Assembly: GCA_963663965.2 (NCBI GenBank)
Contig: CAXXFK010000036.1
Span: forward strand, 45,089-109,088
Source of the DNA: Sedimentisphaerales bacterium
Lineage (GTDB): Bacteria > Planctomycetota > Phycisphaerae > Sedimentisphaerales > SM23-30
Length of the DNA stretch: 64,000 nt
Reading direction: 5' to 3'
Part shown: positions 1 to 64,000 of the stretch, one piece after another
How positions within the stretch are numbered: the first letter of the stretch is position 1
How the letters are laid out: the number at the start of each line of letters is the position of its first letter
Position numbers and translations under genes: made by a program
Notes under the pieces: model-generated
The model's database searches: none
What the model saw: only the letters and a program-made list of their open reading frames with translations
Told to the model about the DNA's origin: nothing

Positions 1-2
1 AT

Positions 3-752
3 TTCGCGTTGCATGGTCTGGCCCGTCAATTAGAAACGCTTCAGGTATTGAAGCAGCAGTGTCAGCAGGACATAACGATCCGGGTAGTCGCCAGTATGTA
101 CGATGTGAGAACGAAACTGGCGCGTGAGGTATTGAATGAACTCCGTAAGAATTTTTCAACATATCTCAGTCAGACCGTTGTGAATTTTAATACGAAATTG
201 AAGGAAGCCGCCAGTTTTGGTCAGCCCATCAGTGAGTATGATCCAGCCAGTAAAGGGATGAAGGATTTTATGACGCTGGCTTCCGAAATAAGCTCGATCC
301 AGGCCGATACCGAGCGGATCGGCAGTGTGTCGGCGATTGAGCAGCAGCTGAAGAAAATCAGCCGGACGGCCGATCAATTGTTGAGCGAGTCAAGGCGCAC
401 GATTGGTGAAATGCCTGTGACAGAGCGTGAAACGAAGAAAACCATGACGCTCCAGGAAAAGATCGATTATTTTTATGGGGTACGTAAGGAAGGGGACCGA
501 ATCCGGTTTATGGCGCTTTATCCGAATGCCAAAGAGGTCTGTCTTGCGGGTGATTTCAACGGCTGGCAGCCTGAGAAAACCCAGTTAAAGTCCATGGATG
601 AGAAGGGACGCTGGGCCGTCGATTTACCACTGGATAGCGGCACCTACCGTTACCGTTATGTTGTCGATGGGCGCTGGCAGCAGGATCCGTATAATGAATC
701 GGTTGAGCAAAATGAATTTGGCGAATATAACTCACTGGTAGAGGTGCAATAA
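3..752 (+). CDS. ParA/Soj-family ATPase (5'-truncated by window edge) with C-terminal CBM48/AMPK-beta-type glycogen-binding domain
   Basis: Soj-like C-terminal motifs (SMYDVRTKLAREVL, NTKLKEAASFGQPISEYDP), then a linker and a CBM48 signature (V-LAGDFNGW, YRYRYVVDGRW-DPYN, NEFGEYNS). The frame is open to the window start. Confidence 0.88.
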   Translation, partial: FALHGLARQLETLQVLKQQCQQDITIRVVASMYDVRTKLAREVLNELRKNFSTYLSQTVVNFNTKLKEAASFGQPISEYDPASKGMKDFMTLASEISSIQADTERIGSVSAIEQQLKKISRTADQLLSESRRTIGEMPVTERETKKTMTLQEKIDYFYGVRKEGDRIRFMALYPNAKEVCLAGDFNGWQPEKTQLKSMDEKGRWAVDLPLDSGTYRYRYVVDGRWQQDPYNESVEQNEFGEYNSLVEVQ

Positions 753-753
753 G

Positions 754-2325
754 ATGTCCCCCCCTGATCCGGCTGAAAAGGGCAAGCGAGGCATCGACTC
801 GATTGCCCATTTGTTTTTATCGCAAAATAATTCATCGCAGTCCCGTCCACCGGTTCATCGCAAGCCGCCTCAGGTAGAAGACCATAAAACGCCCCAGCAT
901 CATCCAGGATTGGATGAGGATGACGCTTCGGAACCGGCGCCGGCGGAAATATTGATCAGCGCTCATTTGAGGCATCCGGTGCGTAAAGCGGGATTGTACG
1001 CCGCATATTTAACGCGTCGCGGGGACGATATCCGGTTGGTGAACGTCGACAGCTATGAAGCGGCCTTGATCAAACTGGAATCGCTTTCCAGTCAGCCGCG
1101 GGATGACTGGGATCATCCGGGTCTGAAGGATTCGTTGGTTCTGTGCGAAACGGAAGATATTCAAAACTGCCTGATTCCTACCCTGGTTGAAGCGGCCTAT
1201 GACTGCGATAATTTATTGATCAATATTGATCCTTCGTTTATGAATAAGACGGCTGAATTAATGGCCAGTTTCAGTCATATCACCATTCTGACCGAATGTT
1301 CAAAGGACAGTATCATCGAAACCTACCAAGCGGTCAAAAAATGGTCTTCTTATCTGCGTTCCGATCAGGAGTTGGGGTTGTTTATCTGCGAGGCTCCCGA
1401 TAATGAGACGGCGGATGAGGTCTACTATAAAATAGCGGATACGACCCGGCAGTTTCTCAAAAAGGTTATCGTGCCGGCCGGGTGTCATGTCGTACCCGGC
1501 AGTTACGACGATGAGTTCGAAGAGGTGGCTGAGGTTGAAGCCGAACAGGGGACGATTGTGTCAGATGCTGAGGAATCAGTCAGGGCAGAGGGCACGATCC
1601 CCATTCAGCCGGCTATCAATGAATCGCATCTGGAGGAACTGGCCTCAATCGTGGAACCGGTTTTGGGAAATGAACCTGAGGATCACGCGGAGAACCCCGG
1701 AACATTGGATGCTGAAATGAATGAGAACCCTTCCGCAGAGATAGGGACAGAGCCGAACTCCAATCAAACAGCCTCACAGGAGCAGGTGACTATGTATACT
1801 CCGTTGGAAATATCCCAATCCAGAAACGAAAGCCATCAGGCGCCGCCGAAGTTATTCCCCGCGGTCTATGCCCCGGTGTCATTACATAAATTGCCCGGAG
1901 ACGACCGGGAACTGTTGCAGGTCTTACAGAACAGTCTGGCCCAGTGGCTGGTGACGATACCGGGGGCGCTGCCGGTGCCCTTGCCTGATTTTGGTCAGTT
2001 TGAACAACCGGCGTTGCTGCTGCTGGATGGGGCGGGGCGTTTTCATGTTCTGGCCGCGACGTTGTCGAGCCAGATCGGCTTGCTGGAGTCCGCCCTGGAA
2101 TATCGCCAGTGGTTTTTAAAAAATCGAATGGGATTGATGCGGATGTTCCAGCAACTGCAATTTAATCCGGGCACTGAACCGGGTATCATCCTGATCAAGC
2201 CCTCTTATAGCGAGAACCAGAAAACGGCCGCCCGTTCATTGCCGGCCATGACCTGTCAATTGATGAGTCTGTGCTTTTTTGAAATGGGAGAGAATAAGGG
2301 CATGCTTGTAACCCCCTTATCGTGA
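754..2325 (+). CDS. Hypothetical protein: degenerate FlhG/MinD-like domain, acidic linker, possible degenerate PD-(D/E)XK-like C-terminal domain
   Basis: 523 aa ORF starting 1 nt after the ParA stop. ITILTECSKDSIIETYQAVK...ADEVYYKIADTTRQFL resembles the FlhG C-terminal half. No Walker A motif is visible. Confidence 0.55.
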   Translation: MSPPDPAEKGKRGIDSIAHLFLSQNNSSQSRPPVHRKPPQVEDHKTPQHHPGLDEDDASEPAPAEILISAHLRHPVRKAGLYAAYLTRRGDDIRLVNVDSYEAALIKLESLSSQPRDDWDHPGLKDSLVLCETEDIQNCLIPTLVEAAYDCDNLLINIDPSFMNKTAELMASFSHITILTECSKDSIIETYQAVKKWSSYLRSDQELGLFICEAPDNETADEVYYKIADTTRQFLKKVIVPAGCHVVPGSYDDEFEEVAEVEAEQGTIVSDAEESVRAEGTIPIQPAINESHLEELASIVEPVLGNEPEDHAENPGTLDAEMNENPSAEIGTEPNSNQTASQEQVTMYTPLEISQSRNESHQAPPKLFPAVYAPVSLHKLPGDDRELLQVLQNSLAQWLVTIPGALPVPLPDFGQFEQPALLLLDGAGRFHVLAATLSSQIGLLESALEYRQWFLKNRMGLMRMFQQLQFNPGTEPGIILIKPSYSENQKTAARSLPAMTCQLMSLCFFEMGENKGMLVTPLS

Positions 2326-2384
2326 TTGCAGCCGATTTCGGTAGGGAGACACAATTAAAAGCAACGGTTTGTGTTGCGGTCCGG

Positions 2385-5300
2385 TTAATTTTTACGGAGC
2401 AGTATTATCCAGTCTGCTGATGGTTCGGAAGGGGGATTTCCCAGCGAGACCAGTTTGCCAGCCTTAATGGTTTTAATGGAGCCATTCTGCAAAGGGCCTC
2501 CTGTTCGGGGATTATACCATTTTACGAAAAAACGTCCGGTCGCATTGGTCAGATCCAGTTGAGTCGTATCTCCATTGGGCAGGTAAACGACATAAACGTT
2601 ATTGGGTTGCGCCAGGCAATATTTTTCATTGGAATGGGCCTCATTGCCGATTAACGGGTCCGCATTGGTCATCTGCCAGAACGGGATATGGTTATTATGG
2701 AAGAAATCCAAGGCAATCCGGCAGTAATCCCAGGATTGGTCACGGCTGCGGTAGTCTTCACAGACCAGATCACTCTGAGGCAACTGGTAACCGAAGTAGT
2801 ATTCCACCCCGGCGCCACCGGCCATTAAATTGCCCCAGAGGGTGGCTTTACGGATATCATCGATTGACTGGACTTTGGCGCCATCTTTTCTGGTACCCTT
2901 ATAGCCCTGATAGCCCATATCCGGGGGCACACCGGTATCGGCGCCATTTTGTTCATCGTTGGCAACCACCCAGGGCCGGTTGGCGGCAGCCGATTCTGTG
3001 ACCCACTTGAGTGTCCGTTGATGAACGGCGTTCCAACTGTTTTGGAGCGAGGCGCCGGTCAGGCGGGACCGGTCGCCTAATAAGGGCGGGTAGACTTTGT
3101 CCTGCTGATCGGGATAGGTATGAATGACGATTGGGTGGTGATAAGGATCGAGGGCGGCAATATAATCCGCCATCGCGTTGATTTCGTCCGTTGTCTGGGT
3201 GTTTTCTTCGCCGATATTCCAGTTGAGAGCCAGGTTATGAGCAAAACGCGCGATCAATTCCCGGCAATACAGTTTGCGTTCCGGGCCGAGTTTGCCGCCG
3301 TCCAGTGATTCGGGTACATTTGCCGGCCCGTTCTGACCGCGCCGGTTATCGTCGATTTCGGTTTCCTGTAATTTGAAGTGCAGATACAATCCTCTGGCTG
3401 TGGCATGGTCAAATACCATTCCCCACTGATCCAGCTTGGAGCAATCGTAATGCATTTTATCCTCCCGCGCCACAAAGGGCCAGACATTGTCGCCATCGCC
3501 TCCGGCGTTATAGGGCAAAAAGGAAAAGGCGTTGAGGCCTTTGCCGGCCAGATAATTCAGGGCGCCGATCAAGCCCTTGCCTTTATCCTGCTTCCAGGTG
3601 GGATCGCCCGGTTGCCAGTCGGCAATATGGGGTTGCCAGGTTTTCAGAGGGGCAGATGGCTTGCGGGCCTGGGTATTGTCAAAATCGGCATAAGCCAGCA
3701 GGGTTTCAGGGGCGTCGGGACCGGCCTTGAGGAAATAATCTTTGGAACCGGCAAACTGCAGGTAATGCTTGCCCACATAATCCAATCTGCCCAGGGCACG
3801 GAAGTCAGGGGCGGTTTTGTCGCTGGCGGTGACTTGAAAACGACCTGTCAGGCCATCATACGGTTTTTGGGGTTTGCCGCCGCCATCGAGAGCGACTTTA
3901 TCGCCTTTGGTGAACGATATTACGTAGGTCCACCGGCCGGGTTTGTCGGGCGCCAGATGCGCGCGCCAACAAGTCCCTGAAACGGCAGAACTGTTAGCGG
4001 CATTGCCATCAGCGGCAAAATAGCCCGGTATCTGATAGGAAGGTGAACCGGATTCATGGGTGAAAGTGACGGTCAGGTTGTAATCGGTAAAGGGGTTGGG
4101 GTTGTTATCCTGTTCACGCGCGGATGGGCCGGCAAGATTGAGTGTTACTTTGTGCCATTGTCTGAGTTGACCGGAAATGGTTACCTGACTGTTACTGTCA
4201 GGTAATTGTTGTGAAGGTGGGGGAATGACCGGCTGGGTTTTTACGGTCTTATCTTCAGCGGCGGCATCTTTATCCAGATTCATCTGGATCCAGTTGGCCA
4301 GGGTGGAACTGCCCATGCCGTAGCCTCCGGGCAATTCACGCAGATCGCGCGTTTGAATTTTAGGAGGATCGCCCCAATGTTCAGGATACTTCTTTTCAGG
4401 TTGCGGGTAGGGAGGTTGTGTTTCAAAATCGGATTGATTGACCCAGCCGGCTTTGATTGGTTCGCCATTCATGTAGCGTTCATAGAAATTCCGTTGTGCC
4501 GGATAAGCAACGGGATACTGATCGAAAACCTCGCCGTGACCCAATACCCGTGGGTCTTCCTGTTCGGTCAGTTTCGCAGTCAGCCAGTCGCTCATTTCGG
4601 TGCGACGCCGGGTATATTGAGGATTATCCGCTAAATTTTTGACGCAATCGGGATCGATTTTCAGATTGTAAAGTTCTTCAAGCGGGCGTTTGCCAAAGTT
4701 CAATGCCCAGAACGGATCGGACCGATTTTTACGGTGCGCATCCAGGATGAAGGTTTTGGTGGGGCTGCCATCGGTATTCAGATAGCCGGTTTCGGGATTG
4801 CCGGCCGGCCAGCGATCCGGCTCCCAGTTGTGCAGATATAGAAAGTCATTACGAATCAGGCCACGGATGGGATAGCCTGCATCATTGGGCCGGCCTACGT
4901 CGTGCCGTTCTTTGCCAATCAGCATATAATCCCGTCCGGGTTCGATCTGGCCGGATTGACTGCTGGTTAGAATCGGGAGCAGGCTTTGGCCGGTTATGGC
5001 CGCCATACCGCTATTTTGCTGAGATAAGCCGGTGACGGCGAGGAACGTCGGGGCCAGATCCACAAAACTGACATAATCGTTGACCGTGCGGCCGGGGTGA
5101 GTGATGCCTTTGGGCCAGCGGATTGCCAGCGGAATATGATTGGAGGCCAGATAGGCCTGACCCTTGACGCGGGGAAAGGGCATGCCGTGGTCGGAGGTGA
5201 AAACCACCAGGGTGTTGTCAAGCTGACCACGTTTTTTTAATTCCGCCAGCATCATCTGGAGGTGCCGGTCTACGTGTTCTACTTCGAAGGCATAATCCAG

Positions 5301-5969
5301 CATGTCCGTACGTACCGTTTCGTTGTCGGGCCAGTAATCGGGAACATGGTCTACCTGATCCAGGTTTTTGTCACCTTTGTTGATCCCTGATCCATATTCA
5401 TATCCCCGATGCGGTTCGTAGGCGCCGAACCAGAAAAACCATGGCTGGTCTTTGGGGGCGGCGTCGAGAAAATCTTTGAAATTGGCGGTGTAGTCATTAT
5501 TGCTAATGCCACGAGCCGGCGGGGTAGCGGTTCGAGATTGATAGGGTTGGCCGCAAAGCTGACGGGGTTTATCATTGGCATCGTTAGCAATTCCCGGGGC
5601 CCATCCTTTGCCGGTGGCGCCGACGAAATAGCCGTGTTCGATGAGGGCTTCGGGGAAACTTTTGAATTCGGCCGGGAAAAATGGCTGATGGTTGGCGGCC
5701 GCGCGCAATTGCCAGGAATAGCGTCCGGTCAGGATAATCGCGCGTGATGGGGCGCACTTGGCGTTAGGCGTGAAGGCATTGGCGAATAACACCCCTTCGC
5801 GCGCCAGGCGGTCAAAGGCGGGGGTCTTGATCCAGGGAGTTGTGCCATAGGCTCCAGCGTGGCAACCCCAGTCATCGGCTATGGCGAACAGGATATTGGG
5901 TTGTTCGGAGGCATGGCTGAAAGCGCAAGAGATTCCGGTTAACATGCCAATATACAGCCATTTATACAT
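2385..5969 (-). CDS. Secreted sulfatase fused to DUF5060-like, GH-like TIM-barrel and C-terminal beta-sandwich modules
   Basis: Signal peptide, [10 protein letters not shown], formylglycine motif [11 protein letters not shown] and FTSDHG. The second half has WHKVTL..NPF, WNIGEEN, VVANDEQ and KWYNPRTG. Confidence 0.85.
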
Positions 5970-6275
5970 AACTATTCTCCTGAATGGGAGGTAAGTGTTT
6001 CTGTTTCAATCGATTACACAATATGTAAGAGACCGGATTGGATAGGCGTTGACCGGTCGTCAGGAAAGATTGCTATAACAGATATCCAAGAAACGAGTTC
6101 GTTTTTATTTTATTGCCGGATTGTCTGGTTAGCAACGATGCAAGGATGTTCAGTTGCCGTAAACTGAATCATTGAAATCGAAAATAATTTGATATTCAAA
6201 GCGGGAATCAGCGTTTATAATTCAGGTTACATTTGAGATTTGATGTCAAACAGGTTAGCAGGCAATAAGATTATA

Positions 6276-6436
6276 GGGCACCTCTAATAATTCATTCAGG
6301 GCTGCAAGCGATCTGATTTTCCTCTGGACTGCGTCACAAAAAACCGTGAATATTGACGAATATGCCCGGTTCTTTGTTCCTTGCCAGAGAAAAATCAACC
6401 TCGCTTTCGCCTCTAAAGCCATTATTAGAGATACCC
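6276..6436. mobile_element. MITE-like non-autonomous element (~161 bp)
   Basis: Terminal inverted repeats GGGCACCTCTAATAAT vs reverse complement GGGTATCTCTAATAAT (14/16). The interior folds into a long hairpin (TGATTTTCCTCTGG/CCAGAGAAAAATCA; ACAAAAAACCG/CGGTTCTTTGT). Confidence 0.65.
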
Positions 6437-6478
6437 AATATTATTTGATCAAGAAAATCAGAAAATCGGAGAGTAAGA

Positions 6479-7810
6479 ATGAAAAAGCCCCGTCTTGTTC
6501 CATTAATGATTTTTATCCTGACCTTCGTTTTACTGCTGGGAGGTTTTGGCTTATATTACTGGGGGTACCGATCGAAGGAAATCTTGATGGCACAAGCTGA
6601 GAAAGCGGGCCTGGCTTTGACCCTGGAAGAGGTTGAAAACCGGTATCGGAAAGATGCGGCTAATGCCGCGGAATATTACGAGCAGGCGTTTGATCTGCAT
6701 CGGCAATGGATCGAGGCGCACGATGATTTGTCAATAAAGGCGTTGAGTATTCCCGCGGACCGGTACAAAACAGCCGAAGAGAATGAGTCGGAAGCCCAGG
6801 CGGTTTATACCCGTTATGTCAGGGATAATCCGGAAATCCTGGACCTGTTTCGAACTGCCGCGAAAATGAAGTATTGTTATTTTAGTCTGGAAACGACCCG
6901 TGAAGACCCGCTAACGACAGTTAGTTACCTGGGGCCCCTGCGGGACTTTGCCAGCGTGATGTCGCGAGACGCCATCTGCGCCATCCGTTCAGGCAGGGTA
7001 GAACAGATGAGCGAATCTGTTGAAACCTTATTTCGTATTGGCCGGCATGTTATGGAACAACCCTTTTATCTCAGTCATTTAGTGGGAATCCGTATCCAGA
7101 ATCTGGGTATCAACACGATTGAAACAATACTGAATGAAATGCAGCTGGACGATGATTGTTTACACCGTCTTAGTGAACAGGTGGCAACGGTATATTGTGA
7201 AAGCGATTTACAGGATGCCATCCGATCTGAAACCGCCTGCGGCAAGGCCTATATTTTTGACTTCGACCGTTCCAGAATGCCTGGCTGGCTCTGGCATACC
7301 TATTCATTTGTTCAGGGACCGCAGGTGGCCTACCGGGATTATCTGACAGGAATGATCCGTTTATCGCATGCCGCGGAAGCGGCGTGGCCGGATAAACTGG
7401 ATAATGTTCGATCTCTTAAGGAAATTTATTCAACTCAGCAGAGCAGGTATTTCCCATCGCGTCTGGCTTCCATGGATTTTGATTTTAGCGATCATGAAAA
7501 AATATTTCTGTTCAATTTGAGTATTCTGGTCCGGCATACCCTGTGTCAGGCCGCACTGGCAGTAGAGAGGTATTCTAATCAACATAACGAATTGCCAAAA
7601 ACCCTGGATGAGTTAGTGCCCGAGTACCTGGAGCAGGTACCACAGGATTATTTTATTAAAGGTCAGGTTCCAATCTGTTATGAAGTAACTGAATCCGGAT
7701 ATGTGTTGTACAGTGTGTCAGCGGATGGTATCGCCAACGGCGGGCAGGAAATGGAGGGTCATTTTGACAGTGGAAGCGATCTGGTATTCCGGGTAAAAAG
7801 ACTTCGGTGA
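6479..7810 (+). CDS. Membrane-anchored hypothetical protein with pseudopilin (GspG)-like C-terminal motif
   Basis: N-terminal TM helix. C-terminal ALAVERY..LPKTLDELVPEYL..VPQDYF..YVLYSVSADG motif. Confidence 0.6.
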   Translation: MKKPRLVPLMIFILTFVLLLGGFGLYYWGYRSKEILMAQAEKAGLALTLEEVENRYRKDAANAAEYYEQAFDLHRQWIEAHDDLSIKALSIPADRYKTAEENESEAQAVYTRYVRDNPEILDLFRTAAKMKYCYFSLETTREDPLTTVSYLGPLRDFASVMSRDAICAIRSGRVEQMSESVETLFRIGRHVMEQPFYLSHLVGIRIQNLGINTIETILNEMQLDDDCLHRLSEQVATVYCESDLQDAIRSETACGKAYIFDFDRSRMPGWLWHTYSFVQGPQVAYRDYLTGMIRLSHAAEAAWPDKLDNVRSLKEIYSTQQSRYFPSRLASMDFDFSDHEKIFLFNLSILVRHTLCQAALAVERYSNQHNELPKTLDELVPEYLEQVPQDYFIKGQVPICYEVTESGYVLYSVSADGIANGGQEMEGHFDSGSDLVFRVKRLR

Positions 7811-7965
7811 TATGGTGGTGTTTTTTCGGGGGAAATGGTATTCATCTGGATGAATTGGCAAGGTTTTGGAGATGGAGACATGATTGACCCTGTGGATTAA
7901 CTGGATGGCTATGAGATGGACCGTTTGTTTATGGATAACTGCCTGATGATCGAGCAGGAGATACT

Positions 7966-10116
7966 ATGAGGTTTGTTGTTTTGTGTTTATTGGCGATGGG
8001 ATGGGGGGTGGCTGGTTGTCTGGGGGCTGAGGTTGAGGGGCGTGAGCCGCTGTACCGGGAGTCGTTGCGGCCGCAGTTTCATTTTACGGCGCGGTACTGG
8101 GATGAGTATCAGTTGAATCCGCCGAATCATCATGAGGGATGGATAAACGATCTGAACGGGCTGGTCTATAACCAGGGGGAATATCATCTGTTCGCACAGC
8201 GGTGGTGGTCGGCGTGGCTGCACGCGGTGAGCCGGGATCTGATCCACTGGGAGGAGATGCGGCCGGCGTTTGGGAAGGGCGGGCCGTTCGGTGGGACGCA
8301 GTCGGGGGGCGGGGTGGTGGATGTGCATAACTGTTCGGGATTGGGAAAGGGCGATGAACCACCGATGATCGCGTTCTGGAGCAGTACGGATAATTTGAAT
8401 CAGTGTATTTCGTATAGTCTGGACCGGGGGCGGACCTGGACGAAGTATGAGAAGAACCCGGTATTGGTGCATCCGTATCGTGATCCGCGGGTGTTCTGGT
8501 ATGAGCCGGATCAGAAGTGGGTATTGATCCTCTATGGGCCGTCGGATGAAGGGCGGCGGGTGTTGCGCTATGGTTTTAATGGGGAAGAGAATGATGCGCA
8601 TGATTTACGCGCGTACAATGATGAGCAGTGGATGGTATCGGTGGTACGAGTTTGCGCGGATGGTCAAGTCGTGGTGAACGATACGGAGGGGAGAAGCGAC
8701 GGGCGGATCGATATCGGCAGGCTGAATATCGGGACGGAGGCGTTTTATGTGGGGGCGAAGGCGAACGGTTCGGAGTATCTGAAAGGGGAGATTGGGGAGG
8801 TGCTGGTGTATGACCGGGTGTTGTCGGATGAGGAAACGGAATGGACGCTGGGCAGGTTGCGGACGAAGTGGGGATTGTGCGACGACAAAAGTGATGGCAA
8901 GCTGGTATCGGATGGGCTGGTGATGCATCTGGATGGGGGGGAAGGTGTGGTTGAAAATGGGGGGCGAGTGACCGGTTGGAGGGATTTGTCGGGATTGGGG
9001 CATGATGTGAAGGTGGCGGGGGACGGGGGTATGCCCGGATATATCGAAAATGGGTTGAATGGGCGGCCAGTGGTGCGGTTTGAGGGTGGGCAGGTATTAC
9101 GCGGACCGGCGGTGCTGGGGGAGGGAGATGATACGTTTACGATGGTGGCATTGTGGCGGCGGGACCGGGCGGATGGGTCGCAGGTGGTGTGTGAGCAGAA
9201 TATCGGGCGGCGTGAGGCCGGGCGGCGGACGGCGCTGTTGACGGTGTGCCGGGAGGAACGGGAGAATGTGTATCTGCTGTTTGAGTCGAGGAATCTGCTG
9301 GAGTGGAAGAAACTGGACAGTTCGATTCCGAACTCATTTGAGTGTCCGGATATGTTTGTGCTGCCGGTGGAAGGTGAGCGGGATCGGAAGGTGTGGGTGG
9401 TGATCGATGGGAATGGGGATTATGTGACGGGGCAGTTTGACGGCAAACAATTTACCGGCACCGCGCCGAAACGGAAAGGGGATTATGGGCGGAATTTTTA
9501 CGCGACGATGACCTTTGAGAATATGCCGAAGAGCGATCCGAGACGGATCCAACTGGCCTGGATGCGAGGGTGGGATGATTATCCCAAGACGATGCCGTTT
9601 AATCAGCAGGTCAGTTTTCCGTGCGAATTGACGTTGCGGCAGGTGGGAGAGGCGTTGGTGTTGTGCCGGTATCCGATCGATGAGATTAAGCGGCTTTACC
9701 GGGATACCTTCCGGTTGGAAAACCAGAGGCTGAGGCCGGGCGAGAATCCGCTGGCGGGGTTGGAAGGGGAGTTGTTTGATATTTCGATGACGGTGGATGT
9801 GGCGAAATCGAAGGCGTCGGCGCTGACGCTGCATATGCGGGGGAATGAGGTGCGCTATGATATCACGCGCGGGGTTTTAGCATCGGTGGGATCGGAGGTG
9901 GTTCTGACGCCGAGGGATGGGCTGGTTGAGATCCGGGTGTTGATGGACCGGTTATCGATTGAGAGCTATGGGAACCGGGGCGAGGTGTCGATTACGAATA
10001 TCGCCTATCAGCAGGATGGCCGGCCGGATCTGGCACTGGAGGCGGTGGGGGGTGAGGTTCGGATTGTGTCGCTGGTGTCTTGCAAGTTGGGATCGATGTG
10101 GGTATATGGAGGATGA
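7966..10116 (+). CDS. GH32 beta-fructosidase/levanase-like enzyme with inserted LamG-like domain
   Basis: Signal peptide and GH32 catalytic motifs WINDLNG, RDP and FECPD. C-terminal beta-sandwich (LMDRLSIESYGNRG). Confidence 0.85.
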   Translation: MRFVVLCLLAMGWGVAGCLGAEVEGREPLYRESLRPQFHFTARYWDEYQLNPPNHHEGWINDLNGLVYNQGEYHLFAQRWWSAWLHAVSRDLIHWEEMRPAFGKGGPFGGTQSGGGVVDVHNCSGLGKGDEPPMIAFWSSTDNLNQCISYSLDRGRTWTKYEKNPVLVHPYRDPRVFWYEPDQKWVLILYGPSDEGRRVLRYGFNGEENDAHDLRAYNDEQWMVSVVRVCADGQVVVNDTEGRSDGRIDIGRLNIGTEAFYVGAKANGSEYLKGEIGEVLVYDRVLSDEETEWTLGRLRTKWGLCDDKSDGKLVSDGLVMHLDGGEGVVENGGRVTGWRDLSGLGHDVKVAGDGGMPGYIENGLNGRPVVRFEGGQVLRGPAVLGEGDDTFTMVALWRRDRADGSQVVCEQNIGRREAGRRTALLTVCREERENVYLLFESRNLLEWKKLDSSIPNSFECPDMFVLPVEGERDRKVWVVIDGNGDYVTGQFDGKQFTGTAPKRKGDYGRNFYATMTFENMPKSDPRRIQLAWMRGWDDYPKTMPFNQQVSFPCELTLRQVGEALVLCRYPIDEIKRLYRDTFRLENQRLRPGENPLAGLEGELFDISMTVDVAKSKASALTLHMRGNEVRYDITRGVLASVGSEVVLTPRDGLVEIRVLMDRLSIESYGNRGEVSITNIAYQQDGRPDLALEAVGGEVRIVSLVSCKLGSMWVYGG

Positions 10117-10120
10117 CAGG

Positions 10121-11422
10121 TCAGGGAATAAACTCGTCGGCGCCGATGTCTGTGGGGGGATGGCGGGGAGTGAGGTCGATGTCGTCGGTAATGGCGTTGA
10201 GGGGACGGGCCTGGTCGATGGCGGCGGTTGCCAAGGGGGTGAGGTGGAGGTTGCCGCGGGCCGGATCGACGAACCAGGAGGGGATGGGTTTGATGAGATT
10301 GCCGGCCAGATCGATGGGGCCGGGATCGCCTTCGATAGAGAGGCGGGGGCCGCTGAACAGGTTGTTTTTGACGATGAGGTTATCGTTGGCGTGGACGACG
10401 CGGAGCAGGCGGCCATTAGGACTGTCCGGATCGTGAATGGAGTTATGGATGATGATACAGTCGCGGGTATGGTCGGTGACGATATTGCTTTCGGGACAGC
10501 GGGTAATAAAATTGTTGCGGACGATGACGTGATTGCAATGGCGGCGCGGACCGCGAGCGCTGGAGTTGCCCAGGGCAATGCCGGTATCGCAATCGATGAT
10601 GATATTACGTTCGATGATACAGTTCCGGCAGTTGTGCCAGAGGAAGATAGCGCCGCGGGCCTCGGCGGTTTTGCCGTGGATGTTGAGAAAAACGTTGTCG
10701 CTGATGGTCCAGTCAGAGGCGTTCATGATGTCGATGCCGCCAATGTAATTGTAGCCCATAGGGGAGCCTTGATTGGCATCTTCCCAGGGATCATCGCCGT
10801 GCTGCTTGGGGCGGTCATTATAGAAAAGGCAATATTGCACACGGCAGGCGTTGACCCATTGGGGGGCGTTATCACTATCGGGGACTTTGGGGCCTTTGAT
10901 GTGGCGCTGCCAGATGTTGTGGCTGATGATGTTATAGATGGTGGCGTGATGGGCGTTGAGGTCGGAGTTGATTTTGATACCGTTCTGGGTGACGTTCTGG
11001 ATGGTGAGGTTGGCGATAGTAACACCAGCAGCATGGCTGATGGCGATACCCTCGCCGTGGATACTGTTGGCGAAATCAAGTACGACACTGGACCGGTTGC
11101 CGGATCCGCCGCGCAGGGTGACCTGGTCGGTTTGCAGGGTCAGGGTGCGGGACATGGAGTAATGGCCGTCGGTAAGCAGAATGGTTGTGCCGGATTGAAG
11201 ACTGGCGGCGGCCTGGTAGAGTTCGGCGGGGGTGGAGATTTTGATGACCGGACCGGAGGGCGGCTGCAGCGGGGGCGCCTGGGGGTACCAGGACTGTTGG
11301 AGTATTTCCGGGGGGACTTCCGCCCTGAGAAGGGATGTTATTAAGATGGCGGACAGGAACGTCTGGACCAGGATCGGATGGTTAAGTTGTCGATAGATTC
11401 TTTTCATAAGAATCACACACAA
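10121..11422 (-). CDS. Secreted right-handed parallel beta-helix (pectin-lyase-like) protein; likely start ATG 11407
   Basis: Repeated I-x-N-N motifs (WTISDNVF, CIIERNII, VIVRNNFI, LIVKNNLF) and a C-terminal FVDPARGNLHL...DIGADE motif. Confidence 0.75.
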   Translation of the reverse strand: MCVILMKRIYRQLNHPILVQTFLSAILITSLLRAEVPPEILQQSWYPQAPPLQPPSGPVIKISTPAELYQAAASLQSGTTILLTDGHYSMSRTLTLQTDQVTLRGGSGNRSSVVLDFANSIHGEGIAISHAAGVTIANLTIQNVTQNGIKINSDLNAHHATIYNIISHNIWQRHIKGPKVPDSDNAPQWVNACRVQYCLFYNDRPKQHGDDPWEDANQGSPMGYNYIGGIDIMNASDWTISDNVFLNIHGKTAEARGAIFLWHNCRNCIIERNIIIDCDTGIALGNSSARGPRRHCNHVIVRNNFITRCPESNIVTDHTRDCIIIHNSIHDPDSPNGRLLRVVHANDNLIVKNNLFSGPRLSIEGDPGPIDLAGNLIKPIPSWFVDPARGNLHLTPLATAAIDQARPLNAITDDIDLTPRHPPTDIGADEFIP

Positions 11423-11524
11423 AAAGTTCTTAAGAAAGAATAAACATGTGGATCACTATCCGTTTACCACTGCCTAAGACATGATGAAAATCATTATTGT
11501 CAGGCAATTAAAAAACCAGTCAGG

Positions 11525-13426
11525 TCATTTCCAGAACTGCCACCATTTTTTAGAAGATTTTGTCGATACGGGGGCCGGCTCGGGCTCTGGTTGTAACTTG
11601 TTCGGGGTATGAACTGGCTGTTTTTTCGCCGGGGGTTGACCGTTGACATGGATAGTGAGTCCAGGAGAGTCAGATAGTGACTCACCTGTGGTCTGGAGAT
11701 CGATGACAACGAAATCGCCCTTGAGACTGACTGCCAAAAGGTAACGCTGAGAAAGCAAGGCCATATGATAAGCTTCAAAGTTTATCGGAGCAACGGCCTG
11801 CATGGTTTTTTGTTTTCTATCACATTTCCAGACCGCATCAGGTTGTCCGGCCAGATAGATGGTGTTCAGTGCGTCATCGCCTGGAATCAGGGTGAAAAAT
11901 GGTTGATGCGTCCGGGGATTCGACAAATCAATCGGATCACCATCTTGATTGCCCTGATCATCCACCCATAGCAGGATTGGGGACATCATTTCCGAACACC
12001 AGAGGCTTCGGTCCCTGCTGTTAATCAAATGATGACAGCAATAGCCGGGCATCCCATACTGGTACATATCCAGATGGATATGGTATTCATTTGGATTACT
12101 GAAACGATAGACCATTTGTGAGGCATACTGACCGGCAATGAGATCCCCGTAGTCATTAAAATAAAATACCTCGAAGGAGCCTGAATAGGAGTTAGGCACG
12201 GGAAACTGTCCTAATGTTATTTCTTCCTGGTAGTCGTAAATTACCAGTTCAGTCCTATCGGCAATGGCTACATGAGGATGGCAGGGAGACAGGGCGATTC
12301 GTTCCGGGTTTTCTATGGGGCAATGGCAGGTGACGTTGGCGCCCTCCAGTTCAATATGCAGTTCGGAGGCCAGGGCGTAAGCTTGTCCATGAGGCGCAAT
12401 ATACACGCAATCGCAGGACAGATCTTGTTCGATGATCTGGATATCGATGACGGGCAGGTCCGGGTTGTCTTTCAAATCGAAGGAGAAGAGCTGTGCACTA
12501 TTTTTATCGAAAAGGAAACGGCCGTTGGCGCCGGCTTGTTCCAGAGACTCAAGCGGGCCGTCATCGCTGTATTCGTTCAATTTGCCTTCCGCGACAATCG
12601 GGCAAGCCAGGTCATTCAAAACGGTGGCATTGATACCGGTTAGCCTTGGTGGTTCCTGGCTGATTGCCGGGGAGGCATCCGGTCGGGTTTTCTTTGCCGC
12701 GCTTTGAGGTGTGTCAGAATTTTCTGGCAGAACCGGGTTGATTTCCATCGGCATGATATCATAAACACACTGGACAGATCGCCGATAATCCCTTGAGTAT
12801 GCCGATAAATCATCGTGAAATTGCAGAACAGAGGCCAGTTCCTCTTGTAAGGCTTGGCGGCATTCCAACGGCAGCGCCAGGTCGATGTCATAGACGGCTT
12901 GAGGGGAGGTTGCCTCCTGGTATTGCCCAGTACTGGTATCGTAAAAGCTGGTGGTGCTCATACTGCGATCGGCAATTGTCACCACCAGGGTATTGTTTGT
13001 GAACGCGTCTTGATAAAGCTTTACCGTGGTGTCCCGTTCATCCAGACCGTTAATCATCTCCAGGAAAGGGTTCGGTTTGCCAAAAGCTTCGCGTAAAGAA
13101 CCCGATTCCATTCCAACATAGATGCCGACCAATCCGCCATATTGAGTTCTGAAGAAGGAAAACGCGATTTTGATATCTCCTTCAATCAGTTTGCCGGTAT
13201 AATCGTCTAACCGGGTCAACAGGAATGGTCCCTGATCGGAATCCAACCGGAAAAAACCGGCGCCATGTTTATTGATGGTTAAATGTCGATAATTGGCCGA
13301 GAGTAACAGGGTGCCAAATCGAGATGCTTTATGCATGCCCTGGGGGACGCAAAGCACCACCTGACGTAAATTTTTATCTGGATCTTCGGCAAAATACCAT
13401 TTCAAGTTGGATTGATCGTCACTCAT
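11525..13426 (-). CDS. Hypothetical protein, possible beta-propeller C-terminal half, KKWWQFWK tail
   Basis: 633 aa ORF with AAGGAA RBS and WD/YVTN-like blades (IALSPCHPHVAIAD, VFYFNDYGDLIAG). Confidence 0.6.
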   Translation of the reverse strand: MSDDQSNLKWYFAEDPDKNLRQVVLCVPQGMHKASRFGTLLLSANYRHLTINKHGAGFFRLDSDQGPFLLTRLDDYTGKLIEGDIKIAFSFFRTQYGGLVGIYVGMESGSLREAFGKPNPFLEMINGLDERDTTVKLYQDAFTNNTLVVTIADRSMSTTSFYDTSTGQYQEATSPQAVYDIDLALPLECRQALQEELASVLQFHDDLSAYSRDYRRSVQCVYDIMPMEINPVLPENSDTPQSAAKKTRPDASPAISQEPPRLTGINATVLNDLACPIVAEGKLNEYSDDGPLESLEQAGANGRFLFDKNSAQLFSFDLKDNPDLPVIDIQIIEQDLSCDCVYIAPHGQAYALASELHIELEGANVTCHCPIENPERIALSPCHPHVAIADRTELVIYDYQEEITLGQFPVPNSYSGSFEVFYFNDYGDLIAGQYASQMVYRFSNPNEYHIHLDMYQYGMPGYCCHHLINSRDRSLWCSEMMSPILLWVDDQGNQDGDPIDLSNPRTHQPFFTLIPGDDALNTIYLAGQPDAVWKCDRKQKTMQAVAPINFEAYHMALLSQRYLLAVSLKGDFVVIDLQTTGESLSDSPGLTIHVNGQPPAKKQPVHTPNKLQPEPEPAPVSTKSSKKWWQFWK

Positions 13427-13686
13427 AGATTTTCCTTTGGGCTATTAAAGGGTACCTATAGAAATTTATTCTGGCGGGCAACTAGTTTTCATCAGGTTAT
13501 ATTGGGTGGAAACTGCCTGCCAGGGGTTTGAGGAAAATAGCGGTTTTCCTATGGCCGGATCATTGGTAAATATCCAGTCGTTGCGATCCAGAGGGAGATC
13601 CCGCTTATAACACAATTATTCGGCAAAATACCTTTTGGTAAAGATTCCTGCAGGGTAAAAGTATACTGAAACTTTTTTGGAAACTA

Positions 13687-14940
13687 TTAAACAGGAATAG
13701 GAAATTGCTGACAGAGTTCGCGGGTTTCGTTGCGAACCGCTTCGATGACCCTGGTGTCACCGCCGGAGCTGAGGATCCGGTCGAACCAGCCGGCGATCTG
13801 AACCATGTGGTCTTCTTTGAGACCGCGGGTGGTGATGGCGGGGGTGCCGACCCGGATCCCGCTGGCTTCCATGGCTTTGCGGGTGTCGAAGGGGATGAGG
13901 TTCTTGTTGACGACAATCCCGCCATCATGGAGCCAGGTTTCGGCGGCGGCGCCGGTGAGATTTTCGTTATAGGGGCGCAGGTCGACCAGGACGAGATGGT
14001 TGTCGGAACCGCCGGAGCAGAGGCGGAAGCCTTTACTGAGTAGGGCTTCGGCAAGGGTATGACAGTTTTTGACGACCTGTTCGATATATTGTTTGAATTC
14101 CGGCCGGGAGGCTTCGGCGAAGGCAACCGCTTTGGCGGCGATGATATGACAGAGAGGCCCGCCCTGCATGCCGGGGAAGACGGCGGAATTGACCTTTTTG
14201 GCCCATTCTTCCTTGCACATGGCAATGCCGGAACGGGGGCCGCGCAGGGTTTTGTGGGTGGTGCTGGTAACGAAATCGCAGACGGGAACGGGATCGGGAT
14301 GGAATCCGGTGCAGACCAGTCCGGCGATGTGGGCGATATCGGCCATGAGCAGGGCGCCGGTGTCTTTGGCGATCTGGCTGAGACGGTCGAAATCGATGAC
14401 GCGCGGGTAGGCGCTGGCGCCGCAGACAATGAGTTTGGGTTTATGTTCGCGGGCGAGCTGGTGGACCTGGTCGTAGTCGATGGTTTCGGTTTTGGGATCG
14501 ACGCCGTAAGAGACGACGTTATAGAGCCGGCCGCTGAAGTTAAGTTTGAAACCGTGGGTGAGGTGGCCGCCGTGGGAGAGGTCCATGGCGAGCATGGTAT
14601 CGCCGGGATCCATGCAGGCAAAATAAGCGGCCATATTGGCCTGACTGCCGGAGTGGGGCTGGACGTTGGCATGATCGCAACCGAAGAGGGCTTTGCAGCG
14701 GTCGATGGCGAGGGTTTCGACCTGGTCGACGTTTTCGCAACCCCCGTAATAACGTTTGGCGGGGTAGCCTTCGGCGTATTTGTTGGTAAGGCAGCTGCCG
14801 CCGGCGATGGTAACGGCGGGTGATGCATGATTTTCGGAGGCGATCATTTCGAGCATGGACTGCTGGCGTCGCTCTTCCTTGGCGATCAGGTCGTAAATGG
14901 CGGGGTCACTATTTTTGAGGTATTCGGCTGATCCAAACAC
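13687..14940 (-). CDS. glyA: Serine hydroxymethyltransferase
   Basis: [34 protein letters not shown] and the PLP lysine motif [13 protein letters not shown] start at 14940 follows an AAGGAG RBS. Confidence 0.97.
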
Positions 14941-15218
14941 GGTATGCTCCTTATAAAAAAGACAAACTGTCAAGCTGACAAGGCTAACCATAGCCTGTCA
15001 GCCAACCCGTCAGCCAACTCGTCAGCAACTGTCAAAACAAGTAATTGTTTTTTAACGACTTAGCTGGCGATAAGCTGGATAAGTGTTTCAGTAAAAGATA
15101 TAATTTATGAAAAAAATTGCTATAATACAAGGAAATAGTTTATTGTATGAGCCGAGTTAAGTGGATTGTGGGCAATGACAAGGAATTTAGATACTAACTT
15201 ATTAAATGTGAAACAGTT

Positions 15219-18101
15219 ATGGTTAAGATGGCAGACAGTCAGCAGATCGTTCGAGAATTGGGAAGTGAACTGGCCGGACAGGTACTGGGTGATAATCTCA
15301 CATTGGCGATGTATAGTACGGATGCGAGCATCTTTCAGATCCGGCCGGCGTGTGTGGTAATTCCTGAGCATCGAGAAGATGTACAGACCGTAGTACGTTA
15401 TGCCCGGGAGCACGGATTGAGTGTGATCGCGCGGGGTTCGGGCAGCGGTCTGGCGGGTGAGAGTCTGGGTGAGGGGATTGTTCTGGATTTTACCAGTCGG
15501 ATGAACCGGATGCTGGGAGTTGATCTGGAACGGGATACGGTGACTGTACAGCCGGGGGTGGTATTGGAATGGCTGAACCGTCAGTTACGGGTTCATGGCA
15601 AGATGGTGGGACCGGATCCGGCCAGTGGTTCACGGGCCACGTTTGGCGGGATGATCGCCAATAACGCCACCGGGGCGCATTCGCTGGTCTATGGGTATAT
15701 CGGGGATCATTTAAAGGGATTGGAGATGGTCTGGAGTGATGGCGAGGCGGATCGCATGAATGGCGCGGGGATGGGGGAGCGATCAACCCGTTACACGGGG
15801 CAGGTGGGTGATTTGCTGGCGGGAGTGAAAGGGTTGCTGGAAGCGAAGCGGCCGAAGAGTCCGCGGCATGGCAGCGGGTATAATCTGTATGGGACAATGG
15901 AAAATAACGGGATTAACCTGAGGCAACTGATAGCGGGTTCGGAAGGAACGCTGGGGATTGTGACAGAGGCAGAAATCGGGTTGGTGGATATCCCGAGGGT
16001 TAAAATGCTGGCGCAGCTTAATTTCGATACGCTGGGAGCGATGGCCCGCTGTGTGCCGGCGATTCTGGAACATGATCCGGCGGCGTGCGAATTGATGGAT
16101 GGGACATTACTGGAATTGACGCGGGAGGCGCATCCGGATTATCGGGGGGTATTGCCGGATGGTGTGGCGGCTTCGCTGCTGGTTGAACTGGCCGGCGGCA
16201 GTGAGGGTGAGGTTCGTCGACGAATCGAACAATTTGGCGCGGCCATGCGCGGGTTGCCGGTTGCGGCACGGTGCCGGGATATGAAAGAGATTATCAGTGC
16301 GACTGATCAGGCGTTGGTGTGGAAGGCACGCAAGGCGGCGCTGCCGTTATTATTCCGGCGGAAGAGCGCGTATCAGCCGACGCCGATTATTGAAGATGTG
16401 GCGGTGCCGCCGGAGGCGCTGGGAGAGTATCTGGATGGACTGACGGAGATAACCAGGCGGTTAGAGATCCCCATCGCGTATTACGCACATGCGGGTCATG
16501 GCGAGATTCATCCGCGGCCATATTTAGATTTGCATCAGGCGTCCGAGATCAGGAAAATGCGTCAACTGGCGGATGAGGTCTTTAAGCTGGCATGGAAGCT
16601 GGGTGGCTCGATCAGCGGAGAACATGGCGAAGGACTGGTGCGAGCCGCGTGGATCCGCCAGCAGGTGGGGGATGAGGTGTATGAGGTATTGCGCGGAATT
16701 AAAGGGGTATTTGACCCGGAGAACCGTCTTAATCCGGGCAAGATTATTAATGACGATCCGGATATCATGGAGAAAAATCTTCGGTTTCAGTATCCACGTT
16801 TGCGGGAGAACTGGCCAACAAACTTGGTATTTCGAAAAGATGAGTTCCGGGCGGAGATCGAGCAGTGTAACGGGAATGGTTTGTGCCGGACGGCCGATCC
16901 GACGTTGAGTATGTGTCCGGTATTTCGGGCGACGGGGGATGAAAAGGCCAGTCCACGGGCGAAGGGTAATCTGATGCGCTGCTGGTTTGACGGGCTGCTG
17001 CCGGAGACCATTATGCAGACGGCTGAGTTCAAGCAGATCGCGGATTTGTGCATTAACTGCAAGATGTGCGCGTCGGAGTGTCCCTCGCTGGTGAATATCC
17101 CCAAGCTGATGATGGAGGCACGGGCGGAATATGTCAAGCATCATGGTTTGACGCGTGCGCAGTGGCTGCTGACGCGGAGCGAGTTGTTGAGTATGGCGGG
17201 CAGTCTGCTGGGTCCGGTGTCGAACGCGGTGTTGCGGATGCCGGTGGTTAAGCAGGTGATGGCGATGGCATTCGGGCTGGATCGGCGTCGGGATTTGCCG
17301 CCGTTTGACTGGGGTTGGAACCTGGGCAAGTTGCGGCGCTATCTGAAGCAGTCCGGGCAACCGAAACAGCCGCTGGCACGGGTGGTTTATTTTGTGGATT
17401 TATTCGCGAATTATAATGATCACGCGTTGGGGCGGGCCACGGTTGATGTGTTGCGGCATCATGATATTGAGGTGGTGATTCCGGCGCAGATGGGTTGCGC
17501 GGTACCGGCGGTGAGTTATGGCGACCTGGGATTCGCGCGGATGGCGATTGAACATAATGTGCGGTCGCTGGTAGAATGGGCAAAGAGGGGATATCAGATT
17601 ATTTGCAGTGAACCGACGGCGGCGCTGGCGTTAAAACATGAATATCTGGATGTAGTCGGTAGCGCGGAGGCGCGACTGGTGAGCGGGCAGACGCGGGAGT
17701 TGACGGATTATCTGTCGGAGTTGCAGCGAAAAGGGCAATTGAAGGCCTTTGAGCGGCCGGTTAATTTAAAGCTGGCGTACCACCGGCCGTGTCATTATGA
17801 AGCGCTGGCGGTTGACGGGGGGACCGTGGCATTATTGAAAGGGATAGAGGGCTTACAGATTGAGCGTTTGCCGGTGAGTTGCTGCGGGATGGCCGGTACG
17901 TTTGGATTTCAGAGCAAGAGTTATGACCTGTCGATAAAGGCGGGCGAGCCAATGTTGCAGGGGTTGCAGGGATCGGATTGCGATTATGGCTTGACGGAGT
18001 GTTCGACCTGTAGAATGCAGATGGAAGGGATCGGACGCAAAAAAACGCTGCATCCGGTTAAGGTACTGGCAGCGGCATGGGGGTATGGGGAGATCGGTTG
18101 A
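15219..18101 (+). CDS. FAD-binding, Fe-S-binding oxidoreductase (GlcD/GlcF-fusion, YdiJ-like)
   Basis: RGSGSGLAG, GSEGTLG, HAGHGEIH, GSISGEHGEG, 4Fe-4S motif CINCKMCASECP and CCG domain CCGMAGTFG. Confidence 0.9.
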   Translation: MVKMADSQQIVRELGSELAGQVLGDNLTLAMYSTDASIFQIRPACVVIPEHREDVQTVVRYAREHGLSVIARGSGSGLAGESLGEGIVLDFTSRMNRMLGVDLERDTVTVQPGVVLEWLNRQLRVHGKMVGPDPASGSRATFGGMIANNATGAHSLVYGYIGDHLKGLEMVWSDGEADRMNGAGMGERSTRYTGQVGDLLAGVKGLLEAKRPKSPRHGSGYNLYGTMENNGINLRQLIAGSEGTLGIVTEAEIGLVDIPRVKMLAQLNFDTLGAMARCVPAILEHDPAACELMDGTLLELTREAHPDYRGVLPDGVAASLLVELAGGSEGEVRRRIEQFGAAMRGLPVAARCRDMKEIISATDQALVWKARKAALPLLFRRKSAYQPTPIIEDVAVPPEALGEYLDGLTEITRRLEIPIAYYAHAGHGEIHPRPYLDLHQASEIRKMRQLADEVFKLAWKLGGSISGEHGEGLVRAAWIRQQVGDEVYEVLRGIKGVFDPENRLNPGKIINDDPDIMEKNLRFQYPRLRENWPTNLVFRKDEFRAEIEQCNGNGLCRTADPTLSMCPVFRATGDEKASPRAKGNLMRCWFDGLLPETIMQTAEFKQIADLCINCKMCASECPSLVNIPKLMMEARAEYVKHHGLTRAQWLLTRSELLSMAGSLLGPVSNAVLRMPVVKQVMAMAFGLDRRRDLPPFDWGWNLGKLRRYLKQSGQPKQPLARVVYFVDLFANYNDHALGRATVDVLRHHDIEVVIPAQMGCAVPAVSYGDLGFARMAIEHNVRSLVEWAKRGYQIICSEPTAALALKHEYLDVVGSAEARLVSGQTRELTDYLSELQRKGQLKAFERPVNLKLAYHRPCHYEALAVDGGTVALLKGIEGLQIERLPVSCCGMAGTFGFQSKSYDLSIKAGEPMLQGLQGSDCDYGLTECSTCRMQMEGIGRKKTLHPVKVLAAAWGYGEIG

Positions 18102-18126
18102 GAACGGCGCAGACTCAGAAGGCGAG

Positions 18127-19170
18127 TCAAACCATGGTATGAGCCTGGGCGATGATATTGAGCATGGCGGCGGCCTGTTTGCGGACTTCGCTATCGCTGT
18201 GAGTGACGCGGCCGTTCCATTTGCGGTATTCGCGGCTGAGATAATTTTTGATGTCGCCGGGCAGCATGTCCGGTTCGATCCCCAGGATAAAACCGGGATC
18301 AACCTGTTCCATGCGGGTGACGGGCAGGTGGACTTCGAGGAGATTGCGGAAGCGGGAGCGGTTGATTTTAAAGCTGATAGCGAGATTATCAAGTTCGTGG
18401 AGTTCGGTCATAACTACCTCACCACGGGTACATAATACATCCATACATTGGGTAAGAATGGCGATCAGCCGTTTGCGGGGTGACAGCCGGGTGAGTTCCC
18501 GAATCAGTTCTTTGCGGAGGTTCTGTGGCGATTTAAGGCGGGCCAGTCCTTTAAATAAAAGCGCTTTCAGATTGCCTTTGATGGTCATACCGGCCTGCAG
18601 AGCCGGCTGGTGACCTTTGGGAACGAAGGTCCAGGCCAGAACTTCGCCAAGGTGGTCGATGTAGGGTTCGAGTTCGATTTCGTCGAGGAACCCATTTTCA
18701 GGATTGTGAATAACAACGACAGATTGAGCCAGGGCCAGCGGGGTATTCATTTGCTCGTGATCGGCGTTGATGGAGGCGGTGACCAGGATTTTACGGTTGC
18801 CTCTACGGGCAAAATGCAGGTTATGATAATCGATATCGGCAATCGCGGTCCAATCGGACAGCGTGGCGGTACCCACGGGCAGTATGCCATTAGAAGCGGA
18901 GATGCGAACGGTTTCTTCCGATAGAGAGGGATCGTCTTTGATCCGTACGGGCAGGGGATCCCTTTGCGATTGGGTGATATCGAGCATTTCAAAGACGATG
19001 GTGGTGGCAAGATCGGGTTGGGGACTGTAAACAGAGCCCCGGATTTCAAAAATAATTCTGCCGGAGACATCATCTTTTTCGATTCGCGGGCGAACATTCA
19101 GATCACTGCTGCTGAGCGCGGGCGAATCGGCTTCCTTTTCAATGACTGGCTGTACCAGAGTTAGATTCAT
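18127..19170 (-). CDS. TerB-like plus degenerate J-domain protein (DjlA-like architecture, no HPD)
   Basis: CMDVLCTRGEVVMTELHELDNLA is TerB-like. The C-terminal DPGFILGI..DIKNYLSREYRKW...AAAMLNIIAQA is J-domain-like. It lies downstream of the Hsp70 gene. Confidence 0.6.
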   Translation of the reverse strand: MNLTLVQPVIEKEADSPALSSSDLNVRPRIEKDDVSGRIIFEIRGSVYSPQPDLATTIVFEMLDITQSQRDPLPVRIKDDPSLSEETVRISASNGILPVGTATLSDWTAIADIDYHNLHFARRGNRKILVTASINADHEQMNTPLALAQSVVVIHNPENGFLDEIELEPYIDHLGEVLAWTFVPKGHQPALQAGMTIKGNLKALLFKGLARLKSPQNLRKELIRELTRLSPRKRLIAILTQCMDVLCTRGEVVMTELHELDNLAISFKINRSRFRNLLEVHLPVTRMEQVDPGFILGIEPDMLPGDIKNYLSREYRKWNGRVTHSDSEVRKQAAAMLNIIAQAHTMV

Positions 19171-19197
19171 AGCTTTCCCTGCATTATTCCCAAAATT

Positions 19198-20745
19198 TTA
19201 CCTGGTTTCAAAGCGAGCGAGTTCTTCTGTCTGTTTCTGGATATTGTTCGCGGAGGCATCCCCATTTTCGCCCATGTTGAATTCGACATCGAGCGTTTCA
19301 CCGGAATTGTAGTTCGTGAAACGGCAGTGCATACGCTGATTCAGGTCATAGCTGTAGGTGGCGCTGATGGGCGTGCCGGCAGGGGTGCCGGGCGGCAGTT
19401 TGAAAGTTTCGTTGGTGAGCACATTGACAAAGGCCGGATCGGTATCTTCACCCTGGGTAATGGTAATACGAACGTGTTCCTGATCATCAACCATGGTGTA
19501 GAAGGTCAGGGTTTCTTCGCAGGGCAGCGGGGTGTTTTTGTGCAGAATGGGAGTGTTGATCAGAATATGCTGGCCGGTTTCTTTGTCAAAGGGGGCGCTG
19601 AGTGTGCCATAACTATGATTACAGACATCCTGTAATTTGACATCGCGGAGTCCGCCGGCAATGCCTTCGGAGACCGATTCGGGTTTTTGGCGTATGGTAG
19701 TCAGGCCCGCGTGGATCGCGGCGCCCAACGCGACGCATTCATCGACGTTCACGGAATTTTCGGGTGGGAATCCGAACATTTCTTCCAGTTTCTGGCTGAC
19801 CATGGGGATCCGGGTACTCCCTCCAACGAGCAGGACACGATCGATATCTTTTTTCGTGCAACCGGCTTCGCTTAATACGGAATCGATGAGCATTTCGGTG
19901 CGGGCCAGCAGTGACGCGATCGCCTGTTCGAATTCCGGCCGGGTGATTTCGGCGCGGGCTGAGCCAGTCGGTCCGTAAAGGATTTTCTTGGCAATATCAC
20001 GCCGGGACAGGGTCTTTTTGGTGTCTTCGGCCTCATCTTCGTACTTGGCAAGGTCGACATCGGAAGCGATCAGGTCTTCGTTACACTGGTCGCGATAGTT
20101 GTTTTTGAAAATTTCGAGGATGCTGCGATCGAAATCGATACCTCCCAACGCGTGATCGCCCTGAGAGCAGAGGATTTCCATATCACGCCCGTTGATATCC
20201 ATCAGGGTGACATCAAAGGTACCGCCGCCGAGGTCATAAACCAGGACCCGGCCGGAGACATCCTGTTTGGTGGCATAATAGAGCGCGGCCGCCACCGGTT
20301 CGTTGACAATACTGATGACGTTGAGACCGGCCAGGGCGCCCGCGTCCATGGTGGCTTTGCGGCGGATTTCATCGAAATGAGCCGGGACCGAAATTGCGAC
20401 ATTGTCAATCGATCCCACCTGAGCGGCGGCATCCTGGGCGAGTTTGCGTAAAATCAAGCTGGACAGTTCGACGGGAGTCCATTCCCGGCCGTCGATTTTA
20501 ACTTTATAATCGGTACCGATATGGCGTTTGATCCAGCGAACGGCCCGTTCGGGATTGAGCAGTCGTGAATTAACCGCTTCGACGCCCACCTGCACCACAG
20601 ATGGATTTTCTTCATCGAAATAGAGCGCGGAAGGCGTAATGCGTTCCCCCTCGCTATTGGGGATGATTTCGGGGCGTCCAATTCCATTAAGAATTGCGAT
20701 CGCGGAAAAGGTGGTACCTAAATCAATACCTGTTATTGTAGCCAT
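19198..20745 (-). CDS. Hsp70-family protein (short, no alpha-helical lid; not canonical DnaK)
   Basis: GIDLGTT, IIPNSEGERITPS, VNEPVAAAL, VYDLGGGTFDVT, LGGIDFD and LLVGGSTRIP. ATG at 20745 follows GGAG. Confidence 0.93.
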   Translation of the reverse strand: MATITGIDLGTTFSAIAILNGIGRPEIIPNSEGERITPSALYFDEENPSVVQVGVEAVNSRLLNPERAVRWIKRHIGTDYKVKIDGREWTPVELSSLILRKLAQDAAAQVGSIDNVAISVPAHFDEIRRKATMDAGALAGLNVISIVNEPVAAALYYATKQDVSGRVLVYDLGGGTFDVTLMDINGRDMEILCSQGDHALGGIDFDRSILEIFKNNYRDQCNEDLIASDVDLAKYEDEAEDTKKTLSRRDIAKKILYGPTGSARAEITRPEFEQAIASLLARTEMLIDSVLSEAGCTKKDIDRVLLVGGSTRIPMVSQKLEEMFGFPPENSVNVDECVALGAAIHAGLTTIRQKPESVSEGIAGGLRDVKLQDVCNHSYGTLSAPFDKETGQHILINTPILHKNTPLPCEETLTFYTMVDDQEHVRITITQGEDTDPAFVNVLTNETFKLPPGTPAGTPISATYSYDLNQRMHCRFTNYNSGETLDVEFNMGENGDASANNIQKQTEELARFETR

Positions 20746-20802
20746 GGTCCAAGTCTCCAATATATTGGATGCATTCGTATTACAAGCGAAGTTGTCTCAA
20801 GT

Positions 20803-22197
20803 TTATCCGGCCGCTACGGCGCATTGCGCCTGGTATAGCATCACTTGCGCGGTCCGTACAATTTTGGGTTGTTGCGAGTCGACGACATAGCGGTATCCGG
20901 GGCGGATGACCGCGGCGATGGCGCCGTCACGTTTGGGATCGGCGCATAATTTTCTCTGTTTAACGACTTCCATACATTTTTCCTGCCCTTTATACTGGGA
21001 ATCCAGGTCCGGACGATATTGTTCAATGCTGGAGGATTCCAGCGCGAATACCAATTCATCATAGGCATTTTGCAGCGACGTGACATCTTCGCCAGCCATT
21101 TCCAGTTTTTCGATCTGGGTTTCGAGGTTGTCGATGCAGCGGATGATCCTCAGGCAGAAGTTTTTCAGAATGTTCCAGTCATAGCCATCCTGATATTTTT
21201 CGATTCTGGATTGCTGGCTGGAAGCGTATTCGCGCAGGGCCGTTAATTCTTCGGTCAGTTTGCCCAGGTCGCTGGGTTCCGGTTCGGATTTGATTTCGGC
21301 GGAAACGGCGATATTTTTTTGATTTTGAAGCTGAGGCGGTCCAAAAGCCGAGGGTGGCGTATTGTCCGTCAGCGGTTTTGCCGCCGTTTTAACCATATCC
21401 AAATCGTTTTGGCGATCTTTGGGAATTTCCGAAACGGTGTGATTCCAATTGGCCTTGTTCAAACGCGCCGCAGCAGGCGGGCTCTGGCTCCAGAATTCAG
21501 TGGTATTATATTGTAACTGGCGTCTCTGGGAGATACGATCAGAAACGGATGAGTCGTCTTCAGAAATTTTGGCAGCCGGTTCCGGTTGCGAGTTGACCGG
21601 AGCGGTTGCCGCGCTCTGTGAGGCCGGCTGGGAAGAACTGGCTCGTTCTTCGGAAGCGGTCTCTTTCTGAGCGTTTTGATGCTGAATGACGGAAGAGGCA
21701 AACGGATTTTTTTTGCCAACTTTCGATACGATACTGACCAGCAGCCACAGGATCGATATGATAAAAGCCAGACTACTCACAATCGTGCCCAGTAAAGCAT
21801 ATTGCATCCACTGGTGTCTGGATTGCATATCGGCGATTTTATCGTTGGCAACGGTTTTCCAGTTGGCGCCGTACAGTTCACGGGCGTAGGGCCCCGGTTC
21901 AAATTTTCCGGCGGCTATGCTTTCCAGGCTGGCCAGCAAGTGCACCCGCTGATATTCCGACTTTTTATCCATAGGCGCTTCGCCATAGGGTTTGCGTCCC
22001 CAGGGGGATTGGAACTGCTGATCCAGGGGAAGGGCTGACCATTCGCGATATTGCTGCCAATAGGGATCTTGAGATGTTTTGAATTCCTGACGACATTCGA
22101 GGATCTCAGCCAGTGAGTGTTGATAATTTGAAGACGCGACGTAGTATAGCGCGCCGCATCCGCAGGTGATTATCAAGAGGATGGTTCGTATAATCAT
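20803..22197 (-). CDS. Membrane-anchored GrpE-like nucleotide exchange factor
   Basis: C-terminal GrpE-like region (coiled coil, LRIIRCIDNLE, GAIAAVIRPGYRY, IVRTAQV), two N-terminal hydrophobic helices and an S/Q/P-rich linker. Confidence 0.72.
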   Translation of the reverse strand: MIIRTILLIITCGCGALYYVASSNYQHSLAEILECRQEFKTSQDPYWQQYREWSALPLDQQFQSPWGRKPYGEAPMDKKSEYQRVHLLASLESIAAGKFEPGPYARELYGANWKTVANDKIADMQSRHQWMQYALLGTIVSSLAFIISILWLLVSIVSKVGKKNPFASSVIQHQNAQKETASEERASSSQPASQSAATAPVNSQPEPAAKISEDDSSVSDRISQRRQLQYNTTEFWSQSPPAAARLNKANWNHTVSEIPKDRQNDLDMVKTAAKPLTDNTPPSAFGPPQLQNQKNIAVSAEIKSEPEPSDLGKLTEELTALREYASSQQSRIEKYQDGYDWNILKNFCLRIIRCIDNLETQIEKLEMAGEDVTSLQNAYDELVFALESSSIEQYRPDLDSQYKGQEKCMEVVKQRKLCADPKRDGAIAAVIRPGYRYVVDSQQPKIVRTAQVMLYQAQCAVAAG

Positions 22198-22251
22198 ACT
22201 GGGGCCCTCATTTCAAGTCGATTGATTTTGGGGATTCGTATCAATCATAAG

Positions 22252-23343
22252 TTATCGGGTTTCACCCAATTCGGGTATTTTATTAAGACTCAGGCCGAAA
22301 GCCAGGGACCATTCGTAATTGCCGGATTCATTGGTGATGTCGCTATGGGGACCGACGAGAGTTTCCGGCTGGACCTGACTGATCGAGTCGGCCAGTTGGG
22401 CGGGAAGTTCGAGCGCCTGGGCCAGTGACTGACAGAAACCGGTCTGACAGGCCAGGCCGCCTAAAAAGATCAGGCTGTTTAAAGGCTGATGCGGGAATAA
22501 CATATCGTGATACCAGATGCAATGTTGAATTTCGTCCCGCAAATTGCAGTATATTGCTTTCAAATGGGTATTTTGTTTTTTCAGGGTCGCCGTGGCGGTG
22601 TTGCCGCCAGATGCCTGGGCGTTGCTTTCGGACGCTCCTTCGTCATGGTCGTGATGGGCGGCCTGACAAATTTGTTCAGCGCCAATGGCGATATTGCGGG
22701 AGAATGAGAGTTTGTCGCCATGCAGGCCGAGGATGCGGGTACCGCCAAAACCCAGGTCAATGATGAAGTAAGCAGAATCCTTAAGATGGGATTTTTGAAT
22801 CAGGGGGGCAAACCCGCTGATCAGACCGCAGGGTTCGATGTTAATTTTGTCCGCCTCGAGTTTGCACTTATCCAGAATCCCCATGTAATACTCGAAGGAT
22901 TTTTTGGGGACTGCCATCATGATAACTTCTTTGCGTGTTTCATTTTCTTCATAGATGTCACCCACCACGGTATGACGGATAATTCCGTGTTGCGGGTTAA
23001 AAGGCAGCCGATTGGCCGCTTCCAGCTCAATTTTTTCTGCGATCTGGGCCTGGGGGCAGTTGAGCCGGATATGATCAATAAAAACCTCTCGAGATGGCAG
23101 CGCCAGACAGACTTTGCGGCCTTTGAACGGTTTGACCGTCATGAATTCGCGGATGGTTTCAATAAACCATTTCTGGCGAGTCATCTTATTGGGCCGCAGA
23201 TCGGCGGGAACTTCGGCCCGGGCAGCCGCCACCAGAGACAGCTTGTCCTGGTTTCTGGCGAGTTGAACCATTTTAAGGCTGTCGGATCCCATATCGATGC
23301 CAATGGGAAGAACGGTTTTGTTGTTATTGAAAATATTGAACAT
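22252..23343 (-). CDS. pilM: Type IV pilus assembly protein PilM-like actin-fold protein
   Basis: PIGIDMGSDSLKMVQL, IIDLGFGGT, LIFLGG and terminal LAFGLSL. Confidence 0.8.
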   Translation of the reverse strand: MFNIFNNNKTVLPIGIDMGSDSLKMVQLARNQDKLSLVAAARAEVPADLRPNKMTRQKWFIETIREFMTVKPFKGRKVCLALPSREVFIDHIRLNCPQAQIAEKIELEAANRLPFNPQHGIIRHTVVGDIYEENETRKEVIMMAVPKKSFEYYMGILDKCKLEADKINIEPCGLISGFAPLIQKSHLKDSAYFIIDLGFGGTRILGLHGDKLSFSRNIAIGAEQICQAAHHDHDEGASESNAQASGGNTATATLKKQNTHLKAIYCNLRDEIQHCIWYHDMLFPHQPLNSLIFLGGLACQTGFCQSLAQALELPAQLADSISQVQPETLVGPHSDITNESGNYEWSLAFGLSLNKIPELGETR

Positions 23344-23833
23344 TTCTAATTCAGAGACCGGTATCGCTCCGGTTCCTCTGCCGCAGGGTCAAAATAATTG
23401 GTTAGCTTTTGCAATATATGTTACAGAGGATGGGGAGGCAAACCTGATAGCTGGTATCTGGAAGGTTTTTCTATCTTTTTTATTTTGTGGGTCTTATGTA
23501 TAGCTTAAAGTCGGATGATTTGTTACTATTCATATAAAGATGATTATTTGGAGAATGCTTAAATTTAGTAAAATCGTTATAATCAGAAACATTCAGAAAA
23601 TTTGTACCATCCTATTTGCGGTATAATGGCCAGGAGGTTGTATTTGCGATGTGATTTATTTAAGTAACTATCCCATGTCATGTCATTGAAAAAACCATAA
23701 AATTAAACCGAAACAAGAGTTTTGAATTTACATACGGATTGAACGGTCATAAGATATCGGTCATTGTATTGTGATAGATCCCAAACAAATTGATTATTTT
23801 TTGGTTATCATATATCCATGAGAAAGGGCTGAT

Positions 23834-24622
23834 ATGTATCGCAGTCATTATATCAAAGCGGGTTTAGTGGGATTATTGATCATGGGAATGATCGGATCCT
23901 GTCGTCGCGAAGACGGAGGAAAAGAATCCAATGTGGATAATGTTGGCAACGAAAAAAAAGAGGTCAGGCAGAAAGAAGCAGTGATTGCCGTAGTACTGGG
24001 GCGGGAAATCGGGGTAGATGAAGCGGAACAATTAAACAGTATAATTGTCAAAGCGCTATTTGAGCAATTTGCCGTTGATCATAAGATTGAACCGACAGAA
24101 GAAGAGATGGAATGTCTGACACGCAGAACAGAAGCGATTCAGCAGCAACGGATGGATGAGATGGCAGTAGAGTGTGAGTCTTTGAGAGAATCAATTAAAA
24201 ATGAGGATCTGATTGAGGAAGAACGGGCAAAACAGGAGGAGAAACTTGAAAACCTGGAAAAAGCTCTGGCAAGCATGCAAGAGACCCGGAATGAAATCGG
24301 GGCATTGGACGATGCGCATCAGCGAAAGATAAAAATGGGAGTCGCACACCATCTGGTTAAGAGCTGGAAGATCAACGCGGCATTGTACGCCCGGTATGGC
24401 GGACGGGCGATTTTTCAGCAGTTTGGGCCGGAACCGCTGGACGCCTATCGCGATTACCTGAAAGAACAGGAAAAAGCGGGCGCGTTCGAAATTATCGACA
24501 AACAATATGAGCCGGCATTCTGGAAATATTATACCGATGAATCGATGCATGTTTTTTATCCGGGTGAAGATGCGGATCAGGTGATCAATACCCCGTGGTG
24601 GATGATGGAGGAGAGCCAGTGA
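23834..24622 (+). CDS. Putative lipoprotein, helical/coiled-coil
   Basis: Lipobox-like MIGSC and a coiled-coil middle region. Confidence 0.6.
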   Translation: MYRSHYIKAGLVGLLIMGMIGSCRREDGGKESNVDNVGNEKKEVRQKEAVIAVVLGREIGVDEAEQLNSIIVKALFEQFAVDHKIEPTEEEMECLTRRTEAIQQQRMDEMAVECESLRESIKNEDLIEEERAKQEEKLENLEKALASMQETRNEIGALDDAHQRKIKMGVAHHLVKSWKINAALYARYGGRAIFQQFGPEPLDAYRDYLKEQEKAGAFEIIDKQYEPAFWKYYTDESMHVFYPGEDADQVINTPWWMMEESQ

Positions 24623-24722
24623 CAGGTTTTTCGTGTCGCATTCATGTCTGGATGGTTGATCCCTGTGGTAACCAGCGGTATTACATACTGAGTCTGATTC
24701 ATTGCCCTGATCATTTTTACTC

Positions 24723-24752
24723 TTGAATTCATGGCATCTGAACGAGTATAAT
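24723..24752 (+). promoter_or_regulatory. Putative sigma70 promoter of the M48 peptidase gene
   Basis: TTGAAT-N18-TATAAT. Confidence 0.4.
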
Positions 24753-24871
24753 ACAACCAGAGTCCGGTTGATTAAGTAGCCGGGTTATCTTTTCTCAAGC
24801 GATCTGATCCAATCGATAGTTGGCTAAATGAATTATTGAATCGATAACTCTATTTGTTTTGGAGGTTAATC

Positions 24872-26758
24872 ATGGCTGAGCAGGAAACGCAGGTGACTGG
24901 TGAAGTGAAGGGGCAAGAAGGGCGTGATGATCGGGAACGATTTACTAAACTGGGATTTTTAAAAACATACCTTATGCCAGTCTTGATGATTTTTCTGATT
25001 CCCGGTTTTTCATGGTGGTTTTTTAATTATGTGCAAAGCGATTATGATCAGGAAGCGCTGGAATCCATCAAGGCGAGTTTGTATAACGAGCCCAATATGC
25101 CTGAAGAAAAACGGGCAGCTGTGCTTGTGTTTCATGAAAAAATGCCCCTGTCAAAGATTTTGAGTATTAACGATCCTGTTCTGGATGACTTTAAGAGCGG
25201 GATTAATGACAGTGTCAAACGGGATTATTTTATGTTTCACTGGTTAATTATCCTATCCGAAATATGTTTGTACTCGGGGGCAGGAGTTTTTGCGATAGCC
25301 ATTATCGCCGTGCTATTATCCTTTAAATCCCAGCAGATTCAATACCTGAGTCTATCAACCGGTTGGCATGTCCTCAGGTTTTTTTCTGTTCTGCAAGTTG
25401 TGGGGCAAGGATGTCTGGCGCTGGCATTATCATTCTGGATAACCGCATTCTGGTTTAATATGTATGTGCCAAAAATTATAATCATTGTCGGGATTTTTGC
25501 TTTGTGTGCCATTGGTTTGATCATTAAGGCCATATTTAAAAAACTGGATAATGACTTTATCATTAAGGGAGTTTTATTGGATGATCGTCGGGCAGAACCC
25601 CTCTGGCGTCATATCGGGAGATTGGCCGACAAGTTGGGAACTGAAAGACCTCAGCAGATCATCGCGGGAATCGATGACAATTTTTTTGTAACAGAGCAAC
25701 CCGTTACTGTTGAGGGCAGGCAGTATTTTGGCAAGACACTCTATTTGAGCCTGCCGTTGATCAAACATATGAAGAAAACTGAGGCCGATGCTGTCTTAGC
25801 CCATGAATTGGCACATTTCAGCGGCCGGGATACCCTGTATTCCAAAAAAATTTCACCACTATTGGGACGGTATCATTATTATCTGGTTGCTTTGTATGAG
25901 GGGGGAATCACCCGGCCAGTGTTCTCATTTATGTTGTTTTTCCGGAGTTTGTATCAACTTTCGATCAGTCAGTTAAGCCGGTCGAGGGAGTATCGGGCTG
26001 ACATGTTAGCCGCCGAGTCGACATCGCCGCTGGATCTGGCACATGCCCTGATAAAAGTTTCCGCCTATTCAAATTATCGAGACAAGGTTGAACGGGGCTT
26101 GTTTGAAAAGGAGCATGTCCAGCATTCATTGGGTATTCGAGAATTGATCGCCAAAGGGTTTGAGAGTTTTGTCAGAACAGAGATATCCGATTCGGAGATC
26201 AATAGCACTAAAATCGTGCATCCATTTGATTCTCATCCACCCATCGCTCAACGGATTCAGGCGATTGGCGTTGAAAGTACATCGAATTATTGCGAGGAAA
26301 TACTGCTCAAGCCTGTTGATGATAGCTGGTTTAATGAAATTGAAAATGCCGAAGAATTAGAAAATCTTCAATGGGCAGAATACGAAGAGGCGTTTTCGGA
26401 ATATCATGAACAAGCACTGTGTTATCGGTTCCTGCCGACGACTGAAGCCGAAAAAGAGATCGTCACTAAGCATTTTCCTGAGGTCATCATCCAAACGAAG
26501 AAAGATGAACAGCTAGTGATTAATTATGAGTCCATTCATTTAACGAGTTGGGATAGTCCGGTTTTATACGGATCGATAAAGAATTGCACCAAAGACAACA
26601 ATTATCTGGATATTGGCTGTACGGGTGGATTAAAACGGATCAAGTTAAGCGATTTAAAAGGCTCGCAAGAGGAAGTTCTGCATATGTTTGAAATGTATTA
26701 TGGTCGATATCTGCAAGCCAGGTCTTATCAGGAAAATAAGCAGAAAAATCACGAATAA
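24872..26758 (+). CDS. M48 (HtpX-like) membrane zinc metallopeptidase
   Basis: Several TM helices, AVLAHELAH, REYRAD and DSHPP. ATG 24872 follows GGAGG. Confidence 0.85.
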   Translation: MAEQETQVTGEVKGQEGRDDRERFTKLGFLKTYLMPVLMIFLIPGFSWWFFNYVQSDYDQEALESIKASLYNEPNMPEEKRAAVLVFHEKMPLSKILSINDPVLDDFKSGINDSVKRDYFMFHWLIILSEICLYSGAGVFAIAIIAVLLSFKSQQIQYLSLSTGWHVLRFFSVLQVVGQGCLALALSFWITAFWFNMYVPKIIIIVGIFALCAIGLIIKAIFKKLDNDFIIKGVLLDDRRAEPLWRHIGRLADKLGTERPQQIIAGIDDNFFVTEQPVTVEGRQYFGKTLYLSLPLIKHMKKTEADAVLAHELAHFSGRDTLYSKKISPLLGRYHYYLVALYEGGITRPVFSFMLFFRSLYQLSISQLSRSREYRADMLAAESTSPLDLAHALIKVSAYSNYRDKVERGLFEKEHVQHSLGIRELIAKGFESFVRTEISDSEINSTKIVHPFDSHPPIAQRIQAIGVESTSNYCEEILLKPVDDSWFNEIENAEELENLQWAEYEEAFSEYHEQALCYRFLPTTEAEKEIVTKHFPEVIIQTKKDEQLVINYESIHLTSWDSPVLYGSIKNCTKDNNYLDIGCTGGLKRIKLSDLKGSQEEVLHMFEMYYGRYLQARSYQENKQKNHE

Positions 26759-26775
26759 TATTTGAAAAGGTTATT

Positions 26776-27066
26776 ATGGGTGATTTGAAGAGTAAAAAGT
26801 TGATCATATTAAAGGGGATTTTATTCCTGGGTATTGGTTTACTTAGTGGGGGGTATATTCTGGTGATCAGTCCGGATATCCGGGTATTGGCGCTGTTGGG
26901 CGTGTGTATCTGGGCGTTTTGCCGGTTCTATTATTTTTTATTTTATGTGCTGGAGAAGTATGTCGGGATAGAAGGGAAATATGCCGGGATTGGGGATCTG
27001 GTCAGAAGGTTGATAAGGAAGAAGCGGGAAGATAACTGCGATAGCGATCCGGTGAATGATCATTAA
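26776..27066 (+). CDS. Small membrane protein
   Basis: 96 aa with two hydrophobic helices and an AAAGG RBS, 17 nt after the M48 stop. Confidence 0.65.
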   Translation: MGDLKSKKLIILKGILFLGIGLLSGGYILVISPDIRVLALLGVCIWAFCRFYYFLFYVLEKYVGIEGKYAGIGDLVRRLIRKKREDNCDSDPVNDH

Positions 27067-27402
27067 AGCAAATGTATCACAGGCGTTTATGATATTCAAA
27101 AGCTTGCATATAATCGTATCTAGTATATTCCCCGGAAATATATGGTTTTGTTTCCTGCTTTGCCCAGCTTAACAGTGGCTGAGATTAAAGATGTTTCATA
27201 TTGGTCCAATATAAGTGTTTTCTCTTGACATTTATTTGTGTCTGGTCTTTAATTAGTTATTGTAAAAGGTTAGGAGGTTTATCTGAAAAGGTTCTTACTA
27301 AACAAGTATATATAACATATTGGATTTGTTAGAGAGAGGTGAAAGTTAAATTTAGCGTATTCAGGTTTGTGATCAATAATTAATTTGAAGGAGAATGTTG
27401 TT

Positions 27403-28107
27403 ATGAAGAATGTAGTTTTTGCTTTTGTGATTGTTGTGCTTGTTTTATCGGGCACTTCCGTATTAATGGCCGGAATGACTACGATCAATGGAAATGTTTT
27501 TGATCTGGATCAGTTTAACGGGGCTACTGTGACTTATCGGGTAGGCGGTTCCGTTGATTTCGATGGTAAGCTATGGGATAATGCGGTAGGGGTAGATTTA
27601 TACACGCTGGGTGAACTGGCATCCGGGCAGTATGGCAGTGATCCGGGTGATCAGGTTACATTACAAGATCGAACAAATCCGGATTGGTTGCAGCTTAACT
27701 ATGCGAATCCATTATTGATCAGCGCTTCTCAGCATAGACTGGTCATTTATGAAATCACCAGCGCGACCAGTGGAGTCGATACGGAGGGACTCAGTTTCAA
27801 TATTTCGTTAAACGGTGGTTCTTTGATTGGGGCGGGCAGCAGCGTTGCGACTTTTTATGCCCATCCGGGAGTTGAGGCAACGAACCAGTTGGTATTTGAT
27901 CTATATGATTTTGGTTTTTCGAATGGCGATTTGTTAAGTACATTGTATATTGAAAACACCGACTCTGGGTCAGGGACTTCTGATCCAGATTTTATTTTTG
28001 CCGGGATGGCCACCGATGCTGCGGCGGTTCCAGTGCCATCTGCATTTTTGCTGGGTAGTATCGGCGTCAGCTTTATCGGCTATCTCAGGAAACGTGAAAG
28101 AAATTGA
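27403..28107 (+). CDS. PEP-CTERM-type (exosortase-target) surface protein
   Basis: Signal peptide. C-terminal VPVPSAFLLGSIGVSFIGYLRKR gives sorting motif, TM helix and basic tail. Confidence 0.8.
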   Translation: MKNVVFAFVIVVLVLSGTSVLMAGMTTINGNVFDLDQFNGATVTYRVGGSVDFDGKLWDNAVGVDLYTLGELASGQYGSDPGDQVTLQDRTNPDWLQLNYANPLLISASQHRLVIYEITSATSGVDTEGLSFNISLNGGSLIGAGSSVATFYAHPGVEATNQLVFDLYDFGFSNGDLLSTLYIENTDSGSGTSDPDFIFAGMATDAAAVPVPSAFLLGSIGVSFIGYLRKRERN

Positions 28108-28143
28108 GTCGATTGAAGCGATAAGCAAATGTAAAGGTAAAAA

Positions 28144-28182
28144 AACGGGAGAACGTGTTCAGGCGTTCTCCCGTTAGTTTTT
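28144..28182. terminator. Intrinsic terminator, probably bidirectional
   Basis: Stem AACGGGAGAACG/CGTTCTCCCGTT flanked by an A-run and a T-run, between convergent genes. Confidence 0.75.
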
Positions 28183-28191
28183 GCTAGCTAA

Positions 28192-28370
28192 GGGACCGTC
28201 AATAAATAAATACTGCATTTTTCATCCCATCTTGCCGCCATCTTCAGCCGCTTCTCAATCGCAAAATCCTCGACATAGAACAGCTATGCCTGCGGTTTTG
28301 CTCAATCGGCGCGACTGAATCTGATGACAAGCTGGGCGATAAATTGCAGCATTTATTTATTTACAGCCCC
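28192..28370. mobile_element. MITE-like element (~179 bp) with TAA target-site duplication
   Basis: TIR GGGACCGTCAATAAATAAATACTGCA vs reverse complement GGGGCTGTAAATAAATAAATGCTGCA (22/26). TAA at 28189-28191 and 28371-28373. Internal hairpin centred on CATAG-AACAG-CTATG. Confidence 0.75.
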
Positions 28371-28377
28371 TAACGAA

Positions 28378-29250
28378 TTAAAGGTCGCAGATTTCAACAG
28401 CTCGGGTAAGGGCGTCGAGTTGTTCTTCCTGGGAACCGCGGGAAGAGAATTCGTGGGCGAGGTAGCCTTGATATCCGGTTTTTAGAATGGCTTTGATGAT
28501 GGGTGGGTAGTTGATTTCCTGGTCCAGGTGAATAGGCCCGCGGCCGGGGACGCCGGCGGTATGGAAGTGTTTGATGCAGTCTTTGTATTCTTTGATGGTG
28601 GCGATGATATCGCCTTCCTGAACCTGCATGTGGTAGATATCGTAGAGCAGTCCGAAACGGTCTGAACCAACGCGGCGGGCAAGTTCGCCGCCCCAGTGAG
28701 TCCGGTCACACATGTAATCTTTATGATTACGTTTGGAGTTGAGGAGCTCCATGCAGAGGTTGATTTTCTTTTCTTCGGCGTAACCGACAATTTTTTTGAC
28801 GCCGATTTCACAGTTTTTCAGGCCTTCATCATCATCCATACCATCGCGGTTGCCGGAGAAGCAGATGACGTTGGGGAATCCGGCATCAACGGCGTTATCG
28901 ATGCTGGCGCGGATTTTGGCGATGCATTCATCGTGATTTTCGATGCGGTTAAGACCTTTGGTAATGCCGTGTGAGCCGATCATGGTGCAAATGAGGTTGT
29001 GTTTCTTGAGAATGGGCCATTCGTTAGGGCCGACCAGGTCAATGCCATGCAGACCGGTTTGGGTGGCATATTTACAGAGGTCTTCAATGGGGATTTTGCC
29101 CAGACACCAGCGACAGGCGGCCTGTTTAAGATTATTGTTGCGGGCCCGGTGAGGTTCTTCATCAGCAGCCTGGGTGTGGGTGGCGATTCCGGCAACGGCA
29201 ACGGCTGAACCGGCCAGCATTTGACGGCGGGATATGGCGTTCTTTTTCAT
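28378..29250 (-). CDS. Tat-exported hydroxypyruvate isomerase/xylose-isomerase-like TIM barrel protein
   Basis: SRRQML Tat motif, ICFSGNR, MELLNSK, LYDIYHMQ, HTAGVPGR and AHEF. Confidence 0.85.
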   Translation of the reverse strand: MKKNAISRRQMLAGSAVAVAGIATHTQAADEEPHRARNNNLKQAACRWCLGKIPIEDLCKYATQTGLHGIDLVGPNEWPILKKHNLICTMIGSHGITKGLNRIENHDECIAKIRASIDNAVDAGFPNVICFSGNRDGMDDDEGLKNCEIGVKKIVGYAEEKKINLCMELLNSKRNHKDYMCDRTHWGGELARRVGSDRFGLLYDIYHMQVQEGDIIATIKEYKDCIKHFHTAGVPGRGPIHLDQEINYPPIIKAILKTGYQGYLAHEFSSRGSQEEQLDALTRAVEICDL

Positions 29251-29370
29251 GGATGCCTCGCTTTCGTATATTATTTAAGGATCGATCGGTATTATCTGAT
29301 GTTCTATAAGGGTTTATATCTGATTATAAACGTGCTGGAAAATATTTTATTGAAATTTATCAGAGAAAAT

Positions 29371-29399
29371 TTGACAACTCTACTCAAGTAGAGTATAAT
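29371..29399 (+). promoter_or_regulatory. Consensus sigma70 promoter with BlaI-type palindromic operator in the spacer
   Basis: TTGACA-N17-TATAAT. The palindrome ACTCTACT-CA-AGTAGAGT lies at 29377-29394. Confidence 0.85.
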
Positions 29400-29445
29400 C
29401 GAATAGAGTAGATATTGTAAAAAACTCATTATCTGAGGATAGCAC

Positions 29446-29838
29446 ATGAAACCAAATGAGCATGACAATGAATTGTTTGAAAGCGAGTGGACCATCATGC
29501 AAGTGGTGTGGGAAAAGGAACCCTGCGCGGCGCCAACGGTGCAAGAGGCCCTGGTAGAGGCGAAAGGCTGGGCTTATACCACGGTGAAGACTCTGATGGA
29601 CCGGATGGTGAAGAAAGGATTGCTGACCGTGGAAAAAGTTCGGAATCTGTATTTGTATCGATCAGCGATGTCACGACCAGAGGCGCAGCGGACGGAGATT
29701 GCCCGGACGATCAAGCGGGCGTTTGACGGGGCGATGACGCCTATGATGCAGTTTATGATCGAGGATCAGGACATGACGGCGGATGAATACGATCGGCTGG
29801 AGCAGTTGATTCGAGAGAAGAAGAAACATTTGAAATAA
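29446..29838 (+). CDS. BlaI/MecI/CopY-family repressor
   Basis: ESEWTIMQVVW and WAYTTVKTLMDRMVKKGLL. Confidence 0.92.
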   Translation: MKPNEHDNELFESEWTIMQVVWEKEPCAAPTVQEALVEAKGWAYTTVKTLMDRMVKKGLLTVEKVRNLYLYRSAMSRPEAQRTEIARTIKRAFDGAMTPMMQFMIEDQDMTADEYDRLEQLIREKKKHLK

Positions 29839-29936
29839 TAAACGTGTGAAGTGAGATCAAGCCGCCAAGGGTGCAGGGATCACGTAAAATTTACAATTTA
29901 ATCAGGTAAATATCCAAGATTTATGGGAGTATTCTA

Positions 29937-32900
29937 ATGGGCGCCATGGAAACAATGAATGGATTAGGAATGAGGTTTGTAGCAATCGCCTGGTCGATGA
30001 TGTGGCAATCGAGTGTATTGATCATTCTGATGCTGGGTGTGGACTGGCTGATCAAGAAACGGGCGCGGGCAGTGGTTCGTTATGCCTTATGGATGCTGGT
30101 GCTGGTAAAACTGGTATTGCCAGTGGGATTAACATCACCGACCAGTCCGATGTATTGGGTGGACAGTGAGTCCCTGGCACAATGGGATCAGGGAGGAGAG
30201 CCGGATATGCCCGGGACAGAGGTAAAAGCGATTCAGGATGAGCTTGTTACTGAAAGAACGTCAGTCGATCGAGAAACTGGGGCTGGTGGTGATGGATTGA
30301 AACAGACTGAAGTCACTACTGCAAACAGGTCAGCAATAGAACCGATTCCAGCACCAGGGGCAGACAATCCAGAACCCGCAACGGCCAGTACTATTGAGCC
30401 GGTTCAGTGGCAGGCCGTGGCCATGTCAGGCTGGGTTGTTGTGGTTCTGTTGCTGATAGGCATGCTGGTGCAACGGTACTGGTTTGTATTGGACCTGATA
30501 CGCCAATCGCAACCGGCAAATGAGTATCATAAGCAGATACTGAACCGGTGTCGTGAACGAATGGGAATCCGGCAGGAAATTGATTTGCGAATATCGCTCA
30601 ATACGGTGAGTCCCTCGGTATGCGGCCTGGCCTGTCCGACAATTTTGATCCCGGTGGCCATGGCGGGCCATCTGGATGAGGAGCAAATCGAGTCGATTCT
30701 GCTGCATGAGCTGGCGCATGTTAAACGGGGAGATTTATGGCTGAACCTGATTCAGACATTGCTGCAGATTGGATATTTTTATCACCCGCTGGTATGGCTG
30801 GCTAATAGTGTAATACGGCGGATTCGGGAGCAGGCAGTGGATGAAGCGGTTTTGGTAGCGATGGGAGACCAGGCGCCGGAGTATCCGGAGACCTTGTTGC
30901 GTGTGTCCAAGTTGGCCTGGTCGCGGCCGATGTTGAGCTTGCGGTTGATCGGTGTGGTGGAATCGAAATCGGCACTGGCAGATCGGATCCGGCATATTCT
31001 GAACCGGCCATTACCCAAGACCGCCCGGATCGGCCTGGCGGGCCTGGCGGCAATACTGGTTTTCGGGTTGGTGCTGCTGCCGATGGCGAATGGGCGGAAT
31101 CAGGAACCGAAATTTGTTTTAAAAGGAGTGGTGAGCGATGACATAACCGGAAAGCCCATTGCGGGAGCGCGAGTGGGCGATGCGGGGTATAATGATAGCA
31201 AATACTGGACGGTCAGCGACGCGCAGGGGCGTTATGAATATAAGACTTTTTATGAAGAACATACGATCTATTGCGAAGCGCCGGGTTATGGGCGTGTGGA
31301 AAAAACCTTGTTGACGTTAGCCGTAGGGCGTAAGCAGCAGGAGGATATGAATTTTGAATTGACTGCAGGTCAGGGATCATCAGTGGATTTTGAGAATATG
31401 GATTTCTGGAAAGAACAGATCGGCCATTATATGACCGGAGTACGGATGATCGATGGCGAGTTTCTGGCGGACCGGCAGATATTTGAAGAAGGCCAATCGG
31501 AACCGAAACACTACCGGACAAAGATCGATTTTAAGTGGAACCGGGATACGGGATGGTATGATTATGCCAGCCGGGATTTACGCGAGAATGGTCATTATGA
31601 GCGGAGTATTTTAAACGATCGGGAAGACTGGTGGATTACCGAGCGGCATGCGACGCGCAGTCTGGCCGGAAAAAGCGAGATGTTGCGACAGTATCAATTT
31701 GGAGTGATGTCGGAAAAGGGCGAATGGTGGCCGGGCGATATCATGCATATTTCACCGGTAGCAGAATTAATCGCCGGCGATTATTTGCGGATTATGGTCC
31801 ATCAGATGAAATGGGATTTGCGGCCGATCAGTCACCGGCTAAACGCAGACGGGATGCATGAGCTGGTTTTGAAGGAAGTTGAATGGCAGGGTAAGACGCA
31901 TCGAACGATCATGACGGTGGTCTGGGAGGATGGCTTAAAGCTGATCAATTTGAAATGGCACACTGAAGGAAAAGAATCACACATCATTACCGAATGGAGC
32001 GATCATGTGAAAGTGGGGGGGCATTGGTTTGCCCGCAAGTCGGTCGATTACGATTATCGCGGCGAGAACAATGACCTGGCCGAAGTCGAGACCGTACTGG
32101 CGGAGAAGGTGACATTCAACCGGTCGCTGGCGGCGGATGAATTTCACTATCGGCCTTCAATCGGGATTCGAGTAACGGATAAGGTGGAAGAACGCGATTA
32201 TGTGGCCTGGCCCGATCTGGAAAAAATCAAGGCCAGTGGCGGTAAGGAATGGATCGGGATCGATGGGAAGGTATATCTTGATGGCAAGCCGGCGAAAGGC
32301 GTTCGGGTGACAACATCGACATTGTATGATCCGGATAAGGATATCTGGCGGCCGATTTCGGGTCAAACGGATGATGATGGGGTGTTTCATCTGGAGGGAT
32401 TGCTGCCGGGTTTTGAATATCGTATAACGGCGGTGACCGATACCGGCAATAAAACCAGCCAGACCTGCAAAACCGAACCGGATGGCCGGGATGTCAGCGG
32501 GGTGGTGATTAATCTATCCAGTGGTTATGCATTGAAAGGGATCGTAACGCGATGGGATGGCAGTCCGGCCCGGGATGCGGTTGTCAAGCTGACGGATTTT
32601 GATGAAGTCCGAACCGATGAGCGGGGAAAATATATCATAACCGGATTAAAGCCCGACAGGGTTTATACCGTGCAATCCGCCGCCAAAGGGTGTGCGCCTT
32701 ACCGGCAGGATGATTATAAATTAAAGGTTACCGACGATTCCAGCGCCGCTTCGTTAGATATCGAACTGGCGCAAGAGAAGGTATTGACCGGCCGGATAAT
32801 CGATAAGAATGGACAAGGTATTGCCGGCCACCGGATTATCGGCTTTTTCGATTGTTTTGTGGGCGAAAGCTGGCAGTGGTGCAATACATATACCGATGAA

Positions 32901-33917
32901 GAAGGCTGGTTCCGGTTGGGCAATCTGGGCGACCGTGAGTATGAAATTTTGATACCGGGCGGCCGCAAATGTTTTGCCGCCGGCGATTCGCCGGTTGTTA
33001 TTCAGATGGTGAATGATAAATTCGCGCTGGAAACCAGGCCGGGGCGACTGCTCTTTCGAGATAAGGGGGATTTGTCAGCCTGGGAAAAACAATATATCGA
33101 CTGGTTCCAGCAGGAAGATCATTTTACCCATCCCAATATGCGGGTAAAACGGATTGATGCCTTGATGAAACAGGCCGAATCGGATGATCGCAATACCCGG
33201 CTTGAAGCGATTGCCCGCCTGGGAAATATTGAAGCGGTGCAGGCGGTTGCCAAACTGGGCCGGATCGTGACGGATTCCACGGATCGGGATGAGGTGATGA
33301 TGGCGATGCGCGCGTTGGGCCGGATCGGCGATGTGGTGTCGAGCGATTCCCTGTTGAATCAGCTGGGAAATGCCGATGATCTGGTGAAATCCGGCGCAGG
33401 GGCGGCGTTGTCCGAAATTTTCAACAGCGGCGTTAAAGACTGGACAGACCCATCGCAATGGCAGGCCTGTATGCGGCGCTATTTCGATAGGCGTCAACAA
33501 TTAAAAGCGGTCAATGGCCCGAATCGTTTGCTGGAATCGTTTTTCAAGGCGGTATTGGCCGGAGACCATGACGTGGCCATGACGGCTTTTCTGCCCGGCA
33601 GCGCGGGGGCGAACCGGATGTCAGCTTGTCTTGATTATCAACGAAGTCGTATGTCGGATGCGACGGTGCAACGCATCAAATTGTTGGCCGAAGCGATCGA
33701 CTGGCCGGTTTTGGAGGGTGGTAATGTGACCATGTTCCCTGATCGAATGCAGGTTGACACAAAATATTTTAAGTTCAAGAAGGCGTGTGTGATTGACGGC
33801 CGAAATTTTGAAGCCGGCAAGAGTCATAAACTGTTTGAGACCGTCTTTCGTGAAGTCGATGGCCAGTGGTGGCTGCTGGATCTGCGATTCTGGGATGAGC
33901 GATTCGTCAATGATTAG
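29937..33917 (+). CDS. M56 (BlaR1-like) signal-transducing metallopeptidase with carboxypeptidase-regulatory-like beta-sandwiches and HEAT repeats
   Basis: VRYALWMLVLVKL, LLHELAHVKRGD, FYHPLVW and REQAVD. Repeated G-V-D--G-P--GA-V...TD--G-F modules and HEAT repeats (RLEAIARLG, AMRALGRIG). Confidence 0.88.
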   Translation: MGAMETMNGLGMRFVAIAWSMMWQSSVLIILMLGVDWLIKKRARAVVRYALWMLVLVKLVLPVGLTSPTSPMYWVDSESLAQWDQGGEPDMPGTEVKAIQDELVTERTSVDRETGAGGDGLKQTEVTTANRSAIEPIPAPGADNPEPATASTIEPVQWQAVAMSGWVVVVLLLIGMLVQRYWFVLDLIRQSQPANEYHKQILNRCRERMGIRQEIDLRISLNTVSPSVCGLACPTILIPVAMAGHLDEEQIESILLHELAHVKRGDLWLNLIQTLLQIGYFYHPLVWLANSVIRRIREQAVDEAVLVAMGDQAPEYPETLLRVSKLAWSRPMLSLRLIGVVESKSALADRIRHILNRPLPKTARIGLAGLAAILVFGLVLLPMANGRNQEPKFVLKGVVSDDITGKPIAGARVGDAGYNDSKYWTVSDAQGRYEYKTFYEEHTIYCEAPGYGRVEKTLLTLAVGRKQQEDMNFELTAGQGSSVDFENMDFWKEQIGHYMTGVRMIDGEFLADRQIFEEGQSEPKHYRTKIDFKWNRDTGWYDYASRDLRENGHYERSILNDREDWWITERHATRSLAGKSEMLRQYQFGVMSEKGEWWPGDIMHISPVAELIAGDYLRIMVHQMKWDLRPISHRLNADGMHELVLKEVEWQGKTHRTIMTVVWEDGLKLINLKWHTEGKESHIITEWSDHVKVGGHWFARKSVDYDYRGENNDLAEVETVLAEKVTFNRSLAADEFHYRPSIGIRVTDKVEERDYVAWPDLEKIKASGGKEWIGIDGKVYLDGKPAKGVRVTTSTLYDPDKDIWRPISGQTDDDGVFHLEGLLPGFEYRITAVTDTGNKTSQTCKTEPDGRDVSGVVINLSSGYALKGIVTRWDGSPARDAVVKLTDFDEVRTDERGKYIITGLKPDRVYTVQSAAKGCAPYRQDDYKLKVTDDSSAASLDIELAQEKVLTGRIIDKNGQGIAGHRIIGFFDCFVGESWQWCNTYTDEEGWFRLGNLGDREYEILIPGGRKCFAAGDSPVVIQMVNDKFALETRPGRLLFRDKGDLSAWEKQYIDWFQQEDHFTHPNMRVKRIDALMKQAESDDRNTRLEAIARLGNIEAVQAVAKLGRIVTDSTDRDEVMMAMRALGRIGDVVSSDSLLNQLGNADDLVKSGAGAALSEIFNSGVKDWTDPSQWQACMRRYFDRRQQLKAVNGPNRLLESFFKAVLAGDHDVAMTAFLPGSAGANRMSACLDYQRSRMSDATVQRIKLLAEAIDWPVLEGGNVTMFPDRMQVDTKYFKFKKACVIDGRNFEAGKSHKLFETVFREVDGQWWLLDLRFWDERFVND

Positions 33918-34408
33918 ACCGGCATTTCAAAGACATAATCATCCATGATATAGCCATTGCCGATGTCCTGGACAACAGGCCCCATCAGGATGAATCCGGA
34001 TTTCTGATAGAATTGGATGGAGGCGGTGTTGTATTTATTGACAGTGAGCGAGATCTTGGGGAGTTGCAGTTCCCGGGCGCGATTGGCGATAAAGTCGATA
34101 GCGGCGCGGCCATATCCCCGGCCGCGCTGGTCGGATTTGACATAGAGTTTGCTGAGGAATAAAGCTGCTTCTCGCTGGACGATAGCGAAATAACCAATTG
34201 GGTTGTCCTGGTGGCAGATCAGATAATAGCTGAAACCCTCATGATTGATCTGGCGGTTTATGGCGTTAAAAGACTGGAAGTTGGTAAGCATATAGTTGAC
34301 CTGATCCGGGCCGATGATGGGGGTGTAATGTCCGGTCCAGATTTCTGACGCCAGATTCACAACTATATCAACTTGTTCAGGATTGTTGACGGGCATGATC
34401 ATAGGCAT
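33914..34408 (-). CDS. GNAT-family N-acetyltransferase
   Basis: LSKLYV, QRGRGYG and VNKYNTASIQFYQKSGF. Confidence 0.9.
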   Translation of the reverse strand: MPMIMPVNNPEQVDIVVNLASEIWTGHYTPIIGPDQVNYMLTNFQSFNAINRQINHEGFSYYLICHQDNPIGYFAIVQREAALFLSKLYVKSDQRGRGYGRAAIDFIANRARELQLPKISLTVNKYNTASIQFYQKSGFILMGPVVQDIGNGYIMDDYVFEMPV

Positions 34409-34638
34409 TATTGTAAAGTGTCGGTCAGGACAATGGCAATGGGAAAGGTGTAAAAATAACGATAAATGGAGTTTTTTCTATTGTATTGCAATTGAAAGGA
34501 TTATAATCTGTTTAGTTTTAAGGCAGGGAGAAAAAACGGCGTTAGGCTCGCGCAAGGAGAGGTGAATGTAAGTAATTAAATCGTAATTAATTATAGAGGG
34601 CAACTTGGAATTCTATCCGAACCAGGGAGATTAAAACC

Positions 34639-36057
34639 ATGAACCGATATGCAGAAAGACACAGGGTAATGACATTGGCGCTGGCGCTCGTCATCTCATT
34701 TGTGAGTATGAAAAATTTGAGTGGGCAGTCCATTTGGGATTCGACGATCCGTGGAGAGACAACAGAAGCTGAGGCATTAGTCAAGGATGATATTACGGCA
34801 ACTGAAGCCAGTGTGCCGGCCGTAGCGCCTACAGAAAGCAAGGCTTATATTGGTTTGATCACCGCAGATCGTGTCTATGTGCGATCCGGCCCGGCAGGTA
34901 TTTATTATCCGGTCTGTTATCTGCAGAAGGATCAGCAAGTGATTGTCCGGGAGGTATTGAAGGGCAAGAATGACTGGGCTAAAATCGAACCCACCGCGCA
35001 ATGTTTCAGTTATATTGCCAAGGAATTTGTTGAATTAAAAGAGTTGGAGCGCCCGATTGCGGCTCGCGTTGAGGCTACGGAGGGTATGGAGGATACTCCG
35101 GCAGCGCCTGCAGTTAGAACCGGCATGATGGGTACTGATCTGGCGGCGCTGGTGGGTAAAGAAGCGATTATGGGTGAAGTGACCGGAAATGCCGTGCGCG
35201 TTCGAGCCGGCAGCATGCGAATCGCGCCTGAGATGGCAACCCAGGTTCAACTCAAATTAAACAAAGGGGATAAAGTTCGTGTGATTGGCGTACGGGATAA
35301 TTATTACAAGATCATTTCTCCGTCCAATGCCTATTTCTGGGTGTCGCTGGATTTTATCAAGAAACTGGAAGGAGCAACCCCGGAACAATTTGAGCAGGTC
35401 AGGCAGCTGGCCAGACGTGATGTGGCGATGATGATAGAACCGGAAAAGTTTCAGTCACAATATGATGATTTTCTGACCCTGTCGAAAGAATACGAACTGG
35501 AGCAGAATAAACCCCTGCTGGCTCGTGATTATGAATCGATCATGCAGAAGATCGATACGATTCTGTCTGAGACACGGTCGACATCCATCCAACGTTCGGC
35601 GGAAAATCTGAAACGTAATGTTGAGCGTGTCATGACCGCTCAAATGACGCTGAAACGGTCGCGTGAACGCGATCATATGCTGATGATGAAAATGCAGCAG
35701 ATCGATAACGAGTTGCAAACGATGGTCGGTTCAGAAATGGCGCTGACCAACAAGGATGAAAATGTGAGCGTTAAGGGCATCCTGGCGCATTCGGCCGTGT
35801 TTACCCAGCCTAATAAGAATCGCCGGTATCTGGTGATCAATAACATGGAGAAGATCGAATGCTATGCGGTGACCAATTCAGATATGATCGATCTGGAAGA
35901 CTGGGTAAACCGGCAGGTCTTTTTGCGGGGGAATATTAAATATGACGCCTTCAGCAAGAGCCGGATCCTGTTTGTCGATCTGATCGAAGAAGTCAAGCCG
36001 ATGGCAGTAACACCGGTCATTCCAACCATCGTGGAGGAAGTTGAACCCCAGGGTTAA
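34639..36057 (+). CDS. Exported protein with two bacterial SH3 domains, coiled coil and C-terminal OB-like region
   Basis: Signal peptide, ITADRVYVRSGP...WAKIEP and VTGNAVRVRAG...YYKI. Confidence 0.75.
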   Translation: MNRYAERHRVMTLALALVISFVSMKNLSGQSIWDSTIRGETTEAEALVKDDITATEASVPAVAPTESKAYIGLITADRVYVRSGPAGIYYPVCYLQKDQQVIVREVLKGKNDWAKIEPTAQCFSYIAKEFVELKELERPIAARVEATEGMEDTPAAPAVRTGMMGTDLAALVGKEAIMGEVTGNAVRVRAGSMRIAPEMATQVQLKLNKGDKVRVIGVRDNYYKIISPSNAYFWVSLDFIKKLEGATPEQFEQVRQLARRDVAMMIEPEKFQSQYDDFLTLSKEYELEQNKPLLARDYESIMQKIDTILSETRSTSIQRSAENLKRNVERVMTAQMTLKRSRERDHMLMMKMQQIDNELQTMVGSEMALTNKDENVSVKGILAHSAVFTQPNKNRRYLVINNMEKIECYAVTNSDMIDLEDWVNRQVFLRGNIKYDAFSKSRILFVDLIEEVKPMAVTPVIPTIVEEVEPQG

Positions 36058-36094
36058 CATATGATAGTGATCCGGCTCGCCGGTCAAAAAGATT

Positions 36095-36140
36095 AAAAGC
36101 CATGCTGTATATGAGATCCGCATGGCTTTTTTATTTTTTG
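36095..36140. terminator. Intrinsic terminator, probably bidirectional
   Basis: AAAAGCCATGC/GCATGGCTTTT stem with a T-rich tail, between convergent genes. Confidence 0.7.
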
Positions 36141-36141
36141 G

Positions 36142-37233
36142 CTATCTGACTTTGAGGATATTGAGTGTGGAGGGGAGGATTGTCGTTGAAAGCAGTTTAT
36201 GGCCGGTTGGGGTAATAAGGACATCATCTTCGATGCGAATGCCCCATTTCCCGGGTAGATAGATGCCGGGTTCGATGGTGATGACCTGTCCGGGTTGGAG
36301 GGTTTCTGATTTGGCCGGGGCGATGAAGGGTTGTTCATGGATATCGAGTCCGATTCCGTGGCCGGTACCGTGGCCGTAAACCGGGAACTTTGACCGGGCA
36401 ATCGTCTTTCGGGCGATGTGATCGATTTCGCCTAAGGTGACACCCGGTTTCATGGCATGGATAGCGGCGTGATGGGCGGCGGCAACCGTTTCATAAGCCC
36501 GGATATATTCTTGAGTAACGCCGTTAACGCCGAAGCAGCGGGTCATATCGCAGCGGTAATTATGGATTGCCGTGCCGAAATCGATGAGGATCACATCGTT
36601 TTTGCGCAGTTTGCGGGGGCCGGGAATGTGATGATTGCGAGAGCCGTTGGGGCCAAAACAGACAATGGTTTCAAAACCGATGTGACCTTTATTTTTACGG
36701 ATTTCAAGTTCGAGTATGCCCGCGGCTTCGTTTTCAGTCATGCCAATCCGAAGTTGTTGCAGCATGGCCTGTAGCGCGGATTGATTGGCGGATACGGCTT
36801 TTCGGATCAGGGCGATTTCGCCGGGTTCTTTGATGGCGCGAACGGATTCGGCCAGCCCGCTGACCGGCTTAAAACGCGCTTTGACCTGCTTGCGTAAATT
36901 TAATTGCAGGGACAGGGATATTTTTGAATCAAGACCCAGATTGGGTTGGGTTTGATAGTGTGTCAATACCCGGGCCACTTCGTCGGCAAGTGATTTTTTT
37001 CGTTGAATAATGGTGCATCCGAAACATTCCTTGCGCGCCTGTTCGGTATACCGACTGTCGGTCAGCAACCAGACGCGACGCCCAATAATCAAAGCCCAGC
37101 TATCGTGCCCCTGAAATCCGGTCAGATAGCTGACACTGGCAGAGTCTGTAGTCAGGAATCCTTCCAGGCCGGCTTGCGCAATTTTTTTTATAACCTGTTT
37201 CTGTCGGTTTCTGATGATAGCCAGATTGATCAT
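36142..37233 (-). CDS. Xaa-Pro aminopeptidase/dipeptidase (M24B)
   Basis: LLTDSRY, IDFG..YRCDMTR, HGTGHGIGLDIHE, TIEPGIY and GIRIEDD. Confidence 0.92.
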   Translation of the reverse strand: MINLAIIRNRQKQVIKKIAQAGLEGFLTTDSASVSYLTGFQGHDSWALIIGRRVWLLTDSRYTEQARKECFGCTIIQRKKSLADEVARVLTHYQTQPNLGLDSKISLSLQLNLRKQVKARFKPVSGLAESVRAIKEPGEIALIRKAVSANQSALQAMLQQLRIGMTENEAAGILELEIRKNKGHIGFETIVCFGPNGSRNHHIPGPRKLRKNDVILIDFGTAIHNYRCDMTRCFGVNGVTQEYIRAYETVAAAHHAAIHAMKPGVTLGEIDHIARKTIARSKFPVYGHGTGHGIGLDIHEQPFIAPAKSETLQPGQVITIEPGIYLPGKWGIRIEDDVLITPTGHKLLSTTILPSTLNILKVR

Positions 37234-37353
37234 AACTATTTCCTGTGATGGGTTTTTAGTCCCTTACGAGTAAAATTTTGCGTAAAATGACAAAGAAATC
37301 TCAACAGGGAGACTGATGCCGCTGTGACCCTGTTTGGCTCCGGCACTGCCGGT

Positions 37354-38523
37354 TTAGGATTGCATGTTTCGATAACACTGTCGACAGAATCGATCGGTCA
37401 TGCCTGCCAGATAATCGCAGATGACCTGTTCCAGTGATTGATTGTCAAGCCGTTTGCGGTAGCGAGCCGGAAGTTGATCCGGACTGTTGCGATAGGCATG
37501 AAACAGGAAGGATAATTCGCGTCGCGCCAGATCTTTTGCCTGGGCTACTTTGGGATGGAGGTAGACGCGTTGGTAGAGGAAGTTTTCCAATTCCCGTACC
37601 TGCCTGAGACAGGCATCGGAAAAAACAACAAGTTTAAGGTCAGCGGCACGGATATCATCCAAACCGGCTGGTTGTATCTGATTGAGGCGGCAAATGGCTT
37701 CCTGCAACGCGTCGGTGATAAGCAGATTGATGAGACTTTTAGCTCCGCGGAGCTGGCGGGCGAAGCGATGGGCATTGGGATAATCTTGGGCGACTTTCCG
37801 TGAGATGGTTTGATAGATTTCCAGTTCGTCAAGGAGCATGTCTTCCGTGATCAGGCCGGACGCCAGGGCGTCATCGAGGTCATGTGAATTGTATGCGATC
37901 GAATCGGCCAGGTCAGCGATCTGGCCTTCAAGGGGGGCCTGTCCAGGCGGGAAGTTGATGAATTGGTCAGGATGATCATAGCGGGTTTCATGTTTGGCCA
38001 GACATTCGCGGGTTTCGCTGGTAAGATTCAGACCAAGAAAGCTCGGGTATGGATGTTCAAGATATTCGACAATCCGAAGCGAATGACGATTGTGTTCAAA
38101 ACCGCCAAAGTCAGCCATGAGTTCATTGAGGATTTCTTCGCCGCAATGGCCATAGGGAGGATGACCAAGATCGTGAGCCAGTGAAGCCGCTTCGGCCAGG
38201 TCTTCATTGAGATTAAGCGCGCGGGCCAGCGTTCGCGCGACTTGAGCCACTTCAATGGTATGCGTGAGCCGGGTGCGGTAATAATCGTTATCGGAAAGCG
38301 TGAAAACCTGGGTTTTGTGTTCCAGGCGGCGGAAAGCGGCAGAATGAATAATGCGATCACGGTCACGCTGAAAACAGGTTCGCAGAGGATGGGGTGGTTC
38401 CGGATAACAGCGTCCCAGTGAGGATTGGCTGGTGACGGCCCAGGGCGCCAGTATTTGTTGCTCGCGGCGTTCAAGTTGTTCGCGGCCAATAATCATTGGA
38501 GAATATGGTTGATTCTCAGGCAT
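37354..38523 (-). CDS. dgt: Deoxyguanosinetriphosphate triphosphohydrolase (dGTPase, HD family)
   Basis: FQRDRDRIIHSAAFRRLEHKTQV, RTRLTHTIEV, HDLGHPPYGH and DYLAGMTD. Confidence 0.93.
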   Translation of the reverse strand: MPENQPYSPMIIGREQLERREQQILAPWAVTSQSSLGRCYPEPPHPLRTCFQRDRDRIIHSAAFRRLEHKTQVFTLSDNDYYRTRLTHTIEVAQVARTLARALNLNEDLAEAASLAHDLGHPPYGHCGEEILNELMADFGGFEHNRHSLRIVEYLEHPYPSFLGLNLTSETRECLAKHETRYDHPDQFINFPPGQAPLEGQIADLADSIAYNSHDLDDALASGLITEDMLLDELEIYQTISRKVAQDYPNAHRFARQLRGAKSLINLLITDALQEAICRLNQIQPAGLDDIRAADLKLVVFSDACLRQVRELENFLYQRVYLHPKVAQAKDLARRELSFLFHAYRNSPDQLPARYRKRLDNQSLEQVICDYLAGMTDRFCRQCYRNMQS

Positions 38524-39274
38524 TTTTGTGAAGTTCTTCCCATTTTTCGATTGCTTCTGGCCGACGCAGATAATTTGGAATCAGAGTATCGGGATCCGAA
38601 AAAAGTCCGGCTAGCGCGCGCTGCCAGCCACATTCATGAACATGAATTGCCTGGGGTTGGGCAAGTTCGGCAGGCAAAAGGAATACTTCTGGCTGGTTCT
38701 GAAATTTATGGAGATGGTATCGAATACCTTCTCCCAGCAGATAAAGAGGTTTGGGCGCACTCGCGATCAGTTCGGCGGGTTTGAGGGACAATTCAGGCAT
38801 AATCAAATCATAACCAGGGGCGTAACTTTCATTTGACGTTTGGGGATTCCAGAGATTATTGGCTTGGTAAACGGCAGTGAATACCTTGCCACGGCCAGCC
38901 TCTAATACGGAGGCTATGAAACAGGGGGATGAATTCAGGTCTGATAAGTATTCACGAGAAGCAAGAATCTGGGCTTCCAGACTTGGGACGGCAACAATTC
39001 TGACATGATGGGCAAATGCGAGCGCTTTAGCCAGTGTGACTGCGATCCGAATCCCGGTAAAACTTCCCGGGCCGTAGGATACAAACAGGCAGTCGATATC
39101 ACTGGATGACCAGTTTTGCTCACTACATAACTTAGCCAGGGTAGGGATCAGTTCGCCAGAATGGCGTAATGCATCGCTAAATGATTTTTGGCAAATGACT
39201 TGAGGCCCAATGCCCGCGGCCAGATTGCCAACCCGGCCTGAGGTTTCTATAGTAATAATTTTCCAGTTATTCAT
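38516..39274 (-). CDS. tsaB: tRNA threonylcarbamoyladenosine biosynthesis protein TsaB
   Basis: ITIETS, GPGSFTGIRI and PNYLR. Confidence 0.9.
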   Translation of the reverse strand: MNNWKIITIETSGRVGNLAAGIGPQVICQKSFSDALRHSGELIPTLAKLCSEQNWSSSDIDCLFVSYGPGSFTGIRIAVTLAKALAFAHHVRIVAVPSLEAQILASREYLSDLNSSPCFIASVLEAGRGKVFTAVYQANNLWNPQTSNESYAPGYDLIMPELSLKPAELIASAPKPLYLLGEGIRYHLHKFQNQPEVFLLPAELAQPQAIHVHECGWQRALAGLFSDPDTLIPNYLRRPEAIEKWEELHKNA

Positions 39275-40031
39275 TTGGGATACTATAAATAGGAAATGGG
39301 TATTTATACAATAATTTTTTGGTCAGGAAGAGGGAGAGACTCTGAAACTAGCGAAAAACCGGGGTGGAGACATATGAAATCATGCCTCTTCTCCGACGGT
39401 GTTTGATCGGGCAATGATAATGCAGATGTAAGTCTTTGTTTTTTGATAATATATGTTTGTATTATTCGCATTGATTTGGCGGACCTTTAAGTGCAGGTTG
39501 AATTTTTTTACGATGAATCAGGCTGAAAGGTATTTATTTAAGTGTTTAATTTGTATAGTATTATGTCGCTCATGGCAACTATTGTGTTAAAAGGGAGGAT
39601 TTGCATTAAAAGGCTGGCCCAAAACCGTAATCATGGTCACTTGCATTTGAGATCGTTATTGATTCCGGGCGATGAATTGATTATGATAAATCTAGTTAAT
39701 TGAATCTTTTAAGTGTCCGTGCGCTGATCAATACGATCTGGCCAACTTTCGCATTTTTTGTTTGCAAGATATTTTATTATGCAATAGACTATTAAACTTG
39801 AAAAAGCCTAGACAGGTAGTACAATGCATTAATATAACCTGCCGAAAGTAATCCTCATTGTCAGTGCTAAAAACACGGCAAATCCTCATTAACAGTATTC
39901 AAAACCGGCTTAACTCAGGGTAAATTCACCCTGTCTGACTTGCAAAATGAAGTTGCCGTTTTGCGCAAAGTTTATTCGTAATATCCTTATACCAATTTAC
40001 AGATCATGGCTGCTTTGTAAGGAGTGTTGCT

Positions 40032-43000
40032 TTGTATCACCAGAAATCATCTCAAAGCGTATTAAAAACCGTGGCAAGAATCGCGACGCAAGCTCTGGTC
40101 TGCTCGCTAATGCTTGGTGTTTTGGCTGTGAACGCTCAGGAAACCGGTGAGAACGGTTTATCGGAGGCACAGATCAAGGCTCGGCAAGATCGCGCCCAGC
40201 AATGGCTTGATATTGCTGAAGCGGAGATCAAGCAACACATGTATGAGACGGCAGCCAAGGCGTTAAAAGACGCTTCCGCCTTTCAAGACATTCTGACTGA
40301 TCGTCAGAAAAAGGAACTGGCCAAGTTGAATGAAGTCGCCGCCTCGGGTACGGAAGCCCAGGCCAATGTGGCGCTTGTGCTGGATATGGTCGAAGACCTG
40401 TTTGCAAACAAGAAGTATGGCGAAGCCAGGACCATGATCGAAAAAGCAGAGGCGAGCAAGAAATATCTGACGGATACTACCTTGAATAAACTGAAGGAAT
40501 GGGATGCCAAAATCGAGCTGGATATCAAGGACCAGAAATCGGCAATGATCAAGGTGTTTAAACAAAGCAAAGAATATTTTAAAGCGGGTCAGTTTGAAGA
40601 GGCGAAGATCGGATTTGGTGATGTGATCAACAGCGGGGTCTCGTTATCGTTTTTCGATACGGGTGATTTCAGCGATGCTGCCGGTTATCTGGCAAAGATC
40701 GAAAAGGCTGAGATGAAGGCCGTGGAAAAGGAAGCCAGGCGCGCAGAGGAAGCATTGGCCGCCGCTGAAAAAGAAGCGGCCAAAGCCGATGCCGCCGCCC
40801 AAAAGGCCGCCGCGCAATCCGCCAGGAAAACAGCTGAGCAGGAAACTGTGGATACTGCCAAGCCGGATATGGCGAGCCAGGCTGTTGTCGTACCGCAAAC
40901 TGAGGTGAAAGAGAATGTGGTTGTCGTTGTGGCGGAACCTGCCCCGGTTAAAGAAAAACCAGTCGCCAAACGTAAAAAGGGTGAACTGACTGCCGGCGAA
41001 ATAGAAAAGATCAAAAATCTTCTGGCTCAGGCTGAAAGTTCCATTGCCCGTGAGAATTATGAGCAAGCCAAGACGTACTATATGGAAGTATTGGCGGTTG
41101 ATCCGGAAAATCAGATCGCTGCTGATGGCATCAAAGCCGTTAATCATCTGATAGCGATGCCCAGGCCGGTGCGGACCAAGGATGTCCCCAGCATACTGGA
41201 ACGTTACTCCACTCAGATTGATTTGCAAATTCAAGCCGTTGAAGCGGACTGGCTGGCTGCCAAGGCGCGCATTGAGAATCTGCGTGGCTTGAAACAATAT
41301 GAAAACGCCATTTCCGAGGTGAGTCAGGCGATCAGCCGTTTTGAGGCGACGCGTCAAACCCTGGGAGATGCCAAATATGTCAGTCTGAAAAATGAGGCCA
41401 ATGGGATCCTTGCCAATCTGGAAAAAGAACAAAAACAGGCTCAAGAGTCGATTTTGACCCAGCGGATTCTGCAGGCGGAAAAAGAGGAACAACTTCGCCA
41501 GGAGAAAGCGCGTTCCGAACGTGAGAGCAAGGTGAAAGAATTGTTTGATCTGGCTGAGAAAGCGCGCCAGAACCAGGAATATGAAAATGGTATTACCACA
41601 CTGGAGCGTTTGCTGACGATTGATCCAACCAATAGAGAAGCTTTGGCGTTGAAAGGTTCGTTGGAAGATTTGAAATTTTTCCGGGATCAGGTTGAAGTTG
41701 CCCGCCGGGCCGACCGTGAAGAACAAAAAGTACTGCTTGAGTCTGATGAAGCTGCCACTCCCTATTCGGACCGTTATCGATTCCCGGAAAAAGAAGAGTG
41801 GGATCGAATCACCCGGATGCGCAAAGAACCAGAAAGCGAAAAAGACACGCGCAAGCAGGATGTGGAGGCGATCCTTAACTCCAAACTGATCAACTTGACA
41901 GTTTCGGATTACGAACTGAGTCAAGTCGTTCGCACCATCAGCAGTGAGACGGGATTGAATATTCTGGTGCTCTGGAATGATTTGAATATCGCTGGAATTA
42001 TGGAAGATGATCTGGTCAGCGTTCAATTAGTCAATGTCCCGGCCGGTAAAGCGCTGGATCGGGTATTGGAATATGTATCCGGAGGCAAGTATGGACGAGC
42101 CGGTTTTGAAGTGGATGAACAAGGTATTGTCAACGTCAAGCAGGTAGGCGATACTTACGGTTATACTCTGCGAACCTATTACGTTGCCGATCTGATTGAG
42201 TCCTCCAATTCGAACATGATGGGTGGCATGGGTGGCATGGGCGGTATGGGCGGTGGCGGTTACGGTGGCCGGGGTGGCATGGGCGGCATGGGCGGTGGCG
42301 GTTACGGTGGACGTGGTGGAAGCTATGGTAGTAGCGGCAGCAGTCGCAGCAGTAACCGAAGCAGCTTTGGCGGCGGCAATCGCAATTATGGCGGCGGCGG
42401 ATTAGGCCGCGGCTACTATGAAGTATTGCCTGGAACCGAACCCATTGAAACGGGATCTCAATCGGAAGGCCTTAATGCCGAGATCGACAATATTTCTTAT
42501 GATTCTTATTATCCGAATTCATCAAACAACAAGGCCAATCAAAATGCTCAGGCTAAAAATGCCCAGAATGGGGATTTGCGAGTCGTCGAAACCCAGTTTG
42601 GCGGTATGGGCATGATGGGTGGCGGTATGGGTATGATGGGCGGCGGTATGGGCGGCATGGGCAGAATGGGCGGTATGGGTGGCATGGGCGGTATGGGCGG
42701 TATGATGGGCGGCGGTATGGGTGGTATGGGTGGTATGGGCGGTATGGGCGGCATGATGGGGGGTATGGGTGGCGGCAACTTTTATGAACAATATCAGTTG
42801 CAGTATTTAATCATGTCGACTATTGAACCGGATACCTGGATGGGAATGGGGATGATGAATCAACAGATGGGGCAGCAGGGATTGCAACAGGGCCAGCAGG
42901 GGCAAACCGTTACCTCAACTTCAGGTATGGGGCGTGGAACAATTATGTTCTACAAAAATTCCTGGATGAATGTCTATCAAACCGAATCGGTACATAAAAA

Positions 43001-43916
43001 AATCGATGAGTTGCTGGCGAAACTGAGAACAACCATTGGTGATCAGGTTGCCATTGAAGCCAGGTTCCTGCAGATCAGCAATAACTTTATCGAAGATATC
43101 GGCATGGATGTTGATTTCCTGATTAACATGGGCAATAACGGTTTCAATAACGAGTATTGGACCGATGTCACAGGCACTTCGGCTAGTGATGAATATACCA
43201 GTCCTCCGCCTGCAACTTCGGTGCCTGGTTCGCTGGGCGGCGCCGGGGCGCCAACCGCTTTCACCTTACAGGGTTCTTTCCTGGATAATATCCAAGTGGA
43301 TTTCCTCTTACGTGCCACACAGGCCCATAACCGTAACCGGACGCTGGTTGCGCCTCATGTGACGGTGTTTAACGGTGAACCTGCCATGGTCAGTTTCCGA
43401 ACGGATACCAACTATGTGCGTGGGGCGACCCCGGTGGTGGGTTATGGCATCGGTTTATATGAGTTGGAAATCGACACAGATTCTTCGGGTATCGAACTGT
43501 ACGTCACCCCGGTTATTTCCAAGGATAAACGATATGTTCAGTTGAATGTTCAATTTACCCAGGAAATCACCCGTGCGATTCAGACCTTCAATTCCGCAAC
43601 CGGCGCGGAGGCTCCGGATTCCACTGAGCCCATTTTTGACGCGCCGACAGTGACCATTCAGGAGCCGATTAAGGATATCAATGAGATCACCACTCACGTC
43701 GCGGTACCGGATGGCGGCACGTTGTTGCTGGGTGGTCAGAAGATTGTGGGTGAGGCTGAGCGCGAAAGCGGCGTTCCAGGATTGAGCAAGATCCCAATTA
43801 TCAATCGTTTGTTTGCGAACCGATCGTCGGTTCAGGATGAAAGTGTACTGCTTATCCTGTTGAAACCGAAGATTATCCTGCAGAGCGAAGAAGAAGAAGT
43901 GCGATTTGGGTTCTGA
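40032..43916 (+). CDS. Secretin (GspD/PilQ-like) with N-terminal TPR/coiled-coil regions and Gly-Met low-complexity inserts
   Basis: QVAIEARF, APHVTVFNG, VTPVISKDKRYV, VAVPDGGTLLLGG, VPGLSKIPIINRLF and LLILLKPKII. Confidence 0.88.
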   Translation: MYHQKSSQSVLKTVARIATQALVCSLMLGVLAVNAQETGENGLSEAQIKARQDRAQQWLDIAEAEIKQHMYETAAKALKDASAFQDILTDRQKKELAKLNEVAASGTEAQANVALVLDMVEDLFANKKYGEARTMIEKAEASKKYLTDTTLNKLKEWDAKIELDIKDQKSAMIKVFKQSKEYFKAGQFEEAKIGFGDVINSGVSLSFFDTGDFSDAAGYLAKIEKAEMKAVEKEARRAEEALAAAEKEAAKADAAAQKAAAQSARKTAEQETVDTAKPDMASQAVVVPQTEVKENVVVVVAEPAPVKEKPVAKRKKGELTAGEIEKIKNLLAQAESSIARENYEQAKTYYMEVLAVDPENQIAADGIKAVNHLIAMPRPVRTKDVPSILERYSTQIDLQIQAVEADWLAAKARIENLRGLKQYENAISEVSQAISRFEATRQTLGDAKYVSLKNEANGILANLEKEQKQAQESILTQRILQAEKEEQLRQEKARSERESKVKELFDLAEKARQNQEYENGITTLERLLTIDPTNREALALKGSLEDLKFFRDQVEVARRADREEQKVLLESDEAATPYSDRYRFPEKEEWDRITRMRKEPESEKDTRKQDVEAILNSKLINLTVSDYELSQVVRTISSETGLNILVLWNDLNIAGIMEDDLVSVQLVNVPAGKALDRVLEYVSGGKYGRAGFEVDEQGIVNVKQVGDTYGYTLRTYYVADLIESSNSNMMGGMGGMGGMGGGGYGGRGGMGGMGGGGYGGRGGSYGSSGSSRSSNRSSFGGGNRNYGGGGLGRGYYEVLPGTEPIETGSQSEGLNAEIDNISYDSYYPNSSNNKANQNAQAKNAQNGDLRVVETQFGGMGMMGGGMGMMGGGMGGMGRMGGMGGMGGMGGMMGGGMGGMGGMGGMGGMMGGMGGGNFYEQYQLQYLIMSTIEPDTWMGMGMMNQQMGQQGLQQGQQGQTVTSTSGMGRGTIMFYKNSWMNVYQTESVHKKIDELLAKLRTTIGDQVAIEARFLQISNNFIEDIGMDVDFLINMGNNGFNNEYWTDVTGTSASDEYTSPPPATSVPGSLGGAGAPTAFTLQGSFLDNIQVDFLLRATQAHNRNRTLVAPHVTVFNGEPAMVSFRTDTNYVRGATPVVGYGIGLYELEIDTDSSGIELYVTPVISKDKRYVQLNVQFTQEITRAIQTFNSATGAEAPDSTEPIFDAPTVTIQEPIKDINEITTHVAVPDGGTLLLGGQKIVGEAERESGVPGLSKIPIINRLFANRSSVQDESVLLILLKPKIILQSEEEEVRFGF
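42218..42777 (+). repeat. Two tracts of 9-bp GG(C/T)GG(C/T)ATG-type coding repeats (GGM)n
   Basis: Directly visible at about 42218-42320 and 42598-42777. Confidence 0.9.
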
Positions 43917-43955
43917 TGGTATCCGAAAAGTAGTTTTCGATATTAAATAATCATC

Positions 43956-43990
43956 AAGGCGGACAGTCGATGGACGGTTCGCCTTTTTTC
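43956..43990 (+). terminator. Intrinsic terminator after the secretin gene
   Basis: AAGGCGGAC...GTTCGCCTT stem followed by a T-run. Confidence 0.65.
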
Positions 43991-44159
43991 TTTAAACCGA
44001 GTCGCCCTTTTCATATTACAGGTTGCTTAATGATATGGAAATATGTTTTTTTATCGGCCTGAATGAGTTTTCAAAGGCGCTTTAAGGTAAAGAATAAATT
44101 TAACATTATCCTCATAGGTAATTTGATTTCAGTCGATAATTCAAAAAGCGAGTTGTGGT

Positions 44160-45188
44160 TTGAAAAAAAAGAAACAAGTCAGTTTAAAGCAAATTGCCGA
44201 GGCGACCCAATTATCCATTACTACGGTATCGCGAGTATTACGAAATCAAGGGGAGATCACCCAGGAAACCCGGGATCGGGTATTGAAAGTAGCCCGGGAG
44301 TTGAACTATCGGCCGAATTTGTTAATCCAGGGGATTCAGACGGGTAGAACCCGTAATGTCGGCGTGATGGTACCGCCTTATGACGCGTATTGGGCCGAGG
44401 TATTGAAGGGGATTCACGATACCCTGGTCAAATATGATTATGCCCCTATTATGGTTTGGGATGAAGTGGACCCCGCGCCGGAAAACAAAGAATTATTTGT
44501 GTTACAACAGATGCACCGATTGATAGATAGGCGCGTCGATGGTGTGATTTTGTGGCCGAAAGTCAGCGAAGTGTATGGTTCACATCTGGATGAGTTGGAG
44601 TCGAGGAATCTGCCGGTCGTGACGATCGATCATGAACTGGATTTCGCCGATTCCGTCGTTACTGATGAAAGACAGGGCGCCGAACTGGTCGCCAAATATT
44701 TGTACGGACTGGGGCACCGTCGTATCGGGCATCTGGCCGGGCATCAGCAATGGACCTGGGCGAAACTGCGTCGTCGTTATTTTGAAGAGGCTCTGGCGGA
44801 GTTTCACGATGTGAAATATTTCATGCAAGCCGGATCGGATGATGCCGATAAAATCCCCCAGGCGGCTTTGGAATTGTTGGAAAAGAAACCCACCGCGATT
44901 TTCGCCTGTAGCGACTGGGTCGCTTTTGAAATCTATAATGTCGCATATGAACAGGGGATCCGGATTCCCGATGAGGTATCGGTGGTGGGTTATAGTGATT
45001 CGCATAAATTAACACGGGTGATCAATCCTCCCTTGACCACGGTGCGACAAAGGCCTCGAAAAATAGGGATTCAGGCGGCGACACTTTTAATGGATCGACT
45101 GAATAACAGCAGTGAGGTATCCAGCAAGCGGATACGCAATGTGATGGAATGCGAATTGACGATACGCAATTCATGCCGGCAAAAATAG
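44160..45188 (+). CDS. LacI-family transcriptional regulator
   Basis: SLKQIAEATQLSITTVSRVL HTH, LNYRPN, IPDEVSVVG and PPLTTVRQ. Confidence 0.93.
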   Translation: MKKKKQVSLKQIAEATQLSITTVSRVLRNQGEITQETRDRVLKVARELNYRPNLLIQGIQTGRTRNVGVMVPPYDAYWAEVLKGIHDTLVKYDYAPIMVWDEVDPAPENKELFVLQQMHRLIDRRVDGVILWPKVSEVYGSHLDELESRNLPVVTIDHELDFADSVVTDERQGAELVAKYLYGLGHRRIGHLAGHQQWTWAKLRRRYFEEALAEFHDVKYFMQAGSDDADKIPQAALELLEKKPTAIFACSDWVAFEIYNVAYEQGIRIPDEVSVVGYSDSHKLTRVINPPLTTVRQRPRKIGIQAATLLMDRLNNSSEVSSKRIRNVMECELTIRNSCRQK

Positions 45189-45214
45189 GAACGGTTAGAA
45201 AGTTCTCATATTAT

Positions 45215-47566
45215 TTAAGGACAGGCATAATGCCAGCTTTGAGATAATCTGGAATAATCCTTCAGATTGACGTGATGGTCATTATTGTAATCCGCGGTCG
45301 AACCGGTACCCTCGGTAAGCCATTGGTTTGTAAGTTCGATGAGATCGGACAAGTCTCCGATACAAACTGGATATATCTTCAGGGCGATATCGCGTTCAAA
45401 CGCAGGAGCAATACAATTGAGGAGACCGTTGGTCGATTGGGTCGTCTGGCTGGCAATGATTCCACCGGTATTGCGTGTGTCGTAAAAATCGGCCTGATAG
45501 CGACCATCGTTGAGCCCCCGAATGGTAATCAATTCATCCGTAAAGACGCCACAGGGGATTTTTCCATACTGGCTCATGGTATCGTAAATCCAGATCAAAG
45601 CCCGATCGTCTTTGATCAGGCCGATGGAATCAAGCGGATTGTTTCCGGATTTAAATTCGTAGGCATTGATTTTAAACCAATCCCGTCCGTTATTGACTAT
45701 CTGGACATTAAGGGGGCCAGCCGGTAAGGGGACTGAGATGGTAAAATTGTTATGTCCGGCCGGATAAGTGGCATTGAACGTTTCCTGTGCATTAACCAGA
45801 ACTCGAATTTTACCTTCGCTGTAACTCGATACTTCCTGAACGTGTATCAGAAGCTGGCCGGATTGTGGCAGGGTGAGGATGAATGTTGGATCAGAGCGAT
45901 AAGCGTTATGCCAGGAGCCTTGTAAGTATTGAGGCAGCTTATCCATATCAGGAAAAGAACCATTTTGCAGGGTGAATAGGGTTTGAACCGGGATGTAGGA
46001 AAAATCCCAGACCTGGGGGATAGCGGAAATTGGGGCCAGCCCGCTGACAACACGTTCAGCCGGATGCATATTGCTGAGATCTTCGTTTTGAACATATTGA
46101 TGAAGCGGAGCAAAGGCGTGATAAAGCTGGTAAGGTTCGATGTAACTGTCCCACCACCAGAGATGGGCGCTGCTATTGGCATGAAAACTACTCCAGATTC
46201 CGTTATGAATTACTAATCCATCCAGCAACTGGCTCTGATAGGGTTCGGGTAAATCCGGCAAATTAGTTTCCGAGTTTAGTCCATTGACCGACCCGGCGCC
46301 GTATTCTCCGATAATAACCGGTTTCTGATACAGCGCAGCCATGTCATGAGCCGCGCTGCGAAACGGGCCAATGACCGGGGTGCCATAATGATGAATCTGT
46401 ACCAGGTCGATGTTGGGGAGATTCCAGATATTTTCAAAACCACTGGCATGGGAACTCGTGGTGATTAAGTGGCGGTGGGGATCTATGGCGCGAATATAAT
46501 CAGACATTTCCCGGTGCCAGTTGATTACTGAGGATGGATTCAAACGCCAGCCGTCAGTAAACTGGACTTCATTGAATAACTCCCAGGCCAGAATAGCTGG
46601 AGAATAGCCCCAGCGAGCAACAATATAACGGCATTTGTTGCGCGTGAGGTTCCGGGCTTGGGTATCCGTAAAGAAATCTTCAGCGTTTGGTAAAAAACCA
46701 CCGTCATCCGGTCGATTGGCATTGTAGGGGTTATCCGCCCAGTTGGCATTGGTCGTGGTGCTGAAAGCGCCGTGGTATAACAGGACCAGTTGGAGGCCGA
46801 TCCCATAATTTTCTGCCAGTTCGATCAGGCTGTCAATCCGCTGAGCCGTTTGCATGCTATACTGTCCTGCACCGGAAAAATTGCCGCTCCAGTGATCTTT
46901 GGTCCATTCGAGAATCACCCAGCCATCGTTCCCCCAGGGACACATCCAGACACGCGTCCAGTTTTCTCCTGCCAGGGACATTTGGGAGAAGTAACTCTGA
47001 CAATCAGCCAGTTCTTTGGGGAGCCAGCAGACATTATGGCCGATATTGATGCGCGGTGAGCCGTTGCTGTAACGCAGGCAGGTTGAATCGGTGGCATCGA
47101 TTTGTATAAATCCCGGTCGATTGCCCTGAATACATTCAAAAGAATTCACGTTGGTAAAATGGGTTGTCCCTTGTGCATCGGTGATAAATATGTCCAAAGT
47201 ATGAATACCAATCCGTGAAGGAGCGTAGCGGATTTTCCAGCCTTCGATGCCTGGATTACGATAGCGTTCGGGGGCAAAACCGCTGACTTCGTATTCCCGA
47301 TAATAAAATGCCGGGACATGTATTTGAGAAGAATCCGGAAGAGATATCACGGCTTGGATATCGATAATTTCGGGATCGAAAGGATTTGAATAAGTAGTGT
47401 CTAAGGAAAAAGTCAGTTCGTACTTGCGATATTGTTCAATTTGAACAGCGTTGGATGATTTTTTTAAAATTTGTATCCCAAAAACATTAGAAAATGGAAA
47501 GAGAGAATATAGTAAAATACTACCAATAAGCCCTGGTTTCAAAAACCTATTCAGATATTGGTTCAT
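45215..47566 (-). CDS. Secreted DUF5060 + GH-A clan (GH5-like) glycoside hydrolase with dockerin-like C-terminus; candidate mannanase
   Basis: YSNPFDP, ARWGYSPAILAWELFNEV (acid/base E), VIIGEYG (nucleophile E) and ADYNNDHHVNLKDY. It sits in the mannan locus. Confidence 0.7.
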   Translation of the reverse strand: MNQYLNRFLKPGLIGSILLYSLFPFSNVFGIQILKKSSNAVQIEQYRKYELTFSLDTTYSNPFDPEIIDIQAVISLPDSSQIHVPAFYYREYEVSGFAPERYRNPGIEGWKIRYAPSRIGIHTLDIFITDAQGTTHFTNVNSFECIQGNRPGFIQIDATDSTCLRYSNGSPRINIGHNVCWLPKELADCQSYFSQMSLAGENWTRVWMCPWGNDGWVILEWTKDHWSGNFSGAGQYSMQTAQRIDSLIELAENYGIGLQLVLLYHGAFSTTTNANWADNPYNANRPDDGGFLPNAEDFFTDTQARNLTRNKCRYIVARWGYSPAILAWELFNEVQFTDGWRLNPSSVINWHREMSDYIRAIDPHRHLITTSSHASGFENIWNLPNIDLVQIHHYGTPVIGPFRSAAHDMAALYQKPVIIGEYGAGSVNGLNSETNLPDLPEPYQSQLLDGLVIHNGIWSSFHANSSAHLWWWDSYIEPYQLYHAFAPLHQYVQNEDLSNMHPAERVVSGLAPISAIPQVWDFSYIPVQTLFTLQNGSFPDMDKLPQYLQGSWHNAYRSDPTFILTLPQSGQLLIHVQEVSSYSEGKIRVLVNAQETFNATYPAGHNNFTISVPLPAGPLNVQIVNNGRDWFKINAYEFKSGNNPLDSIGLIKDDRALIWIYDTMSQYGKIPCGVFTDELITIRGLNDGRYQADFYDTRNTGGIIASQTTQSTNGLLNCIAPAFERDIALKIYPVCIGDLSDLIELTNQWLTEGTGSTADYNNDHHVNLKDYSRLSQSWHYACP

Positions 47567-47635
47567 AACATTTCTCCTTACTCAACCGAAGTCGCATAAT
47601 TAACCTGGAATCAGGATAAAAGGTTCGTTATTATC

Positions 47636-48826
47636 TCAATCGGTATTTATTGGATTGTATTTAAGGTTTTTTTGAATCATCTCGATACGTTGCCGGACAC
47701 ACGAGGTGGATCGAGTTCCATCCGGTGGGGTATGACAGACATAATCCAGCAGAACTGCCAGGGGACTGGATGCGACATGAAGGCGGGTATCGGATGAACC
47801 ATAGTAGAGATAGACCATATCATTCTCATCCAGAATCCAGCCGTTGCTGAACAGGACATTGGAGACATCTCCGACGCGTTCGGAGCCCTCCGGAGCCATG
47901 AAGTAACCGCCGGGGCAATGAGTGACTTTCCAGGGTTCGGAAAGGCCGGTCAGGAATAGATAAAGTACGTAGCGTAAGCCGGCGGCAGAGTTACGCACGC
48001 CGTGCGCCAGATGCAGCCAGCCGATTGGGGTTTTAATGGGGGCCGGGCCCTGGCCGTTTTTGGATTCTTTGATGGTATGATATATTTTGGGATCAATGAT
48101 CGTTTCTTTCACAATGGGATCGCCCATTCGGGGAGTGAGCCCCCAACCGATACCGCCGCCAGATCCAGTATCAATAAAACTATCCTGCGGTCGCGTGTAA
48201 AAAGCATATTGATGATCGACGAATTCCGGATGAAGCACGGCGTTGCGCTGTTGCGATGCCGGGGTGACCAGATTGGGTAGTCGTTCCCAGTCGATCAGAT
48301 TTTTAGACCGGATAATTCCGGCCTGGGCAACCGCCGCCGATGTATCACCTGCATGGGCAGCGGGATCCTTGTATTCCACGCAAAAGACCCCGTAGATCCA
48401 GCCATCTTCGTGGTAGGTGAGACGCATATCGTAGTGGTTAGTTTCGCTGGCGTCCAGTTCAGGAATGAGGATAGGATAATCATGGAATGTAAAACCATCG
48501 ATGGGAGAGTGGCTTTCAGCGATGGCAAAGAAAGATTTACGATCCCATCCCTCGATACGCGGCATCAGTATATAGCGATCGTCGATTTTGATGGCTCCGG
48601 AATTGAAAACGGCATTGATGCCCATGCGTTGGAGCAAATAAGGATTGGTTTGATAGTCAAAATCAAAGCGCCAGGCTGGGGGGATATGTCCGGCATCCAG
48701 AACCGGGAATTCATAGCGTTGATAAAGCCCATGGTCATGAGGACAGGGATGATTGATGCGCGCCATAAACGTGTGGTAATCGGATTGGATTTTTACAACT
48801 TTTTGTTTGAATTCAATTTTGTTCAT
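47636..48826 (-). CDS. GH130 4-O-beta-D-mannosyl-D-glucose phosphorylase
   Basis: NAVFNSGA, RIEGWDRKSFFA, YDMRLT, QQRNAVLHPE, YTRPQD, KNGQGPAP and RVGDVSNV. Confidence 0.9.
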   Translation of the reverse strand: MNKIEFKQKVVKIQSDYHTFMARINHPCPHDHGLYQRYEFPVLDAGHIPPAWRFDFDYQTNPYLLQRMGINAVFNSGAIKIDDRYILMPRIEGWDRKSFFAIAESHSPIDGFTFHDYPILIPELDASETNHYDMRLTYHEDGWIYGVFCVEYKDPAAHAGDTSAAVAQAGIIRSKNLIDWERLPNLVTPASQQRNAVLHPEFVDHQYAFYTRPQDSFIDTGSGGGIGWGLTPRMGDPIVKETIIDPKIYHTIKESKNGQGPAPIKTPIGWLHLAHGVRNSAAGLRYVLYLFLTGLSEPWKVTHCPGGYFMAPEGSERVGDVSNVLFSNGWILDENDMVYLYYGSSDTRLHVASSPLAVLLDYVCHTPPDGTRSTSCVRQRIEMIQKNLKYNPINTD

Positions 48827-50063
48827 AGGATATCGGATTATCTTGTCTGAACGCGTGATTCAACGCCTTGTCCAGTCTGTTAATTGTTTCGATGCAAGCG
48901 CGACCGTTGTGATAGGGGCATTTCCATTGCGATATTTTGGGCAGCGTTAAATCGGGCTGACCATCGGCATCGGTTTTCCAGAACCATTCACCGAATTTCC
49001 GGTCGACCTGGTAATTCTGAATGTATTGCCAGACCTGCCAGGCGGCATCCAGAAAAGAATTGTCCTGACTGATTTGCCAGGCATTCAGGAAACCAACGAC
49101 AGCTTCCGCCTGGGCCCAGAAATGCTTTTCGCAGATTAGTTTACCATTGCTGTCTGTTTCATTGATCAGTCCGCCGAGGCGGTCCAATGCCTGTTCCTTG
49201 ACTGCGCGAGCCATATCGATGGCAATTGAGGCCATGGTTTCAATCAGGCTCTGGTCATTTAACTGGCAGGCCGCATGGTAAAGCAGCCAACTGCCTTCTA
49301 TGTCATGGCCGAATGAAATTTCAGAGGCACAGGAAGTCCAGTCATTCGAAAAAAAGAGGCGAAAATGATAGGTGTCAGGATCAATAATATGAGATAAAAA
49401 AAGTTCAATGAGTGTTCTTAACCGGTCAGCCAGATGACTGTTTTTCCAAACCGCATAGAGATGCGCATAGGCTTCCAGAATATGCAAATGATTATTCATG
49501 GACTTGGGGGTGTCCATGTCTTTATCACTGAGTTGCTGGTTCTGGGAAAGTTTCCAGTCTCGCTCTAAAACTTCATGATAACCATCGAAGTATGGGTCGC
49601 GCGCATATTGCTCTATCAGGGTAAAGAGGTTACGGGCTTTTTGAAGCGCGAGTTGATCACCAGTGAGAAGATAATATTCGGTGAGCGCGTAGATATAAAA
49701 AGCCTGGCCGTAGGTTTTTTTGTGCGAATCGACAGGATGGTTATCTGGATCAACCAGCCAGTATCCGCCCTGATGTTCCGGATCATCAAAACAAGAGGTT
49801 AAGGTATGATAGGCTCGGTGTGCCAGTTCCCGACAGGATTGGCGGTTGGTAAAACGGGCAAAAGCAGAAAAGGCCTGGAGCAGACGGGTGTTGAGGATCA
49901 AGCCGTGATGGGCCTGGGGTGTTTCCTCCAAATCATTGCTCAATTGGGCCTTGAAACCGTTATGATAAGGATCGGGACTGTATTTAAGCCAGAACGCAAT
50001 GATATTGTCGTTGAGTTCGGCCAGAACCTGTGAGCGAAATCGATGGATAAAATTTTCATTCAT
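48813..50063 (-). CDS. Cellobiose/mannobiose 2-epimerase (AGE family)
   Basis: KSMNNHLHILEAY, SFGHDIEGSWL, WAQAEAVVG and WKCPYHNGR. Likely ATG at 50063. Confidence 0.9.
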   Translation of the reverse strand: MNENFIHRFRSQVLAELNDNIIAFWLKYSPDPYHNGFKAQLSNDLEETPQAHHGLILNTRLLQAFSAFARFTNRQSCRELAHRAYHTLTSCFDDPEHQGGYWLVDPDNHPVDSHKKTYGQAFYIYALTEYYLLTGDQLALQKARNLFTLIEQYARDPYFDGYHEVLERDWKLSQNQQLSDKDMDTPKSMNNHLHILEAYAHLYAVWKNSHLADRLRTLIELFLSHIIDPDTYHFRLFFSNDWTSCASEISFGHDIEGSWLLYHAACQLNDQSLIETMASIAIDMARAVKEQALDRLGGLINETDSNGKLICEKHFWAQAEAVVGFLNAWQISQDNSFLDAAWQVWQYIQNYQVDRKFGEWFWKTDADGQPDLTLPKISQWKCPYHNGRACIETINRLDKALNHAFRQDNPISYEQN

Positions 50064-50067
50064 CAGT

Positions 50068-51891
50068 TCAGTTTTTCGTGGTTGGATTTTGAGCTTCACA
50101 GACCGGTTCTGTTGCCAGCTTATCATACCAGTTTGATTTCAGGAAAATCGAACTGGCGATCAGGACGATCGAGGTCAGCGCAAATCCCTGCCAGTTACGG
50201 AGGATCAGATAGATCGGTAAGACACATAAGCACACCTGCCAGATAATGCCAACAATGATGTTGATCCAATCACGCCAGGCATTGCGATTCGTATCAAAAA
50301 CTACACCTTCGGCACGTAATGATTGAATAACAGGCTGCCACCATCCCCATGGTCTGGTTTTTAGATAAAATGATTGCAGGACTGACATGTTTTGAGGTTT
50401 CGTCAGCAGGGTGGTGATAATCGAGACCAGACCGCTCAGCGTCAGAATGATCGGAAATGTGTTGAGGGGTAACATGTCGGGCAGCAGTTTGGGGAAAACC
50501 AGTGCGGCGGCAATACCTGTGATCATACCGGCGAAATAACCGGCGCCATTGAACCGCCACCAATACCATTTTAACACATTGGGGGCTATATAACCGCCAT
50601 AAAGCCCGGCCACAATCCACTGAAGAATATCGTTGATCGATTTGGTCATAAATCCAAAACAAATCCCGACTATGACAACCAGGATAGAACTCAGGTAGCT
50701 GAACCAGACCAGGCTTTTGGAAGAGGCCTGGGGATTGACATAACGCTGGTAAATATCTTTGACAATATAGGATGCCCCTGAATTTACCGTGCAGTCAAAT
50801 GTACTCATAAACGCCGCCAGGAGGCCCGCCAGAATGAAACCCATCAAACCGGTCGGGATAAAATGATTGATGACATAGGGCATGATTTGTTCGAAATCGA
50901 CTTTATCCCCCATTTCGTTGAGATGATCGCGAAAGAAAACAATACCCAGCACCCCGATGGCGCCAATAAGGAGGTAACGGGGAAAGAACAAGGCAACGGA
51001 GGTAAACCCGCTCATCAGGCCGGCCTCACGAGGGGAACGGGTGGCGAGGATACGCTGCATGTCGTAGTTTGGCGCCGGCCCGGCCATGCTGGCAAGAATG
51101 CCTTTAAAAAGCACCAGCATCATAAAAACTGTAAACAGATTATAACCATCCGTCTCGATCTTATTATTGGCGGCATTCAGTAATCCTGACCAGTCCAGAT
51201 TGAGTTTCCAACCAAAAAACAAATTTTCCCATCCTGGAGGAACCGAACTGGTGATATCGGTTGGGCTGGTTCGCAGCATGGCGATACCGGCAACAAATAT
51301 TGCCGATACAGTCAGAATGACAAACTGAACCAGGTCTGTGATAACGACACTGTACATGCCACCCGCGATCACATAGAGGGTCGTAATTCCCATTAGAATC
51401 AGGGCGTAGATATGGGGGTGGATATCCCAGGGGAAAAAAACGGCCGCGAATTTACCGATTCCCTGGAAGGCATAGGCTAAAAATCCAATAACGCCAACCA
51501 GGGCGAAAATAACGACACTGATATGAGATAATGTGGCTCCGCGTCCCTGGCCAAAGCGAATCGTAATCCATTCCGCACCGGTCATGACCTGCGATCGTCG
51601 CAGCCAGCCGGCCAGATAGATCATGAGAAATATCTGGTTGAAACAAGGCCAGAGCCAGGGGATAAAGACACTTTTCAGACCATAAATCACGAAAATAGTC
51701 ACCATCCACATAGTACCGGTGATATCGAACATGCCCGTGGCATTGGCGATACCCAGTAAATAGAACGGTATGTTATTACCGCCCAAGAAATATTCATTAA
51801 TGTTGCGGGAAGCAATTTTTGATAAAACCAACCCAATAATCAGGACGACTAACAGATAAGAAATAATAATGGTTATGTCAATTGGGTGCAT
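50068..51891 (-). CDS. Sodium:solute symporter (SSS) family sugar transporter
   Basis: Many TM helices, EYFLGG, GMFDITGT, YDMQRIL and AGLLAAFMST. Confidence 0.9.
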   Translation of the reverse strand: MHPIDITIIISYLLVVLIIGLVLSKIASRNINEYFLGGNNIPFYLLGIANATGMFDITGTMWMVTIFVIYGLKSVFIPWLWPCFNQIFLMIYLAGWLRRSQVMTGAEWITIRFGQGRGATLSHISVVIFALVGVIGFLAYAFQGIGKFAAVFFPWDIHPHIYALILMGITTLYVIAGGMYSVVITDLVQFVILTVSAIFVAGIAMLRTSPTDITSSVPPGWENLFFGWKLNLDWSGLLNAANNKIETDGYNLFTVFMMLVLFKGILASMAGPAPNYDMQRILATRSPREAGLMSGFTSVALFFPRYLLIGAIGVLGIVFFRDHLNEMGDKVDFEQIMPYVINHFIPTGLMGFILAGLLAAFMSTFDCTVNSGASYIVKDIYQRYVNPQASSKSLVWFSYLSSILVVIVGICFGFMTKSINDILQWIVAGLYGGYIAPNVLKWYWWRFNGAGYFAGMITGIAAALVFPKLLPDMLPLNTFPIILTLSGLVSIITTLLTKPQNMSVLQSFYLKTRPWGWWQPVIQSLRAEGVVFDTNRNAWRDWINIIVGIIWQVCLCVLPIYLILRNWQGFALTSIVLIASSIFLKSNWYDKLATEPVCEAQNPTTKN

Positions 51892-52101
51892 GATGTTAAG
51901 TTGCTGTCATCAGGGAAAATGATTCCGTCAATTTGCCGGTTTTATATTAATTATTCTTATATAGGCGTGTATTACCTTGAGATTGATGGTTTATCTCGCC
52001 ACGTAAATTTATGCTATCAAAAAACCAGAACAAATTCAAGGGTAATATTTTAAGCAAATAATTACGCAAATATTTGCAGAGGGCAAATGCTGGTTTTAAT
52101 G

Positions 52102-52130
52102 TTGACTCGTCGTTAACAGGGCGCTAAGAT
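52102..52130 (+). promoter_or_regulatory. Putative sigma70 promoter of the GH26 gene
   Basis: TTGACT-N17-TAAGAT. Confidence 0.5.
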
Positions 52131-52224
52131 CCGGACAATAAATATTGAGATATATTGCGCTTCGTATTCTAGTTGTTATGGGACGAAAAGGGCAGGATTA
52201 TCCATTTATGAAACATAAAGATAA

Positions 52225-53361
52225 ATGAGGTGTCTAATGAAGTCTGTATCCGCTGGGAATTGTATGGTAATCATTTGTGGCATCATCCTGGGTTGTCAGG
52301 GCTTGAGAGGAGGAGATGGCTCCAATGAGATAGTTAAACTGGCAGATCCAGATACAACCGTAGAGACGGCCAACCTTTATCACAACATGAAACAGATGCT
52401 GGGACATGGCATAATGTTTGGTCATCAGGATACCCTGGCGTATGGTGTTTATTGGAAAAGTCATGAATTTGACAGCGATGTCTATCAGGTGTGCGGTGAT
52501 TATCCGGCGGTTTTTGGCTGGGATATTGGGCATATCGGGGACAAGGCAAATATTGATGGAGTTTCTTTTGCTGAGATGAAGCAATGGATTGAGGCGGTAT
52601 ATCGGCGTGGAGGAATTAATACTGTGAGCTGGCACGCCCGTCATCCAGATGGCGGATCTGCCTGGACTACCAAACGGGTTGTTCATCGTTTACTGGATGG
52701 AGGGGATTTGCATGAAGCATTTCTGGAAAAACTGGATCAGGTTGCCGCGTTTTTTTTGAGTCTGAAAGGTGATCAAGGGGAACCCATTCCGATTATTTTC
52801 CGGCCTTATCACGAACAGAGCGGCGGTTGGTTCTGGTGGGGAACGGCCACGACCAGCGCGGAGGAATATCAGCAACTCTGGCGTATGACTGTCCGGTATT
52901 TGCGAGATAAAAAACAGGTGCATAATTTACTTTATTGTTTTTCACCGGATGTTTTTAAGACAGAAAAGGAATACTTAAAAACCTGGCCTGGGGACGAATG
53001 GGTGGATATTATGGCGCTGGATGATTATTATCAGGTTGTTCAGCACAGGCGAAACGAACAGGCTGGCGTGATGCTGGATATGCTGGTGAAAATGGCCCGG
53101 GAAAAGAATAAGATTCCAGCCGTCAGTGAAACCGGATTAGAAACCGTGCCTGATGCGACCTGGTGGACCGGGGCTTTGTGGCAGAATTTGACTGATGGAT
53201 CGAAAGCCCGTCCGATTTCGTGGGTTTTGGTCTGGCGAAACGGGCGTCCTGATCATTATTTTGGGCCTTTTGTCGGGCAGAAGAGCGCTGAAGATTTTAA
53301 AAAGTTTGAAAGCGAGCCTCAGACTTTGTTTTTAAAGGATTTAAAAGGGACATATCAATAA
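52225..53361 (+). CDS. GH26 beta-mannanase/mannobiohydrolase
   Basis: FGHQD, YPAVFGWD, IFRPYHEQSGGWFWWG, AVSETG and VLVWRN. Confidence 0.92.
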   Translation: MRCLMKSVSAGNCMVIICGIILGCQGLRGGDGSNEIVKLADPDTTVETANLYHNMKQMLGHGIMFGHQDTLAYGVYWKSHEFDSDVYQVCGDYPAVFGWDIGHIGDKANIDGVSFAEMKQWIEAVYRRGGINTVSWHARHPDGGSAWTTKRVVHRLLDGGDLHEAFLEKLDQVAAFFLSLKGDQGEPIPIIFRPYHEQSGGWFWWGTATTSAEEYQQLWRMTVRYLRDKKQVHNLLYCFSPDVFKTEKEYLKTWPGDEWVDIMALDDYYQVVQHRRNEQAGVMLDMLVKMAREKNKIPAVSETGLETVPDATWWTGALWQNLTDGSKARPISWVLVWRNGRPDHYFGPFVGQKSAEDFKKFESEPQTLFLKDLKGTYQ

Positions 53362-53655
53362 ACATACTTCCCTTTTCAAGTGAGCTTGAAATCAATAATC
53401 TGTTGGCATTTATAAGATTCTATGATTATTGAAGATACCTCATCCTGGAGTATGGATGATGGAATGGCCGAATGTAAATTCAGGTAATCCGGCCGGTGTC
53501 AATGTGGCGTCAATTCGGGAAAAGTCTTTACAAATTATAGATTTATGGTAATTTTTACGATGAATACCTTAGGGTAGATAACTGATTGAGGTGTAAGGAT
53601 TTGTATTAAGATAAGGCTTTATTAACAGAAATGATAGCCTGTTACAGGAAGTACG

Positions 53656-54378
53656 ATGAACGAAAAGACTAAAGAACACTGTCGATATACTTTGTTGTGT
53701 TTTATCACCGGACTCTTTGCGATGACGGTATTGGCAGGATGCGCCCAGTTGAAAAAGTGGAATGAATACGATAATCCAGTCATTGGTATCGTAAAAGATT
53801 TATTGCCAAAAACGGCTAATGAACGACGGAAAATTATCTATGGCAAACTGATTGATCCTGATGCCGATGTTCGTCGTCAGGGTGTTCTGGCATTGGAAAA
53901 AGATCCCAAGGCGGCCGGCGAAAAAACCTATGAGATTCTGAGTATTATGGGGCAGGGCGATCCAGATGCGCAAGTACGTCTGGCATGCGTCAGGGCGTTA
54001 TTTCATCTTAAAGCGGAGCAATATCTTCCGGGTACTTTAAAATTTGATTCTACGGATAATGATGAAATGGTACGGCTGGAAGTGGCAACGATCCTGGGGG
54101 AGACTCAATTTGAAGGCAACGCGGAACTTCTCACCAAGATGCTGGAGGAAGATCAATCGGTGGAGGTGCGCGCCAGATGTGCAGAATCGTTACAGGCTTT
54201 TCCAAGCTCCCGAACAGTCCGCGCGTTAATTGAAGAAGTTGGTATTGAAGAATTTCATATTGCCTATCGAGCGTTGGAGTCACTGAAGAAAATAACTGGA
54301 CAGGATTTAGGTTATGATCACGACGCCTGGGAACAGTGGTATATTGAGACTGACAATCCGGTTAAAAAAGACAATTGA
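53656..54378 (+). CDS. HEAT-repeat lipoprotein
   Basis: Lipobox LAGC, repeats DPDADVRR, DPDAQVR, DEMVRLE and SVEVRAR, and LKKITGQDLG. Confidence 0.8.
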   Translation: MNEKTKEHCRYTLLCFITGLFAMTVLAGCAQLKKWNEYDNPVIGIVKDLLPKTANERRKIIYGKLIDPDADVRRQGVLALEKDPKAAGEKTYEILSIMGQGDPDAQVRLACVRALFHLKAEQYLPGTLKFDSTDNDEMVRLEVATILGETQFEGNAELLTKMLEEDQSVEVRARCAESLQAFPSSRTVRALIEEVGIEEFHIAYRALESLKKITGQDLGYDHDAWEQWYIETDNPVKKDN

Positions 54379-54389
54379 AAGAAGAAAAG

Positions 54390-55355
54390 ATGCGAGCATT
54401 GGTAGTTGAAGGCGGACAGGTTCGATACGAGGCCGAATATCATACACCGAAACCGGGCGCCGAAGAAGTTCTGGTAAAAGTGGAACTGGCGGGTATTTGT
54501 TCCACAGATCTGGAAATCATCAAAGGCTATATGGACTATCGGGGGGTCATGGGCCATGAAATGGTGGGGACGGTGGCAAAGGGAACCGGCGATCTGGCCG
54601 GAAAGCGGGTGGTTGCTGAAATTAACCGGGTTTGCGGCAAATGTGACATGTGTCTGTCCGGGTTGAGCAATCATTGCAGAAATCGCAGTACCATGGGGAT
54701 CAAGGGATGGGATGGGTGTTTTGCCGAGTATGTGGTTGTTCCCAAACGGAATATTCATGTGGTGCCGAATCATGTCAGCAATGACCAGGCCGTACTGGTT
54801 GAACCGCTCGCCGCGGCGTTTCAGATTGTGCAGCAGATTCGGATCGAGTCGCGAGACAAGGTCATCGTACTGGGTGACGGGCGACTGGGTTTACTGGTGG
54901 CCCAGGTATTAAACAGTCAGGTTGGCCCTAATCGATTGACATTACTGGGCAAACATGAGAACAAATTGACATTTGCCGAGAAACGCGGGATTCGTACTGC
55001 CCAGGTGTCTGAATGCATAATCCGGCCCGAATGGGATCTAGTGGTGGATTGTACGGGAAAAGCGGAGGGATTCGAAATGGCTTGTCAGTTGGTGCGGCCG
55101 CGCGGAACACTGGTTTTGAAAAGCACTTTCCACGCGGAAGGGCCGGTTGACCTGGCGCCGTTAGTGATTAACGAGGTCAAATTGGTGGGATCCCGTTGCG
55201 GCCCGTTCGCGACTGCGGTGAACGCACTGGCGACGAATCAAATTGAGACAAACGGGATAATTACCTCGAGATTTGGGCTCAATGAGGCAAATGCCGCCTT
55301 TGAAAAGGCTCGCCGTTCAGATCAAATCAAAGTGGTCTTTGATTTATCCCGGTGA
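54390..55355 (+). CDS. Zinc-dependent medium-chain alcohol dehydrogenase
   Basis: GICSTD, GHE, CGKCDMC...HC, VLGDGRLG and VGSRCGPF. Confidence 0.9.
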   Translation: MRALVVEGGQVRYEAEYHTPKPGAEEVLVKVELAGICSTDLEIIKGYMDYRGVMGHEMVGTVAKGTGDLAGKRVVAEINRVCGKCDMCLSGLSNHCRNRSTMGIKGWDGCFAEYVVVPKRNIHVVPNHVSNDQAVLVEPLAAAFQIVQQIRIESRDKVIVLGDGRLGLLVAQVLNSQVGPNRLTLLGKHENKLTFAEKRGIRTAQVSECIIRPEWDLVVDCTGKAEGFEMACQLVRPRGTLVLKSTFHAEGPVDLAPLVINEVKLVGSRCGPFATAVNALATNQIETNGIITSRFGLNEANAAFEKARRSDQIKVVFDLSR

Positions 55356-55384
55356 GCGTCAGGGTTATCCGTTAATCGATCAGA

Positions 55385-58300
55385 TTATATATAATAATCC
55401 TGGAGGGCCTTGACGGTCCAGTCCCCTTTTTTCAGGGCGGCGATGGCCTGAGCGGCGGCGGCCGCGGCGGTTGTGGTTGTGATCATCGGGATTTTATGCA
55501 TGACGGCGGAAGAGCGAAGTTTGCCTTCTTCAGTCGCCAGACCTTTTTGGGTTGGGGTGTTGATCAACAGGACGACATCGTTATTCAAAATATAGTCATT
55601 AATATTGGGGCGTCCTTCCTGAATCTTGCGCAGGCGGGTATTGGCAATGCCATGCTGGGCCAGGAAATCGCCTGTACCCCGTGAGCAGAGCAGGTTAAAG
55701 CCCAGATTGCCCATCAAGCGGGCCGTTTCAACGATCAAAGATTTGTCACTGTCTCGAACGGAAATAAAAACATTTCCCTTGGTGGGCAAACTGCTGCCGG
55801 CAGCCATCTGGCTTTTAGCAAATGCCAGCGGGAATGAGTCGTCGATACCCATGACTTCGCCGGTACTGCGCATTTCGGGTCCCAGAATGACATCGACGCC
55901 CGGGAATTTATTGAAGGGGAAGACACTTTCCTTGACACTGACATGCCTGGGAATCGGGGCGTGGGTAACGCCTTGTTGGGTTAAAGACAAGCCTGCCATG
56001 ACTTTGGCGGCAATTTTGGCCCAGGGAATCCCCGTAGCTTTACTGACAAATGGTACCGTACGTGAAGCGCGCGGATTGACTTCAAGAACATAAATGACAT
56101 CATCTTTAATGGCGTATTGAATGTTCATTAGTCCCAGTACATTCAGACCGCGTGCCAGCTTGATTGATTGTTCACGTATGCGTTCAATGATTTCCGGCTT
56201 CAGAGAGTAGGGCGGCAGGGCACAGGCCGAATCACCACTGTGGATGCCGGCTTCTTCAATATGTTCCATGATGCCGCAAACGAGAACCTGTTCGCCATCG
56301 CTGATGGCGTCAACATCAACTTCGGTGGCCATACCCAGGAATTTGTCGATCAAAACCGGATGTTCGCGGCCCACGGTAGACGCATCGACGGCGCGGGCCA
56401 TATAATTATCGAGTTGAGCCATATTGTGGCAGATTTCCATGGCGCGTCCACCCAGAACATAGCTGGGGCGAACCAGAACCGGAAATCCGATCTGTTCGGC
56501 AATTTTACGCGCGCCTTCAATCGTAGTCGCCGTGCCGTTTTCCGGTTGGGTCAGTTTTAGCTGGCTGAGCAATTGGCCGAAACGCTTGCGATCTTCGGCC
56601 AGGTCGATGCTGTCGACACTGGTGCCGATGATGGGTACGCCGGCATCCTGTAACGGACGAGCCAGGTTCAGCGGGGTCTGGCCGCCGAATTGGACGATGA
56701 CGCCAAAGAGTTTATCCCCCAGTTTTTCACAGATATTCAGCACATCTTCGCAGGTGAGCGGCTCGAAGAAGAGCATGTCAGAGGTGTCATAATCGGTACT
56801 GACCGTCTCGGGGTTGGAATTGACCATGATGGCTTCGAAACCCATTTCACGGGCGGCAAAGGCGGCATGCACGCAACAATAATCGAATTCGATGCCTTGC
56901 CCGATACGGTTGGGGCCGCCACCCAGAATCATGATTTTTTTCTTGTCGGTCACCCGGATTTCATCGTCGAAGATTTTTCCGGTTTCGCCACGATCATTAA
57001 TGACAGTGATGGCGTTTTCGTGCGATGAGTAGTAATAGGGGGTGAACGCTTCAAATTCAGCCGCGCAGGTGTCGACCAGTTTGTAAGAAACATCAATGCC
57101 AAATTGACGACACTGTTTCCGAACATCGGTTTCGGAAGTGTTCCAGAGATGAGCCAGTTGATGATCGCTGTAACCCCAGATTTTGGCCTGGGAAAGCGTC
57201 GGCGCCGGGACTTCTTCCAGTGACTGATAGCGGCAGAGCTCATCTTCAAATTCAACCAGCTGCTGGATCTGGTCAAGGAACCAGGGATCGATCAGGGTGT
57301 GTTCGTAAATTTCTTCCACGGTCCAGCCCATTTTGAAGGCATATCGAATATAATAGAGTCGGCCCTGGCATGGGACGCTCAGTTTGGCGATAAGCCGTTC
57401 GCGCGGAATGGGAAAGCTGGTTTTAAGCGGGGCCTCATCGCCGCGGTTCTGTTCGGCCGGTTCGTGATCATCCAGGCCGCGGACATGACGCAGCCATTTA
57501 TCGTTGCGGTCGAGCCCAAGACCGTACCGTTTGATTTCCATCGAGCGGATGCCTTTTTGCAGCGATTCTTTGAAGGTGCGGCCAATACTCATGGCTTCGC
57601 CCACGCTTTTCATTTGCGTGGTGAGTGTTTCATCGGCTTCGGGGAATTTTTCAAAAGTCCAGCGAGGAATTTTGGTGACCACATAGTCAATAGTGGGTTC
57701 AAAACAGGCGGGTGTTTCGCGTGTGATATCGTTGGGAATTTCGTCCAGGGTATAGCCGACCGCCAGTTTCGCGGCGATTTTGGCGATGGGGAATCCGGTG
57801 GCCTTGGAGGCCAGGGCGGAACTGCGGGATACGCGCGGGTTCATTTCGACCACCACCATGTCCCCATTTTCAGGATTGATGGCAAACTGAACATTACTGC
57901 CGCCGGTTTCCACGCCGATTTCGCGCATAATCGCGATCGCGGCGTCACGCATCAACTGGTATTCTTTATCGGTGAGGGTCTGGGCAGGAGCCACGGTAAT
58001 TGAATCGCCGGTATGGACGCCCATGGGGTCGAAATTTTCGATGGAACAGACAATGACGACATTGTCTTTGCGGTCACGCATGACTTCGAGTTCGAATTCT
58101 TTCCAGCCGATAACGGATTGTTCGATCATGATTTCGTTAATCATGGAATAATCCAGGCCGCGGTTACAGATTTCCTCGAATTCACGGACGTTGTAAGCGA
58201 TCCCTCCGCCAGTGCCGCCGAGGGTGAAGGACGGTCGAATAATCGCAGGTAAACCTACTAGTTCCAGGGCCTTACGCGCTTCATCCATGTTATAAGCAAC

Positions 58301-58741
58301 CTGGCTGGTGGGCATTTTCAGGCCAATATTCTCCATGGCCTGGCGAAACAGGGTGCGATCTTCAGCTTTGTGGATGACATCGCGGTTAGCGCCGATCATT
58401 TCGACGTTATAGCGTTCAAAAATACCTTTATCGGCAAGGAGGACGGCGGTATTAAGGCCGGTCTGGCCACCCAGGGTTGGCAGGACGGCATCGGGCCTCT
58501 CAATCGCGATGATTTTTTCGACCGCCTCAATCGTAATGGGTTCAATATAGGTTCGGTCGGCAAATTGAGGGTCGGTCATGATCGTGGCCGGATTGGAGTT
58601 GACCAGAACGATCTGATAGCCTTCTTCGCGAAGGGCTTTGCAGGCCTGGGTACCGGAATAATCGAACTCGCAACCCTGTCCAATAACGATAGGGCCCGAA
58701 CCGATAATCAGTATTTTTTTGATATCTGTGCGCTTGGGCAT
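55385..58741 (-). CDS. carB: Carbamoyl-phosphate synthase large subunit
   Basis: [73 protein letters not shown] and a C-terminal MGS domain. Confidence 0.98.
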
Positions 58742-59294
58742 TCTTTAATTCTTTCTCTCTATAACGGATCAGGTTTAAAATCGCTACAGACTAACAAAAA
58801 ACGTACGGATATGCAATACTGAGGTCGTTAAATTCGGTGATTATCTTTGCAGCAGGATTATCCATTGACTGTTGGGACGATGGGGATCCACCGTGATGGA
58901 TGGAATATTTATAAGTTCAGTGTATTATTTATGTTATGGCGGTATTTTTATTCATTGGCTTCGTTTGGTTCTGGTTCTTTGGGATTTTAGTTTACTGAGG
59001 TATCCGTTGTACTCATGATGATATATAAGTCATTTTAATGTATTATTTTATGATCAGAATTTATAGTATTGGGTTCGTTTCGCATTGGGGGTTGGGTCGC
59101 TTCGTCCGGGGTGGGAGTAGTTTTGGGGTTACATGGGGTGACGGGGTGATGGAAGTATTGGATGCGGACGAAAATTTGCATTGTAATGATTCGTAGGTAC
59201 ACCGTTGTTCTCTGGAATATAAATGAATAATTTTAAAAGAACTTCCGATTTTGACCAACTCATTCATTATAGGCAGAGTTGCTGTAAGAGTCAA

Positions 59295-59334
59295 AAAAAT
59301 AATATGTTATTTTTAGAAATAACATATTATTTTT
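59295..59334. repeat. Perfect 18-bp AT-rich inverted repeat
   Basis: AAAAATAATATGTTATTT-TTAG-AAATAACATATTATTTTT. Confidence 0.85.
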
Positions 59335-59481
59335 GATTTATGAAATAATTGAAAACCATTCAGGAATAGTCTCAGGCTTGCATTATTTTAACTAATTGTT
59401 TGTTATGGGTTTGTGCTTATTATCCGTTTACGGCAATAAAAGCATATCCATTTAATATGACAGGATCCTTTGGGTTCTGGA

Positions 59482-60723
59482 TCAGGTGTTGCCATCCTGT
59501 TCCTTTTGGATTCGTTTGTTCTTTTTAACATTGTTACCGTTCGCATTCTTGTTGTTGGCTTTGCCGGCGTTATTGGCGGCAGCGGCTTTTCTGGCGCCGG
59601 TTTTGGCGGCGGGTTTTTCAACCGCCTGGGCCTGAGGAAGGCCGGGTTTTTCAGCCGGGGCGATTTTGCGGGGCGCCGGTTGATCCAGCGGGACTCCAGT
59701 GAGTGGTGGCTGGAGGGTGTTCAGGTTGATACCGAGCCGTTCGAGGATGGTGGGGGCGATGTCCATACGGTCGCCGTCGCGATTGACCTTGGGATCGTTG
59801 GTAGCCAGGAAGACGTAAGGCGCGTAACTGTGGCCTTTCTGGCCTTCGTTAAAACCATGATCCACCACGACATAAACCAGGGTTTTCTGGTAGAGGCCCA
59901 GTTCCTTGAGTTTGGCGATGATTTTTCCGGTCCATTCATCATCGGATTTGATGGCGTCGGTGTATTCCTGCGAGTTTTCGCCGAATTTATGGCCGGTGTG
60001 ATCGGGATCGGCAAAATGGATGAAGAAGAGGAAATTGTGGTCTTTGCGTTTTTCCAGCTCGGCGAGGGCTCTTTCCCCGACTTTTTCGTTTTCGACCAGG
60101 CCGTTGACAAAGAGGTCCATGGTCTGGCTGGCGTTATACCAGGGTTTGCCGGGGACGATGACAAATTTCTGGCCGTTTTCTTCGACTATCTTACCGCCCT
60201 GCATCTGACCCAGGCCGGCTTTTTTCTGGTCCACCTTTTTTTGTTTGGTTTCGTTGGCGAGCCATTTGTCATAATCCACTTTTCGGGGTGAGTCGTTATC
60301 GACATGGGCTTTTTTACCGACGATGGCGACGGTATCGATGTTCTGGGGGCCGAAGTATTTTTCGGCGCGTTCGAAGATGGAGTAGCCGACGGGAATAGGC
60401 TGAAATTTGCCATTGCCATAGACGCCGGTGATCTGGCAGGAATAGCCGGTGAGGATCTGTGACCAGCCGGCCTTGGTATCGGTGTTGCCGTCGGTGACAT
60501 CGATATCGATCAGTTTGCCTTGCCGGGCCAGGGCCATCAGGTTGGGCGTTTCGTTACGGGCGATCATTTCTTTGAGGTGGTCGCGCTGGGCGCCGTCCCA
60601 GCCGATGATGACAATATTCGTGGGCGGGGTGGCGCCGGACAGGTTGCAAACAAACACTGCCAGCAAAGACAGACATACAGACAGACGCTTGAGGGTTGAC
60701 AGTACCATGAGGATGGTCTCCAT
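59482..60723 (-). CDS. Exported alkaline-phosphatase-superfamily protein with Lys/Asn/Ala-rich tail
   Basis: Metal ligands in IIGWDG, FADPDHTGH and VVDHG. DTKAGWSQILTG contains the likely Thr nucleophile. Confidence 0.78.
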   Translation of the reverse strand: METILMVLSTLKRLSVCLSLLAVFVCNLSGATPPTNIVIIGWDGAQRDHLKEMIARNETPNLMALARQGKLIDIDVTDGNTDTKAGWSQILTGYSCQITGVYGNGKFQPIPVGYSIFERAEKYFGPQNIDTVAIVGKKAHVDNDSPRKVDYDKWLANETKQKKVDQKKAGLGQMQGGKIVEENGQKFVIVPGKPWYNASQTMDLFVNGLVENEKVGERALAELEKRKDHNFLFFIHFADPDHTGHKFGENSQEYTDAIKSDDEWTGKIIAKLKELGLYQKTLVYVVVDHGFNEGQKGHSYAPYVFLATNDPKVNRDGDRMDIAPTILERLGINLNTLQPPLTGVPLDQPAPRKIAPAEKPGLPQAQAVEKPAAKTGARKAAAANNAGKANNKNANGNNVKKNKRIQKEQDGNT

Positions 60724-61140
60724 AAAAAAAGGAATGAGAGGTTAAGCAATCTACACAATCTTGAAACGACGGACAGGAAGGGGAGTATTGGTAAAAATAG
60801 TGTAAAATTACTGAGGATGGATAGTTGCCTGAATTGGATAAAAAAACCAACGCTCATTTAGGGATAGATTTGGAGGGGGAATATGATTTCCTGCAGGATG
60901 ATTATTCACTTGAGTGTTCAGAGCAAAGGAATAGAATGATTTGAAGCTTAAACAATAGCTATACCTATTGGGTATGGACATATCCGAGCGCTCGAAAGCT
61001 AAGCTTATATTTACTAAAGACTTACTTTGCGATCCAGTGGACATTTTCAATCGTTAAATGGATTTATTTCTGATCCGGCGAATGAGTTCATCAGGGACAG
61101 AAAAATATGATGGTTTATCTGTGGGACCCAAACTTTTTCA

Positions 61141-63695
61141 ATGAAGACCAAAATCGGTAAAAATTTGAATCTGCTGATCGCGCTGGTTCTGTTTGCCAGT
61201 TCGATCTGGGTACTGCATGTGAAGTTGAAAGACACACATCCGCGGGATATTGTTCGACAATTGCGTCAATTTCCGGGGATGATGATCTGGCTGGCGGGGT
61301 TGTTTACGGTGTTGAATTACTGGATATTAACCTGGTATGATACCCTGGCGCTGCGGTATCTGAAGCACCGGCTGGCGTATCCCAAAATTATGCTGGCTTC
61401 GTTTATCGGGTATGTTTTCAGCCACAATACCACGGTTCTGGGGGGGACCGCGGCCCGGTTTCGCATTTATTCCAACCTGGGCTTGAATGCGGAGCAGATC
61501 GCCCGGTTGATTCTATTTTGCGCGATCACCTTCTGGGTGGGTTTTCTTAGTCTGGGCGGCTTTGTATTTACCTGGTATCACCAGGCGGCGCCTTCGGCCA
61601 TCCACCTGCCCGGCAAGACCCTGCTGCCCTTGGGGTTGTTGATGCTGGCGCTGGCTGGGGGGTACCTGGTCATCGTTGGCTTTGGTCGACGCGAACTGGC
61701 GTTACGCGGCTGGACTTTCGAACTCCCGACGCTACGCCTGGCGCTGTTGCAGGTTGTCATATCCGTAGGCGACTGGCTCTGCGCGGCCGCGGTGTTGTAT
61801 CTGCTGATTCAACCGGTATGCCACCTGTCCTACAGCCAGTTTCTGGGTTTCTTTCTACTGGCCCAGATCGGTGGAATCCTCAGTGCGGTCCCGGCGGGTC
61901 TGGGTGTGTTCGATTCGGTACTACTCCTGCTGCTGTCGCAGACTGTTGCCCCCAATGTGCTGGCCGGCTCCCTGCTGTTGTATCGCCTGATCTATTATCT
62001 GATACCCCTGCTGGCCGGTTCCATTCTGCTTGGACTAAACGAGGCCTTGCAGCATGTGGAAAAGTTGTCGCGGGCGGCCCGCTGGGCTTCCGGATTGACT
62101 GCCGCATTGGTCCCGGTGGTCTTTTCCCTGGGCAGCTTTATGGCGGGCCTGATCCTGCTTTTTTCCGGTACGCTTCCGGCGGTTAAGGGGCGACTGGAAA
62201 TCCTGAACCATTTTATCCCACTGAGCGGTATCGAGTTCTCCCCATTTTATGGGCAGTATGGTCGGGGCCAGCCTGCTGATCCTGTCACGCGGTCTTTTAC
62301 GCCGGATCAACCTGGCCTGGTACCTGACGGTGGCGCTGCTGATGCTTGGGATGGTATTTTCACTACTGAAAGGTTTCGACTACGAAGAAGCAATCACTCT
62401 GTTTATTTTGCTGGTGGCGCTGCTGCCCTGTAAGAACAAGTTTTTCCGCAAGGCATCCCTGCTGGCCCAGCCGCTCAACCCGTACTGGATCGGCCTGATT
62501 ATCGTGGCCATGGGCAGTGTCATCTGGCTGGGTCTGTTCGTTCATAAACATGTGAGCTATTCCGATGAACTCCTGGTGGCGGTTCGCGTTAAATGCCAAT
62601 GCGCCACGTTTTTTGCGGGCCACGGCCGGGGCGGTGGCGGTTATCCTGTTGGTGGCGATGGCGCGGTTGTTCAAACTGCGCGCCGGTCTGCCTGCGCCGG
62701 TTGAGCCTGTGAATCTGGATGAGGTTCAGGTTATTGTCCAGCAGGCGCCCGATACCACGGCATGGTTGGCGCTGTTGGGCGACAAACAGTTTTTGTTCAG
62801 CCCCACGCGCAAGACCTTTATTATGTTCGCCATTCAGGGCAATAGCTGGATCGCGATGGGCGATCCGGTTGGACTCGATAGTGAAAAACAGGATCTGATC
62901 TGGCAATTCCGCGAGCAGTCCCATCGTCAGGGCGGCAAGGCGGCGTTTTATCAGGTAGACAGCAACTGTTTAAACCTTTATCTGGAACTGGGGATGACCT
63001 TTATCAAGCTGGGTGAAGAAGCGCGGGTCAACTTAACCAGTTTCAGTCTGGAAGGGCCGGAACGCCGGGAGCTGCGCCATATCCATCATAAGTTTGCCCG
63101 GGAAGGCATCCTCTTGCAGATCCTGCCGGTGGATCGGGTGGAATCCTGTCTGGAAGCGATCATGGCCATTTCCGACAGCTGGCTGACCGCCAAGAATACC
63201 CGTGAAAAAGGGTTTTTGCTGGGGTATTTTGATCGGGACTATATCCGGCGCTGTCCGGTGGCCCTGGCCCTAAAAGGCGACAGGATACTGGCTTTCAGTA
63301 ATCTGTGGCTGAGCGACACCCGCCAGGAACTGTCCGTTGACCTGATGCGCTATCAGCCGGATGAGGCGCCGGGCGGGACAATGGATTTTCTGTTTACCGA
63401 ACTGATGCTCTGGGGAAAGAATGAGGGCTATCAGTGGTTCAACCTGGGATCATCTCCCTTGTCGGGCATCGAAGACCATGCCCTGGCCACGTTCTGGATG
63501 AAAGTATCCAACCTGATCTATCGCCACGCCGAGCATTTCTATAATTTCCAGGGATTGCACCAGTACAAGGAAAAGTTCAATCCCGAATGGCGTCCCAAGT
63601 ATCTGGCCTGTCCCAATGGCTTTGCTTTGCCACAGATTATCTCAGATCTGACTACGTTGACCTCCGGGGGATTAAAGGGGCTGTTCAGTAAATAA
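61141..63695 (+). pseudogene. mprF: Aminoacyl-phosphatidylglycerol flippase/synthase MprF, split by two +1 frameshifts (true pseudogene or sequencing error)
   Basis: Three consecutive frames carry the flippase (GGTAARFRIYS, VPAGLGVFD, YRLIYYLIP), the middle TM part (KGFDYEEA) and the synthase (IAMGDPVG, KLGEEA, VDLMRY, YNFQGLHQYKEKFNPEWRPKYL). Confidence 0.85.
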
Positions 63696-64000
63696 GCATG
63701 GACCCCCAGGCAACCCTTCTATGGGTTGTCGAGGATGATTGGCCTCGAGAACGCAGATGACGACTTTTGCAGCCGGTCGCAGTAGAAAATTCTTTTTGTT
63801 AGGTGCTCTAACATTGAAGCGTTCGTATGGACCAACGGTCGCAGTCGTATAGCGCGGGAAAAATATGCAGGGCAGGCAAAATTCTTATCGATATGATTTG
63901 ATGGGGCTGGCCGAATGGTTTGACGAATTGTTATGATGATGTTTTGTCCGATGGATTTTGCATAACCCCATTCGCAAATGGCCACCAATTGACCCCCATC

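Follow-up and report, generated by a model that had tools for sequence, protein, structure and literature searches.

A two-gene ParA module carrying its own CBM48 domain: a candidate nucleoid-to-glucan tether in a Sedimentisphaerales bacterium

What would a ParA-type ATPase do with a glycogen-binding domain of its own? The question is raised by the first two genes of a 64,000-nucleotide stretch of DNA (the window) from a Sedimentisphaerales bacterium, in which a Soj-like ParA is joined to a CBM48 domain and followed closely by a second gene. How bacterial cells position and divide up their glycogen is unsettled, and no storage polysaccharide figures among the ParA/MinD cargoes listed in reviews. 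On the sequence evidence, the module may be a tether between nucleoid and alpha-glucan that positions storage glucan, a reading to which we give a probability of about 0.4. The architecture has already been catalogued, in a preprint that predicts a role in immunity, whereas its inheritance, conservation and neighbourhood point to housekeeping; the dispute is a clean one, and co-occurring genes do not point to glycogen in particular.

The ATPase and its CBM48 domain

Analysis of the complete ORF (G000:C36:44626-45840) revealed a 404-aa Soj-like ParA fused to a CBM48 of the AMPK beta type. It starts 463 bases before the window, which holds its last 249 codons (Table 1). An alternative in-frame ATG lies 12 codons upstream of the chosen start, and the chosen Met was preferred because relatives start there. 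Pfam placed AAA_31 at residues 1-181 (169 bits, cut-off 27), AMPK1_CBM at 330-404 (50 bits, cut-off 26.8) and CBM_48 at 314-381 (38.1 bits, cut-off 22.4), so the fusion that the initial annotation had proposed from the C-terminal part is borne out by the full-length protein. The ParA bears the CBM in 71 of 80 loci, which span many phyla, and a frameshift or chance fusion was ruled out, as 141 of the best 150 50%-cluster representatives are fused.

Table 1. Features of the ParA-CBM48 locus; positions are those of the window unless stated otherwise
Feature	Position	Strand	Basis
ParA-CBM48, 5' part (Walker A, motif 2, Walker B)	G000:C36:44626-45088, upstream of window		
ParA-CBM48, 3' part, residues 156-404	3..752	+	ORF call, Pfam
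Basic nonspecific-DNA-binding positions: R191 (108-110), K220 (195-197), K222 (201-203)	108..203	+	8ray alignment, conservation
Conserved, probably helical linker motif, about residues 265-288, then a spacer of variable length	330..401	+	Alignment pattern; helicity inferred
CBM48/AMPK1_CBM: W343 (564-566), R373 (654-656), W380 (675-677), N398 (729-731)	477..749	+	Pfam, AMPK beta alignment, conservation
Partner gene, 523 aa, 1 nt after the ParA-CBM48 stop	754..2325	+	ORF call
ParB-like amphipathic N-terminal peptide, residues 9-23, helix 15-22 in model	778..822	+	Predicted ParA-docking/ATPase-activating element
FlhG/FleN-like pseudo-ATPase lacking Walker A, about residues 60-267	931..1554	+	Profile, Foldseek, VIA
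NucS-like (restriction-endonuclease-fold) domain lacking the catalytic motif, about residues 372-521	1867..2316	+	VIA, alignment, pLDDT

The upstream sequence supplied the deviant Walker A motif that had been expected there, KGGCGKT at residues 10-16. K10, K15, D37, D39 and D128 are all kept, and with them the signature lysine, the motif 2 aspartates and Walker B; the Asn of motif 2 is replaced by His (H43), as it is in the other ParA of this genome. The best solved relative is the chromosomal ParA of M. xanthus (8ray, E 2.6e-53). With the numbering of that protein anchored on the D60A site of the 8ray chain, R191 and K220 align with its R209 and R238, in agreement with the basic residues first noted at the Soj DNA-binding positions. 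The R238E change has been reported to abolish DNA binding in M. xanthus ParA (PMC12462528), and ParA-CBM48 would bind DNA through R191 and K220. The catalytic and DNA-binding residues are intact in the window protein and hardly vary among 46 relatives of other phyla, which counts for a tether. The hydrophobic ParB pocket of M. xanthus ParA (L150, L152, L155, L187 and L192) corresponds to V133, L135, F138, V170 and C175, and its Y81, E82 and D110 align with Y60, D61 and E93, also in favour. Its E117 and V116 are lost (Q100 and P99 here), which counts against a tether.

The linker, described at first as helical, does have a conserved pattern among 30 relatives (S275 and A278 invariant, L281 and L282 nearly so), and it is from this pattern that helicity is predicted. 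In the CBM48, W343, R373 and W380 match W100, K126 and W133 of AMPK beta by alignment, and K126, the counterpart of R373, is taken by us to be a binding residue. The spacing of 33 residues between the tryptophans in the AMPK chain agrees with W100/W133. Among 51 class members W343 is kept in 50, R373 in 51 and W380 in 49, which again counts for a tether. W100 and W133 are reported as the key glucan-binding residues of AMPK beta (PMC4339375). AMPK beta and plant PTST1 share with this protein the CBM48 subtype, the two binding tryptophans and the use of a targeting module on a protein that is not a glucan enzyme (PMC4339375), whereas here the CBM48 sits on a bacterial DNA-binding ATPase and its binding of alpha-glucan is predicted from sequence.

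The partner protein and the question of chromosome partition

The second gene was reported to start 1 nt after the stop codon, and it does (stop at 750-752, ATG at 754), with a GAGG upstream of its ATG inside the ParA-CBM48 gene. A promoter scan gave results at chance (5 against 4.5 expected), and a check for listed RNA holders gave none. The second gene is a real partner, adjoining the fusion in 37 of the 54 class loci examined; it is missing beside the fusion in the other 17, which counts against a tether. Neither it nor 14 relatives had a match in Pfam, a word-indexed search returned only the protein itself among 8000 scored candidates, and an Atlas search gave leads below 0.8 only. Relatives were therefore those collected by gene neighbourhood, and their identity to the window protein is 14-31%.

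At its N-terminus the partner carries a conserved peptide that reads LGRGL in many phyla, identical to that of ParB, which counts for a tether. Scanning the entire 7.2-Mb genome for the pattern gave ParB and the partner only. The L11 position of the ParB-like peptide is G10 in this partner, a point against. By analogy with ParB (PMC12462528), the peptide is predicted to dock on ParA and to activate its ATPase. In Omnitrophota, a membrane protein encoded upstream of the fusion has an N-terminus that resembles the peptide by eye; against 654 background genes it ranked only in the 49th-87th percentile and was not counted.

The middle domain has its best profile and fold matches in FlhG/FleN (4rz2, 5j1j, 8p53). 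It matches FlhG 4rz2 at a profile E of 2.7e-14 and has a MinD-like fold (VIA Z 13.2, rmsd 4.3, 178 aligned). Comparison with FlhG by sequence and profile found no glycine-rich lysine motif at the P-loop position. Unlike FlhG/FleN, the partner lacks Walker A and adds the N-terminal peptide and a NucS-like C-terminal domain. The genome also encodes a separate, intact FlhG (C28:388257).

An acidic disordered linker precedes the C-terminal domain, for which the alignment-based model was used and the single-sequence fold (pLDDT 37.6) was set aside. The model resembles NucS 2vld (VIA Z 9.4, rmsd 2.7, 105 aligned); a profile of the domain had no PDB match by sequence, and NucS_C gave a weak match (E 0.0023) in one relative. 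The catalytic residues of the NucS endonuclease are D...(D/E)xK. This acidic/lysine motif is absent from the window's partner, and the alignment of its relatives has no E-x-K column.

These likenesses to ParA and ParB raise the possibility that the fusion is a second or the main partition ATPase, also activated by ParB, which couples stored glucan to segregation or replication control. The Soj/ParA-ParB/Spo0J system (M. xanthus 8ray; PMC12462528) does share with the module the ATPase domain, the DNA-binding basic residues, most of the ParB pocket and the peptide on the partner. The single ParB of the genome, on another contig, bears the same kind of N-terminal peptide; three parS-like sites lie upstream of it and no parA next to it, and the closest solved structure is a chromosomal ParA. 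However, a higher score against 8ray and Soj is reached by a separate ParA (C28:481704; E 2e-55), which lacks a CBM and keeps D110 and E117. Its orthologues were present in all five fusion-less genomes checked (44-52% identity), and in the class 44 of 151 genomes had no detected orthologue of the fusion. The partner of the fusion is a dedicated one and lacks the CTPase, HTH and any ParB domain by Pfam, and no ParB CTPase, parB or parS was found at the locus; the C-terminal CBM48 and H43 are further differences from Soj/ParA. We regard a partition role as very improbable, the least probable of the readings considered.

Proposed mechanism and candidate cargo

If the module is a nucleoid-to-glucan tether, its ATP-bound dimers would grip chromosomal DNA by way of R191/K220 and hold alpha-glucan with their two CBM48 domains. 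The peptide of the partner would dock at the dimer edge and trigger hydrolysis, releasing the tether, and such cycling could spread storage-glucan particles over the nucleoid or hand them on. The partner itself would be localised by its dead NucS-like domain on DNA, or by its dead FlhG domain on another structure. McdA-McdB is comparable in pairing an orphan ParA-type ATPase with a partner that would engage the dimer through a short N-terminal helix (PMC12139897, PMC11407121). In McdAB, though, cargo binding falls to the partner, whereas the ATPase bears the candidate cargo-binding module here, an inverted logic that counts against the tether. Nor are cargo genes found nearby as with McdAB: this locus has no glucan gene, and GH57 is adjacent in one other lineage only. 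The words glycogen and granules do not occur in either of the two papers.

A wider claim can be put forward tentatively, with somewhat less expectation than the tether itself. The module would be the first active positioning system for bacterial storage-polysaccharide granules, with an inverted logic in which the ParA motor grips the glucan and the place of release is set by a ParB-like peptide on a partner built of two dead enzymes. It would be ancestral in the planctomycete class and present in more than 10 phyla, and the published immune guess would be overturned.

The gene content of the genomes bears on the cargo. Alpha-glucan genes of this genome comprise GT4+GH57, a GH57-GT5 fusion, two phosphorylases and a GH13-debranching fusion, which counts for the tether. 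E. coli glgC, glgB, glgX and malQ had no tblastn match in it at 1e-8; the classical pathway was therefore dropped as a test, and GT3, GT4, GT5, GH57, GH13, GDE and phosphorylase were used. A GT5-family match was found in 38 of 50 carriers from other phyla, 35 of them at classical GlgA strength and genomes of 0.8-1.7 Mb included, also in favour. In 11 of 80 loci, all of one lineage, a same-strand GH57 gene is found 626-957 nt upstream, and in two further loci a GH57 branching enzyme and a GlgB are within 3 kb. No alpha-glucan gene was found beside the module at this locus or among the scanned class neighbours.

Co-occurrence with glycogen synthesis, suggested at the outset as a check, showed no dependence of the fusion on a glycogen synthase in the class: 101/105 carriers have a synthase candidate (a GT3, a GT4 orthologue or a GT5), and so do 43/46 non-carriers. 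The fusion is kept in four of the seven class genomes with no detectable synthase, so its presence without glycogen synthesis genes, named beforehand as evidence against a glycogen role, was found in part. Three of these four, G070 (98% complete, 2 contigs), G088 (100%) and G053 (98%), also had no match for phosphorylase, GH57, debranching enzyme or the branching enzyme GlgB, and G070 and G088 had no GH13 whatsoever. All three keep every CBM binding residue, which counts against a glucan tether, as does the presence of the fusion in 13 of 15 phosphorylase-negative class genomes. Among the 50 other-phyla carriers, searched for GT5 and GlgB, eight show neither, seven of these being one syntenic lineage, which also counts against. 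The glycogen link is mixed. Of the positioning of glycogen granules proposed initially, the ParA/MinD-type anatomy stands, with the ParB-like peptide on the partner, while glycogen as the cargo is not established.

The same genomes allow a different cargo. The module could serve housekeeping, as a ParA switch or a positioning system in which the partner holds the cargo (envelope or motility machinery, a membrane anchor, or DNA), with the CBM48 as an anchor, as a carbon-state input in which glucan sequesters the ATPase, or as a binder of a ligand other than glycogen. The peptide tag is found on differing bodies (pseudo-FlhG, NucS-like alone, HTH, HTH with RodZ_C, and an AAA_22 ATPase), as expected of adaptors that serve differing cargoes. 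Within the class no glucan gene follows the fusion as closely as FliG does (96/105 carriers, 19/46 non-carriers); these 19 are genomes with FliG-like genes and no fusion, a point against. FliG and the fusion agree in family f3 (0/3) and in family f7 (the same 4 of 20 genomes), the latter being one event because kin are not independent. The two orthologues that have lost the CBM, G105 and G119, are both in genomes with no FliG match, and FliG scores over the cut-off in each of the four synthase-negative carriers. In 3/3 genomes of the window's family the module has a type IV pilus assembly cluster as its divergent neighbour. However, FliG occurs in only 9 of 50 other-phyla carriers, which rules out the flagellum as universal cargo, and chemoreceptor arrays were ruled out as CheW does not track the fusion (0/17 in family f5). 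The glucan-binding residues are conserved in the way expected if they act on alpha-glucan. We consider a cargo of this kind rather unlikely, though only a little less likely than the glucan tether.

Inheritance and the immunity prediction

Li, Burroughs and Aravind (bioRxiv 10.64898/2026.10.19.760177, October 2026) catalogued this architecture as a predicted immune system. The second variant of their CBM-containing system (ConB5) has, like the module here, a ParA with a C-terminal AMPK1_CBM, an inactive ParA and an inactive REase, with the difference that here one protein combines the dead ParA-family domain with the dead REase domain. Their section 29 makes no mention of a ParB-like peptide. 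The initial annotation knew of no characterised system of this kind. This holds for experiments, as our search of the open-access literature found no experimental work on a ParA-CBM fusion, but not for the architecture, which the preprint already describes together with the dead second ParA and the dead nuclease.

As an anti-phage system, the CBM would sense infection-related carbohydrates or their depletion, ParA would multimerise to limit infection and the dead nuclease would sense DNA. Section 29 of the preprint rests its case on a rapidly diverging CBM, a sporadic spread, and dead ParA and REase partners. Fast divergence does hold for the partner studied here, which also has a restriction-endonuclease fold, and independence from glycogen genes is compatible with immunity. 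Whereas the preprint describes a sporadic distribution and a fast CBM, in this class the fusion is common and vertically inherited and its CBM is conserved. The ParA was found in 107 of 151 class genomes and follows family taxonomy; at E 1e-60, 105 genomes each have a single match. On a tree of 53 proteins each family with at least two rows forms one group or an open fork, except f10, in which the long-branched G077 is placed apart. CBM identity is 64% within and 45% between families, close to that of the ATPase (71% and 50%), and the binding residues are fixed, both among the 51 class members only.

The neighbourhood is similar in tenor. PADLOC at 1e-10 matched 6 of 150 flanking genes, five by generic domains and one as a full-length candidate family, all as a raw count; by Pfam the flanking genes are mostly metabolic and housekeeping. 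The module is also retained, in stable synteny, in genomes of 0.8-1.7 Mb. Vertical, single-copy inheritance fits a housekeeping role, and vertical descent, CBM conservation and neighbourhood argue against immunity and favour a housekeeping positioning switch. An immune function is accordingly improbable in our estimate, if slightly less so than chromosome partition. Among the relatives in the database is a protein of Anaerohalosphaera lusitana, so that a cultured carrier is at hand.

ParA-CBM, its partner and a ParB-like peptide

Reading of the locus in the window's own genome (G000) gave a complete ParA-CBM ORF of 404 aa, which is cut by the window edge so that window 3-752 encodes residues 156-404. 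The initial annotation was right in describing a Soj/ParA C-terminus joined to a CBM48. AAA_31 and AMPK1_CBM/CBM_48 were all matched above the Pfam cut-offs, and no NCBIfam equivalog was reached. The best solved relatives of the N-terminal part were chromosomal ParA/Soj (8ray, E 2.6e-53), and that of the C-terminal part was the AMPK beta glycogen-binding domain. The deviant Walker A expected upstream is present in the full ORF (KGGCGKT), and the partner ATG lies one base 3′ of the stop, as had been read from the window. R191 and K220, at the proposed basic DNA-binding positions, align with R209 and R238 of M. xanthus ParA. The linker has a conserved residue pattern, from which its proposed helicity is predicted.

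The 523-aa partner had no Pfam match and no relative by word search. Its orthologues lie directly 3′ of ParA-CBM in 37 of the 54 loci examined in the class Phycisphaerae (12 of these 37 were outside the alignment behind the profile), whereas none adjoins ParA-CBM in families f2, f6, f18 and f19 or in the genomes G077 and G119. FlhG (4rz2, E 2.7e-14) and FleN were matched by a profile built from 14 partners, but the P-loop is lost from this region. In an AlphaFold model from a 45-row alignment (mean pLDDT 73.7), two folded domains were predicted: residues 60-267 resemble FlhG (Z 13.2, rmsd 4.3, 178 aligned) and residues 383-509, from which the catalytic residues are missing, resemble the NucS catalytic domain (Z 9.4, rmsd 2.7, 105 aligned). 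In other phyla the two domains occur as separate genes, or the NucS-like domain alone follows the peptide described below. ParA-CBM48 and its pseudo-FlhG/NucS partner are a real, conserved module.

Within the partner, conservation is highest in a short amphipathic peptide at the N-terminus (KRGIDSIAHLFLS in the window). In a wider survey, a pattern search showed the gene 3′ of ParA-CBM to begin with it in 38 of 80 loci. It often contains LGRGL, the same five letters as in the ParB of G000, and a whole-genome pattern scan of G000 matched only ParB and the partner. According to PMC12462528, L11, L15, L18 and I19 of M. xanthus ParB bind the ParA-dimer pocket and R13 stimulates hydrolysis. R12, I14 and I17 of the window peptide stand at R13, L15 and L18, and ParA-CBM is hydrophobic at 5 of 6 pocket positions and keeps Y60/D61/E93, but neither V116 nor E117. 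We consider it likely (about 0.8 when the non-immune readings are added up) that the module acts as a ParAB/McdAB-type switch. Other genes directly 3′ of ParA-CBM carry the peptide on an HTH, an HTH with RodZ_C or an AAA_22 ATPase; it is a portable tag on unrelated bodies.

In chromosome partition, cross-talk between ParB and ParA-CBM through the shared peptide type is possible. G000 encodes one ParB; three parS-like sites lie just upstream of its gene, which has no parA next to it. A second, CBM-less ParA, on another contig than ParB, is the likelier chromosomal ParA, because it scored above ParA-CBM against chromosomal ParAs and has orthologues in all five fusion-less genomes checked. No parB adjoined its orthologue within 6-10 kb in five of five other genomes, and chromosomal parA and parB seem to be split in the class.

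Features at the ParA-CBM locus, in the rest of G000 and in other genomes
Feature	Location	Strand	Remark
ParA-CBM ORF	G000:C36:44626-45840		404 aa
AAA_31	ParA-CBM residues 1-181		Pfam
AMPK1_CBM/CBM_48	ParA-CBM residues 314-404		Pfam
Partner	window 754-2325	+	523 aa
Sulfatase-like ORF	window 2385-5969	-	1194 aa; second carbohydrate-active part; by eye; convergent with partner
Glycosidase-like ORF	window 7966-10116	+	716 aa; insert; by eye
ParB	L035 (G000:C7:96119-97798)
GH57-GT5 fusion	L033:7001-9751	-	917 aa
GH13-debranching fusion	L038:4703-9106	+	1468 aa
GT4-GH57 pair	L034:5570-8185	-
Group II intron-type reverse transcriptase-like ORF	G000:C32:12082-13101	-	just 3′ of GT4-GH57 pair; identity presumed from a motif
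Stand-alone CBM48 protein	G000:C10:94592-94918	-	108 aa
Peptide on other bodies	L122:1614-2969, L142:9077-9523, L174:5536-6462
Omnitrophota membrane protein	L145:7414-7986, L134:7309-7887, L150:912-1484		single-pass; weak CBM-like outer domain; between GH57 and ParA-CBM
Type IV pilus / type II secretion assembly cluster	L001:8934-14130	-	upstream of window; divergent from ParA-CBM

Distribution and inheritance of the fusion

With residues 230-404 as query, 826 of 992 candidate proteins were matched at E 0.001. Both domain types were present in all but three of the 120 relatives listed, whose source names were Phycisphaerae, Sedimentisphaerales and Anaerohalosphaeraceae, and among the 150 top-ranking 50%-identity representatives, 141 have the fusion. 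Among 151 class genomes, 105 were matched at E 1e-60, each once; two more, G077 (divergent) and G083 (ATPase interrupted by a frame break, L203), bring the carriers to 107. The CBM is in frame in 96, lies across the break in G083 and has been lost in G105 (L093) and G119 (L098), the remaining 8 being counted without a CBM check. Binding tryptophans have been lost in G147 (L094) and G077 (L194). These losses and the frame break are states of decay. Nine of 44 apparent non-carriers, re-searched with a broader profile, showed no fusion.

The wider survey drew on 5 of the 64 parts of the GTDB collection. Among the best 80 of 583 relatives, 71 loci were fused, and the groups represented include Omnitrophota, Myxococcota, Desulfobacterales, Rokubacteria, Gemmatimonadales, Acidobacteriota, Eisenbacteria, Zixiibacteriota, Auribacter, Margulisiibacteriota and Tepidisphaerales. 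One row in this tally, in that of the peptide above, and in those of the 50 carriers, the glycogen-gene co-occurrence and the upstream GH57 loci below is an unpublished genome (G169, locus L128), on which no conclusion rests; the counts should be given anew without it ahead of publication. A MerR-type HTH gene lies immediately 5′ of ParA in 7 of the 80 (L110, L116, L119, L123, L129, L133 and L135).

Exactly this architecture is catalogued in silico in a preprint, which predicts a carbohydrate-triggered defence (Li, Burroughs and Aravind, bioRxiv 10.64898/2026.10.19.760177). The partner evolves fast, in keeping with such anti-phage immunity. However, class genomes have a single copy, the CBM is only slightly more divergent than the ATPase, and a FastTree tree of 53 proteins (G083 omitted) agrees with the families, the sole stray being the long-branched G077. 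By raw count, PADLOC matched 6 of 150 flanking genes, five through generic domains (genes of up to 700 aa; the first 150 among the 171 neighbours called). Immunity is the weaker reading here.

Glycogen and motility as candidate cargo

The best single mechanism that we can offer for the module is tethering of glucan, put forward tentatively, at somewhat less than even odds. The CBM binding residues are conserved in class members (W343 in 50/51, R373 in 51/51, W380 in 49/51). The alpha-glucan genes of G000 form a non-classical set: the GT4-GH57 pair, the GH57-GT5 and GH13-debranching fusions, two phosphorylases above cut-off and a free CBM48, to which comparable genes occur in many class genomes. 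E. coli glgC, glgB, glgX and malQ, and GT3, had no match in G000 (completeness 94.6%). The GT4 is probably a glycogen synthase, as its top NCBIfam match (below cut-off) and the adjacent GH57 suggest.

Co-occurrence with glycogen genes had been proposed as a check by the initial annotation. In other phyla, 38 of 50 carriers (chosen from the 71 fused loci, outside Phycisphaerae) had a GT5-family match, 35 of them at E 1e-55 or better. In the class, however, any synthase candidate was found in 101/105 carriers versus 43/46 non-carriers, phosphorylase in 92/105 versus 44/46 and GT4 alone in 94/105 versus 24/46, the 105 including the 8 with unchecked CBM. The fusion also persists where glycogen genes are not detected, which the initial annotation had held against glycogen if common: synthase, phosphorylase, GH57, debranching and branching enzyme were all not found in G070, G053 and G088, whose CBM is intact. 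Neither GT5 nor GlgB was found in 8 of the 50 other-phyla carriers (GT3 and GH57 lay outside that search), and GlgE was also missing in all three of these tested. Such absences mean 'not found' in mostly draft genomes, and related genomes are not independent.

In favour of glucan, 11 loci belonging to a single lineage have GH57 directly upstream of ParA-CBM, and between the two stands a membrane protein that has a weak CBM-like domain. The conserved N-terminal helix of the Omnitrophota membrane protein is partner-peptide-like by eye, not by score. Open frames of 13,532 to 30,624 aa with GT5 and branching-enzyme domains were seen in small genomes (G190:C4, G193:C1, C7).

Motility may be one use of ParA-CBM, not a defining one. 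FliG was found in 96/105 class carriers versus 19/46 non-carriers, has in family f7 exactly the same distribution over genomes as the fusion, and had no match in the genomes of both CBM-less orthologues; but only 9 of the 50 carriers of other phyla have it, and CheW does not follow ParA-CBM. In families f2, f4 and f5 there are divergent FliG-like genes that score (E 1e-28 to 1e-54) well below the family cut-off. Some have frames of 585-697 aa, and they may point to a flagellar motor that has been remodelled or repurposed. In the pilus cluster, PilM was confirmed and PilN, PilO, PilB, PilT and PilC were assigned by appearance; its arrangement with ParA-CBM is alike in three of three genomes of the window's family.

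Follow-up and report, generated by a model that had tools for sequence, protein, structure and literature searches.

The window (the whole 64,000-nucleotide stretch of DNA that was analysed) contains, at positions 18127 to 23343, four minus-strand genes with successive gaps of 54, 57 and 27 nt. The ORF calls return the same coordinates as the four co-directional genes described in the initial annotation. Together with the region upstream, the locus comprises the following features.

23344..23833, no strand: AT-rich divergent intergenic region, the presumed operon promoter
22252..23343, minus: pilM paralogue P0001, 363 aa (Pfam, TIGR01175 and PDB PilM matches, tree, alignment)
20803..22197, minus: membrane GrpE-like protein P0002, 464 aa (AF2 model, Foldseek, VIA)
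19198..20745, minus: lidless Hsp70 P0003, 515 aa (Pfam, alignment, tree); the length is counted from ATG, the ORF finder having placed the start at TTG 20760
18127..19170, minus: beta-sandwich/TerB/J-like partner P0004, 347 aa (family Pfam, structural matches)

The folds and families of P0002 to P0004 agree with the earlier description of a divergent Hsp70 triad made up of an exchange factor, an Hsp70 and a J-like protein. Canonical dnaK, dnaJ and grpE are also present elsewhere in the genome, and no CIRCE-like repeat is found in the window.

P0002 falls under the Pfam GrpE cut-off (E=2.9e-4; score 21, cut-off 25.8), and a PDB-sequence HMM search from the GrpE-like alignment gave nothing significant; an hhalign comparison with E. 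coli GrpE gave a weak match (E=0.036), which was set aside. The long helix, helical hairpin and beta-domain of the GrpE fold are all present in the P0002 model, the top 10 Foldseek matches are all GrpE, and VIA aligns 145–150 residues with GrpE structures at Z 11.2–12.5 and rmsd 6.4–11.1 Å. The AF2 model divides the protein as follows.

residues ~1–20: TM1
between TM1 and TM2: helical domain
residues ~131–161: TM2
residues ~163–306: disordered linker
residues ~308–457 (window 21276–20827): GrpE core

Both hydrophobic segments recur in 62 of 72 long homologues, and the helical domain between them is, judging from the model, likely periplasmic. In this genome the GrpE-like protein is the only membrane-anchored one, P0004 being without an N-terminal TM.

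Conservation of the module and its neighbours

Among loci with at least 3.6 kb of upstream DNA, which were taken as scorable, the GrpE-Hsp70-J order is intact in 69 of 69, so that the three chaperone-like genes are conserved neighbours in the survey that the initial annotation had proposed. At one short locus, L029, no Hsp70 lies in the 1.8 kb upstream of the J-like gene. The J-like gene occurs in 24/24 genomes of family f6 and the triad Hsp70 in 61/91 genomes of the sister family f7, but the latter is found in none of 24 own-family genomes, though pilM is present in 14/14. We found no description of the module in the literature searched, though published work on Ter systems may cover it.

The first gene of the operon encodes a PilM (Pfam PilM_2, E=1.7e-17, 63.9 against 27 bits; TIGR01175, 95 against 133 bits) that matches PilM structures in the PDB and retains the nucleotide-binding motifs in the alignment. 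In the tree, P0001 and the operon pilM both fall in the own-family clade (support 96/95), both on long branches; P0001 is a lineage-specific duplicate of the family's pil-operon pilM. The two genes share no upstream sequence. The annotation of a pilM lacking pilN and pilO is correct locally, the next gene being GrpE-like, whereas own-family pilM orthologues are followed by pilN in 12/12 loci; it does not hold for the contig, which carries a pilM-pilN-pilO-X-pilB-pilT-pilC operon ending ~1 kb before the window start, ~19 kb away. A pilM next to the module occurs at 0 of 117 further loci, so that this adjacency is not conserved outside the present genome.

A second pil gene also bears on a pilus link. 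In 18 of the 61 triad-bearing f7 genomes, pilB has relocated to the front of the module, and in 32 it is still in its operon. Three genomes (G057, G041 and G317) have a pilM-N-O-X-pilT-pilC operon without pilB, and the operon pilB of the present genome finds its best match in their module-heading pilB. Of the same-strand genes upstream of the module in 67 scorable loci, pilB alone lies within 100 nt (26 loci); the other such neighbours (27 loci) are at least 138 nt away. The pilus idea is not refuted, since part of f7 has the pilB of that operon at the front of the module, yet with 7–11 pilB/gspE paralogues per genome a pil neighbour can arise by chance. Multiple independent moves are not demonstrable: the module-heading pilBs require at least three changes on the free tree, but their monophyly is not rejected (AU p=0.41; 17/18 triad-type and 28/51 operon-type f7 pilBs included), and they may represent one event. 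Co-occurrence of Hsp70 and pilB in f7 (56/5/20/10, Fisher p=0.005) was discounted as evidence because kin and incomplete genomes inflate the figure. Resting on about two events, the pilus link is suggestive only, and we name the PilB/PilM pilus motor as client tentatively.

It is quite possible, instead, that the membrane triad is dedicated to clients unrelated to pili, for instance in membrane-protein quality control or disassembly, roles suggested for HscC/DjlBC, and that pilM and pilB arrived by rearrangement and share its promoter. Upstream neighbours vary among loci, the pil operon is often found without the triad (19 f7 genomes have it and lack the triad Hsp70), and an M48 protease gene is the last one of the sister-clade operons (G000 C21, L140 and L245; also L246). 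In f6, where a pil neighbour occurs at 0/23 loci, 19/23 loci have a GACCGA match ahead of the module, a conserved promoter-like element of this family's own that was not seen before pil operons. The intergenic region of the present locus contains TGACCGATA (23755–23763, minus strand), which resembles this element, possibly as a chance match. Against clients unrelated to pili stands the fact that the only genes at operon spacing before the module are two from one pil operon, and in model systems the products of these two interact; according to an excerpt of PMC11656802, PilB docks in PilM.

The lidless Hsp70 and its J-like partner

P0003 belongs to the Hsp70 family (Pfam E=9.6e-100): it has an actin-like nucleotide-binding domain with K70, E171 and T199, the linker D393 and a substrate-binding beta domain. 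It is 33–34% identical to DnaK and ends roughly where the lid would begin. Its relatives, 509–527 aa long and 51–66% identical to one another, form a clade separate from DnaK, HscA and HscC in the phylogeny that the initial annotation had asked for. DnaK models score P0003 poorly (TIGR02350, 340 against 823 bits; PRK00290, 338 against 648 bits), as does the HscA model (269 against 709 bits), and no isc genes or HscB lie beside it in the window. A genome-wide profile scan from the Hsp70 alignment returned overwhelmingly DnaK, 2 of 80 loci belonging to the P0003 clade. P0003 also carries insertions ahead of the linker and within loop L1,2.

In DnaK, contacts with the J domain and its HPD motif involve R167, Q378, L391, P419 and D477 (PMC8215388 and PMC13012618, as excerpted). 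All 83 clade Hsp70s retain K70, E171, T199, P143, R151, K414 and N415, and 82 of them D393. R167, by contrast, is present in none, Gly, Ala or Ser taking its place in 83/83. Gln378 is replaced by His in 76 and kept in 6/83, L390 and L392 are mostly polar, and T420 is Cys in 83; the canonical site still has L391, P419 and D393. The clade has neither the full helical lid nor the complete canonical J site of DnaK (R167, Q378, hydrophobic linker). The alignment thus shows, at the level of sequence, a clade that keeps the residues for ATPase activity and allostery and loses the lid and most canonical J contacts.

The partner P0004 has three parts and a degenerate HPD motif.

residues 22–157 (window 19107–18700): beta-sandwich
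residues 163–283 (window 18684–18322): TerB-like domain
residues 288–347 (window 18309–18130): J-like hairpin
window 18201–18193, minus: HSD at the HPD position

P0004 has no Pfam match of its own, but TerB is matched in 11/19 members of its family, and the model aligns with TerB over 127 residues (Z 9.3, rmsd 6.2). VIA aligns the hairpin with the J domains of P58IPK (Z 7.3, rmsd 1.9, 56 aligned) and DNAJC12 (Z 6.9, rmsd 2.7); these Z values are middling for a helical hairpin, and the J-domain assignment is backed by hhalign to DjlA, in which the TerB end and J region align (E=5e-4, probability 32%). Foldseek with the whole model gave no meaningful match and a PDB-sequence HMM search from the J-like alignment nothing significant. 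P0004 has the helical fold of a J domain; the HPD motif, invariant in J domains, is found in 29/147 unselected family representatives and 16/82 loci with paired Hsp70 and partner. Better conserved are W318 (147/148 representatives), Y315 and R321 (134/148 each); the invariance of EYxKW..R in metagenome loci was discounted, those loci having been found with that pattern. Most relatives carry an N-terminal TM, which P0004 has lost.

The Hsp70 and J-like pair, one of the complexes that the initial annotation had suggested modelling, scores 0.71 against 0.01 for the best control, beyond a mark reached by 116/157 solved pairs and 2/215 mismatched pairs; since the PDB contains J/Hsp70 complexes, resemblance to these may account for part of the score. 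Runs share at least 92% of contacts, with a partner pLDDT of at least 79. In the predicted pose, the hairpin residues Y315, W318, R321 and I340 lie on Hsp70 helix 281–292, residues 195–199 and substrate-binding-domain loops 386–392 and 432–442, that is, on a surface other than the canonical J site. We lean, by a little, towards a non-canonical J-like/Hsp70 coupling. HPD-dependent activation is said, in an excerpt of PMC8215388, to hold for every Hsp70 system tested.

Alternatively, the partner may still sit at the canonical site through compensating changes on both sides, the alternative pose being a modelling artefact. Such compensation is known in principle, DnaK R167A being suppressed by DnaJ D35N (PMC13012618), and several observations fit: H and D are each the commonest residue at their HPD positions (80/148 and 125/147), the clade retains L391, P419 and D393, and conserved residues specific to the clade are not significantly more frequent at the predicted interface than elsewhere (10/32 against 113/483, p=0.21). 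We nevertheless consider this unlikely, as R167 is missing from all 83 Hsp70s, even at loci with an intact HPD, and the best-conserved partner residues, on helix II, map to the predicted alternative interface. The 69/69 gene order, the separate Hsp70 clade and the predicted complex support the earlier proposal of a dedicated, membrane-tethered divergent triad, and the module very probably is a dedicated functional Hsp70 triad.

A proposed private membrane Hsp70 set

The three downstream genes would constitute a self-contained Hsp70 set apart from the cell's DnaK system. The J-like hairpin is predicted to dock on the lidless Hsp70 away from the standard site, which would trigger ATP hydrolysis, and the beta-sandwich/TerB part would present a narrow client. 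Loss of the lid may make binding brief, suited to remodelling rather than general folding; the two-TM GrpE-fold protein likely recycles the Hsp70 at the inner membrane, and the client might be the cytoplasmic PilB/PilM motor (socket) of one type IV pilus system. We give this reading as a whole, a private membrane Hsp70 set with non-standard J docking that possibly remodels the PilB/PilM motor, a probability of roughly 0.55. A bolder version is doubtful: an Hsp70 subfamily without HPD/R167 signalling, switched from a different face by a J-fold partner that replaces lid contacts, and serving planctomycetes as a dedicated factor, tethered to the membrane, that loads or remodels the PilB/PilM type IV pilus motor.

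To our knowledge, the specialised bacterial Hsp70s HscA and HscC work without an exchange factor, and a private membrane-anchored GrpE sets the triad apart from both. With both the HPD motif and its receptor residues decayed, this natural clade offers a direct biochemical test of other triggers of Hsp70 allostery, a specific alternative interface being predicted and all three soluble parts expressible. If the pilus link is true, a type IV pilus motor would have a dedicated chaperone in this set, and we found no such chaperone in the literature searched.

The triad could also act as an envelope signalling switch in which the GrpE-like protein senses a cue and gates nucleotide exchange through its periplasmic domain while the Hsp70 toggles one partner. 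The conserved helical domain between the two TMs of most homologues and the lidless Hsp70 would suit such a role, but it is improbable given that this domain is much shorter in two f5 proteins, that ~140 aa of disordered linker separate it from the GrpE core and that no regulator gene is conserved nearby. The anti-phage role suggested earlier draws on the TerB-like domain, on patchy loss between families and on GAP1-N2 GTPase systems, which group a private Hsp70 and GrpE with a DnaJ-fusion partner (Kaur et al. 2020, PMC7159879, as excerpted), but it is very improbable: PADLOC matches 0/4 window proteins (two weak single-member matches among 19 family members), the sequence is strongly conserved with retention in 24/24 f6 genomes, no additional gene, for example for a GTPase or an effector, is conserved in 15 loci inspected gene by gene, the window has no GAP1-N2 GTPase or FNIII/DnaJ fusion, and the triad lies in another phylum with a TerB/J-like partner.

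Among known systems, DnaK-DnaJ-GrpE shares with the triad the three functional classes, the GrpE fold and largely the ATPase, allostery and peptide-pocket residues, but the triad Hsp70 is divergent and lidless and its GrpE has two TMs. E. coli DjlA is a TM-TerB-J co-chaperone of DnaK. P0004 resembles it in having TerB followed by a J-like domain and, in most relatives, an N-terminal TM; it differs in its extra beta-sandwich, unconserved HPD and longer helix II, and in that its gene stands with those of a cognate Hsp70 and GrpE, where DjlA serves DnaK. E. coli HscC with DjlB/DjlC likewise pairs a short specialised Hsp70 with membrane-bound J-proteins. P0003 is 31% identical to HscC and on a separate branch (in a tree rooted on a single, long-branched HscC), its lid is nearly absent at 515 aa against 550–580 aa, HscC keeps R167, and the triad has its own GrpE upstream of the Hsp70 where HscC has none. 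P0003 shares with HscC, as described in part of PMC8215388, a lobe I deletion, a shortened GrpE-signature loop and the L1,2 insertion.

A conserved, additional Hsp70 set

ORF calls on the window recovered the four genes of the initial annotation with exactly its gaps of 54, 57 and 27 nt:

18127..23343, minus strand: operon of pilM (P0001), a GrpE-like gene (P0002), a lidless Hsp70 gene (P0003) and the gene for a J-like partner (P0004)

GC content is 50-54% across all four genes, compared with 50% for the contig. Because the 7.2-Mb genome (G000) carries canonical dnaK on contig C24 and canonical dnaJ and grpE on C15, the Hsp70 set in the window is an additional one. P0001 is a PilM by Pfam and by matches to PilM structures in the PDB. 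In its predicted model, P0002 has a helical domain between two hydrophobic segments, then a disordered linker and, by structure search, a C-terminal GrpE fold. The 515-residue P0003 ends near the first lid helix; compared with E. coli DnaK, it carries the lobe I deletion, its GrpE-signature loop is shorter and its L1,2 loop longer, and 11 residues are inserted ahead of the linker. The P0004 model (pLDDT 85) combines a beta-sandwich, a TerB-like bundle and a J-like hairpin; an N-terminal transmembrane segment, present in 26 of 37 genome-derived homologues, is missing from P0004.

The three chaperone-like genes proved to be conserved neighbours. We collected 117 loci with the J-like gene, close kin and near-duplicates included (35 from genomes, 2 from named records and 80 metagenomic). 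Wherever the sequence extends at least 3.6 kb upstream (69 loci), the J-like gene follows the GrpE-like and Hsp70 genes; the other 48 were dropped from this count, among them L029, where Hsp70 is absent in 1.8 kb. The module occurs in 24/24 genomes of family f6 and 61/91 of sister family f7, and was not found in 24 other genomes of the window's own family (62-99% complete). A phylum-level search matched 18 of 401 genomes, five of them distant: two Hsp70-J-M48 operons, one J-like gene at the edge of its contig, and two that resemble ordinary TerB/J proteins. The family profile retrieves 606 clusters (50% identity, E<=1e-30). Hsp70 is split over two frames at L026:7947-9508 and L042:4409-7544, as is the GrpE-like gene in L042; these are frameshifts or assembly errors.

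The suggested phylogeny against DnaK, HscA and HscC (FastTree, 110 sequences) set the triad clade and its M48-type sister, with support of 1.0, apart from DnaK, HscA and the single HscC, which served as root. The window Hsp70 takes a basal position in the f5/f6/f7 group with poor support, and the two named records of the clade share 63-64% identity with P0003. The triad is a real, conserved specialised Hsp70 set. It probably works like HscC/DjlBC or DnaK/DjlA/GrpE, yet appears to belong to neither. It is apparently undescribed in the literature searched. New in this analysis are an instance headed by pilM, the loss of the canonical J site at residue level, a predicted alternative Hsp70/J-like interface and a count of pilB moves to the triad head.

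Two further Hsp70 loci lie elsewhere in G000:

C21:120556-125216 (L035:6557-11217): sister-type operon of a soluble GrpE-like protein (258 aa), lidless Hsp70 (514 aa, 40% identity to P0003), TM-TerB-J-like protein (400 aa) and M48 peptidase (374 aa); operons of this type also in L140, L245 and L246
C28:185698-187359 (L039): fourth Hsp70 (553 aa, 30% identity to P0003), closing a gene run that by eye resembles a contractile-tail or type VI-like cluster and adjoining transposase-like and reverse-transcriptase-like ORFs

Predicted coupling of Hsp70 to the J-like partner

According to excerpts of PMC8215388 and PMC13012618, the J-domain HPD touches L391, P419, R167 and Q378 of DnaK, and D477 is contacted by J-domain K48. 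Among 83 aligned clade Hsp70s (DnaK numbering), position 167 is G, A or S and position 420 C instead of T in all 83; Q378 is replaced by H in 76, polar residues predominate at positions 390 and 392, and most members have S for D477. The catalytic and allosteric residues persist, as do L391, P419 and D393. On the partner side, HPD is found in 29 of 147 unselected representatives, and W318 (147/148), Y315 (134/148) and R321 (134/148) are conserved.

The complex prediction proposed for this pair scored 0.71, with the best control at 0.01, a mark also reached by 116/157 solved and 2/215 mismatched pairs; runs share at least 92% of contacts, with partner pLDDT of at least 79. This supports predicted binding of the J-like protein to Hsp70. 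Predicted Hsp70 contacts (DnaK equivalents in brackets) are 125/128 (147/150), 195-199 (222-226), 277-292 (310-325), 386-392 (loop L1,2) and 432-442 (443-453), and none of the canonical J-site residues is among those listed. Clade-specific changes at contacts include P319L (82/83), D450 to Y or F (83), R445D (70) and T225H (83); the interface overall is not enriched in clade-specific positions (p=0.21).

An acidic-then-hydrophobic tail (E-x-x-x-F/Y-x-V-x; window 19198-19240) is conserved at the Hsp70 C-termini of the 12 relatives compared and might, speculatively, serve as a self-binding pseudo-substrate.

Pilus genes at the head of the module

An anti-phage role, also raised initially, gained no support from a PADLOC profile search, and the GTPase context that accompanies the Hsp70-GrpE conflict theme in an excerpt of PMC7159879 was not seen at the module.

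The suggested pilus or secretion link fared unevenly: the pilM neighbour is unique to the window (0/117 other loci), but pilB heads the triad in 18 f7 genomes. P0001 and the PilM of the G000 pil operon both fall, on long branches, within the own-family PilM clade, and pilN follows pilM in 12/12 own-family orthologue loci; P0001 is therefore likely, from sequence comparison, a lineage-specific pilM duplicate. The operon PilM diverges from family orthologues as much as P0001 does, which suggests that both copies changed after duplication. That operon lies about 1 kb before the window:

C36:36716-44129 (L036:6717-14130): complete pilM-pilN-pilO-X-pilB-pilT-pilC, then prepilin-like genes

Across 67 scorable loci, no gene but pilB (26 loci) lies on the same strand within 100 nt ahead of the GrpE-like gene. 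In three f7 genomes checked, the triad-heading pilB is the best match of the G000 operon pilB and is missing from the pilM-N-O-X-pilT-pilC operon. Of the f7 genomes that keep pilB in its own operon, 32 bear the triad and 19 lack it; placement is ambiguous in 7, and 5 triad-bearing genomes have no pilB match. Tree tests did not reject a single move in f7. About two events, the likely pilM duplication in G000 and the pilB move in f7, thus put genes from a single operon in front of the module, and in model bacteria PilB docks in PilM (PMC11656802, in excerpt). Against this, a pil link occurs in 0/23 f6 loci, the pil operon is frequently found where the triad is absent, and these genomes hold numerous pilB-type genes. 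A pilus motor is a tentative client, with the odds somewhat against it.

Neighbouring elements

In many f7-type loci (L027, L042, L127, L151, L153, L162, L183), with pilB attached or not, an ECF sigma/anti-sigma-like pair lies next to the module, as does a second gspE/pilC-like cluster. Other features near the module are:

Window 24854-26758, plus strand (opposite), 1.5 kb past pilM: membrane M48 peptidase
Window 11525-13426, minus strand, downstream of the operon: 633-aa protein without Pfam match
L024, L030-L034, L041, L124, L125, L129-L132, L136, L138, L139, upstream of the GrpE-like gene: sigma-70-like promoter element conserved in f6 and L041, TTGACC + 17 nt + TAnnnT, spacer conserved
L022:13601-15463 and homologues, located 230-390 nt ahead of the module at many f6 loci, and G000:C26:81177-82859: 620-aa multi-TM protein without Pfam match (1183 homologues, few with PF13525)
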